A stretch of 64,000 nucleotides of DNA from assembly GCA_000165345.1 (NCBI GenBank), contig CM000433.1, positions 896,001 through 960,000 of the forward strand. The letters run 5' to 3'. Every line of letters begins with the position of its first letter. Position 1 is the first letter of the stretch. The notes below the pieces were generated by a model. The model was not told the DNA's origin, did not search any database, and saw only the letters and a program-made list of their open reading frames with translations. This document shows positions 1-64,000 of the stretch, in pieces. A program made the position numbers and the translations under genes.

Positions 1-10563: not shown

Positions 10564-11679
10564 TCAATAATCCATAAAGTCTAAATATGATTCAGTAAAA
10601 TTTTCTTTGTTAGATTTAACAATTATTTCATTAGAAATAGTAAAGTTTAATCCTGTAACAATATTTACTTCATTATCATAAAAATATTTTAATTCTTTAA
10701 CTTGACCCAAAGGAACTCCTACTGTGAAGTTCGACTCCAAAAAATCCAAAGTAACTAAAGCTGGGGAATACATTAGATATGCAGGAATATGTTTGATATT
10801 TGGGTAAACAACTATAGGAGTACTGCTAAAATGCTTTACTAGAAATTCCAATGCGGGAGGAAAAGGAACTACATCGTCTTTCATTCCCCAGAAGAAGATT
10901 ATTTTAAAAGTATTTTCGTATTTGGATAATCTTTCAAAATCCAAATGTCTGTCAAATAAGTTGCCATCTCCGCCTGATTTAATATATGTTGAGAACATTT
11001 GGTGAAAAACGTTCGTAGTGGCTTTTTTTTCTTCTTTAGTTTGTTTTCCCAATTTAACATATCCCAATTTGGAGGCGCAATAAAATCCACATCTAAACAC
11101 TCTTTTAGAATTGTGAATGTTCTTAATGGCACTAACAAGAGAAGAATTTGATAATCTGTATAATTTTGGAAAATCATATTTTGTCATTATTCCAGGTGGG
11201 CACATTGGTATTAAGTTACTAATATGATCCGGGTGTTCTAATGCATAATTGATAATGATTAATCCTCCCATTGAAACACCTAATAATGAAATCTTCTCTA
11301 CAGCTTTATTATCACTATCAACCCACCCAACATGTTTAAGCAATTCATTTAATTGATCAACAAATCTTTTTTGTGAGAAAAAACCAGGAAGTTTCCATTC
11401 AGTGTTAGCATGTCCTAATAAATCATAGGTTAAAACTTGATAACCAGTATGAGAAAATATACACCTCCAATTATCAAATTGGGTTGAAGCTGCTAACAAA
11501 CCATGTACCATTACAATTCTTTTTTTTTGTTCTTCTTTAGTTATAGTATAAAAAGTTCTTCCGGATTTCAAATCTGCAAAATCAGATTTAATTACACAGG
11601 AGGAGCCTTGATAGAAGCAAAGTGTAATAAAACAGATTAATGTGATTACGTATTTCAAGTTCATTTTTGCCAAATTCAA
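10564..11679 (-). CDS. Secreted alpha/beta-hydrolase (lipase/esterase-like)
   Basis: 371-aa ORF with an N-terminal signal peptide. The HG oxyanion motif (VMVHGLL) and the nucleophile elbow G-x-S-x-G (LLGVSMGGLI) are both present. The spacing is typical of the alpha/beta-hydrolase fold. Confidence 0.8.
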   Translation of the reverse strand: MNLAKMNLKYVITLICFITLCFYQGSSCVIKSDFADLKSGRTFYTITKEEQKKRIVMVHGLLAASTQFDNWRCIFSHTGYQVLTYDLLGHANTEWKLPGFFSQKRFVDQLNELLKHVGWVDSDNKAVEKISLLGVSMGGLIIINYALEHPDHISNLIPMCPPGIMTKYDFPKLYRLSNSSLVSAIKNIHNSKRVFRCGFYCASKLGYVKLGKQTKEEKKATTNVFHQMFSTYIKSGGDGNLFDRHLDFERLSKYENTFKIIFFWGMKDDVVPFPPALEFLVKHFSSTPIVVYPNIKHIPAYLMYSPALVTLDFLESNFTVGVPLGQVKELKYFYDNEVNIVTGLNFTISNEIIVKSNKENFTESYLDFMDY

Positions 11680-12573
11680 GACCTTAATTGATTTTTTAAT
11701 ATATTTACTTAATTATATACTTTGAATCTAAATGCAGGACCAAATAACTAAATACAAAAACTTTAGGAAATTAAAAAAAGCTAATAAAGGAGTATTATTA
11801 GAATTTCTTTCCACTAAATTTATATGGTTGCAAAAAGTAGAAAACAAGTATCGGAGAAGCCCGCCAAAGCTATCTTTTTCTATGTAATTCGTGAAATTTA
11901 ATATTTACAAAATATTACAAGGCAAATATTTTACTTTTTTCAAATAAAGTTATTTTTTCAATATTAAGAATTAGAGTTACTTAGTCTCATTACCCAATAG
12001 AGATTAAACAATAAGGATGTTTTATTTTGTTTTTCTTTCAAAAATACTATCGGTTTTTTTTTTTCTTATGGGAAAAGAATTAATTTGTAATTAATTAAGC
12101 CTTTCTAACTCTTTGAAAATTGAAAGATAATACACGAAAATATTTGTTATTATTTAAAAGTTGAGAGATGTAATATTGCTTTTGAATATTCTAATAATAT
12201 ACTTAGTAACTAAATAAATGAGCAGATTATGTTTTTAAGTTATTATGATAGTTAATAGAAAATATTTTGTAATTTTTCTTGTTTAAAACTACTACATTAT
12301 TGTTTTTATTAATATTTCTATTTTTAGATTTATCAAGCATAGAATGACTTTTTTTTTTGTAATAATCTAGTTAAATTGAGTTAAACACAACACACAAGAT
12401 ATTCCTAACCTTTTGAAAATACTGGAATTGGATTCAAATATATTTTTTCCTAATTTTTTTCATTTTTTTTTTTTTTTTTTTTTGCAATAATATGCAAAGT
12501 TAAAATTTATATTTTTTTTTACTTATATATAGCGGTAAAAAAAAATTGTATTACGTGTTTGCATGAATGTACT

Positions 12574-12622
12574 TTACCGCCAAATGTCATGCTTAGAGTA
12601 ACTCATGCATCGCGACAACGCG
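12574..12622. promoter_or_regulatory. E2F-like and CGCG motif cluster in the 1.6-kb bidirectional spacer between the hydrolase (-) and RING-membrane (+) genes
   Basis: tttaccgccaaatgtcatgc...catgcatcgcgacaacgcg. A 20-nt poly(T) run lies nearby at 12464..12483. Confidence 0.4.
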
Positions 12623-13286
12623 TAAAATAAAGTACCAGGATAAATAAAGTAATAGGAAAAGGTAATAAAAAGCAGCATAATTAAATGGAATAAAAGGTAG
12701 AATTGAGATCAAAAAAAAGCATTAGGAAAAGACAAGAAAAATTAGTATTGGAAAAAAAAAAAATTACTTTTTGTTTTAATAAATCCGATTTTAAGCATTA
12801 ATTAAGTAATAATTAAGAAGAGAGTATAAAAGATTAGGTGATCTTTGGAGGAATTACGACAAATTAAGTTGAGAAAACATTTTTGAAACTCTGATAAAAC
12901 GATCACATGAATATTGTAAATAATTAAATTGAACTATAAATATAAATAGTGAAAAAAAAGGTGCCTTGCTTCATATTACAATAAAGAATACTGATTAAGA
13001 CAAAAATTAATCACTAAATTCAATAGAAGAGAGATATTTAGTATATTTGAAGTAAAAACTTAAAATAAAGATTAATATAAATATATATATTATATATATA
13101 AATTTATATTTTTATATGTGCAGAACAGCATAAATAATAAGGTATATATAAATATATACTTAAATATTTTCATATTTATTTATATATTATATAGAGAGAT
13201 GCAAAATTCATTAGAAATTTCTACAGAGGAAGTTGGTATAATGAGAAATAATGGCTTTGTTACAGAAGAGGAACAGAATCACTTAA

Positions 13287-15303
13287 ATGAAAGTTTTGGG
13301 TTCGAGGAATGAAGAAAATATAGAGTTAACTGAGAATCAAAGAGTTATAAGAAATTCTCAAAATGAAGAAAACTCAAGTAATCTAGTTAATAGACAACAA
13401 AATAACTTGGAAGGTACAAGATTAATAAAATTATTGAGAAAATATGCAGAAAAAGTGCGTGAGTGTTTAATACAACTTGAATATAATTCAAGAGCACAAC
13501 TTCCATTAATCAAGTTTGTTCTGAGAATCTTCATTATCTTATCTTTAACAATTCTACCTCTAATTAACGAAATCCACTCAGTTACTCCTCTTTTGTCAGT
13601 TTTTCTAAGAGAAAGTGATTGGTTTCTAATTCCAATGTCAATGAATAAACATGCAATTAACAATGACTTGTTATTAAGAATAAATCAGCATGAATATAAT
13701 ATGTTATTACAAAAGAAAAACTATCAACAAAGAATTAACCATAGTATTTTTCCAGGATTATTGAATCCCTATGATGATAACGGACTTTTTTCACAGAATT
13801 TAAAACCAAAAAAGTCAAAAAATAACTCAAATGTGTGCATTAATAGGGATGCCCGCCTTTTGATTTCAAAAGAGACTAGTTTAAATTATGAGCATTTGTC
13901 ACTATTAGTACCGACTATTTGGTGTCCAATATCTAATTTGAATAATGAATTTAATCAAGTGATTTATAATACAAGAAGAGAAGGGCAGAGCAGAAAGGTC
14001 AAGATATTATATATGAACAAGGATCAAAATACACGAAATAATATTCTGGGATTAACTTCTTTGAAGATGCATAAAAATACATATAGATATAGACCAACCA
14101 AAATTTTTAAGATTATCTCTACTTCTTTTGTAATTATAAGATGGTTTATGTTAATTTCAAGAATGGTTATGCAGCTTTGGAGTTTTAATACATTTTTTCC
14201 AAACACTGGAAATAGTAATAATATTAATAGTATTGCACAATTTCAGTTTATCCAAGAATTTAAGTCATTGGTTTCTTTTAGCATCTTCTATATTTGGTCA
14301 TTATCATGTGTATACTTATTATTTGGGCTTACAACCAGTAAATGCAGTATTTTTCCAAAAATTGCAATACATGAGAAAGTACAATGGCTACTTTGGAATT
14401 TGTGTACTAATTACTACAATTTGTTTCTATGCTACTAGGTTACCATACTTTGACTATCAAGAAGACTCTAATAATTCAAACTCTTCTGGTTCTAGTAGTT
14501 CTGTAAATAATAATAATAATAATCAATTAGAAGAAGAAAATTATCGCTTAAAGAAAAGGAAAATTTTTATCCAACATATCCTCTCAGTGATTTCTTGTTG
14601 TGGATTTGGATTTTCATTAAGTGGTAGTGTCCTTTTACTATCTACAAGAATTACTAGTCCTTGGGTTAATTCTTGCTTTATTACAATTATCTCACAATCT
14701 TTAGACCTCCTATTAAGAGGTTATTTGGGGCTTATTATTGATCATCATAGCTTTGAAGAAAAAAAGATCAGATATTATAAATATGTATTTCCTTCATACC
14801 TTTTAAAAGATGAAGAGAAGATCCATTGCAATAATAATGGCCAAAGAGAGTGGGTTGTAAAGTGTAACTATAACTCCCAACCTCCTCCTTTAATCTTTAA
14901 GCATTCTTTTATTTCAATCAGTTTAACCAAAATATCATCCACATTCTTTTCACTTAATAACTTCTCTAATAATGAAGAACAAACAGATTCTCAATCAAAT
15001 AATGCTTCTCAAACAACTAATTGTATGATATGTTATGAAAATCCAAGTAATATAGTTTTTTCTCCATGTTTACATAGTGGAATATGCGATAATTGTATAG
15101 ATGAACTAATGAAGTGGACAGTATGTAAATTAAAGAAAATTCCATGCTGTCACCTTTGCCGTTCACCTATTGAAATTGCATGGCAACTTAATCCTAATGA
15201 ATCCAATTCTAATGAAAATAATTACTTTTCTGAGAAATGCACTGAAGTTATTTATCCCAAGTTACAAATTTATGATGATTCTAATGAAAAGAGCAACTTA
15301 TAA
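13287..15303 (+). CDS. Polytopic membrane protein with a C-terminal C3HC4 RING finger (membrane-anchored E3 ligase-like); two exons
   Basis: Exons are 13287..14214 and 14282..15303. The intron 14215..14281 (67 nt) has a GTAATA donor and a TTTCTTTTAG acceptor. It joins the frame-0 ORF to the frame-1 ORF with no stop, and its length is 1 mod 3 as the frame change requires. There are several hydrophobic segments. The C-terminus reads CMICYENPSNIVFSPCLHSGICDNC...CCHLCRSPI. The architecture parallels the paralogue at 18342..20534. Confidence 0.55.
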
Positions 15304-15693
15304 AATTCAGAATCATTTATACTAATTTTATTTATAATTATACTTCTTTTTTCATATACTAATATTATTTATCAAATAAGTCAAGAATTACTATATTTTA
15401 TTAATCAAGGGACAGATATAAAAAAAATAAAAACTGAGCATAAAGCTGTTCGTCATTTTTTTTTATTAATAATAATATTAAATTATAATTTACCAATATA
15501 TACTTTTTTCCAAATTCAATTATTTTTTTTTTTTCTTTATTATTTATTGGTATTAACACTTTCTCATTTACTTAATATTATTATTTCCACATAAAAAATT
15601 TCCCAACTAGTAATTTTAATACCGGCATTTAAAAAATGACGTGTGTAATATTTAACAAATTTTGCATGCAACTTTTAAAGAAAATCAGAATTT

Positions 15694-17430
15694 TTATGGA
15701 ATTGCAAAAATATGTATAGATTGGTCCTTATGTAAGCATTTTGGTGATTGTCTGTTTTTCTTCTTCATTTTATCTGAAACTGTTACAATCATATTATCAG
15801 AAATGAAAGAAACTCCTTCAACGTTACAATATTTAAAGTCACAAACATGGTCTCTTGGGAAATAATAGACCCGCCCATTGGGAAGTAGTTGAATCTTATC
15901 AGGATCCAAATATTCTCCGTCTCCATAATCTATTTCTCCAATCCATATACTTGAGTCTTCCTGTGAAGTTATTGCTACTTTATTACCTCTTACATCAATT
16001 GATGAGTAATCTTGAAAATTAGCTTCTTTAGGAATGTTAATCATCCTAACTGATTTCCATATGCATTTTGATTTTAAACTATTCATATCACTATTAATTG
16101 TATCCCCAGTTGTTAATTCTGTTGTTTTATTTATATATTCCTTCTTCATTAAAATGAGTCTTCCATTTCCATATTCTTCTCCTTTCATTTCTCCCATACA
16201 AAAATTGCCTTCGCAAAGTCCCAATAAATAAAAATCACCATTTCGCGTTCTTAGTCCTATTGCTCCCTCAAATCCTTTGTTATCAAAATCAAACTTATGT
16301 TCTGCAGTGCATGTTTCTAAAACTTCATATGACTCAACATTATTCACCTTTACTAATGCTAATTCAATAATATGTGAATGATAATGCCTAGAAGAATTAT
16401 GATTTTCGTCTTTTAAGTTCTTTGAAAAATCTTTATATAATTTTAATTCTTCTAAATCATGTGGTATTGATTCTCTGATTACAAATAAATGCCCTGTAAT
16501 ATCATCCCTTACAATTGCTTCCCACTGTGAATCCTCAGTATTTGGATCAGTTCCTAATAAAAGTGTATTAATATCCAAAGGATTTCCACCTGATGTTGTT
16601 GTTTGCATATTTAATAGTTTATTTGAATGTGAAAAAGGAGTTAAGCTTAATCCAAATTTTCCAATAGTCCAAGAATTATCACAAACTACCCACATTTCTT
16701 CATTAAAAACTTTAACATCACTTGCTTCAAATTTTCTTATATTCAAAGTATCTTTGGGTAAGGCAAAATATGAAAGTTCATAAACCAGTTTTAATACTTT
16801 CTTTGTGTAATCCTTGTCATTACATATATCATTTTCTGCTGCTCTTTTATTTATACCATAAGTGTTATAATGACTTCCAAATACTGAATTCACTACATCT
16901 AACGTTGTATTTCCTCCTAAATTGATAACATCTTTAATTATATGATCATTATCTTTCTTAGTTACATTGCCATTAATATCTATTACTGAGCTTCTATTTG
17001 TCACTCTTTCACTATCCCCTAAAATTAATGAACCTGTTTTATTTTGTTCCATATTTGACATTTGAGTTGAATTTACTATTTGTTTCACATTTTTATTCTC
17101 ATAATTATTATAAGCTCTTCCCTCATGTTTCTTCTTTAAAAGTAGAGCATTTTCAAGCATTTCCTTTCTCAATTCTATTCTATTTTTAACTGGTAATTTT
17201 ATTAGTACTAGTAAGCTAATAAAAGCAGCCAATATAACTAAAAATCTTAATATAGATGAAAACTTCTTATTACCTAAATTAAAATACTCATTAAAGAGAT
17301 TATTACTGACATTTCTATTATTAGTATTGGAATTTTGATTATCTGAAATATTAAAGTAGTTATTACTAAATCTTCCCAATGAAATATAATCACTTTCAAT
17401 TTTGTTATCAAAGTTATTATACATATCCAT
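15694..17430 (-). CDS. Hypothetical type II (signal-anchor) membrane protein with a large C-terminal lumenal/extracellular domain
   Basis: 578-aa ORF starting at an ATG. It has a single hydrophobic segment (ILRFLVILAAFISLLVLIKLPV) after an N/S-rich cytosolic N-terminus. No recognisable catalytic motif. Confidence 0.6.
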   Translation of the reverse strand: MDMYNNFDNKIESDYISLGRFSNNYFNISDNQNSNTNNRNVSNNLFNEYFNLGNKKFSSILRFLVILAAFISLLVLIKLPVKNRIELRKEMLENALLLKKKHEGRAYNNYENKNVKQIVNSTQMSNMEQNKTGSLILGDSERVTNRSSVIDINGNVTKKDNDHIIKDVINLGGNTTLDVVNSVFGSHYNTYGINKRAAENDICNDKDYTKKVLKLVYELSYFALPKDTLNIRKFEASDVKVFNEEMWVVCDNSWTIGKFGLSLTPFSHSNKLLNMQTTTSGGNPLDINTLLLGTDPNTEDSQWEAIVRDDITGHLFVIRESIPHDLEELKLYKDFSKNLKDENHNSSRHYHSHIIELALVKVNNVESYEVLETCTAEHKFDFDNKGFEGAIGLRTRNGDFYLLGLCEGNFCMGEMKGEEYGNGRLILMKKEYINKTTELTTGDTINSDMNSLKSKCIWKSVRMINIPKEANFQDYSSIDVRGNKVAITSQEDSSIWIGEIDYGDGEYLDPDKIQLLPNGRVYYFPRDHVCDFKYCNVEGVSFISDNMIVTVSDKMKKKNRQSPKCLHKDQSIHIFAIP

Positions 17431-17900
17431 AGCTTTCTGTTTTACTTCTACTACTATTTTATGTAATTAATATTATTCTTTTTAAATTTCATGAAATGAT
17501 GCCAATTAAATTATTTATCTATGTTAAATCCGTTTAAATTTAAGAAATTATATAACTTGAATTGATATAACCCTTTAATTGTATAGGCACACACACATTT
17601 ATTAATATTTAAATGATCATTTAGCTTGAATTTAAAAAAAAACAAACATTAATATTTTTGATCTATTCGCAAACTTTTTTTTTTATTTTGCATATTTGCA
17701 TATAATCACATTTTCCCCTCATTTTTTTGATTATCCTACTCAAAAACAAATAGAAAAACTTAGATTAATCATAAAGACACTAACACAACCTGAAAACTAT
17801 CTAAAATACTAGCTATGCGCACTATGATCAATCATATATTATCTTATTTATATTCAATTTAACTTTTATATGGTATCGAGTGAACAAAAATTATTCCAAT

Positions 17901-17945
17901 ATTGCCGCCAAAACAGCCTCATGTACATGTGACTTTGGCGGTAAA
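17901..17945. promoter_or_regulatory. Paired E2F-like sites (TTGCCGCCAAAA and TTTGGCGGTAAAA) in the bidirectional spacer between 15694(-) and 18342(+)
   Basis: attgccgccaaaacagcctcatgtacatgtgactttggcggtaaaa. The two sites are in inverted orientation. Confidence 0.45.
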
Positions 17946-18341
17946 ATTGCCTGGTCAAAGGGTGCATATATTTAAATTAAATTGATCAAGACTCACAAAT
18001 ATAAAATGGGTAAACAGTGAAATAGGTGTCAGTTTTTGTTTTTAAAAAATTGGGGAAAAAGAACTTATAATATTATTTTTTTTTGGTTCATTAGTAAGAT
18101 TGATAAATTAATAATTTATAGAGATCTTTTTTCTCTCATTCTAATTTAATAAAATTCAAGTGAAAATAATAGCAATTTACAAAAAGGATCAAAGTTATTT
18201 TACGTTAAAATAATTAAGATGAAAAATATAATAAAAATATGTATAACCGTATTTTAATTATATGCTCAGTAAATTAGAAAATTGAAGTATTTTTTTCTGA
18301 ATTCAACTAAATAATAAAAAAAAAGAATTTTTGGAGTTGAA

Positions 18342-20534
18342 ATGAGAAACGAAAATGGTATTGCTAATTCTAGTCAAAAGCTAACCTTAGGCAAACATGT
18401 TTTGCGCGCCACTTTGATTCTCACAATATTACTACCATTTATCTTGGAGATATATTATTTGATACCTAATTTTGTTTCGTTTTATTCAGGAAAAGAATGG
18501 GTAAGAGTATTACTTGATGAAAACCAAAATAATGATTTGAGAACAATAAGCAAATCAAACTCAACAGAAAGCAATGTAATGGATAGGATGGCAGTAGATA
18601 AGAATGACAATATATTGATAATGTTAATCAAGAATCCAATTTCTCACATAGTAATTCAAGATGTGTTTTTGGATAAGAGTGTGTCAGAAAATAGTTTGAA
18701 AAAAAGTATAAGAATACCAAAAACAAGGGGAGTAAAGAATTATTCTTCAAGAAGTAAAAAAGAATTAAGTGGAGATAGACTTTTAGTAAGAAAAGATAAT
18801 TGTAACTGCCCAGCATTGGAAAATTCATTTTCAAATATAGTAGAGAATGAAAATGGCGAATTTTATTCATTAATGCTTGATGGTCAAAATAGTGTGAATA
18901 ATCCAATATTAATACAGGTGATATCTCTAATATTATTATTGTTTAGATGGGTCATATTATTAATGTATATAGTGGCTCAGCTTTTTCTTCCAATAAAAGC
19001 TGTAAGACAGATAGTAAACAAGAAGTTATTAAGGTCTAGTGCAATATCAGTTTTTTATGTTACAAGTATATCTCTATCTTTAACCATAGTTGGTTTAGAA
19101 GGTAAAGATTGCATAAGTTGGTGGTTTCTTGGATCTTCTCCAGAATATATATTGTTGATACAAGTTTTTGTTTGGTTAATAGCTAGTGTTTGTATTTTTC
19201 TATATTTGGTTCAATACTTTTTAGAAATAGTTTTGAATGTATCTAGAAGATACAAATTGTTGAATGACTTCATAACAACATCTATTTTTATTCCAGCAGG
19301 ATTACTGATAATCGTTTCAATAAGCTTGTGTATTCTGGGAATAATTAAACCATGGATATTTATGGCTTGGCTAACAACAGCAGTAACTGAGTTTGAGAAA
19401 AATTTAAGAATATTAGCAAAAGTTTATGATGAAGAATTTCCATTAGAAGCAGAAACAAGTTGGAGTAGAAATTCTATTTTTTTCAATAGAACAAACAGTA
19501 ATAATGTCAGAGAAGAGCATAAAAATGAAATTAGCGTAGTAGAATTAAGAGAAGATTCCAATGATGATAAATCTGAAAAAATGAAAGAAAATAACTCAAA
19601 ATTAAATACTAGAAGAGAAAATGATATTTTAATAATACCCATTAGTAATTCATACTTTAAAATATTGGATTATAGCCTTGATAATTTTTGTACAAAGTTA
19701 TGTTTATGGTACATAACTCAGCATAATGAAGCAGATAACAAGCTAGTTTCTAGAATTGAGTTAGAGGAACATTCAAATAAGAACTCACTAAAAATATTCG
19801 AATTTTCAATAACAGATTTTGTTAGGAATTTGGATTTAGAGGAAAAAGGTATAGATAAAAATTCGTCAAGAATATGCCTAACAAAAGTTAAATCATCATC
19901 ATCAGACTCGACAGTTTCTAGAATCAATTCATTTCATACAGAAAATATGAGTGAAAATACAAATAGTCAATTTATTTGTAATATATGTTTCCTGGATTTT
20001 GATTCAATAATTATTTTTTCACCATGTGGGCATGGAGGTGTATGTTTAGAATGCCTTGGAGATTATATATCGAACAATTTCAAGTTAAAACAACATCCAA
20101 AATGCCACATATGTCGGGAAGATATTTCAAAAATGATAGAGATTCAAAAGGGTAAGGAACAAATTAGTCAAGATAAGTATATATTTGAAGAGGCAAGAAG
20201 CTTTGAGACAACTCTAAGCAATAAAGTGAATTCGATTAATGAAAATAATGTGAATGACATTCATTTAATTTCAAATACTAAATTAATTGCTGAAATTTCT
20301 TGTAATTCAAGAAATAGTAATTCCTCAAGTTATAGTAGAAGTTCCAGCTCTGTATCTAATCGAGATTCAAATTCAAGCATTATTACTCTTAAAATATCAA
20401 GAAAGAATTCAGATTTATGGTCACATCCACGTATTAAAGAATTTATTAGCGATAATGAAACTAATAAATTAAAAACTTGGGTTCGTAGTCATTTTACTCG
20501 ATTTTTTACTAATTCAAATAGAAGATTAAGCTAA
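18342..20534 (+). CDS. Polytopic membrane protein with a C-terminal C3HC4 RING finger (paralogue of 13287..15303)
   Basis: 730-aa single-exon ORF starting at an ATG. At least four hydrophobic helices lie in residues about 190-340. The C-terminus reads CNICFLDFDSIIIFSPCGHGGVCLECL...HPKCHICREDI, the same RING subtype and position as the 13287 gene. Confidence 0.7.
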   Translation: MRNENGIANSSQKLTLGKHVLRATLILTILLPFILEIYYLIPNFVSFYSGKEWVRVLLDENQNNDLRTISKSNSTESNVMDRMAVDKNDNILIMLIKNPISHIVIQDVFLDKSVSENSLKKSIRIPKTRGVKNYSSRSKKELSGDRLLVRKDNCNCPALENSFSNIVENENGEFYSLMLDGQNSVNNPILIQVISLILLLFRWVILLMYIVAQLFLPIKAVRQIVNKKLLRSSAISVFYVTSISLSLTIVGLEGKDCISWWFLGSSPEYILLIQVFVWLIASVCIFLYLVQYFLEIVLNVSRRYKLLNDFITTSIFIPAGLLIIVSISLCILGIIKPWIFMAWLTTAVTEFEKNLRILAKVYDEEFPLEAETSWSRNSIFFNRTNSNNVREEHKNEISVVELREDSNDDKSEKMKENNSKLNTRRENDILIIPISNSYFKILDYSLDNFCTKLCLWYITQHNEADNKLVSRIELEEHSNKNSLKIFEFSITDFVRNLDLEEKGIDKNSSRICLTKVKSSSSDSTVSRINSFHTENMSENTNSQFICNICFLDFDSIIIFSPCGHGGVCLECLGDYISNNFKLKQHPKCHICREDISKMIEIQKGKEQISQDKYIFEEARSFETTLSNKVNSINENNVNDIHLISNTKLIAEISCNSRNSNSSSYSRSSSSVSNRDSNSSIITLKISRKNSDLWSHPRIKEFISDNETNKLKTWVRSHFTRFFTNSNRRLS

Positions 20535-21061
20535 AATAGTAATTATTATAATTTTTATAATTTCTTTTATTTTCCCTCCCCTCATGCATTTATTTGCATG
20601 GCTTACATGCAAATAATTCTTTCCACAACAAGCTCCCGCCATACGTGTAAAATACCGGTATCTAAAATTATTGTAAATAATACACACGTAATACGAAAAA
20701 AATAATTTTAGGGAATTAAAAAATTTGATTCCCTATATGAATTTCTTTTTTTTTAAATAAATTATTCAAGACGAATTTCAAAGAATATTCTTGAGGAATT
20801 TTATACAAATTATAAAGAAACCAATGAAAATAATTAAATTCATATAAAGTTTAATTTAAGGAAAAAAAAATATACGATTTTTGGAATATTAATAGACTTG
20901 GATTTGATTCATGTTGTCTTATAACAGAGTTAAATGTGGTGATTATACATTAAGCTTTTATGATTCTAAGTAAACCTTTTTTTATAGTTAGGTAAGAAAA
21001 AATTTAGCCTTCAATTCAAGATTGTGGGGAAGTTTAAAATAAGAACCTCCATACCAAGAAG

Positions 21062-23095
21062 ATGAGTGCTAAGACTAATAATGTAAATAACAATATTAAT
21101 GACAAAGACGAAATAAGTAATAGTTATGTTGATTTAAAAAATGATGAACAAGGCTCTGATATTCAAGATGAGCCTTTTAATATAAGCAATTTAATATCAG
21201 TGTTGCGTTTTAATTTAAATAATGAAAATGCAAGTAAAGAGAAAATATTGAGCCAAATATACAATTTAATGAATAAAAGAATGCCAATAAAGTATTCTAC
21301 TGTACAAAGAAAGACTAAAGCCAAGGGGTTTGTTACAAGTGAAGATAGATTACGAGGTAAACTTTATAATGATCATTTGAGAAATAAGTCTAAAGAAATC
21401 AACAAAAATCACCATAAAGAAATTCAAGAAAAATCTGCAGACCCTGATTCAGCTAATGAAAGTATTTCAAATAATAATAAAAGTCCTACCAATACTATAA
21501 GAATTACATCCCCCAAAATATCTATAATTAATAAAAATGATATGAAAAATAAGCAAATTAACATATTATTTGATTACATTCTATCAACACTTATCATATC
21601 TGATCAGATCAAAGTTAAATTGGATATATTAACATTACTGGAAGAACAGTATGAGACAATATTGGGAAACCCTGAACAAATTCTTTCTGAAAAAAAATGT
21701 TGGGAAAGATATAATACAACTTTTAATCTATTTGAACATATTATCGCAGCAAATTATAAAGCAATTGCAAATGAGTCAATTAATTTATTTGAAGCTAGTA
21801 CAGTCCTTTCTGGTTCAAATTCAATTTCCATTGATAATATTTACCAAGAATTAATCAACAATCCTAAATATTCAATTCCTATAGTATTACAATCTCAGAC
21901 TTTGGTTACTTTTACAAGTATTGCTCTCTGCTTGAATTTATTGGAAACTGCACCTTTCTGGTTTTCTAAGCTACTTTCTATATTGTTTATTATTTGCAAA
22001 GAAGAATCTATTAAAACACAAAAATCACATGATAGAAATCCTATATTATTCCAAAATTACTATTCAATCTTAAGAAGATATGCGATCGAGTGTCTTATTG
22101 AGATTAATAAGACTTATCCGTTGATTTTTTGTCCTCTGTTAGAAATCAATTTTATACCAAATCAGAATATTGAAAAAGTCAATATTGAAAATCAGGGTTT
22201 TGGCTTTATACAAAGAAATATTCATCCAAGTATTTGGCTAGATAATCTTGAAAAAGGATTCATTACAGATTGCAAGAACTTCAATAAGAATAATATTTAT
22301 AATGACCAATTCATTGAACTAATGATCAATATTATCATTACTTTAATCGTTAAAAATTATACAAAACAAACAGATATTACCAAAGTTATCAAGGAAAAGG
22401 AAAGATTTCTTACATATTTGGTGACTTATATTATGGAGAATTTGAAATCTATTTCATGCTGGAATTTACACAGTCGAATTTTATTCTTGAAAAAAATTAC
22501 AAAAACATTGTCAATACCTTCCAATATTTTGGAATCATCTCTTATACCTTTTTCATATTCATCCAGAATTCATATTTTATTTGAAATTTGTTTCTTTATA
22601 TTGGACGGTATTTCAAAAGAATCTTTCTCCAATGTATATCATCAGATTATTGGAATATTAAATAATTTTCATTTTCCTTTAACTTTTAGAATATATTCAT
22701 CCAAATGGATCCAATTTCTCATTTCGAACTATTCTGAAAAGTTAATTGAACAAACTAATAATCATCAAAATTATACTTTGGCTAAGTTTATTCACCATCT
22801 GTTAATACCAAAATGGTACGATTTTTGTAAAATCAAATACTTTAAATCCCTTATCATTCTTCAGCTTAAGTTCCAAAACGTTATTCAAAATACTAATGAC
22901 GAAGATTTTTTTGAGATTCTTTATCAATCTTTAAATACTTTGCAAGAATATATTATTATTAAAGCTCCTGTTGGTGCACATTCAATTTATTTAAAGCTAT
23001 TATTCAAAATTTCTATATTATTTGGAGTTAACCAACATATTTCTGATTTAATTGTTAAATATACATGCCATCCAAATTTCCCAAATATCATCTGA
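21062..23095 (+). CDS. Hypothetical protein (677 aa)
   Basis: Long uninterrupted ORF starting at an ATG with an N-rich low-complexity N-terminus. No motif recognised. Confidence 0.55.
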   Translation: MSAKTNNVNNNINDKDEISNSYVDLKNDEQGSDIQDEPFNISNLISVLRFNLNNENASKEKILSQIYNLMNKRMPIKYSTVQRKTKAKGFVTSEDRLRGKLYNDHLRNKSKEINKNHHKEIQEKSADPDSANESISNNNKSPTNTIRITSPKISIINKNDMKNKQINILFDYILSTLIISDQIKVKLDILTLLEEQYETILGNPEQILSEKKCWERYNTTFNLFEHIIAANYKAIANESINLFEASTVLSGSNSISIDNIYQELINNPKYSIPIVLQSQTLVTFTSIALCLNLLETAPFWFSKLLSILFIICKEESIKTQKSHDRNPILFQNYYSILRRYAIECLIEINKTYPLIFCPLLEINFIPNQNIEKVNIENQGFGFIQRNIHPSIWLDNLEKGFITDCKNFNKNNIYNDQFIELMINIIITLIVKNYTKQTDITKVIKEKERFLTYLVTYIMENLKSISCWNLHSRILFLKKITKTLSIPSNILESSLIPFSYSSRIHILFEICFFILDGISKESFSNVYHQIIGILNNFHFPLTFRIYSSKWIQFLISNYSEKLIEQTNNHQNYTLAKFIHHLLIPKWYDFCKIKYFKSLIILQLKFQNVIQNTNDEDFFEILYQSLNTLQEYIIIKAPVGAHSIYLKLLFKISILFGVNQHISDLIVKYTCHPNFPNII

Positions 23096-23377
23096 TCACA
23101 TAAATAATTCTATACAATTATTACATTTAATATCAAGTTTATTCATCAAACCAGAGACAATTTGTAAGTTTATATTAATTATTTATTTTAATATTATGGA
23201 CTAATTAACTCATGAATTTTCAATATTTTATTTTCAAAAAAAATTAATATAGTGAACATATTCTACTTTTATTTGAAACTTTCCTGAGTCATATCAAAAC
23301 TTTGAATAATCCAAGAGATATTGATCCATTTCTTATGGTATTGATTTATTTATCGAAGAGACTTTAGATTCACAGAA

Positions 23378-24811
23378 ATGGGAAATCATGCAGTAATTTC
23401 AGATTTGATCAATTCATTATTTTATATTCCAAAAGTATTTCTTGAAAAGATTCAAAAACCTGTACTTAAATGGATTTATATTAATAAAGTTTTTACAGTA
23501 AGTTTATTAACTATTGTTATTTTTATTTTAACAAAATTTTAGGTTTGTTTGTCAATAATAACAAATAATATGAATAATTATAATGTAATTTACTTGCTAA
23601 ATAATTTATTTGGTTATATTAAAAGTCAATTAAAAGTTTATGATACTCAATTATTGGACTCAATAAATGAAATAGAATGTTCAATGAATTGTATGAGCTT
23701 GAGAACTATTCATGGTTTATTTGAGATAGAAGAATATAAGCAATGTAAAGAGAATTTAAACAATTTAGAACATATTTCAAAACAAAGAGAAAGTAAATTG
23801 GAAGAGAGGCTTCAAACAGAAAATGTGAATAAAGAACTTTATAAAATTCGATTAGATGCATATAAACAGTTTAGAAGACAAATATATGGTTTGAGAGATG
23901 ATTCATTTTCTATTTTCTCAAAGAATAAGCAACATAATACTTTAATATTACCATTCCAAATTAAATATCTCGAGATTGATGAAGAGCAAAGTTGTTTATA
24001 TGGAATAAAATTAAATTTTAAATCAAGTAATGATTCTTTAGGAATTGATCCAGTTTATATTCCATTCTTAAAACCTCAAAATATTCAAGAATTAGAGAAA
24101 GAAGATATTGAAGAAATGGTGATTAGCAAATACCTAGAAGAAGAAAACTCTAGAGTGATAAATTTGAATAATAATATTGTTTTTCTTTTGTTAATTGTAA
24201 AGGTTAAATTTCCAATTCCAGGAAAATTACAAATTGATATGGAATTCAATGATAAATTCGGTCAAACAATTTATGATAAACTTGACAGTATTCAAATCTC
24301 CTTTCAAGATTACTTTCTTCCTTCTCCAAATGAAGATTGGATTTTAAAATGTTATAAAGCTCTCAGTTTGAGACCATTAGAGTTAGAATCTGAAACATCA
24401 AAACATAAAAGTCAATTAGAAACTCCAGAAATGGTGAATACATGTAAACTTTTGGATATATCATCGAATTTAGTATTAAGAAATATCAATAAGCATTTAC
24501 GTACTTTTGAAATAAATGGAAATGAATTACTTTCTGTGATTAATGAAAAAATTAATATTAAGGAAGATTTTGATTTTAAACATGATTTGTTAATTCATCA
24601 AATAGAACTTAAGAAACAAAACTTTATTGAGGATTTACAAGTTCAAATTAGCTATAGATGGTTTTGTATTCACTTATTACCAAAATATTATTTAATAATT
24701 CAGTTTTCTATCACTAATAAGTCATCAATAGTCAGAATTTACACGGATTTCCCTGAGATTCTTTCTCATTGTGATGATTTTTTTGATTCTTGGTTATCAT
24801 TATCACCATAA
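23378..24811 (+). CDS. Hypothetical protein; two exons
   Basis: Exons are 23378..23497 and 23543..24811. The intron 23498..23542 (45 nt) runs from GTAAGT to AAATTTTAG. The large ORF has no ATG near its 5' end (the track start is a TTG), and the frame is open back to the acceptor. The upstream exon supplies MGNHAVISDLINSLFYIPKVFLEKIQKPVLKWIYINKVFT in phase 0. Confidence 0.45.
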
Positions 24812-25041
24812 TTGTTTTAATTAATGTAATTTAAACAAAAAAACATATAAATTTAATAAATGGAGAATTCTGCATGCAATAAAATGCATGCAGTGCATGT
24901 AACTGTAACAAGTGAAGCTAGTGGTAATAATTTATTATTAAAATACAAAAAAGTATATATTTAATGAATCAAGAAAACAAGAAAAAATAAATCTAAAACC
25001 TTTAAGTTTATATAATTTGTATACCTGAATTATTATGAAGT

Positions 25042-26254
25042 TCAATTTTTCATAAACTTCATTCTTTCTTCTAAAGAAGAAATTTGTTTTTGATTGATTT
25101 TATTCCTCATTTCATGCAAATATTCACGATGTTTGGCGGGCTCTTTATTCGAAATATTACTTTTAGCATTAAATTTCTTAATTCTTTCATTTTGAGTGAG
25201 TTTTCCATAATTAATCATTTTTTGAAGTTTTTCTTCTCTATCTGATTTTGAAAGATGATGGTTATTTTTATTTCTTCTATTTACATGAGTGTGAATATTG
25301 TATTTTTTTCTTGAATCATTCTGATGTTTGTAATTATTTGAAAAATAGGGTTCTGATGGTCTCTCAGGTGATCTTGAGAGAGAACTTTTTCTAAACTTTA
25401 TATTTTTTTCTGAAGTTGTTAATTTCAAATTTGCTTGGCAAAATTCATCACGCTTTTTTTTATAATCATCAACTATTTTCATATGTTTGAGTTCCATTTG
25501 CTTAATAATTAGTAAAGGATCTTCTTTTAGTCTGTTGATGATTTCTTTTTCTTCCAAGTCAAAATCTGCCTCCAGATTTTCTTGGTTTTGAAATTTTGTT
25601 TCACCCAATATTTTGGATGTATTTTCTGGAATATTAGCACCTGAAATAGATTAAATACAAAGTAAATTAATAACTAAATTTTAATTTATTTGGATGTGTG
25701 GGCTTCTTATTAATATTTTGTATTAATTTCTTAGTAAAATGAGTCAATATTTAAGTATTTATTGATATTCTTTTTTTATTTTTTTTTTTTTTAAATGAAA
25801 AAGATGAGTAATTTGTCAAATCAATATTTAAAATTGAAGTTTTGAGAATTTAAATAAAAACCATACTTATTAATTCATTGGTTCCGGAAATGTATATTTA
25901 TTGATTTTCTCTTCAGAAAAAGTGAATATTAATTTAAAAAGAAAAAAAAATTGAGTATTAAATTTGGCTTGAAGCTGAAGTTTTTTTAATTTAACATTTT
26001 AATTATAGCCCCTTAATAACATTCAAATATTATCATATTTCTATCATTTCTATTATTAATATCAATTTATTACTTTAATTATTAAAAAAAAACAGCTCTA
26101 TTTTACCCCCAAGAAAAAAATAGTCTTAACCAATATCATTTTGCAGAACCCCATCTTTTAAATTAAAGAACTTACCTAGTAAATACTTTTCATTGTCATA
26201 TTCTAACAAAGCTTTTGGGTCATAAAGAAACTCCAATCTCTCCTTATTACTCAT
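25042..26254 (-). CDS. CWC25-like pre-mRNA splicing factor; two exons separated by a 535-nt intron
   Basis: Exons are 26176..26254 (MSNKERLEFLYDPKALLEYDNEKYLL) and 25042..25640. The donor is GGTAAGTTC and the acceptor CTATTTCAG. LEFLYD..KYLLG and RLKEDPLLIIKQME match the CWC25 family motifs LEWMYQ..DYLLG and KIREDPLFIIRK. The ORF-track start at 25608 is a TTG with the frame open upstream. The C-terminus is K/R-rich. Confidence 0.5.
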
Positions 26255-26335
26255 TAATTCTACCCAAAATTATTCTCCTCAATCTAGTCAAAAATTCTAT
26301 TCTTACGTATTTATTTTAAAATTCAAAACAAAAAA

Positions 26336-26361
26336 GTTGGCATTGGCGCGCGCGCCATCTA
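26336..26361. promoter_or_regulatory. Palindromic E2F-like element TTGGCATTGGCGCGCGCGCCATCTAG at the centre of the bidirectional spacer between the CWC25-like gene (-) and 26542(+)
   Basis: This is the only GC-rich stretch in the spacer. It is palindromic around GGCGCGCGCGCC. Confidence 0.45.
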
Positions 26362-26541
26362 GTTTATGACAAATTTATTTTAGTCATTATAATTAACTAA
26401 ATGAGGAAATTTAAGGGAAAATCAAGGAGGAAAAGAAATAACTAGATAATAAAAGGTTAAACTTTATGCACAATATAAATTATCTGAATAAAGTTATAAA
26501 GTAAATGGAGAAGAAACAGTGAAAAGAAAGTGGAGGAAATA

Positions 26542-28155
26542 ATGGAAGCTTTTCCAAATAATTGGAAATTTTTCAAGGTAAATTTTGACGAAACAAAATG
26601 GGACTTCCTTGTAGATGGAGGAATGCACTCCGTATTCTTAACAACTTCCAACATAAAGCTGAGTTTCAATAATTGTCTCCGATATAATCAATTTTATTTT
26701 TCCGAGAAGAACAACTCTGCAATTATTTCTATTTTTAATGATCAAGAAAATCAAGTATTTGATAATTTTGAAGTTGTTATGAGTTATTTTGTTCTAAAGG
26801 TTGAAAAGAAGCCTACAAATGTTATTGAAGATATAATAAATAAGATTCTCTTTGAATTTGGACTTAACAAAACTCAATTATCCAGATGTATTATTTCACC
26901 AAGAGTTCCTCTTCTATTTATTCAAAAAAATTTATTTCGGCTTGGATGGTTTGAACCAAATCTATCTTTAATTAATATTCCATTTTTTCCATTAAGTGCA
27001 TGCAATATACACACAAAGTGCGCGCCCCATTTTTTTAATTTAGAATTTAAGCCTAAATGTGTATTACCATTATTAATTGGTGATTTTACACTTTACAGAG
27101 TTCTTCAGAAATTGATTTTAGATAATTCTTGGATAATATGTTCTTCTGGTCTAAGTCAGAAAAAAATTGACCAAGAGTTTGGCTTATTATTAAGATTTAA
27201 AAGATTATGTGGGGTAAAAAATATACCTTGCCAGATTTCTATACAAAAATTATCAAAAGATGACAATTTTGAAAATATATACTCTCCTATTCATTTATTC
27301 TTTTCTAAATCAAAAGATCAAATTTTTTCTGAATTCTTAAAAGCATTAAAAATCTCTGGAAAAGTTATACAAAATAATTCAATTATTAACTTCAATCATT
27401 TATTAAAAAATTCTAACTTTACAGAAATTATTCAAAATGAAATCCCTATATTTTCTGACTCTCTTTCACATTTTTCACAAATTTTTCACAAGTTAATATT
27501 ATGTCAAACTTTTTGTGCTGGACAACAAATTTTGGCTTATTATTTATTTATTGTTCTTAAATTTATTATACCTATTAATGAGATAAAGAAATTAATTAAT
27601 AATCAAACTGTCAATATTTCTACTGTAATGGAAGAGCTATCATCAATTTCTTCAAGTTTAATGAATATTGAATTTTATCATGATAAAGCTGTTGAGAATT
27701 TTCAATTTGGATTATTATATTTAACAAAACTTATTTTTCATATTAAAAAGAATTCTTTATATAAAAATCAATTCAATAAAAATATCAAGGAGGTAATAGA
27801 TAATGATGTAGAATTCAGCTATGCTATTAAAAATACAACTCTATGGCTTTCTAAATATTTCTTTGGAAGATCTGTATGTGATTGTTCATTAATTATAGTA
27901 GTTCTATATACAAATCAAAATAGTTTAACTCCTAATTATTCTGACTTTAAACTAATTAAGACATTCAGTACAGATCACAAATTGAATCTAAATTATTCTA
28001 AAGTTTGGGCTCAAATTAAGATAATTGATATTTCCAATAAACCTTTGGAAAAAATTGATTTTTGGAAGTCTCAATTCTTATACTTAGTTAAGAAGTTACT
28101 AATCAATTATAAAAAGACAAAAAAAGCGAAATTAAAGGATATGGAAATACTTTAA
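26542..28155 (+). CDS. Hypothetical protein (537 aa)
   Basis: The ORF-track start at 26530 is a GTG. The first ATG is at 26542 (MEAFPNNWKFFKV...). No motif recognised. Confidence 0.55.
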   Translation: MEAFPNNWKFFKVNFDETKWDFLVDGGMHSVFLTTSNIKLSFNNCLRYNQFYFSEKNNSAIISIFNDQENQVFDNFEVVMSYFVLKVEKKPTNVIEDIINKILFEFGLNKTQLSRCIISPRVPLLFIQKNLFRLGWFEPNLSLINIPFFPLSACNIHTKCAPHFFNLEFKPKCVLPLLIGDFTLYRVLQKLILDNSWIICSSGLSQKKIDQEFGLLLRFKRLCGVKNIPCQISIQKLSKDDNFENIYSPIHLFFSKSKDQIFSEFLKALKISGKVIQNNSIINFNHLLKNSNFTEIIQNEIPIFSDSLSHFSQIFHKLILCQTFCAGQQILAYYLFIVLKFIIPINEIKKLINNQTVNISTVMEELSSISSSLMNIEFYHDKAVENFQFGLLYLTKLIFHIKKNSLYKNQFNKNIKEVIDNDVEFSYAIKNTTLWLSKYFFGRSVCDCSLIIVVLYTNQNSLTPNYSDFKLIKTFSTDHKLNLNYSKVWAQIKIIDISNKPLEKIDFWKSQFLYLVKKLLINYKKTKKAKLKDMEIL

Positions 28156-28425
28156 AATCATTATTTTTAACAATTAGTATATTTTTTTTTATATTAATAG
28201 TAATTTTAAGTACTTTATCGGATATAATTCAAGTTTTCTAATCTTTTCCATCATCCTCCGTATTATTGCATATATTGATTTTGCAATTTATTATATAACT
28301 TATATTCGATTTCAAAATCTGAGGAGAAATCGAACTCCTTGTGTATTATTATTAGATTCTCATTCACATATCTTTAGTAATTAACCAATGAATTTGAGGT
28401 GATGAAAACCTTTATAGAAGATCCT

Positions 28426-30924
28426 CTATATATTTCCCCCAATGCTCTTCCTAGATCCAACACTACTCCTTCTATAATTAAGGCTTTCCTCTAAACTGAA
28501 TCTTGGAGTTATTGATGCTCCTTTTTGTATTCTCAGTAATGTGTCTTCAACCACTTCCATTGAATCACCGTTAGAGTTGTATCCAACATGTTGTTGTTCA
28601 TCTTCTTCAATAGTATCAAATGCCTTTTTTGCCAGTAATCTTTGGAAGTTTTGCATTCCTATTTCAGCATCATCTAGAAGAGACATGCAATCATTCAAAA
28701 CTGCAATACTTTCCATTTGAATAAACTGTGACTGGTGACATTCATTTAATAGCTCATCAATATCAATATCAGGTTTTTTATTTTCTTGTATATTATTTGG
28801 ATCAATTTCTGCAACACCATTATCTTCAAAAGATATTACAGGAGTAGGAGAGCATAAATTGCTTGTATCACTTTTATCAACATCGCTATTTTCTTGTTCT
28901 CCCTCTTCTTTTCTAGAATTAGCTTTTGGTGATTCAAAATTCTGATTAATAGGAGTTTTAGTCGATTCTAATTCATTCAAAAGAATATTTGTAGATTTGA
29001 GAATATATTCAAAGTCTTCTGGCATAACATTAATACTTTCATGATCATCTTCCTGATTCTTATCAATTCCAGATGAGAATAATCTTGAATTCAACTCTTC
29101 TGCTTCCTCTAAAGCTTTATTTAATCTATTTATATTCAAATTCAAAAGACCAATTTTACTGATCAATTCATCTCTTTCTGAATTCACTGTTTGATACTTA
29201 TCTTCGTTATATTTAACTTCAGGAATCCATGACATTATATCATGTAATTCCAACTCCTTCTCGCTTTCATGTTCAAAAGCTTTATTCAAGAAATACTTAT
29301 GAATACCACTAATTGCTTTAATCATTAACTCGTCATCAATATAATTACATGAAGAACCAGACTGATCTCCTTCATTATCATTTTTTTGGTTAATGGATTT
29401 TTCGAATAATCTGATTTCCTCTTTTGATAGCTGAACAAGCCTCAAACAGATATTGCTGTCAACAGTCATTGTATCCAGCATTTTATTATAGTCTATTTTA
29501 ACATTGGACCCATTTTCTTGATCAAAATCTATGGTATCAAACCTATCTTCATGTTCTTGATAATCAATTAGCGGAATTTCACCTGGATCAAACTTCAATT
29601 CCTCAAACTCTGGGAGAGTTTCTTCTTTTTGTTGAACTTTAGATCTCCTTGAAGAAAATCGTACTTGTTTAGAATAATTATCATCAGAAGCATCAATGCT
29701 TTTTCTTAAAATACTTCCTGTAGTTCTTTGCTTTGCTTCTTCTCTTTTACTACTTTCACTTAATTCTTTCCTCTTTACAGTAATATCAACTTTTGGAGAT
29801 GGCCCAACACCAATCTCACTAGTTTTTGTCTCAATTAGTTCAACAACATCATCGCTTTGATTTTCTTGAAGAAGATTAATATCTCTAAGAGGAGTATCAC
29901 CACCAACCATTGCATCACAATGAATCTTTATTCCTTTTTGGTGAAATTGTTTCTGAACAGGTATATTTTGATTTACTATAGACTTCTCAGAGCGATTTTC
30001 AAGATAACTCCTGTTAGAATTAGCATAATTAGCTTTTTCATGTTCATGATTAAAATGATTTTGGCGATAATTTTGATTTACAAATTCACGATTAACCTCT
30101 TTGGAGCTTCCTACATGAATTAAGTTACCATTTACTGTTCTAACCATCTCTGATCTAAAGGATTTCAGTGGAGTTTCTATTGAATAGATACCATCATTTA
30201 CACTATAAACATTACTTTGATATTCTTCTGGTTTATTGTTGAATTCTATATTACTTCCATTGACTATAATATTCTCGTCATTTTTAGAACGACTAAAGTG
30301 CTGATCACGAATACTATTCAAATATTCCTCATGGTCTTGAGTTGTATCCTTATTAATTTTTGGCCAATAATCTTCCGTTCTAGGGAGAGGAGGTAGATTT
30401 GAAGATCCTTTTTCAGCTCTTTTTCTGAGAGAATTTTCCATAGATTTATCTAGAATATTAGCACCAACTTGTCTCATAGACATTGCTTTGCTTCTTGTAT
30501 TATACATGAATGTATTTTTAGAGTTATTATTAATGGAATGATTTGTTGGATAATTTCTTGATGATAAATCATCTTGGAATATATCAACATTTTCATTTTG
30601 GTGTAATATTCTAGAATGATTAATTTCATTTCTTTCATCAACAGATTCTTGTGGAATTAATGTTCTTTTTCTTCGAACTTTGGGGACTGCTCTCGCTTCC
30701 ATATTTTTATTATATCTATCTTGCATAATCATATTATTCATATTTGCTCTTGATAATCCGTGTTTTATAGGATTTGTTGACATATGTGGCTGATCTAGTT
30801 CCATTGGAGATTCGGTCATATTCCTATAATAATTTTCATCTGGTAAATTGATTGATTCCAAGTATGGACTTTCTGTACCATGTTCTCCGCCAATCGCAGA
30901 TCCATATCTTCTCTTTCTCGCCAT
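28426..30924 (-). CDS. Hypothetical N/S-rich low-complexity protein with a coiled-coil segment (832 aa)
   Basis: Uninterrupted ORF starting at an ATG (MARKRRYG...). A predicted coiled coil lies around LISKIGLLNLNINRLNKALEEAEELNS. Confidence 0.6.
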   Translation of the reverse strand: MARKRRYGSAIGGEHGTESPYLESINLPDENYYRNMTESPMELDQPHMSTNPIKHGLSRANMNNMIMQDRYNKNMEARAVPKVRRKRTLIPQESVDERNEINHSRILHQNENVDIFQDDLSSRNYPTNHSINNNSKNTFMYNTRSKAMSMRQVGANILDKSMENSLRKRAEKGSSNLPPLPRTEDYWPKINKDTTQDHEEYLNSIRDQHFSRSKNDENIIVNGSNIEFNNKPEEYQSNVYSVNDGIYSIETPLKSFRSEMVRTVNGNLIHVGSSKEVNREFVNQNYRQNHFNHEHEKANYANSNRSYLENRSEKSIVNQNIPVQKQFHQKGIKIHCDAMVGGDTPLRDINLLQENQSDDVVELIETKTSEIGVGPSPKVDITVKRKELSESSKREEAKQRTTGSILRKSIDASDDNYSKQVRFSSRRSKVQQKEETLPEFEELKFDPGEIPLIDYQEHEDRFDTIDFDQENGSNVKIDYNKMLDTMTVDSNICLRLVQLSKEEIRLFEKSINQKNDNEGDQSGSSCNYIDDELMIKAISGIHKYFLNKAFEHESEKELELHDIMSWIPEVKYNEDKYQTVNSERDELISKIGLLNLNINRLNKALEEAEELNSRLFSSGIDKNQEDDHESINVMPEDFEYILKSTNILLNELESTKTPINQNFESPKANSRKEEGEQENSDVDKSDTSNLCSPTPVISFEDNGVAEIDPNNIQENKKPDIDIDELLNECHQSQFIQMESIAVLNDCMSLLDDAEIGMQNFQRLLAKKAFDTIEEDEQQHVGYNSNGDSMEVVEDTLLRIQKGASITPRFSLEESLNYRRSSVGSRKSIGGNI

Positions 30925-31321
30925 TTCTCACTTCAGAATTGAAGTTTATTATGGCGAGTAAATAAAAAGGGAAAAAAAAAAGAACTTGGACCAACTCTTT
31001 CCTGCAAATTTAATAAACTTCTTGAATATCAATTTCAGTATTCAACTGTCCTTTTACTTAATAACTTTGGTAATAAACGAATGAGTAATATATAAATATT
31101 TTTATAAATTTTTTAAAATATTACTTATATTACTATAAAAGTTTCTTTTTCTTCAGGAAATTTAATTCATTAATTCAGAATTTTTCACATTTATTTGTAT
31201 TCACACAGGACTGAATAACTTTATCAATATATACCACTTTCTTCCGAAATATTATGTTACAATTTATATTATTTCAATTATTTTTTTTTTTTTTCTTAAA
31301 TTAATTAATTTTTAAAAAATA

Positions 31322-31358
<37 letters not shown>

Positions 31359-31820
31359 CACTAATTATTTATCTTTACATAATTTTTTACACGTCATATA
31401 TTTTTTTTGTTTGCGTGTGGGGGGCTATACCGGTGTTTGCATGCTTGTCCACTTGAAATTATTTTACTCTATAAATAATTCAAAGTAAAAAATTAATAAA
31501 CTATTAGATTAAATAAAAAAAATTTAATTAGGAAATGAATAAATACACACAATAAATAAAGTAATTTGGAAATTTTTATTTTTTATCCTAGTTATTTTTC
31601 AGATTTCTTTTCCTGATTTTTCAAGCTTTAATTCGTATTTTTCTAAATTTTATCTAAATTTTATTCATCCTCACAAAGTGGCGCTCATTGGCGGCAACTT
31701 TATGAAATTTTATCTTAGAAATAGAAATAGCCAAGAATATGCAATCATAAGAATAACTTGATGTGATGATTAATCAAAATAAAACAGATCGATTTGTGTG
31801 TAGTGTCCAAAAAGAAAGCA

Positions 31821-32537
31821 ATGACGAATGAATTATTGGATTCAGATGAAATAAATAAGGTTTGGAATCAAAGCCATGAAGATAAAACTACTTTTTCTGT
31901 CATATTTTCACTAGCTCAAGGCATGTTTTGTATAGTAAATATGATTTTTGGATATTTTATATTATTTAACCACTTTAATCAACTTCTTGAAAATAGATAT
32001 ATTTTGAAAATTCTACTTTTTACAATGTTTGGTGAAATTTTTACTTCAATTATATCCGCATTTTGTATGATTTTGGTACGATTTATTTTTGGAATTAGAT
32101 CTTCAACATATTTCTTATCAGTTATAAGTTTATTAAGTACATTATTGCAATCTGTATTTTATTATTCTTGCTTTGTGGCCAGTGTTATAATTCTTCATTT
32201 ATGGTATTTTCAAATTAATACCAATCCTGGTAATTTTCTTTATAATTTTATGATTAATAAAAATACTACTTTGGATTTAAAACATCATTTGTTGATTTAT
32301 TTCTTTATTGAAGCTTTTATTTCTCTCATAGAAGTTTTAACCAGCATTCCAATTCTAGTTAGTATTATAAATTATGGTTTAACTAAAGAAATTGAAAAAA
32401 TTAAAGGAAAACCTATAGTCGAATTCTATAATGTTAACCGGCCCATTACATACACTAATTACCAAAACTATGAAAAAGCATTTGAAAATTTAAATAATCA
32501 ATCTTCTAGACCTGAAGCTCATTATGTGCAGATATAA
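31821..32537 (+). CDS. Hypothetical four-transmembrane-helix membrane protein
   Basis: The ORF-track start at 31794 is a TTG. The first ATG is at 31821 (MTNELLDS...). There are four hydrophobic segments of about 20 residues. Confidence 0.55.
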   Translation: MTNELLDSDEINKVWNQSHEDKTTFSVIFSLAQGMFCIVNMIFGYFILFNHFNQLLENRYILKILLFTMFGEIFTSIISAFCMILVRFIFGIRSSTYFLSVISLLSTLLQSVFYYSCFVASVIILHLWYFQINTNPGNFLYNFMINKNTTLDLKHHLLIYFFIEAFISLIEVLTSIPILVSIINYGLTKEIEKIKGKPIVEFYNVNRPITYTNYQNYEKAFENLNNQSSRPEAHYVQI

Positions 32538-32734
32538 TATATCTTTCTCTTCCTTAATTATTATCATTGTTATACAGAATTACAATTCTAAACAAAGTTT
32601 GTATAACTAATAGTCTAAATTTTAGCTCATTTATCTAAATTATATATATATTTCTTTTATTCATCCTCGCCATTTTTTTTTTAGAATGGTAATTTTCCAT
32701 TCAATCTACTTATCAATTTATTTAATAGTAGCGT

Positions 32735-32746
32735 TTGGCGCCAAAG
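32735..32746. promoter_or_regulatory. Canonical palindromic E2F-like site TTTGGCGCCAAA about 70 bp upstream of the U1-C gene
   Basis: gcgtttggcgccaaagct. Confidence 0.45.
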
Positions 32747-32815
32747 CTATTTAATTATTTTTATTTCTATGAAAATAAAAGGTAAATTTTGTAAGAACAC
32801 TAATTGGTATGAATA

Positions 32816-33412
32816 ATGCCAAAGTTTTACTGTGATTATTGCGATATTTACTTAACACATAGTTCTACAAATGGAAGAAAACAACATAATTTGGGTCGAA
32901 AACATATTAACAATAAAATTGATCATTACAAGAATGTTATAAAAAGTCCAAGTTTCAGCGCACCATTAATGTTTGATTCGGAGTATAATGTTATTGGACA
33001 TTTAGGAAATGTTAGACAATTTCTACTAAATCTAGAAAAGCAACTTTCTGTTGACAAAAAACACACGAATAAACATGAAACAAAAGATAAAGAATCTGCA
33101 AAGCCTACATCTTATAAAAATAATAAAACACCTATAGGTAATAACAATAATCATAGTAATAATATAATTAAAGGAGGAAGCGGTAATGCTAATTATAATA
33201 CAGGAAATCCGTATGTAAATCAAGAAAGATTTCATTATAAAAGTACAAATTCCGGAGGAAATTCAGCTTTCGCAAACTATGGAAGACCGGAACATTCAAG
33301 TTATTCAAATAATTATAGTAATTATTATAGAGGCGGCCAGATTGACGACGGAGATGGTGGATCTCGAAGTTATAAAAAAGGACCTGTTCAAAACTACGGT
33401 GGTAGATATTAA
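32816..33412 (+). CDS. SNRPC: U1 small nuclear ribonucleoprotein C (U1-C) with a G/Y/N-rich low-complexity tail
   Basis: The N-terminus [30 protein letters not shown] closely follows the U1-C matrin-type C2H2 zinc finger ([30 protein letters not shown]). Confidence 0.85.
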
Positions 33413-33562
33413 TATATTAACTTTTTTTTTCAAATATGTATTGGAATTTAAACAATTTTCTTATTATTATTTTTCTTATTATTATTTTTTTTTTAATATT
33501 TTATTTATTTATTCTAATTTAATATATAATTCCATATTTAGACTTAAAATTTATTCAGTGAA

Positions 33563-34650
33563 TTAAGTAAAATATTGAGGCATTAAAGACATCATATTTT
33601 TTGAAAATTCACCTCTTCTTGGGGCAGTATCAAAAGTAAGAAATTGTTTGTTTTCATTCTCATCCAATTCCATCAATGCTGCTTGATTTCCACATCTATA
33701 ACAATAATTTGGAGCACTAAAAACAGTAACTACATTATCATCATGCGACCATGTATATCCATCCATAATAAGTTGGTGAGCTCTACAAATTGTTGAAAGC
33801 CCATTGGTATGAATAAATTTTTGACTAACATCTGGACCGAAAATAAACCCTGCTCCTCTTGGAGATGCTGACCATCTAAAAATAATATTGTTAAGTTAAA
33901 TTGATAAAATATTAATGAATTATATTGAACTTACCCTGCTTTCTCATCAGGATCAGACCAAAGTAAATCACACATTGGACCCTCATGTGGTATTTCCTGA
34001 AATCTATTAATAGAATCAATTTCATCAATTGTTAAAGCTCCAGGAGAAAGACCACCATGATCACAAAACATATGGTGTTCAACCAAAGCGCCAAGAGGTA
34101 GGTAATCAAACATATCAGTCAATTCATGCCATATTGACGCATTACCATATTTTCTTAAACATTCATCATAAAATCCGTATATTTGTGAAATATGCCTACA
34201 TTCATGGTTACCTCTTAAAATAGTTACTTTGTCTTTGTATCTTATTTTAAGTGCCATGATTAAACATATACATTCAATACTATGATATCCTCTATCAACA
34301 TAATCACCAAGAAATAAATAATTAACATCAGGAGGCATCCCACCAATTCTGAATAGCTCTAATAAGTCAAAGAATTGTCCATGTATATCTCCTGCAATAG
34401 TTACTGGGCATCTCACCTTTTGTACATTTGATTCATTAATTAGAATCTCTTTAAGTTTTGAACATAATTGTTTAATATTATTGGATGATAAAGGCTTACA
34501 AGAAAGAAGTTTTTCAATACATTTATCCAAATCAAATGGTTCATTTTCATTGGTTTCTAGTATAAATCCATTGATTACCGGTTCTTTGGAAACATTCTCT
34601 TTTTCTATCGAACCCACTTCTTGACTCTGAGATATATTTTCCAAATCCAT
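33563..34650 (-). CDS. Serine/threonine protein phosphatase 2A catalytic subunit; two exons
   Basis: Exons are 33935..34650 and 33563..33875. The intron 33876..33934 (59 nt) runs from GTAAGTTC to TTTTTAG and reads through as ...[17 protein letters not shown]. The metallophosphatase motifs are present: GDIHGQ, GDYVDRG, RGNHE, LWSDP. The C-terminal block [19 protein letters not shown]...FDTAPRRGE is specific to PP2A. The tail ends ...MPQYFT rather than the usual ...PDYFL. Confidence 0.8.
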
Positions 34651-35680
34651 TATATTTAAAAATTTGCTTATTTAGTAAGCAATCTAAATAGAAGAACGTA
34701 TTATTTAATAATATCAATAATAATAATAGTTCCAAAAATTTCAAGACCTTGGGTATTTTTGAAAATACATAATAATTGGATTACTAATTGTAATTTTTTG
34801 TTTAAAAATGTATTATCACTAGAGTAGATATTTAATTTAACTCCAATTATTTATGTATTTTATTTATTTATTCCTTGTTATTTTTTAATTTTTAAGACTC
34901 GCCTCACAGTTTTTTTTAATGAAATTATATTTCTATAAATTAATATTTTATATTAAATTACAAATTATTAAATTTTTATTTGGATTAACAAAATAACTGA
35001 GTTCCCGCCATTTAATTGTATATAATAAAACAATTGCAAGGAAAAAAAAAAAGAAAATTCAGATATAAAAATTATATTAGGGTAATGATGCATGGAAGGC
35101 TTTACTTAAATATCAAATGAATCAATTTAATAAAATTTGATAGAAAATATCAAAGCTTATAGGAAGCTCACAATAGTGCCTTTTGAAAAACTATATAAGT
35201 TATCAAATACTACTACTCTTTGCTAAGATCCCCAATAAGTTCAAATTTTCAATTGAATGTATTATACATGTATTGAATACAAAAAAGATAATACACACAT
35301 GTATACACTTTACAAACACCATACATTTATTGTTAAAAAAAAAGAAAAAGTCATTTGTGACGCCTTACAAATTTACTTTGTTTTTAGTACAATTATAGAT
35401 AAGTTGGTGGTTTAGAGAAAAAAAAACAATGAACAAACTTATATGAACAAAATATGCAAAATAGAATTCTTGAAATTAATTAAGAAATAAATATTCGAGT
35501 TATGTCTAGAAAGTTTTAAATTATTCAAAAAAAGGATGACTATTTCTACTTTCCTTTAGAAAAATACATATTAAATTATCTCTCTTTTTTTCTTCCCCTC
35601 TAAATTCTTTTCTTTCTCCTCCTCACCTTAATAATAATATAATGTAAATAATTGCACTAAATAAATTATACTGGACATTT

Positions 35681-35760
35681 GGCGCCGAAATATTATGTGG
35701 CCCAATTTTTAAATAATAAAAAAGTGGGGTGAATGACATTTGGGCGGCAATGTGTAAACA
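35681..35760. promoter_or_regulatory. Cluster of E2F-like sites (TTTGGCGCCGAAA, TTTGGGCGGCAA) in the 1.5-kb bidirectional spacer between PP2A (-) and the alveolin gene (+)
   Basis: ggacatttggcgccgaaatatt...gacatttgggcggcaatgtg. Confidence 0.4.
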
Positions 35761-36174
35761 AAAATTGGCATGTAAAACTAGTAAAAGTAAATGTAATTAA
35801 ATAGATTTAGAGTGAATAAATATTAATATTCATATTTATATGCAACTATAAGAAGGTTAAAAGATTAGAAAGAGTATCATTTAACTCTGTTGAGAAAACA
35901 ATATAAATAACGATATATAATTGGTAGAATTAATTAAATCGTTATTTTATTGTAATTATTATTTTTCAACATCTAGTATAAATAATAGTAAAATCAATAT
36001 ATAAATATAAATTTATATTTGTATTTATATATAAATATATATATTTATTTATTTGTTTTGTATGGATAAGTAATAAATTTGTGAAAGAGAGAAATTTGAA
36101 ACAAAATCATTTAGAAAAAAAAAACAAAGAAATAAATACAAATAGAATATATGAATACAAAGTAAGAGTATAAA

Positions 36175-37530
36175 ATGAACTCATGTAATAGTTTGGGCTT
36201 ATGCTCAGCAGAATCTGAATCTCCAATATTGCAACATAATTATGATAGTGTAGATACAAATGGAAATACATCATTTGGAAGAACAAATATGTCAAGAAGA
36301 GATGATTTTTGTTGTATGAGTGATCGAAATGTAGAAGATAATGAAAACGATTCATTTATACCTCAAGATTGTTGTAGTTCAAATCCAAGAATAGTAGAAG
36401 ATAGCAATCAAGATTCGGTTTCATCTCCAGGAGGTAATGCTCAAATAGTAACAGTTCCACTAGTACAAGAAGTGAATGTAAGGGATAGAATAATAGAAGT
36501 TCCTGAAGTACATATAACACAGAAAATTCGTCAAAAAGTCATAGTAAAAGATGTAATTAGAAAGGTTCCAAAACAAGAAATTCAATATGTAGATAAATTT
36601 GTTGAAGTACCAGAAGTAAGAATTGTAGATAAATTTGTATCTAAACCTGTAACAAAATATGTTGAAAGGCATGTACCGAAAGTAGAAGTACGTGAAATAG
36701 TTAAGGAAATACCAAAAATTGAGATACAATATGTTGAGAAGATTGTAGAAGTACCAGAAATAAGAGTTGTAGATAAAATTGTTGAAATACCAACAATTAA
36801 ACATGTAATTAAAGAAGTACCAAAAATTGAAATAAAAGAAATACAAGTCGAAAAAATAGTTAAAGTACCAAAAATTGAGATAAAACAAATAGAAAAAGAA
36901 AGAAAAGTATTGGGCCCAGTAGAATATATTGATATACCTATAGAAAAGATTATATTAAAGCCAAATCCTCAAATTATTGAAAAGATTGTTCAAGTACCAA
37001 TACCAAAAGAAGTTGAAATTGAGGTACCTGTATATAATCCAGATATTAGAGATACTGTTGAAATAGAAGTTGATAATTATTATACTGTTGAAAAAGAAGT
37101 TGAAGTTCCTATACCTGGAAGAATTATTCCTGTACCAGTTGAAGTAGAAGTTGAGAAGATTGTTGAAGTACCTGTACAAGTTCCACAAGAACATATTAGA
37201 ATTGTACAAAAACAAGTACCTCAATATATTGAACACATTAGAACTGTTGAGATTCCTCAATACCAAGATGAGTTTGTTGAGGTTCCACAATATGTTCCAA
37301 TGGTACATCATACTATTATTAAACCTGTTGTATCTCAAGAATATAAAGAACTTCCTCCTGTTGTTGAGCAAGGAGATGTTAGATATGTCAAGGAGCCTCC
37401 ACAGTATTTAGAAACTGAATATATTCATGGAGAGCCTATTGAACTAGACTGCAATACTCCTCTTCCAGCTCCTCCATCTCCTAGATATACTACAATTAAG
37501 GTTAACAGTGCAAATAATAGGGATAGTTAG
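36175..37530 (+). CDS. Alveolin / inner-membrane-complex (IMC1-family, articulin-like) repeat protein
   Basis: The central 250 residues are built from iterated valine/proline-rich heptad-like repeats: EKIVEVPEIRVVDKIVEIP, VEKIVKVPKIEIK, EVEKIVEVPVQVP. These are the EKIVEVP-type alveolin repeats of alveolate subpellicular-network proteins. Cys clusters near both ends (CNSLGLC, DFCCMS, DCC; C-terminal DCN) are consistent with acylation sites. Confidence 0.75.
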   Translation: MNSCNSLGLCSAESESPILQHNYDSVDTNGNTSFGRTNMSRRDDFCCMSDRNVEDNENDSFIPQDCCSSNPRIVEDSNQDSVSSPGGNAQIVTVPLVQEVNVRDRIIEVPEVHITQKIRQKVIVKDVIRKVPKQEIQYVDKFVEVPEVRIVDKFVSKPVTKYVERHVPKVEVREIVKEIPKIEIQYVEKIVEVPEIRVVDKIVEIPTIKHVIKEVPKIEIKEIQVEKIVKVPKIEIKQIEKERKVLGPVEYIDIPIEKIILKPNPQIIEKIVQVPIPKEVEIEVPVYNPDIRDTVEIEVDNYYTVEKEVEVPIPGRIIPVPVEVEVEKIVEVPVQVPQEHIRIVQKQVPQYIEHIRTVEIPQYQDEFVEVPQYVPMVHHTIIKPVVSQEYKELPPVVEQGDVRYVKEPPQYLETEYIHGEPIELDCNTPLPAPPSPRYTTIKVNSANNRDS

Positions 37531-37870
37531 AATTTATTATTATTATTATTGTTATCATCGTCGTAATTACTAATTTAATTGATATTTTAATTAAAAATGT
37601 AACTATCTCATTTCATCTAAATCCATACTTTCTAAATAATATTGAAGACAATTTAGATGTCATGATCAAACTTCATGTAATCCCCCCTCACTAATGCTGA
37701 AGAGGGTCAACAAAATCATGAAGTGACCTCCCCACCCTACATTTGACGACCGGCATAACCCCGGAACCAACACAAAACGCGTGCCCTTGAGCTACGTCTA
37801 GGAGGGGAGGAAGGGTCTCTAACGACCTGGATAAAACTAAAACTACGTTTAAGTGATACATTGGTTTCAT

Positions 37871-38093
37871 TGGTGGGTGGGTTTGACCTGGGAAGGTCAG
37901 AGGGTATGCTGCACAAGTCGGTAGTGTAAGGACGAGGCAACAATTTGAACGAGACATGAGCAAGCTCAGAGATCGCATTCACCCAGAAAAAAATTTCTGT
38001 GACTATTAATAGGTCCCGTAGGACCCATATCAGTTGTCACACTGATAAGAACAGATACTACACTTGATCATAGCCAAAAGGCCGAGAAGGTAT
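37871..38093 (-). ncRNA. U2: U2 small nuclear RNA (spliceosomal snRNA), about 223 nt
   Basis: The minus strand reads ATACCTTCTCGGCCTTTTGGCTATGATCAAGTGTAGTATCTGTTCTTATCAGTGTGACAACTGATA. This is near-identical to the universal U2 5' end, including the branch-point-pairing GUAGUA. Stem-loops IIa and IIb follow, then the Sm site AAATTTTTTTCTGG, a stem-loop III containing GAGCTTGCTC, and a terminal hairpin GACCTTCCCAGGTC...CCCACCCACC. The 3' end is approximate. Confidence 0.85.
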
Positions 38094-38842
38094 GCCCGTC
38101 TCCAGATTTTTTTTCTTAATTTGTATGCTCAACACGATTTGATGATGGTTCTGAAAATTCAATTATTTAAATTTAGGCGGGAAATACTATTAACCACAAA
38201 GTAAACTAATTTTTTTTCACATCAATGCTTACTATTTAAATAATTTAATCTAGTAAAGTATTACTTAGAAAAATATAATAAATAATTTATTAATCTTTTT
38301 ACTCAGAAAGAAAAGTGGAAAATGTTTAAACTATGTTCATTTTTTTAAAATATATATTTAATTTAATTGCAAATATTTATATTAATTTTATTGTAATTGT
38401 TTTCCCCAAATTTATTAAAAAAAAAATTGGCGGTAACTAATGCACTTTAAAAATTCTTGACATTTTTGCTGATAACTTTTTGGGCGGGCATTCCAAAAAA
38501 ATTAATTTTCGGTTTAAATTCTTAATTACTAGTTAAATCTTGAAATTTTCGAGTAAAAGGTAAAATTTGACCATAAAATTAACGTGTAAACGGATTAGAA
38601 ATAAAATATTTTGCTTATAACTTTTTACTAACTGGATTAAAGATATTATTTAATTGCTTTCAAGAATTTAATTATTCAAGTTTTTTATAGCAATTTTAAT
38701 GAATGAATATATTTTAATTCTGAATTAGGATGAAATAAGCAAGTAAATTAGAAATTATTATTAATTGTTATTATTATCGTTATTGTTATAACAATTATAC
38801 TAACTAACTAAATACTCTAATTTCTTAACAAATTTAATAAAA

Positions 38843-41800
38843 ATGATACCGGAGAAAATATTGGAAGAAAATCTGTTAGAACATGATTTACAAGGTTCAA
38901 ATGCATTAGTTCTACCAACTTCGAAAATTGAGAGAAAGAGAATACATCAAGAAAATAACTATTCAGAATCTGATCAGAATAGTGGGAGGCCATGTAAAGA
39001 GAAAAAAATGAGTAACAGAAAGAAAAGGAAGTTAAAACAATTAGAAGAGAAAAAAAGACTAAATAAGATACATGAAGATTTGACAAATGATTTAAAGAAG
39101 TATACTTTAAGTGATCAGGAGCTTCAGCTTATGATGGGCATTACAAATACAAGAATGAATAACAGACAAAAGCAAATACTTAGAAGTAGATATTTAGCAG
39201 CAAAGTTGGAATTACCAGATTTTCTTAAATTAAAAGATTGCTCTTCTAAATCAAAGAATTATATTTCCGAATCTGAATCTGAATCTGAATCTGAATCTGA
39301 ATCTGAATCCAAGTATGAATTTAAACCTGAACCTGAACCTGAACCTAAACCTAAACCTGAATATGAACCTGAATTTGAACCTGAAAATTCTAAAGTTGAT
39401 GATTTAGTTCATTCTACTGATCATGATAAAGAATTGAAATCCGAGAATGTAAATTTTGATTCAGAATCAAAATTAGAATTGAAAAAAAATGAGCAATTAA
39501 AAAAAGAAAGTCAGAAGAAAGAAAGTAAAGGTCGTTATATAAGGAAATACACGTCACTTGTAATAAAGAATGATAATGATAGACCAATCATTAATAGAAC
39601 TCCTGAAATAGAGTTTCAACGTTCAGAATTACCTGTTAGAGTTTATGAATTTGAGATTTTGGATGCTATTGAGAATAATGATGTTGTTATTGTAACAGGA
39701 GCAACAGGAAGTGGTAAATCAACTCAAGTACCTCAATTACTATATGAATCAGGATATTGTCCATTAAAGAAAGGAGAAAACAATAATAATGTAAATGAAG
39801 GTCAAAAAAGATATATGATAGGTTTAACACAACCAAGAAGGATTGCAGCAACATCATTAAGTAACAGAATAGGCGAAGAATTGAATGACTCAAAAGTTGT
39901 TGGATATCAAATACGTTATGATAAAAAGAATTGTACAAATGAAACAGTAATTAAAGTAATGACAGATGGTGTTTTATTACAAGAAATACAAAAAGATTTA
40001 TTATGTTCAAAGTATAGTGTTATATTAATAGATGAAGCACATGAAAGAACAGTAAATACCGATATTTTGATTGGATTATTATCTAGAATTGTAATATTTA
40101 GGAGAGAGGAGTATATTAGGAAAACTAAACAAGGATTAGAAGATAAATTACCACCATTAAAACTTATAATAATGTCAGCAACTTTAAGAGTTACTGATTT
40201 TTCAGAAAATCCCAAATTATTTTCAAAACCTCCTCCTGTTATTAATATAGAGACTCCAAACTTTCCTGTTACCCTTCACTTCAGCAAAACTACTCCAAAA
40301 GATTATATATCAGCAGCTTATAAAAAGATTCAACAAATTCATAATAGGCTTCCTCCTGGTTCTATTTTAGTTTTTGTAACAGGTAAGAAGGAAGTTAACC
40401 TATTGGTAAATTTGATCAATAATAAGGGGAAAAATAAAGCCAAAAGAAATTGTCTATTAAACAATACAACAAATTCTAAGATGAATATGCTTTTGGACTT
40501 TACGGAGAATAACCTCGAAGAGGAGGAGTTGGAGGAATTAGAAGAGGAGGAGGAGGAGGAAGAAGAAGAAGAAGAAGAAGAAGATGAAGAAGAAGAAGAA
40601 GAAGAAGAAGATGAAGATGATGATGATGAATTAGAAGAAGAGGAATTAGATGAATTAGAACAAGAGGAATTAGAAGAAGAGGAAAAAGAACAACAAAAAG
40701 AACAAGAAAATGAGGGAAGCAAAAACGTTTGGGAAAGTTTTGGCAAGAAGGATATCAGGAAGCGAAAAATAAGGCTTCACAAAGATGTGGATTCGTCTGT
40801 ATGGAAAGGTGGAGGAGTTATTGAGGAAGATGATAGTATGGAAGAAAAAGATTCAGCGAAAAAAGAAGAAGGAAATAAAGATAAGAAACCAGAAAATATT
40901 AAGATTCAACTTATAGCAATTCCCTTATATGCATCCATGAGCTTTGATGAACAAAAAAAAGCATTCAAATTGCCTGAATCTAATAATATAAGACACGTAA
41001 TCATTTCAACAAATGTTTCTGAAACTTCAATTACTATTCCAAATGTAAGGTATGTAATAGATACAGGTAAAGAAAAAAGAAGAGAATATACTAAAGGATC
41101 AGACTCTTCTCATTTTACTGTAGAATGGATTTCAAAAGCTTCAGCAAGCCAAAGATCTGGAAGAGCTGGAAGAGTTGGACCAGGTCATTGCTATAGACTT
41201 TACTCTTCACCAATCTACGAAAATATATTTCCAAAATTTGCTCCAATTGATATTTTATCAATACCTCTTGATTCTGTATTGTTATACATGCATTCTTTGG
41301 GAATACCAGATATTGTGGATTTCCCATTTCCCACTCCACCTGAAAAGTCACAAATAGATCAAGCTTATCAGCTTCTAACTATTCTTGGATCAGTTGAAAG
41401 CAGGAAATCCAAATATATATTAACTAACCAGGGAATTTCCATCTCGAGTTTTCCATTACCACCAAGATATGCAAAGATATTACTTTTAACAACGGCCTAT
41501 ATAAGAAAGAATTTGATAAGTGATGATTTAAAATCTTCTATAGAACTTTTACAACAAGTTTGTATATTAGTTTCATATTTATCAATAGGAAATTTAAGAG
41601 ATGAAAGTTTTTTATCAGATATTCAAAAAGAACATAATCAAGGAATAAAGAATGTTGATCATCAGAATTTGAATGATGATTTTGAATCATTTCCCTCAAA
41701 TTTAGGAAATGATATTGAAATTAATTTATGGTTTTGTATTAAATATTTGGAATATTATGGCTCAGGAAGAAAACATGAAAGATCTCTTTCTGATAAATTC

Positions 41801-42667
41801 TGTAAGAAATTTGAATTAAATTCAAGAGGATTATCTGAAATCAGATTAATGTCAATTCAACTTTTTAATATAACTAAAAAGAAATATTTGGATAAATTAA
41901 TTAATTCTGAAGCTAATTTAAATATTAAATGGCCTCCAAGTCTTCCAAATTATACTCAAAAGAATCTACTACGTACTTTCTTTATCTCTAGCTTTATTGA
42001 TCATATTGCTGTTAGAAATGATGGTAATTTGGTCTCTAAGGTTTCATATCAAATTCCTAATGAATCACCAAATAGTTATTCCGCTTTTATTCATCCTAGA
42101 AGTGTATTAAAAAGTTCCAAGCCAAAATTACTCATTTATAGCCAAATAATATCATCCACTGATAAAAACAGACATAATTTATGTGATTGCTTATTAATAA
42201 CAGCTGATGATATTTCTAAAGCTACATCTCTTAAACATTCACTTGTGGATTGTTCTAAAATTTTAAGCTTTCCAACTCCTTATTATAATATTGAAAGTGA
42301 TTCTATAATTGGATATTGTACTCCAAAATATAGAAATAATTCAGTTGTTATTGATCTACCTTCATCAGAAATTCAACTTGAAACCAATAATAATATTATT
42401 TTTGAAGTATTTGCTAGAGCTATATTAAATGGCCAAGTTTTTAAAGAATTTAAGAATCAGAGAATTTTAAAGGGTCTTAAATCCAAAAATAATTCTAACC
42501 AATTTAAACTTTTGGTTAATACTCTTGAACAGAATTCAATTTTTAATAAATCTCGATTGATTTCTAAATTCAAAACTAAGAGAGATTTTCTACTAAAGAA
42601 TATTCTACAATTATATGAAATTTCAGTTCACAATGATATTAGGAGCTTTTGGCCTCCAATTAAATAA
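38843..42667 (+). CDS. DEAH-box RNA helicase of the DHX37/Dhr1 type (SSU-processome helicase), 1274 aa, with a poly-acidic insertion
   Basis: Helicase motifs are present: I GATGSGKSTQVPQ, II LIDEAHERT, III MSATL, and VI QRSGRAGRVGPGHCYRLY. The block MTDGVLLQEIQKDLL..ILIDEAHERTVNTDILIGLLSRIV...LKLIIMSATLRVTDFSENPKLFSKPPPVINIETPNFPVTLHF closely tracks DHX37. HA2/OB-like C-terminal regions follow. Confidence 0.85.
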   Translation: MIPEKILEENLLEHDLQGSNALVLPTSKIERKRIHQENNYSESDQNSGRPCKEKKMSNRKKRKLKQLEEKKRLNKIHEDLTNDLKKYTLSDQELQLMMGITNTRMNNRQKQILRSRYLAAKLELPDFLKLKDCSSKSKNYISESESESESESESESKYEFKPEPEPEPKPKPEYEPEFEPENSKVDDLVHSTDHDKELKSENVNFDSESKLELKKNEQLKKESQKKESKGRYIRKYTSLVIKNDNDRPIINRTPEIEFQRSELPVRVYEFEILDAIENNDVVIVTGATGSGKSTQVPQLLYESGYCPLKKGENNNNVNEGQKRYMIGLTQPRRIAATSLSNRIGEELNDSKVVGYQIRYDKKNCTNETVIKVMTDGVLLQEIQKDLLCSKYSVILIDEAHERTVNTDILIGLLSRIVIFRREEYIRKTKQGLEDKLPPLKLIIMSATLRVTDFSENPKLFSKPPPVINIETPNFPVTLHFSKTTPKDYISAAYKKIQQIHNRLPPGSILVFVTGKKEVNLLVNLINNKGKNKAKRNCLLNNTTNSKMNMLLDFTENNLEEEELEELEEEEEEEEEEEEEEDEEEEEEEEDEDDDDELEEEELDELEQEELEEEEKEQQKEQENEGSKNVWESFGKKDIRKRKIRLHKDVDSSVWKGGGVIEEDDSMEEKDSAKKEEGNKDKKPENIKIQLIAIPLYASMSFDEQKKAFKLPESNNIRHVIISTNVSETSITIPNVRYVIDTGKEKRREYTKGSDSSHFTVEWISKASASQRSGRAGRVGPGHCYRLYSSPIYENIFPKFAPIDILSIPLDSVLLYMHSLGIPDIVDFPFPTPPEKSQIDQAYQLLTILGSVESRKSKYILTNQGISISSFPLPPRYAKILLLTTAYIRKNLISDDLKSSIELLQQVCILVSYLSIGNLRDESFLSDIQKEHNQGIKNVDHQNLNDDFESFPSNLGNDIEINLWFCIKYLEYYGSGRKHERSLSDKFCKKFELNSRGLSEIRLMSIQLFNITKKKYLDKLINSEANLNIKWPPSLPNYTQKNLLRTFFISSFIDHIAVRNDGNLVSKVSYQIPNESPNSYSAFIHPRSVLKSSKPKLLIYSQIISSTDKNRHNLCDCLLITADDISKATSLKHSLVDCSKILSFPTPYYNIESDSIIGYCTPKYRNNSVVIDLPSSEIQLETNNNIIFEVFARAILNGQVFKEFKNQRILKGLKSKNNSNQFKLLVNTLEQNSIFNKSRLISKFKTKRDFLLKNILQLYEISVHNDIRSFWPPIK
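39269..39385 (+). repeat. In-frame hexanucleotide microsatellites (GAATCT)n then (GAACCT/AAACCT)n inside the helicase gene
   Basis: gaatctgaatctgaatct... is repeated about seven times, then gaacctgaacctgaacctaaacctaaacct. The encoded sequence is SESESESESESES...PEPEPEPKPKPE. Confidence 0.9.
40515..40690 (+). repeat. Purine-rich GAA/GAG/GAT trinucleotide tract encoding a poly-Glu/Asp stretch of about 55 residues inside the helicase gene
   Basis: gaggaggaggaggaagaagaagaagaagaagaagatgaagaagaa...; the antisense strand gives the spurious poly-Ser ORF 40339..40746. Confidence 0.9.
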
Positions 42668-43088
42668 TTACTATTTCATCTTTGTGAGTATATAAAAAGT
42701 AAGAGGGGGAAAAAAAGAAATAAACTACTACCAAACAATAAGAAATTTATTATAATCATAGTAATTATTTATTTCTACATTATATTAAACTGTGTAAATA
42801 TTTAATTTAATTACATTTTATTTTTTTTATTTCCTTTTTGCATGTATGCATTAAATATTACAATGGTTTTGTGTGGACAAAAAAAAAAAATTCGGCGGGA
42901 AAACTGAAATTTGTATTTAGAGCAAAAATAAATAAATAATATAAATACAAATAATTTATTTTAAAAAAAAAAAAAAAGAAAAGAATTGGTGGAATATTAT
43001 AATTACAAGAATAAGAGATCAAGCTAAGTTTAGATAATATAGTTAAGTTTCCAAAGTCATTGGCTTTTAATATCTTGAATGACAGGAA

Positions 43089-44750
43089 ATGAAAACATTG
43101 ACTAAAAGTGAACAAAAGTGGGATGCTACTTTAACAATGAATAGCAATTCAACAGACATGGTTATATATTCAGAAGAAAAAAAAGACATGGGAGAACTGG
43201 CCCCAAATAAGTTCTGGAACTCTATAAACCAAGGTGTAAATTTGATTGTTGGGCTTTATGAAGGCATTCAATCAGCATGCATGGCTACTGGAGTACATGA
43301 ATCAGAAATGTTAAATGAAATTAGTATATTTGATAATAAGTTAGGAAAAGCTAAAAGAATTGCAAAAAATACTGATTTTGGTAATAGAATGAATTCAAAT
43401 GAAATTTCTACATCTAATTCCACAAGAGTGTCATCCGTGATAAATTTTAGTGATTTACTTACATCACCAAGTGGTATAACATCAAAGACTTCAAGTATTA
43501 ATGATTTAAGCTATTTATATAGTCAATTAGGTATTGGAGGAGGATTTGAATCATCAGGATTACTTCAAAGTCTTAGTAATGATCCAACAATACAACTACC
43601 ACATATGGATGTACCTAATTTATCAGCACATACAAAAATGTATGCATTTCGTTCACATATTTGTCTCTCAATATTATGTTCTCAAAATATTGATAAAATT
43701 ATTGAGACTAACTTAGTTTCTGGTGATTTTAAATTAAAAGGTCCTGGTTTTAAGGTTGAAAATGTATATATACCAATTAGAAATGAAAAACAAAATATCG
43801 AAATTAAGTTAACAACATTTACAAATCTTGGAAAAAGAGTTGATCTTGGAGTTGATATTCCTATTTCTGCTATACATAAAAGTGATGAAAATTTTACTTT
43901 TTGGTTATCACTAACATCTGATAAAGATCAATCTTGTCAAAAATATAATGATATTCTACCTGAAGCTGTTTTTCGTCTTAAATTAGATAATGAAAACTAT
44001 AAAGCAGGAGTTATTCATCCTAGGATACTTGTTAATGTTAAAAGAGTTATGACTGGAATTATTGAAGATTTACAAATTTCATCTTTAAAAGTTTTTGATC
44101 ATAATATTTTACCTTCTTCTGGATATTATTCTTCTAATAACAATCAGAAATCTTCCTCTACATTAATTTATGTTGGATTATATAACGATTCATTAGATAT
44201 GGAAATTTCTCAGATTCTTAATTCTAATCCTTCACTTCTTTCTAATTATATTATTGAAAGAATTAATTCTGCTGGACATTATAAAATTAATGATATTGAT
44301 GTCTTAATTTCTTATGGATCAGGAAAATATTCCCATACATTATTTGTTCAAGATGAAACTTCACGTCAACCTTTAATTGATTATCTTAATAATACTAATG
44401 AAAATATTGAATGGTTAACAAGTGAGCCTAGTAATGCAACAGAAATGGTTCCACCTGGAGTTTTACCTGATTTCTCTGGTACCCCAGCTCCATGGGAAGT
44501 TGAAACTGATCGTAGAAAAGCTATGGAATTAGCTTGTCATAGAGTTGCTTTGAGAGAACATATTGCTATACAGTATTTAATTGATACTGGATGTACTAAT
44601 TTACCAAATCCAAAATTCTCTCAATGGCTGAATCCACCATATTTTAGAATTGGTCCTCAATTTGAGCCTGTTCCTATGAGTTATAATTGGGGCCCAAATT
44701 ATACTAACATTCAATTAATTCCTTTAGAACAGCCTAAAAAGATTAATTAA
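43089..44750 (+). CDS. Hypothetical protein (553 aa)
   Basis: Uninterrupted ORF starting at an ATG. An E2F-like GGCGGGAAAA site and a GCATGTATGCAT motif lie 150-250 bp upstream (42841..42904). No motif recognised. Confidence 0.6.
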   Translation: MKTLTKSEQKWDATLTMNSNSTDMVIYSEEKKDMGELAPNKFWNSINQGVNLIVGLYEGIQSACMATGVHESEMLNEISIFDNKLGKAKRIAKNTDFGNRMNSNEISTSNSTRVSSVINFSDLLTSPSGITSKTSSINDLSYLYSQLGIGGGFESSGLLQSLSNDPTIQLPHMDVPNLSAHTKMYAFRSHICLSILCSQNIDKIIETNLVSGDFKLKGPGFKVENVYIPIRNEKQNIEIKLTTFTNLGKRVDLGVDIPISAIHKSDENFTFWLSLTSDKDQSCQKYNDILPEAVFRLKLDNENYKAGVIHPRILVNVKRVMTGIIEDLQISSLKVFDHNILPSSGYYSSNNNQKSSSTLIYVGLYNDSLDMEISQILNSNPSLLSNYIIERINSAGHYKINDIDVLISYGSGKYSHTLFVQDETSRQPLIDYLNNTNENIEWLTSEPSNATEMVPPGVLPDFSGTPAPWEVETDRRKAMELACHRVALREHIAIQYLIDTGCTNLPNPKFSQWLNPPYFRIGPQFEPVPMSYNWGPNYTNIQLIPLEQPKKIN

Positions 44751-45692
44751 GGCAGAAAATAATATTTACTTAGCTTTACTTTTCTCTTTTTTTTTCTTCA
44801 ATTCAATTATCATTTTATATAATTTGAATTAAACTTGTTCAATAAAAAAAGTAATTAAAATCAAGTAAACAATTCATATAAAGGATAAATATAAATATTA
44901 ATAATTCCAAATCTTATTATTATACTCTCAGAAGAAATGCAGATTCTAGTAAAGAGAAAATTAAAAGAATAAAACAGGATATCATAATTAGTGGAGCTTC
45001 TATTTTCTTTTTCTTTTTAAGTTTGGAAAACTTATTAATAGTACAAACATGATTGAAATATCTGGTTCCTTTTAATGAACAGCAAATACTTCTCAGCTTA
45101 TTTTTATTATTATTATTCATCTATAATACTTCTTATTAATTATTATTACTCTTGTTTATTAATTTGTGAGCGATTAAGATTTTGTAAAATTCATTTTTTC
45201 AGTTATTCAATTATTAAATAACTCCGTCAAATAAGGTATAAAATAACCTTTATGTTTCATTTATACAAAAAAACAAGATTTTGACTTTTTTCCCGTTTAT
45301 GAAAATACTATGTCTTTAATAATACTTACCACCCCAAGGAACATAATATTATTATAATTTTTGGATGAGAATTTTGACAAATTTATTATGATATATATTT
45401 TATTTAAAGAGAAATATGTATAGAAAAATAAATACTAATAAATCCTTTTTTTTTTTCCTTTAAATAGATATAAATGTAAATATTAGATGCAGTTGTTATA
45501 TATTTCCCACACTAATTATTTGATAAATTAGTATTATGAATAATCCATACAAAATTAATATTAATAATAATTAATAAGAAGATTATATTGAATATCTCTC
45601 AAAAAAAAAAGATAAACCCCCACACATTCCAAGATTTAGAGCAAAAGCTTGATTATTAGATTGGATCTCTTATTATTACAAATAAAGAGTAC

Positions 45693-46240
45693 TTAGTTTA
45701 ATACTTTACTCTTAACAAGTGAGAAGAAGTCATCCCTGCTAATAATGTTTTGCTGCTTTCTAAATACATCTTGAGTTGCAAGATTAAGCATCCCGGTAAG
45801 GGTTTCATCATCAAGCTCTTCACCAAGTTCATTTGATATCTTTCTTAAACTTTCAAGATCAATACAACCCTTATTGTTATGATCAAATATTTTGTAAGCC
45901 TCTAATGTATCAATATTTGCATCCATATCATCTTTTTCAGATGCCTCGGGAAATCCTGTAAGCTGATCTATTAATATATGGAGACTTATATTGCCTTGTG
46001 AATCACATAAGGATTTAAGTGTATCACAAGCTTCAGCAATGTGTTCTCTTGGTATAAAGTTCCATTCCATCATTCTATTTTGAATATCTGTAAATGGAAT
46101 AACATCCTTATATTCTCTATCCAAAAGCTTGACAACATCCGGGAGATCTCTCTCATTATCCCAAACCTTTCTTTGACCAAAAGAGACAGTCTGCCCATCT
46201 GCTCTTAAACTTGCAGAAGAATTCTGAGTTGATGGGTTCA
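45693..46240 (-). CDS. EF-hand-pair protein with degenerate loops (calmodulin/myosin-light-chain-like)
   Basis: The ORF-track start at 46286 is a TTG. The first ATG is at 46240 (MNPSTQNSS...). The C-terminal half has EF-hand-like helix-loop-helix units (IFDHNNKGCIDLESLRKISNELGEEL) with non-canonical loop positions 5 and 12. Promoter-type motifs lie at 46370..46430. Confidence 0.5.
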
Positions 46241-47097
46241 TACTTTCGTCACGATCCTTTCTTTTTAATAAGAAAAACTCTTTCAAAAAAACTTCTTATT
46301 ATTATGTACGTTACGAGAGTACTTTATTTAACTTTTTACCTTGCTGTTATTAATAATGTAAATTAGCATTCTCATGCACGCGAATGTTGGCGCCATCTAC
46401 ATCCGTTGCGCACACGTCTAAATTTGTGTGTATTAGCCTCGTAAAATTAAATTTCAAGATTAATGAAATAGTAGGTAAATAATAGAAGAATATAATAATT
46501 TGTTAGAAAATACAGAAAAAAAGAGATAAAGGGAGAGAGGGGAAGAAGATGGTGGGAATATTAGTAAGAGTTGAGATTAAAATGCATGTTTAATTTTAAC
46601 TAAGCATTAAATAATGTGTGCTTCTTTTTTTTCCCTGTTCTCTCAAATATTATATAACTATTGATAATCTAGAATGATTAGTTTTTTATATATAAATTTT
46701 ATCTTTTATATTTGCTTTTTTTTTTTAAGTTTTAGAATTTTAGTGAATACTAATATATTTACTTAAACTGTGATAATTGAGTATTGTTATCTTCATTTAA
46801 CTCTATATTTAGATAATAGTCTGTTATTATTTGAGTTATTTGTTCTTCCAAGTTGTTCATTATTAAAGAATAATATTATTGCACTGCATGCACGCGCCTA
46901 ATATTATTTTGAATATCATATTATTGCATGCAATTCCAGTAATAAATTAAAAAAATTCAAATATATAGTTAACTCTCAAATAATAATACGATTTAAATAA
47001 ATATATTCCTAGAAGATATTTTTATTTAAAGGAATCCGTTTTTTCCTTTTTTTTTGTTTTCAAAATGATGTATAATATTAATAATAAACCTGGTGCA

Positions 47098-47688
47098 CTA
47101 TATAAACTTTGATGAAAATGTCTGAATATAATTCATATTAAAATATAATGAATTTTTGATTAATGCTTTTATTAAATCAGTTAGGGTACAGATAAGACCA
47201 TAACTTAAGAAAGAATTAATATTGTTAGCCTTTTCTTTAGATTGAAAGAACGGAGAATATAACTTTTGATTAAAAGGAATGATTATACTGTGGTTATTAA
47301 CGTATGATTTAACAATATAGAAAGTCAGGAGTTGCCTAATTTTTGGAGGAAGGAAATTAATGATTTTTAGAATTAAGTAAATTCCACCCATTATTTTTTT
47401 GGTAAAATTAAAATTTTTATGATTAGTTTGGTTGATTTCTTTCGTTGAATTATTATTTAAAGTTTGTTTTAATATATTAAGTTGACGACTTTTTTTAACA
47501 TATTCAGTGAAAGTTGAGGGTTTATTAAGTTCTTTTAATTCTTCTTCTAACTGAGAAATTTCTGAATTAATTATTTGGTTTGTTTCACCATTGATTAATT
47601 TGTGAATTTTCAAAAGTTTTATTATATGTTCTAGAAAATATGACAAAAATAATTCAAATAGAATCAAAAATATTATTGTGTAATACAT
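47098..47688 (-). CDS. Three-transmembrane protein with a coiled coil between TM1 and TM2; tentatively Get1/WRB-like
   Basis: Topology is TM1 (YYTIIFLILFELFLSYFLEHII), coiled coil (EISQLEEELKELNK...LNILKQTL), TM2 (IMGGIYLILKIINFL) and TM3 (FLSYGLICTLTDLIKALI). This mirrors the WRB/Get1 layout. The assignment rests on architecture only. Confidence 0.4.
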   Translation of the reverse strand: MYYTIIFLILFELFLSYFLEHIIKLLKIHKLINGETNQIINSEISQLEEELKELNKPSTFTEYVKKSRQLNILKQTLNNNSTKEINQTNHKNFNFTKKIMGGIYLILKIINFLPPKIRQLLTFYIVKSYVNNHSIIIPFNQKLYSPFFQSKEKANNINSFLSYGLICTLTDLIKALIKNSLYFNMNYIQTFSSKFI

Positions 47689-48084
47689 CCTAGTTTGCGT
47701 TTAAATTTAAAGTTAAGTTGATTAGATTTGAATAAATTTCTTCACTTTAATTATTTTTTTGTATATTTATTATCAAAAGAGTGATAATTTATTAAAATGA
47801 ATTTTAATGAATTAATGGAAATTTCATTATTATTATTATTTTCCTCGTTTAATTTATTAAAGAAAATTGTGGAATTTGGCGCCATATTTATGTTAATTTT
47901 GACATTAATAGGTGCACAGGGTAGGAGATCACAAATTATAATAATTAAAAAAATAATCGAAAAAAAAAAAAATATATTTTTTTTTGATATGAAAAAAAAG
48001 TTGCTGGAAGAGTATATTTAGTAATAAATCAATGTATATATATATTTTTTATGGAGATGATTTCAAGAAAAATATCAAAAAAAG

Positions 48085-48858
48085 ATGAAGTTATCACGTA
48101 GTTTTATTATTGCATGCATTTTTGTATACATTTTAAATATTTTGGGTTTGGTCATAATTAACCCAAAACCTGAAATTTGTTTGCTTAGAATTAGGGTTAG
48201 AGAAAAAGGATTTTTGAAAAGAGCAGCAAATGCAGCAGGAAGACTAATTTTTGGAGTTGATACAACTCAAAAAGAACCACCTTTAAATACCGAAAGATTT
48301 CCTGTTGGAATGTTTCCTGATCCAAAAGAATTAGCTCAAGAACTAGATATTCTTGAGAATAGAAAAATAGTACCAGATAGTAATCGTCAAACTGGCGTAC
48401 AATATATTTCAGATATAGCAAATGGTCAAACACCCAATTTGGAATTACTTTCAGATAGTCAAATGGCTCAAGTTAGTAGTGGTGTATTTGATAGAGGATC
48501 TAAAGAGGCCTTGGAGGCTTCTAATAAAACAAAAATAGAAGAATTAAGAGCCAATAAAGAAAGAGAACAGGCTCTGCAATCGCAAGGCCAAATAATTAAA
48601 GATGGTGAAAAGGTTAAAATTGGAAAACAAGGTCCAGTCACATTAGACGATCCTGATGAAAATAATAAAGGCAAAACAATTCCTCCAAAACTTGCATTAG
48701 TTGATAATGAAGAAGAATTTATTAATAAAGACACAAATCAATCCATATTTAGTCATCCTTTAGTGATTATTTTTATCTTCATACTTGTTGTATGCATGTT
48801 TGCAGGAGGAAGCCTTATTTTCTTTAAGAAATTTGGTAAAAAGAAAAGAAAAAAGTAG
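48085..48858 (+). CDS. Hypothetical type I membrane protein (signal peptide, C-terminal TM helix and KKKRKK tail)
   Basis: The N-terminus MKLSRSFIIACIFVYILNILGLVI is a signal peptide. The C-terminus PLVIIFIFILVVCMFAGGSLIFF is followed by KKFGKKKRKK. Confidence 0.55.
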   Translation: MKLSRSFIIACIFVYILNILGLVIINPKPEICLLRIRVREKGFLKRAANAAGRLIFGVDTTQKEPPLNTERFPVGMFPDPKELAQELDILENRKIVPDSNRQTGVQYISDIANGQTPNLELLSDSQMAQVSSGVFDRGSKEALEASNKTKIEELRANKEREQALQSQGQIIKDGEKVKIGKQGPVTLDDPDENNKGKTIPPKLALVDNEEEFINKDTNQSIFSHPLVIIFIFILVVCMFAGGSLIFFKKFGKKKRKK

Positions 48859-49597
48859 ATTTTTCTGAAATATTCAAATTCTAATCGTCAAAAACATTTA
48901 ATTTACATAACAATTTTAGTTTTTATAATAACTTAATATTAAATTCGCATTTTGGCGCCAACTTATTTTCAAGTGTATAGTAATATTTGTTTAAATTTAA
49001 AGATCTGATCACAAAATTGACCATAAAATTGAGAAAAAATAAGTTAAAAATTTTGGTGATTTAATAAATATAAAATTAGTAAGATTAAATTCATAATCAC
49101 TTCTATAACACAGTTAGTAGTTAGAAACAAGTGATATAAGGAATTTTTCAATTTATTATTTTAATTAAAGTTAATTATTGGGAATATTGTTAGTGTTGGT
49201 CTGCAAATAATAAAAAAGTAAGACATAAATATTAAACTCATGCAACTTTGAGTTGCTAATAAATATTATACTTTATAAATAATAAAGCTTCCAGGATTAG
49301 TCAAGTAAATCTAACTTGAAACATTCTGGCTCAATATTATTAGTGATTTAAAGATCAATATAAAATTCATGGAAGCTTTGAATTTAAGTAATAAAAACAT
49401 ATTTATAAAAAAATAGAAAATAAATTATACAAACTAACAATATTTCGATTACTTTATTAACATACAAATAAACAGAGTAAGTTAATCTCAATAATAATGT
49501 TAAATTGAATTCCTAATTATTAAATAATTACAATACTATATTAAACACTTATTTAAAAAAGAAGTTAATATTTTAATTCATACTTGTAAAAAGAAAA

Positions 49598-50422
49598 ATG
49601 GATTCAGAAAAAAGTGTGGAAAGAGGTCGAAAAATAAATAAAGATAGAGGTTCCGAAAGAGTTGGAGTTATTGGGAGAAAAATGAGCGATATGGACAAAA
49701 TTCTGCCTTCAAAAGAGCATATAGAGGAAGGCTTAGCTCCAAATGAAGGGGAATTAGCTATTATTTATCATGATACAACAGCTGGCTCTACTAAACATAT
49801 TGTTACAAAATCTCCTAATATATCTCCTGCAAAACAGGAAGAATCCAGTCTATTAGGTAATAATTCCTTCCAAAATTATGTCAATCCTCATAGTTTATAC
49901 AGTCCTGTATATACCAGTAACCAAATTGGAGGAGAATACGCATTCCCTAAAGTAAAATTCTCAAGTTTAATTTTTCCATGGTCAGCATTTCTAGCTGTAA
50001 TTATTTCATACGTACTTACAAGTTTTTCATGGTATTATCTCTTTTACAATGATGACTATAGATTGGTTTTGGCGCCTTTTGTTACTTCATCTATTATATG
50101 TTTTTTTGAATCTCCTGTAATGCTTGCAAAATACTTATTTAGAAAGATGAGAAAATCTTTGATATGGAGATTAATTCCCATGGGAAGTATGGTGTTTCAC
50201 TCCCTTCTCTTATTAATTGCATCAGTCCCCATCAACTTATTATATTGCAGTTATATTCTTAATAAGGGAGATCCAAGTCAAATATTTAACTTACCACTAC
50301 ATTATTTAATTTTGGCGGGAATCCAAGCTTTGTATATAATTCCATGCATTTTATTTTTGATAGCGCATTCCAGATTTGAATCACAAATATTAAAAGATAG
50401 AACTGAATATGACCACTGGTAA
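49598..50422 (+). CDS. Hypothetical membrane protein (four hydrophobic helices in the C-terminal half)
   Basis: 274-aa ORF starting at an ATG with a soluble N-terminal 110 residues and then four TM-like segments. Confidence 0.55.
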   Translation: MDSEKSVERGRKINKDRGSERVGVIGRKMSDMDKILPSKEHIEEGLAPNEGELAIIYHDTTAGSTKHIVTKSPNISPAKQEESSLLGNNSFQNYVNPHSLYSPVYTSNQIGGEYAFPKVKFSSLIFPWSAFLAVIISYVLTSFSWYYLFYNDDYRLVLAPFVTSSIICFFESPVMLAKYLFRKMRKSLIWRLIPMGSMVFHSLLLLIASVPINLLYCSYILNKGDPSQIFNLPLHYLILAGIQALYIIPCILFLIAHSRFESQILKDRTEYDHW

Positions 50423-50863
50423 ATTATTAATATTTTTAAGAATTATAAATTTCAAAGCTAATTCTATTTGATAAAGTGGTTATTTTTGTAACGGCTATCC
50501 ATACGTTCATTGTTTTGGCTTAAAAACAATTGTTTGGATTTTTATAATCCACACAGAATAAGAGTAAAAGTTGAAATAAATTGAAGATATGGCTAATAAG
50601 TTCTATTATTTACATACTAACATTAATCCCATCCAACTCATTCCTTTTACTTATTTAATATTTCCTTTTTTTTGAAATTAATATTTATCTGTCTACATGC
50701 ATGTATGCATGCATGCATACAGTATTTTAAAAAATGATACTAAAGAATTGTAGCAAGTAGGTAAAATAATAAAAACAACTCATTGCCATCTAAAGATAAA
50801 GAAAGAGTTTAAGAAATAGGCTATTAATATTATGTTACTAATGTAATACTTTTTTTTTATTCT

Positions 50864-53800
50864 TTATGAAAAGATTTTTCCCAATTTCTTTAAAGTGTTT
50901 GAACTGCTTTTCTTCTTCTTGAATGGCTTGTTTGCAAAAGCAATGCCTGCAATTTTTCCATCACTAGTTAGCTCAAAACAAACTCCATAAATTGAATCAC
51001 TAGAAGTGGAAATCTCATTAAATCCTGATACATTTGTCAATGTTGTAGATTTGGTAGAGGCAGATTCTGAAGAATATGGAGGGTTAAGTTTAACCTGCGA
51101 AGGAACTACATTTAGTGGGGAAAAGTCCACAACTAATGTTGATCCAACCTTTGAGAGATCAAAGCTTTGTGAAGTCATTTGATTCAATTCAGAGTCATTT
51201 TCACCAACAGAAACTGAAGTTTTCTCATCTGGACACTGGAAAGACAAAACTTTAATAGGCCCAGCAAAGCCTTTAGAATTTGTATTTGATCTTAAGACTG
51301 TAAGCTTAGAAAATGGAACCTCTCCTTTAATATCATCATCTAAACAAGAAAATGAAATAATCCAATTACTGAGCCTTGTTCTTGCAGATCCACCTTGGAA
51401 TTGACTACAATGTGGATGAATTGAATCCACTTTTTGTGAAATTCTTGGGCCATTTACAATTACGCTTGGAACATTTCCTGTGTACTTATTATCTACTGGA
51501 ATCATATTTGGCTTAACTTCCTCATCAGAACATTTTAAAGGAAGATATTCAAATCCAAAACCAAGTGAAAGTATTCCCTGAGATGGTGAAAGTGAACCAC
51601 AAACTGTTCTCAATACATGCTTTTCGTGTTTTAATTTCTCATCACTTTCCCATGTTATTGTTGGACCAAGAGAAGCATCTTTCATTCTATAATAAAGTAA
51701 TTGTTGAATCTTCCCAGAGCTAGCATACCCATCTATTGAGAAAAATGCAGGACCTGGAATAATACTTTCTTTTTCATAAGATTTTGACTTATTTTCATTC
51801 TTTCTTCCCTTTACACTAAAAGCTAGCTCAATCATTTTTGGCTGAACTTTATTAAATAGCTGAGTTGTCAATTGAGATGGAGATCTTCCACCTAAAGAAA
51901 CTGTCTCAACATTGTTAGTTCCTGTACATTTCCATTCAAGTCCAATAATTGGCCCATCAATTATATGATGTGCTTTAATGTATTCAATTTCTGTACAATT
52001 TGGACAAGTTACTGTAAATGGACTTCCAATCTCAGCCTCTGTAGAGTTCTGCTGATTTAAATTCTTCAAAAAATCCATTAATGGCGTATTATATGCCAAT
52101 TTCTCACATTTATCTTTATTAATCTTGTTTTCTATTATCAATCCATTGTTCTGTTTTCCTAAAACCTCCAATTTTCCACCAAGTAAACCATTATTACCTT
52201 CCTCATTACTTGATGACTTTATTACGCTAACATTCTCATCTAAAGTATCATAAGGTACCGATGACATAGAACCTTCAAAACCAATACCAATTATATTACC
52301 ATTTCTTTGTTCTAATTCAACACAAATTGAATCAGTATAAACTACATTACCATCAACACTTGGGATTTCCCAGTAAGTAATTGTGCTTGGAACCAAAAAG
52401 CTTGAGTATTGCATTAATAAAGTCTTCTTATTTGAATTCAAATCACTCAACCTTGTTGTCAACATTACTGGATTAGTACTCTCTGTATTATATCCTAAAT
52501 AAATAGAATTAAAGGGACTTGATTGAGATGATACAACCATTATATTATTTGAAATTGATTGTCCAAATGCAAATGACAAATCCAAACTATTCTGATATAA
52601 TTCCCCGCCATTTTCTGCATGCATTTGCTTATATGGGGATGCATGCTGTACTCTAAATGGAGATGGCGCCCATTTATTCAACGGCCACTTGTCATGATCA
52701 AACATATTAATCAATTTACTTTGATCTTCTTGTTTAAGTTTACGTTCAATTTCAATATTTACTCTCTCATCACCTTCTGTATTTTCATTTTTATCACTTT
52801 TCTTTGAATTCTTAAGATTATTACTACATATGCCAGCAATACGTTTAAGTTCTTGGGTAAAGCTATCAATGAATAGAATTAGTTTATTAATATATTGTGG
52901 ATTTCCATTAGAGTCATACTTGCACTGAGCATGAACTTGAATAGTGTTTTTGCTTGTAGTTTCTTTTCCAGGAGAGTATGAATAGTTACAACCTGTTGCT
53001 TTACTGGATAAGAAGGAGATTTGCATATCATTTGGGTTATATGATATGGCGGTATTGATTGTTTGATTTCTTTGTAAAGATATTGGGTAAGCAATGATTT
53101 CTGGTTTTACCATCTTCACAGCATCAATAAACAATGGAGTTGGTTCTATCATTTCTTTGTATCCAATACCAAAACTTGTTATTTGACCATCTTTATTAAT
53201 ACCTGTACAAATCATATTTGGATTCTTTCCAACCCAGAGCCTTTCTCTGATAGCATTCTTCCTCTTTAATGATCTTTTAACTCCGAATTGAGTATTTATA
53301 AATGTTGAGAATTCTTTACCCTCTTTATTAAAATATCTCAAGGCAATTGGATTGCATGTATTTGATCCTTTGCAACTTTCCTTTGATGTCGAATTAAAAT
53401 ATGCAATATATAAAGAAGTCAAATCGTCAACTCTTTCGTGTTTAATCCATGGTCCTCCTCTATGTTCACCTAATCTCAAAAGAGAGTTGTGAATAGAATT
53501 TTCCACTTTAATATCATAGTCATTACATTCAACCTAAATTAGTTATTAAATAGAGAAAAAAAAATAAATCCAAAAATTAAACAAAACAAAATAAAATAGT
53601 TAATATTCACAATTCATAATATTAATGATTTTTTTACCTCTTAAACTTACCTCTATAGAAGCTAAATTTGCTGTACCAAAAGAATATTTCTTGTAAGTTC
53701 TGAACTTATTAAAATGGCCATTTGGACATATTATGGAATAATATACAACAGGGTTTTTCTTCTTGTGATTATTTTCAGGACCTTCTAGGGTTTGACATTC

Positions 53801-54562
53801 TGGAAATACTTTCCCAACTGTATATATCATATTCTTTAAATATATACCCTTACTTGAATAAGTTAAGGTACTTGGTGCATTTCCTTTTGGTATAAATCCA
53901 ATACCTGCTATTGAATATATTAAATTTCCAGGTTGAGAAATTGGTAATAATGCAAAACAACCTCCAATAAACTTTTCTCCTGACCACTTTCTAGAATTAG
54001 TTGATTCCAAAGAACTAACTCTTCTTCTAATAGAGAATGAATGGATTTGTGAGAAATAACCTTCCAATAATACAAGAGAGGGGATTCTTGAAGATCCTCC
54101 TGGAGTGAAACCAGCAGTAATAGACGAAGCCACTATTGGGTATCCTGGACTAGTATTATTATAATGACTTAATTTAGATCCTCCAAATGAGATAAAAGAA
54201 TAACCATTTGAACATCCAATCTTAAGATTCTGGATTTCATCAATATAATTAGCACTAGAATGATCTACAACTTGGTTATTGACTCCAATATACGAAATAA
54301 TCTCATCATCTTTACAATAAAATGCTACCTTAATAATTTCTTTCTGGTCAACTCCATAGGGTAATAACATTTTACATTCTGATAGTGCTGTTTCATTATT
54401 AACTGATGAAATTAAACCTTCACTTATCCAACCTGTAAATTTTGTATTTGTCTTATCTCCTTTGATTTGCCCCAAAAGTATAAAAAAACAAATTAATACT
54501 AATTGTATTAGTACCTGGATTTTATAATCTGATGATTTTTTAAACATTTTGAAATTTATCAT
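50864..54562 (-). CDS. Large secreted Cys-containing protein (about 1190 aa) with internally repeated modules; two exons
   Basis: Exons are 53651..54562 (signal-peptide exon, MINFKMFKKSSDYKIQVLIQLVLICFFILLG) and 50864..53533. The intron 53534..53650 (117 nt) has a GTAAGTTTAAG donor and an AATTTAG acceptor. It joins ...ANLASIE|VECNDYDIKVENSIH... in phase 0. The downstream ORF has no ATG (its track start is a GTG), so it is a later exon. Recurrent (F/I)GIG(F/Y) modules appear: AGIGFIPKG, FGIGYKEMI, IGIGFEGSM. Confidence 0.55.
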
Positions 54563-55739
54563 AATTTTATTCTTAAAAATGCTTATTCAAAGATCAAAAG
54601 TTTTAATAGAAACCTTCTTATTACCATATACGCGTCTATTGAATATAATATTCGTTTTTACAACTAAATTGAATAATTTATTTTATAAATTTGTTTTAAA
54701 TCACTTTATTTCCTATCTAAACAAATTTTCTTTTCCTTTCCAATATTAGTAGTAAATGAGTCAAATTAACCAAGTAGTTAATTCTATATTTCAAGCAAGA
54801 TTTATGAAACTTTCTAATTTCCAAGATCCCCAGGATTCCTAATTGTTCAAGTAAAAATTAAACATTTGCACTTTCCCCCTCACTTATTTCTATGACTCAA
54901 AATAGACAAATAGTGCATTTTTGCACTTTTGAGTGATCAGAATAAGATATTTAGAATAACGGATTAGGCGCCACCCCACAGCAATGGCTTAATGTTAATA
55001 TATAAAAAACTTATTGTAATTAATTATTATAAATTTATGTTTAATGATAAATTAATTATTCTTTTTTTTAAATAGCTAGCTTAAAATATTCTCAATATTT
55101 GCTCAATTATACAGCTATATTTGTCTGAGTGTAAACAAATTTTTGTATTGCAGAGAAGAATTATTTGCATTACTCAACTATCATTTATTTTTACCTTCAT
55201 TTCATTCACCGAATCATTCGTTTCAAAGTGCTTTTTATAAGTTTTGTATTCCTCTTGTTAAAGAAAAATTTACAAATCCTTATTTTAATAGCATTTATTT
55301 TTCAATAATCAAATAACTTTTTGTAATGGAATAGTGTTTGCCGCCAAATACATGCATTTTCTCCACATGTAGTTAAAATTGCATTTAAAGAAAATAATAA
55401 TAAAAAAGGAAAAAACTATTTAAATAATACTGATAAATTTAATGGTCAATTAAACTAAGAGATACAACAAATAGAATTCTACTCAGATACTAAAATCAAT
55501 CAATTAATTTTAAGTATCTTGAAATTCTTTTAATAATTTAAGTATTTAATTAAATTTCTAATTCCCAATAATGCAATTTAAAATATGAAAAAAAAAATAA
55601 AACAATCAATGCACATAATTTATATTTTTTGTGAAATTATTTGTTGTCAAAAAAGAAACAATAATAATCCATTTTATTTTCTTAATCTTGCTTATTAATT
55701 TAATCATTACTTTGAGAATAATAATCTCAAAACACTTAT

Positions 55740-57077
55740 TTAAGATTGAAGATAAATAACTTGAACAGTAATATCATCAACAACATTTCCTTCTTCTTGA
55801 ATCCATCTCCTCCAAGCCTCCCTTGCAAGTTTCTCAGCAGAAAGCTGTGCATCTGAAGAACCTCCTTCTGCAACGATATCTACAGCTTCTTGAGAAGAAA
55901 TGAACTCCCAAACACCATCTGAACAAATTAAAATGAAAGCATCCTTTTCTGGTTGTATCTGAAAAGTATTTATATCAGGTTCAGGAATAATGCCAGCTTG
56001 ATATCCAAGAGTATCACCAATAGCTCTGCTCATTGCAAGCCCAGGATACATTTTTCCTTTAATAAATACACGGTAAGGGATATCTCCTTCTATTCTTTTT
56101 ACTTGACCTCCTGCTGCAATAATTCTTCTTTTTTCAGATTCTGAGTTAGGTTTGTGATCATTGGTAAGATCTACAGCTTCTAAAACTCTTCCTGATCTCG
56201 ACCACCTTGCAAGTACGGATCTAGAATCGCCAACATGAGCTGCAATAATTCGATTTTCTAAAGGTAAATGAAGAATGACTGTCGCAGTAGTTCCAGAAAG
56301 GCTACAATCAAATTGATTTGTCTCTAAAACATGTTCTTGCAATCTTTGATTTGCTTTAATAAATGCATAGTGAAGTACATCTTGTGGATGAGTCTTCCAT
56401 TGTTTGTCTTTTAAAATTAATGCCGGCATATCTTTTTGAATAAAGTTACTCACATCATGTCCAAATGGTCCATGTCCATCAAAAACACCAAATAATCCCC
56501 AATTTTCAGTTTTCAATATAAAAAAATCATCTTGATTAGGACTCTCAGGTTTTAGTCCTTTTCTACAAACATACCCAATTCCCCTTTGTAATTCGGAATT
56601 ACCAGAATCGTTACCAATTACTTCTTCAGCTTTTGATTCAAATGTTTCTTGGGCTCTTTGAGAAAGCATTCCTGTTACTGATAATCTTCTTCTGGAATTA
56701 CCAAGCTCAAAGCTATCCGCTTTTTGATTATTGAAGTCATTTAAAATACCATTATGAATCCCGCTTGGTGTCATAAACTCTGAAGGTTTAAACTGAGGAG
56801 AATCTTTGTAAGAAGCATTAAATACTGCTCTTCCTCTGGGTATATCATTAATGTCAGAATCATTGACAGGATCACTCTGGCTCACCGATAACCTCCTTCT
56901 ATCATAATTTACAGCAGAGTAATTAGAAAATCCTTTGTTGCCTCCCTCCATATTTGTATAAGGATTCATTGAAAAATTGGTAACAGTATTAGGTAAATTA
57001 CTTACACAATTATTCTTCTCCTGAGAAAAAACTAAGTTTTCCTTATTTATAGATTTCTTTGAAAAACACCCACCCAT
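55740..57077 (-). CDS. Protein phosphatase 2C (PPM family) with an N-terminal myristoylation/palmitoylation motif
   Basis: PP2C motifs are present: LFGVFDGHGPFG, SDGVWEF and DDITVQVIYL. The N-terminus MGGCFSKK is a Gly2/Cys4 dual-acylation consensus. About 150 residues of low-complexity N-terminal extension precede the catalytic domain. Confidence 0.85.
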   Translation of the reverse strand: MGGCFSKKSINKENLVFSQEKNNCVSNLPNTVTNFSMNPYTNMEGGNKGFSNYSAVNYDRRRLSVSQSDPVNDSDINDIPRGRAVFNASYKDSPQFKPSEFMTPSGIHNGILNDFNNQKADSFELGNSRRRLSVTGMLSQRAQETFESKAEEVIGNDSGNSELQRGIGYVCRKGLKPESPNQDDFFILKTENWGLFGVFDGHGPFGHDVSNFIQKDMPALILKDKQWKTHPQDVLHYAFIKANQRLQEHVLETNQFDCSLSGTTATVILHLPLENRIIAAHVGDSRSVLARWSRSGRVLEAVDLTNDHKPNSESEKRRIIAAGGQVKRIEGDIPYRVFIKGKMYPGLAMSRAIGDTLGYQAGIIPEPDINTFQIQPEKDAFILICSDGVWEFISSQEAVDIVAEGGSSDAQLSAEKLAREAWRRWIQEEGNVVDDITVQVIYLQS

Positions 57078-58143
57078 AAAATTCCAAATTCTAATTTAGA
57101 ATTCCTTCTCTATAAATATATAAAATTTTGTCCTATAACTTTTAAAAAAAATGAATATTAATTTCTCCAAATAAACCACTTTCTTTTCAACAAAGCTGTC
57201 AAACTAAATTTTTGACAATATTTAATCGGCTATGAGTTTCAAAAAGTCATATTAGTCTTAAAAAATCATAAATTGCCTCTTTTTCACATGAAAATTAAAT
57301 AGAAATTTGCAATAATTTAAATGAAATTATCAAATAAAATCAGAAATAAAATCCTCAGAATATTCTTTTAATAATCTTAAATTACTTCTTGGTATTTTTG
57401 TTTTGAATTTATTACTTTAACTTCAAAATTACAAAAATATAAAAACATTTATTTTATGAAATCTGTTAGGGATGCTCAAGTTGGATTGAGAGGAGTACTT
57501 CAATTCTAAATAAAAGAATAGAAATAATAGCCAGGAATTCCTCTCCTAATATCCTCTAATTAATACAAATTACTTGTATTATACATGAATTTTTTTTCTC
57601 ACTAATAATTATTTATTTATTTATTTTGAAATTTCAACTCCCCTCGCCGTTTTGTCTATATAAGATTTCTTTAAAATATGGCAGAAAAAAATTAATTCAA
57701 AATAATATCTATAATTTAATAGTCAAATATGTTAATTTCTGTTCATCATCAATATTACTAAAAAAATAATACACTTTTAAATAACTAAATTACTAAATTA
57801 TCTTTTAAAAAAAATAAATAAATATTTACAATTTTATTTCAACATTTATTAATTGAATTATTACACACAACTAACTGCTATATTAATTAATAATTATTAA
57901 AGTGTGTGCAAAAAAAAAATTAATGTGTGCATGCAAAAATAATTACTTATTTTAATTCTAACAATATATATGTCCACATTGTAATACATTAAATGTATAT
58001 ATTTAATTGATTTGAATAAAGGTTTTTTTTCCTTCTTTTTTATTAGTTAATTTTTATATCAGTTTGTATATAATATTTAAATATATTAAAAATATGAGCG
58101 TTTTAAAGTTTAATATAATTTCAATTATATGATTTGATTAAAT

Positions 58144-58885
58144 TTAACTTTTTTGAATGGGAACAATATCGGAACTATGTCCATGAGTAGCTACTTGCTC
58201 TTTTGTGAAAAATGTAAAAGAACCAGAATTATAGAAAACTTGTTGAGATTTTGTCTTATATTTCCCATTATTAAATTCAATAACATCCTTGGAAAATTGT
58301 TTAGGACTAATAACTTGACAAAAATTGAAATTTCCTTGGATACTTCTTCCAATTTTGTGGTTACATAAATCTGAATCTGGAGTATTATATTTATTGTTTA
58401 TACTTGTGTTATATTCATCAATCAAGCTGCAATATCCATGGAAAAAACTTTCTTCACTTCTTGAAATTTTTGATAGAACTTCATTGCTTAGATGTTTTCC
58501 GTGATTCCATCTATATGATTTTAGCTGATCACATCTTTTTTTGCTTTTTTTTTAAGAAAAAAAAATTAAAATGAATTAAAAAATATGGCATGCATATAAA
58601 TGCATGCATTAATATTATATATAAAACTTACATATAGGCTAACACTCTCATTTTATTTCTTTGCAAGCTTAATAAATGAACCAGTGCTGCAACATCATAT
58701 TGCGATTCATTTGAGGAATTACTTATAAAAGGTTTCAAGTATTGAAGATTTTCGATATAATTTAAATTAATTTTAGCAATATCATCAAATTGGTTTTCAT
58801 TATGTGTTATAATCTGATGATTTCCTGCTAACTTAAGTTCTTTTAAAATATCAATGGACGGATTTTCATGTATAGAGCCACTCAT
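58144..58885 (-). CDS. Small leucine-rich-repeat protein with a C-terminal Cys/His-containing domain; two exons
   Basis: Exons are 58632..58885 (MSGSIHENPSIDILKELKLAGNHQIITHNENQFDDIAKINLNYIENLQYL...) and 58144..58543. The intron 58544..58631 (88 nt) has a GTAAGT donor, and its acceptor is the only AG that restores the frame. The downstream ORF has no ATG anywhere in frame, so it must be a later exon. Confidence 0.4.
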
Positions 58886-59242
58886 TTTTTTTTTTTTTTC
58901 CTCAAAATAAAATATCCAAAAACTGAATTTGGAATACAATAAATATAAACTTGCTCTAAACAATCTCTTCAATAACTTTTATTTTTACTTGGATTTGAAA
59001 TTATTAATAATTTTATTAATAAGAAGAATTTATTATTATTTTTTTTTAATTAGGTATCGTTTATTTTAAGTAATTACACACAAAAGGCGGCAAGCTGTAA
59101 TTTATTTAAATATTAAATAGTATTTTAAATTTCTTAATAATTAAAATAAAATTAATAATATTATAATTTATTATTCAGTTATCAATACAACCTTTCATTA
59201 CTAATTGTTAATTATAAAGCTGAATAAGAAATTATCTTGAAA

Positions 59243-60520
59243 TGAGAGTTTTAGAAAAACTGTTAGAAAAGGCAACTTTTCTATATAGAGATGAAAGAGT
59301 GTGGGAATCGCATGTAATAGTACAAAATTTGATTAAAAAGTATGTTTTAATATTAAAATGATTAAAATGAATTAATACCATTAATATTATTATTATTTAT
59401 TTTTAGGTATGGATTTAAAAGTCTATATAATAAAGATCCTATAATATTGGAAATACAGAGAAGAGCAGCAAGTATTAAATATTTTTCAAATAATTTTAAT
59501 GATTTAAATATAAATGAAATTGATATTAATTCTAATTTTTATAATAATCATGAAGATAACGAATTGTTTCACGAGTTCAAAATTAATAATTCTGAGGATA
59601 AAACAAATGAAGAATTCTTTTCAGAAAATGAAACAGAAAGTAACAAGTCATTCAAATCTTCAAACAGTAAATTGGAATCACTAAATAGTGGTAGGGAATT
59701 AGAAATTAATCATGATTGCTATTTTGATGAGAATGGTGATTTATTTGAAAATAAAGAGTACGAAGAATGTAGTGGACTAATAACAAAAACAAAACCAAGA
59801 GAATGGCAATATATTATTCAAAAAGATCCCTTTGATTTATGGTATCGAAGCTATGAGAACTCTTCAATTATTGAGATTTGCTTTCAAGGATTTATTAAAA
59901 CTAATATTTTAAACATTCTTTCTGTATTTTATGAAAGAGATTTATATAAAGATTGGATTCCGTATTATACTTTTCCAATAAAATTTGGGCTTAATTCTAT
60001 TAAAGAAATTCTACATAAAGATAGAATACACTTAGTTACTGCAATTTATATAGATATTCCATGGCCTTTTTCTAATAGAGAAATTATTTTAGAAATTTGG
60101 GCAAGTGATGAAATAATTCCTAATAACAGAATATTCATTCATGCATCTTCAATTGAAGATCATGGTTTTCATCCAAGACTAAAAGTTGAAATTCCATATT
60201 CACTAGGATATTCAAATAGAGCAAATATTTCTGGTGGAGGATTTGTCAGCCCCCATGGTGATAATTTGACCCACTTAATTTTTAAGTGGAAAATTGATTT
60301 ACTTTTTGAACCACCAAAAGTTTTACTTAATTTCTTCTTAAAAAATTTCATTAAAGCTTGTTGGGATAAATTTAACAATGTTTGTCTTCAAGTAGATCAA
60401 CCTAACTCTCTACATAAAGAAAGACTTAATACTAACAAGGATCTATACGATTTTATAAGAGCTAAAATTAAAGAGAAAAACAAACATGAACTTAACAAAG
60501 CCAAAGAGTCAAGCTTATAA
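59243..60520 (+). CDS. START-domain (StAR-related lipid-transfer, SRPBCC fold) protein; main exon 59407..60520 preceded by a short 5' exon whose ATG is out of frame in this assembly
   Basis: The 357-codon ORF contains no Met at all (the track start is a TTG), so the start lies in an upstream exon. A GTATGT donor at 59340 and a TTTTTAG acceptor at 59406 give a 67-nt intron. The upstream exon has an ATG at 59243 (MRVLEKLLEKATF) and a LYRDERVWESHVIVQNLIKK segment, but these are in different frames. One extra T in the run at 59278..59280 would join them. The START-like core reads ERDLYKDWIPYY...SNREIILEIWASDE...IFIHASSIEDHG. Confidence 0.5.
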
Positions 60521-61140
60521 TTACTTAATTATATTTATTTTTATCTTTATTTTTCCACATAAATTTTGAATAATTTTTAAAAGAAAATAGAATAAAAAAG
60601 AAACTAGCTAATAATAGCTATTATTCGAAATAAAATTGTATTTAATCAATTTAGATTTATTGCTGAGAATTTCTGTAAATATTTTAATATAAACTTAATC
60701 ATGGTTTTAAAAATTCTGTGTTGTTTTGAATATTTATTTCAAAGCACATTTTTTTCCTAATGCACTAAAAATAAGTAATTTTTGCTCACTGCCCCACATG
60801 CACACAGGCGCCAAATTAAATATACCGGTATATGATAAATAATTTAAAAAAATAGAGGGAAATATTTAAAAAATAATAATAATTTTGAGATAAAGAATGA
60901 GTAATTCTGATAATTTAATGTTGAAATAAATATTAAAGATTTGTCAAAATCTTTTGATTCATTCCTTCGTTTAATAATTTTGCTCTTGATAAAAAAAAAA
61001 AAAAATTTTTAAATACTAGCTAGAATTGTTTCAAAGGATTAATTAATAAGAATCTGGGTGGTTTGATTTAAAAAAAAAAAAAAGAATAAATTAATTAAAT
61101 CATCAGAAATCAAAAATATAATTAAATAGAGCCTGATATC

Positions 61141-63019
61141 ATGACAAACTTGGTGAAAAACGGCCATGAACTTATACATTCTATTTTTAATAGAATTTCT
61201 GGAATCAAAGTAAGTAAAATCCTACTTAATATATTATTTTAATTACAAAAAATATTAATCATTACTACCATTATTATTCATTTGACTTCTATTAAACCTA
61301 AAATAATTAACAATAAAACTTGCTGATTTTAGATTCTAATTTTGGATAGAGAAACTGTTCAACAAATCTCTTTGGTATTTTCTCAATCTGAGTTGTTAAA
61401 AAGGGAAGTATTTCTTACAGAGCTAATAGATGTGACAAATAGGTCAAACCTTCCACATTTCTCTGGAATTTACTTTATTAGACCAAATAAAGAAAATATC
61501 TCAATTTTATGTAATGAACTTAAAAAACCTTTATTCAAAGAATATTATGTATATTTTACTAATAACATATCCCCACAAATACTACAAAAGATTGCTGTTA
61601 GTGATGAAAATGACGTAATTAAAAGAATACAAGAAGTCAAGTTAGATTTTAATGTTATAAGCTGCGACTTATTTTCATTGAGTATGAACTATTTTGGTAA
61701 GTTTAAATTTAATCAAAATTATGTAAAATATAATTAATTCAATTTCGAATATTAAAGCTTCAATGTATAATCTTCCATCAAGTTGGACAACTTATGAAGA
61801 AACATTATTCTCAAGAATGATTGAAGGTATTTACTCAGCAAGTCTTCAACTTGGAGAGATTCCTGTTATACGATATTTAGCAAATTCTCCATTATGTAGA
61901 AATATTGCATTTGCAGTAGAAAGAAGACTATTAGATTCTAATCTAATAGACTTAGTATCGGGAGAATTTGTTAACACTAGATCAGAAAGCTACGACGATA
62001 AGAGAAATGAAAGTACTATTCTATTAATACTTGATAGAAGAGAAGACCCTGTTACTCCTCTTTTAACTCAGTGGACTTATCATGCAATGATACATGAATT
62101 ATTAGAAATTAAGAATAATAGATTATGTTTAGATAATGGAGGGTTTTCTAACAAAGAAAAAGAAGAATATGTTTTATCTGAACAATATGATGATTTTTTT
62201 AGAGATCATAAATACGATAATTTTGGAGATATTGGATTTTCTATCCGAGATTTGGTCAATAATCATCATGAATCTTCTAAAACTAATCATCGTCTAGAAA
62301 CAATTGATGATATTAGTAGATTTGTTCAAATGTATCCAGATTTTAAAAAAGAGTATAATAATATTTATAAACATGTAAATATACTTCATGAACTTTCAAG
62401 AATTGTTCAAGAAAGAGACTTAATGAGAATATCTGCATTAGAACAAGATTTAACAGTTTGTGATAATGTTGATGAACATTCAAGACAAATAGGAAATCTA
62501 TTATCAGATACTAGAATTTCTCAATTTGACAAATTAAGACTAGCTCTTCTTTATTCCTTGAAATATGAAAAGGAAGAAATACAAATCAACAATTTTAAGT
62601 ACCATTTAGGAACTCAGGCAAATTATATTGATAAATTGTTGCAAGTATTTGGAGAAAATTTCAGATCTGGAGACCTCTTTCTGAATAAGACACTATTAAA
62701 TATTGCAAAGAATACAATTAATAAGTCTAATAATAATAATATTTATATTCAACATAAAACTTTATTATACTATATATTAGAAAATTTGGTTAAAGGTAAA
62801 CTAAAAAATAGTAGATTTCCATCAACTACTGATGATTATAATTCTTCAAAAAAACCACTAAAAATTATGGTATTTGTTGTTGGAGGTGTAACTTTGGAAG
62901 AATCTAGAGATGTAAATGTCATTAGAAACTTATATGATGTTGACATAATTCTTGGAGGAACTAATCTACTGAACTCAAAATTGTTTATTAAAGATCTTGA
63001 ACTACTAATAAATAGTTAG
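61141..63019 (+). CDS. VPS45: Vacuolar protein sorting 45 (Sec1/Munc18 family SM protein); three exons
   Basis: Exons are 61141..61209, 61333..61696 and 61758..63019. Intron 1 (61210..61332, 123 nt) runs from GTAAGT to GATTTTAG. Intron 2 (61697..61757, 61 nt) runs from GTAAGT to ATTAAAG. The phases fit: 0, then 1 with G+CT giving Ala. ILILDRETVQQISLVFSQSELLKREVFLTELID...YFIRPNKENI matches VPS45 ([33 protein letters not shown]...CFLRPTKENV). LILDRREDPVTPLLTQWTYHAMIHELLEIKNNR matches [34 protein letters not shown]. The C-terminus has IMVFVVGGVTLEE...ILGGTN. Confidence 0.8.
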
Positions 63020-63592
63020 ATAAGTAATAATAATACTAAATAGTCATTCATTTTATTTTTGTCTTTTTTTTATTGTTATAAATTTTCTATTGCATGCAAT
63101 TGAAAATTAAAATCCCACAGAGCCCGCCAAAATCTCAATAATAATAAAAATGTTCATATGTCTAATATATATCTATAAAAAGAAAGTATAAGAATTAATT
63201 TAAAAAAAAAAATCAAGGTAAAAATTTTCTTTTTCTTCTTAATGGATTAATATTTAGTTACATTTAAAGCTACTAAACCTTTCATTCTGTAAATCATCCA
63301 TAAATATCCTTAACTATTTTATTAACAACATTATTGCCACTTATATTTTTAATTACTAATCAATTTTTTTCTCTCAACTATTTAATAACAAATAAATCAA
63401 AAATCAACTTAATCCAGTAAGAATTAATTGAAAAAGTTAATTTAATTTGCAAAAGCAAAAATTGAAGGTTATAACAAATAAATCAACTATATAGTTCTAT
63501 CATTGGTAATTATACAAAAGGAATTTAATGAATTAATACTAAATAAGCAATAATATATAAACAGTATTGAATTGAGTTGATTCATATTGAAA

Positions 63593-64000
63593 ATGAGAGA
63601 AACTTCTGATTCTGAGTTAAGTGATATCACAGAAATTAATTCCGATGATGAATTACCCCTAGACTCTATTGGAGATTATTCAATTATTTCATTAAAAGGA
63701 GTACTTAAAGAGATTATATCATGTGGAAGTGGATACGAAAAACCAAGTATTGGTGATGAACTTCTTATTGAATTAGAAGGTCCAAATAAAGTAGAATCCA
63801 GTACTAATGGTGGTTGTATTTGTAGTAGTAGTAGTAGTAGTAGTAGTAATACAAATACTACTCAGGAAGAAAATAGCAGATTAAAGCTCATTCTGGGTGA
63901 CTATTCAATGGATAAATATGACTCTACTAGGAAGAGAGAAATACCATGGGGTATTGAAATGGCACTTAGAAAAATGCTTAAAGGAGAGAAATCTAATATA
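63593..64000 (+). CDS. FKBP-type peptidyl-prolyl isomerase-like protein, 3'-truncated by the window end
   Basis: ATG at 63593 with the frame open to 64000. GVLKEIISCGSGYEKPSIGDELLIELEG resembles the FKBP domain N-terminus ([28 protein letters not shown]). ...LGDYSMDKYDSTRKREIPWGIEMALRKMLKGEKSNI resembles the FDSS...LG.G.VI.GWD.G...M.VGE segment. An (AGT)n tract encodes poly-Ser. An E2F-like GCCCGCCAAAA site and a TGCATGCAA lie at 63095..63134. Confidence 0.45.
   Translation, partial: MRETSDSELSDITEINSDDELPLDSIGDYSIISLKGVLKEIISCGSGYEKPSIGDELLIELEGPNKVESSTNGGCICSSSSSSSSNTNTTQEENSRLKLILGDYSMDKYDSTRKREIPWGIEMALRKMLKGEKSNI

Follow-up and report, generated by a model that had tools for sequence, protein, structure and literature searches.

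The window analyzed here, a 64,000-nucleotide stretch of Cryptosporidium parvum chromosome 5, carries two genes, referred to below as A and B, that both lie on the plus strand and are separated by one gene on the minus strand (Table 1), the same-strand arrangement that the initial annotation had described. Gene order, chromosome length, and a published table (PMC2408969) indicate that A probably corresponds to cgd5_3970 and B to cgd5_3990. Both are ordinary, catalogued genes that had already been annotated, and they were grouped in one list in 2008; in the literature we found a single mention of the pair and no functional, expression, or localization study of either gene. Gene B is 100% identical to C. 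parvum EAK87548.1/QOY41793.1. A Pfam search with the product of the intervening gene returned no match.

Table 1. Coordinates within the window of genes A and B, their domains, the gene between them, and the third RING gene
Feature	Position	Strand	Description
Third RING gene (probably cgd5_3900)	1..1635	+	Last 544 codons of 1052; RING-H2 at 1408-1602
Gene A	13199..15303	+	700 codons, single exon, after removal of two spurious bases; CPATCC_002394
Membrane domain of A	13494..14736	+	aa 99-512; hydropathy scan, AF2 helices
RING of A, first to last zinc-binding Cys	15022..15159	+	C3HC4, 46 aa; regex scan, PF13920
Intervening gene (probably cgd5_3980)	15694..17430	-	578 aa
Gene B	18342..20534	+	730 aa, intact single exon; EAK87548.1 / CPATCC_002392
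Membrane domain of B	18396..19385	+	aa 19-348; hydropathy scan, AF2 helices
RING of B, first to last zinc-binding Cys	19977..20114	+	C3HC4, 46 aa; regex scan, PF13920

A six-frame scan of the entire window with a RING consensus (C-x2-C-x(9-39)-C-x(1-3)-H-x(2-3)-C-x2-C-x(4-48)-C-x2-C) returned exactly three domains, one each in A and B and one in a third gene at the window start. The RINGs of A (C-M-I-C...S-P-C-L-H-S-G-I-C-D-N-C...C-H-L-C-R-S-P-I) and B (C-N-I-C...S-P-C-G-H-G-G-V-C-L-E-C...C-H-I-C-R-E-D-I) have the common motif and subtype originally attributed to them, and both score above the 27-bit gathering threshold of Pfam zf-C3HC4_3 (PF13920), at 35.9-37.3 and 34.6 bits, respectively. 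All 19 members of the A and B families match this profile above threshold; the RING of C. muris B, at 25.6 bits, falls slightly under it. The eight zinc ligands are all present in A and B and invariant across the 19 sequences, and both proteins have an Ile after the first Cys of the RING, which is an E2 contact, and an Arg after the last, the linchpin residue. The sixth and seventh zinc ligands are separated by a long loop of 16-17 residues bearing a K-L-K motif (R-L-K, K-Q-K, R-Q-K, or K-L-R in some orthologues), followed by P-x-C-H-x-C-R.

The nearest solved RINGs, according to PDB sequence matches, are those of cIAP1/2, XIAP, MYLIP (IDOL), CGRRF1, MEX3C, and MUL1, the last being a weak match (E 0.22-0.34); among them, cIAP1/2, XIAP, MYLIP, MEX3C, and MUL1 are proven E3s. 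With these RING-HC domains of the PF13920 type, A and B share the C3HC4 pattern and the Ile and Arg after its first and last Cys. Unlike them, they have a segment longer by approximately 8-10 residues between the sixth and seventh ligands and a His, not a Pro, after the seventh; their RINGs precede a tail of 40-130 aa instead of the protein end and are joined to a predicted six-helix membrane domain without detectable relatives.

Several hydrophobic helices lie ahead of each RING, in agreement with the multi-helix membrane core initially assigned to both proteins. Helix count and topology are based on hydropathy and on low-confidence AF2 models (mean pLDDT 36.5 for A and 41.7 for B). These predict that A consists of an N terminus of ~100 aa, six helices (~103-124, ~302-323, 356-378, 393-412, 455-481, and 485-510), a conserved juxtamembrane segment, and the C-terminal RING, with a ~175-aa, probably lumenal loop between helices 1 and 2. 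Likewise, B is predicted to have a first helix, a loop of ~140 aa containing an invariant C-x-C, and then helices 2-6 (AF2 helices at 10-48, 189-214, 233-250, 267-298, 305-331, and 337-363, with local pLDDT of 55-75), and its basic residues, as read from the sequence, fit the positive-inside rule for six helices. The N terminus and C-terminal RING of both proteins are predicted to be cytosolic and the long, cysteine-conserved first loop to be lumenal. A fold search with the low-confidence AF2 models found nothing, and when 1.84 billion representative proteins were searched with a profile built on the membrane domain of A, three matched, all of them from Cryptosporidium.

Within the window sequence, the reading frame of A is split between two ORFs, 13287..14438 and 14233..15303, which the initial annotation had joined into a gene starting at 13287 and containing a 67-nt GT...AG intron at 14215..14281 of the plus strand. 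Neither the start nor the intron withstood comparison with other sequences. We found one surplus G in the GGG run at 13296..13298 (plus strand) and one surplus A in the AA at 14396..14397 (plus strand). The first site reads GG in all five other C. parvum sequences covering it, namely three Logan contigs and the finished chromosome assemblies CP044418.1 and CP141122.1, and the second reads as a single A in each of the three Logan C. parvum contigs that cover it. Deletion of both bases yields one 700-aa ORF that is 100% identical to QOY41795.1. The false start codon at 13287 is a product of the surplus G, which shifts the frame; the true N terminus, MQNSLEISTEE..., lies upstream in another frame and is conserved in orthologues. 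The change of frame between the two ORFs is explained by the surplus A, which lies 116 nt downstream of the 3' end of the proposed intron, at a point across which orthologues continue ...VQWLLW-ICVLITT....

The proposed intron is itself coding sequence. It specifies SNNINSIAQFQFIQEFKSLVSF, and in the place of non-coding sequence unconserved as protein we observed ten orthologues that are in-frame throughout, with the Q and K-S-L-x-S-F positions of the segment at least 90% conserved. The segment runs up to the third membrane helix and is followed by 39 in-frame residues that are almost invariant. A gene of two exons would draw on GT and AG dinucleotides that do exist, and taking out the 67 nt does reopen the frame, but it would drop ~60 residues that are almost invariant in the ten orthologues (FIQEFKSLVSFSIFYIWSLSCVYLLFGLTTSKCS...VQWLLW), exchange these for unconserved sequence, leave out the conserved N terminus, and depart from the single unbroken ORF present in all other C. 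parvum sequences. Because these comparative data contradict it, we consider the two-exon structure already refuted and assign it virtually no probability.

Alternatively, both frameshifts could be real in the sequenced isolate, in which case A would be a pseudogene there and B the sole functional copy. Both surplus bases are, after all, present in this assembly, passaged lines do gather small differences (PMC8744675), and the old annotation, EAK87546.1, holds just a 310-aa fragment of A; this is the length of the ORF that follows the second frameshift, counted from the Met at MRKYNGYFG, and it was by length alone that the two were matched. Such a pseudogene would, however, require two independent inactivating indels, and it would require them in the paralogue that is the more conserved in every species pair in which both can be compared (83.5% for A versus 68.8% for B in C. 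ubiquitum), which argues against it. Moreover, the sequences of C. hominis, C. tyzzeri, and C. meleagridis, like all the other C. parvum sequences, have an intact A, and IOWA-ATCC DNA, which has the same source as the 2004 DNA, carries an intact copy. Across the same 14 kb, homopolymer length differs at seven further sites, suggesting a general pattern of indel error, and indel and frameshift artefacts have been reported for the 2004 C. parvum assembly (PMC8744675). We therefore regard a genuine pseudogene as improbable. Gene A is intact in the organism, and its split in the assembly stems from two single-base homopolymer insertions and not from an intron; the insertions most likely reflect errors in the sequencing behind the 2004 Iowa II assembly.

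Similarity between A and B beyond the RING had been set in advance as the test of their paralogy, and it was found over helices 1-3. The RINGs alone match each other with an E value of 8e-11 and have in common the long loop with the K-L-K motif described above, which likewise speaks for paralogy. Outside the RING, BLASTP aligned the two proteins at E 4e-5, collinearly through helix 1, the long loop, and helix 2, and hhalign, with the RING removed, aligned helices 1-3 at E 2e-4 with a score of 43.0, above the maximum of 26.2 among 40 composition-preserving shuffles and the 17-19 obtained with reversed profiles. In an independent comparison, C. muris B again aligned with C. parvum A, at E 8e-4 over helix 1 and at E 0.016 over helices 5-6, with the order of the two regions preserved. 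A merged alignment of 19 sequences contained 38 invariant columns, of which ~22 lie outside the RING and are spread over all helices; those in the region of helices 4-6 are G320, S326, L329, W338, T345, and R356 (B numbering).

Separate fusions of a RING to unrelated membrane domains, which would leave A and B with only the RING in common, could also have given rise to similar architectures. This would accord with loops that differ greatly between the two proteins, with the lack of significant similarity of helices 4-6 on their own (score 14.6, under a shuffle maximum of 23.1), and with the failure of the A membrane-domain profile to retrieve B at a database-wide E <= 0.001. It is hard to reconcile, however, with significant, controlled, and collinear similarity over helices 1-3, with invariant non-RING columns across all helices, and with a helix count and order that are the same in both proteins, which are encoded as neighbors in all species examined; we judge it very improbable.

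The order of A, minus-strand gene, and B is found in C. parvum isolates and also in C. muris, which places the duplication before the C. parvum/C. muris split. Five other species have A and B on one contig, and the numbering of the locus tags implies a single intervening gene in C. ubiquitum (cubi_02042/02044) and in C. bovis (FG379_000051/53). Orthologues of A were found in ten Cryptosporidium species or isolates and range from 684 to 843 aa; B has orthologues in C. muris and in nine further species or isolates. The local duplication proposed at the outset thus holds in that A and B are a paralogous neighboring pair, but it is an old and not a recent event, given their identity of about 22% and the same layout in C. 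muris. Overall, we put at roughly 85% the probability that A and B are ancient paralogues restricted to Cryptosporidium that encode membrane RING proteins of about six helices, with A intact and its split frame an artefact of assembly.

The third RING gene has no relation to the A/B pair. It does encode a RING-H2 protein, as the initial annotation stated, but the limits given for it (19..1635) cover the last 538 codons of a gene that is cut at the window start: the open frame extends all the way to base 1, and the complete gene is in L005:6474-9632. Its RING-H2 gave weak, sub-threshold Pfam matches to zf-RING_Vps41 (E 0.004) and zf_RING_Vps8 (E 0.05-0.4), and cgd5_3900 is annotated as a CORVET component (PMC2408969). 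The presence of three RING candidates within 20 kb was likewise counted correctly but is unremarkable, two of them being paralogues. With about 50 RING proteins (PMC2408969) and about 3900 genes (PMC8744675) in C. parvum, the chance of one unrelated RING gene among approximately ten neighbors is, by our own arithmetic, roughly 12%.

The combination of RING and membrane domain makes it plausible, as judged from sequence, that A and B are membrane-bound ubiquitin ligases. The RING would recruit a ubiquitin-charged E2 at the cytosolic face, and the membrane domain or the lumenal loop would pick membrane or secretory-pathway proteins for ubiquitination; nothing at either gene indicates an unusual mechanism. 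One or both RINGs might lack ubiquitin-ligase activity and instead ligate another modifier, mediate interactions, or be a structural partner. Both proteins have a His after the seventh zinc ligand, where Pro is usual, which is compatible with this, and known RING pairs often include an inactive member. Since both families retain the zinc ligands and the usual E2-contact residues throughout the genus, we consider inactivity unlikely, if by no means negligible.

As proposed ligases, A and B resemble the ER ligases Hrd1/gp78 and Doa10/MARCH, which are polytopic, have a cytosolic RING, and act on membrane or lumenal substrates. Hrd1, however, has a RING-H2, and Doa10/MARCH an N-terminal RING-CH, whereas A and B have a C-terminal RING-HC and membrane domains without a sequence match to these ligases. 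MUL1/MAPL, of the mitochondrial outer membrane, is likewise anchored in the membrane and shares the Pfam subtype of its C-terminal RING with A and B; its two helices surround an intermembrane-space domain, in contrast to the six predicted helices and unrelated loop of A and B. Yeast Asi1 and Asi3, two structurally related paralogues that form a RING ligase pair of the inner nuclear membrane, resemble A and B in that their N-terminal half is polytopic and their C-terminal, C3HC4-like RING faces away from the lumen (PMC2063887), and cgd5_3990 and cgd5_3970 were placed in one row with ASI1 in 2008 (PMC2408969). Asi1 nonetheless differs in its lumenal N terminus and in its helix number, which is odd and probably five (PMC2063887), as against the six helices and cytosolic N terminus predicted for A and B. 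Asi1/Asi3 have the partner Asi2 and an inner-nuclear-membrane location, for which no counterpart is known in A and B. The profile search with the A membrane domain against the representative proteins gave no fungal match, and the 2008 grouping with ASI1 was not reproduced.

By analogy with Asi1/Asi3, A and B could together form a single heterodimeric membrane ubiquitin ligase that exists only in Cryptosporidium, a tentative proposal that we consider more likely wrong than right by a wide measure. Each paralogue would supply one RING and one of the two halves of a site for substrate recognition within the membrane, and the complex would have arisen independently of Asi1/Asi3 or diverged from them past recognition. 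RINGs of the subtype found in A and B often dimerize. The two copies have remained neighbors from a time before the C. parvum/C. muris split, each with a complete RING, and polar residues within the helices are conserved, observations that are compatible with a heterodimer.

These findings have practical consequences for studies of the parasite. In the 2004 C. parvum reference, the gene that we take to be cgd5_3970 should be read as one intron-less gene of 700 aa, and knock-outs, tags, or orthologue tables based on the old sequence or on the two-exon structure would involve the wrong A protein. The A/B pair would be one of the few membrane-bound RING ligases among the RING proteins of C. parvum. 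As no relative of its membrane domain was detectable beyond Cryptosporidium, the pair is a candidate for a parasite-specific regulator that controls the turnover of membrane proteins.

Gene A, the first of two plus-strand genes in this window whose products combine a membrane domain with a C-terminal C3HC4 RING, was initially annotated as a two-exon gene that starts at 13287 and carries a 67-nt intron (14215..14281). Its orthologues, which are 684–843 aa long, show no break across the proposed intron; they continue in frame past this stretch through 39 further near-invariant amino acids (IFYIWSLSCVYLLFGLTTSKCS...VQWLLW) and then meet the downstream ORF at ICVLITT. A spliced product would swap this conserved block for unconserved sequence, and we rejected the intron. 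Base-by-base comparison with three independently assembled C. parvum contigs, with which the window gives a 99.9% alignment, instead identified two single-base insertions within A, an extra G and an extra A, that explain the changes of frame. At the first site, two finished chromosome assemblies, CP044418.1 (IOWA-ATCC) and CP141122.1, likewise read GG. The extra G masks the true start of A, an ATG at 13199 (MQNSLEISTEE..., kept in orthologues), and generates the spurious one at 13287. Deletion of both bases restores a single ORF identical to QOY41795.1. A programmed frameshift was also rejected, as nothing calls for one and the gene is a plain ORF in other isolates.

Features of the window discussed in the text
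Feature	Position	Strand	Remarks
Window-start RING ORF	19..1635		
ORFs of the 589-aa gene	6419..7219, 7445..8524	+	
Gene A	13199..15303	+	700 codons after removal of both extra bases
Extra G in A	run 13296-13298	+	absent from three C. parvum contigs and both finished assemblies
Extra A in A	14396-14397	+	absent from three C. parvum contigs
Intervening gene	15694..17430	-	between A and B
Gene B	18342..20534	+	
Octamer, region upstream of A	11861-11868, 12577-12584		divergent intergenic region
Octamer, region upstream of B	17905-17912, 17934-17941		divergent intergenic region
Octamer, further copies	25132, 50311, 55341, 63124		
Poly-A/poly-T length differences	12054, 12349, 12463, 12752, 12951, 15523, 20746		all intergenic
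Single-base substitutions	14753, 16110, 16591, 17260, 17278, 18395		within A, cgd5_3980 and B; versus three C. parvum contigs

The ORF past the second frameshift, counted from an internal Met, has exactly the 310 aa of an old annotation, EAK87546.1, and this match fits derivation of the window from the 2004 assembly. Indel and frameshift artefacts have been reported in that assembly, and the IOWA-ATCC DNA shares its source with the DNA used for it (PMC8744675). Taken at face value, the disrupted frame would make A a real pseudogene; we regard this as very unlikely, because A is the more conserved paralogue in every species pair in which both were compared. Outside the genes, seven further poly-A or poly-T runs differ in length by one base between the window and other C. 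parvum contigs; some of these vary among the other contigs too, so that both assembly error and real variation contribute. Six single-base substitutions were also found; at 14753, the exchange replaces Phe with Ser in A (SFEEKK versus SSEEKK), and the window version matches QOY41795.1.

The window is AT-rich (22–31% G+C), and its positions 1..20534 hold ten genes. The 730-aa translation of B, the second membrane RING gene, is 100% identical to the already annotated C. parvum protein EAK87548.1/QOY41793.1. A 2008 survey by Ponts et al. groups cgd5_3990 with cgd5_3970 and includes cgd5_3900 as a further RING gene (PMC2408969). From this listing, the identity of B, the contig match, the 1,080,900-bp chromosome record to which EAK87546.1 belongs, and the ten-gene count, we infer that A is cgd5_3970, the intervening gene cgd5_3980, B cgd5_3990, and the window-start gene cgd5_3900. 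Both genes are already annotated, and they were catalogued as a pair in 2008. Within the literature searched, that survey was the sole mention of the cgd5 identifiers; the GenBank and CPATCC identifiers of the pair were not mentioned, and no functional work on A or B was found. PFL0440c, a P. falciparum gene tabulated with the pair in the survey, is named in one further, unrelated paper. The placement of A and B on one strand with a single gene between them was as initially described, that gene lying on the opposite strand.

A six-frame RING-consensus scan of the 64 kb found exactly three RINGs. Those of A and B both exceed the Pfam threshold for zf-C3HC4_3, match each other by BLASTP (E 8e-11), span 46 residues from first to last cysteine, and carry the motif on which their assignment to one subtype had been based. 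Across the genus, both retain the full set of eight zinc ligands together with an Ile following the first Cys and an Arg following the last. Ahead of the final cysteine pair, each has a loop of unusual length whose K-L-K motif differs slightly between orthologues, and each has a His where most RINGs of the type have Pro. The closest solved RINGs are those of cIAP1/2, XIAP, MYLIP, CGRRF1, MEX3C, and MUL1, all ubiquitin ligases; sequence and profile searches of the PDB gave matches confined to the RING domains.

The third RING lies at the window start, in what had been counted as a third RING E3 candidate. Its ORF is open to base 1 and corresponds to the last 538 codons of a 1052-codon gene that is whole in newer assemblies. 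The RING is indeed of the RING-H2 type, with weak, sub-threshold matches to Vps41 and Vps8 RING models, and cgd5_3900 is given as a CORVET component in the 2008 table (PMC2408969). We rejected it as a relative of A and B. Because C. parvum has about 50 RING proteins (PMC2408969) among about 3900 genes (PMC8744675), one unrelated RING gene among ten neighbours is unsurprising, and the occurrence of three in 20 kb, initially singled out, is unremarkable. A large protein search with the translated 1-1632 fragment returned no match at E <= 0.001, C. parvum's own protein included, despite annotation of the full gene in newer assemblies; low-complexity, Asn/Ile-rich composition may lie behind this. 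An exact-match look-up of the 538-aa ORF also gave nothing, the ORF being a fragment.

Hydropathy scans placed five to six hydrophobic helices ahead of the RING in both A and B, in keeping with the multi-helix core first described. An AF2 model of B from the merged 19-sequence alignment had a mean pLDDT of 41.7, with the membrane domain alone, six long helices, at 55–75; the A model, from a 10-sequence alignment, was unusable (mean pLDDT 36.5) and gave the same helix count. A Foldseek search of the PDB at this poor model confidence found nothing below E = 1. The basic residues of B are concentrated at the N-terminus, beyond helix 6, and in the loops that follow helices 2 and 4. This distribution fits a predicted topology in which both the N-terminus and the RING face the cytosol and the first loop is lumenal.

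Similarity between A and B extends beyond the RING. BLASTP aligned them collinearly over helix 1, the long loop, and helix 2 (E 4e-5), and RING-less profile-profile comparison of the two orthologue alignments matched 242 columns (E 2e-4), starting at helix 1 and ending at the cysteine that follows helix 3. Because composition alone can make membrane helices look alike, controls were run: the score was 43.0, versus a maximum of 26.2 (mean 19.3) in 40 shuffles preserving local composition and 17–19 for reversed profiles. Taken by themselves, helices 4–6 and the linker scored 14.6, which is not significant given that shuffles reached 23.1; the strongest local match there was nevertheless the corresponding P-W turn that joins helices 5 and 6, and C. 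muris B matched helices 5–6 of C. parvum A in the correct order (E 0.016). Of the 38 columns that are invariant in the merged alignment, about 22 fall outside the RING; these include Glu and Pro in or just after helix 1, Trp and Gln in helix 2, Tyr, Ser, Gly, and Cys in and after helix 3, and the Trp of the P-W turn. By these sequence comparisons, A and B are paralogous beyond the RING for the first half of the membrane domain.

The duplication is old. In C. muris the order is EF-hand gene, RanBP1, hydrolase, A, minus-strand gene, B, as in C. parvum, and the B-like gene there is clearly orthologous to B (E 5e-65); A and B also lie together on one contig in C. ubiquitum, C. felis, C. ryanae, C. 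bovis, and the chipmunk genotype. The duplication initially proposed therefore predates the C. parvum/C. muris split. A search of 1.84 billion representative proteins with the RING-less A membrane-domain profile recovered three clusters, all Cryptosporidium A orthologues; B itself did not come up at the database-wide threshold, a sign of how strongly the paralogues have diverged. A Pfam scan of all 19 members yielded no family for the membrane domain, two Claudin_3 matches being taken as noise. At the sequence level, the domain is confined to Cryptosporidium. C. muris also carries an Mpv17/PMP22-family gene between the hydrolase gene and A (L004, the C. muris sequence, 8410-9288). The C. parvum counterpart, window 11680-13198, is a 1.5-kb gene-free stretch, long for a compact genome, with no tblastn trace of that gene and no ORF longer than 58 codons.

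The octamer TTTGGCGG, which we take to resemble the E2F-like promoter element of Cryptosporidium, occurs eight times in the window versus 0.18 expected by chance, including two copies in each of the divergent intergenic regions upstream of A and B. These regions also have the 12-mer TTTACCGCCAAA in common. The octamer could be a sign that A and B are co-regulated, yet each region also serves an opposite-strand gene. Elsewhere, two plus-strand ORFs form one 589-aa gene annotated in newer C. parvum assemblies and C. muris, probably with a real intron near 7100-7445; the gene (6419-8524) has no Pfam match.

In the table of Ponts et al., the pair shares a row with P. falciparum PFL0440c, T. gondii 540.m00204, and yeast ASI1 (PMC2408969). 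Asi1 and Asi3 are polytopic proteins related to each other, each with a C3HC4-like RING at the C-terminus (PMC2063887), and the resemblance in architecture and in occurrence as a pair is real. However, the helix count of Asi1 is odd and its N-terminus is lumenal, and the A membrane-domain profile found no fungal, Plasmodium, or Toxoplasma match among the 1.84 billion proteins, so membership of A and B in the Asi1/Asi3 family is not supported. Most likely, the RING would engage a charged E2 at the cytosolic side, and the membrane domain or lumenal loop would select membrane or secretory proteins for ubiquitination. Hrd1-type and Doa10/MARCH-type ligases act in this way, although with other RING types. 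The core of the initial annotation, a paralogous membrane RING pair, holds, and the pair is ancient; of these results, the corrected gene model for A is the most useful.
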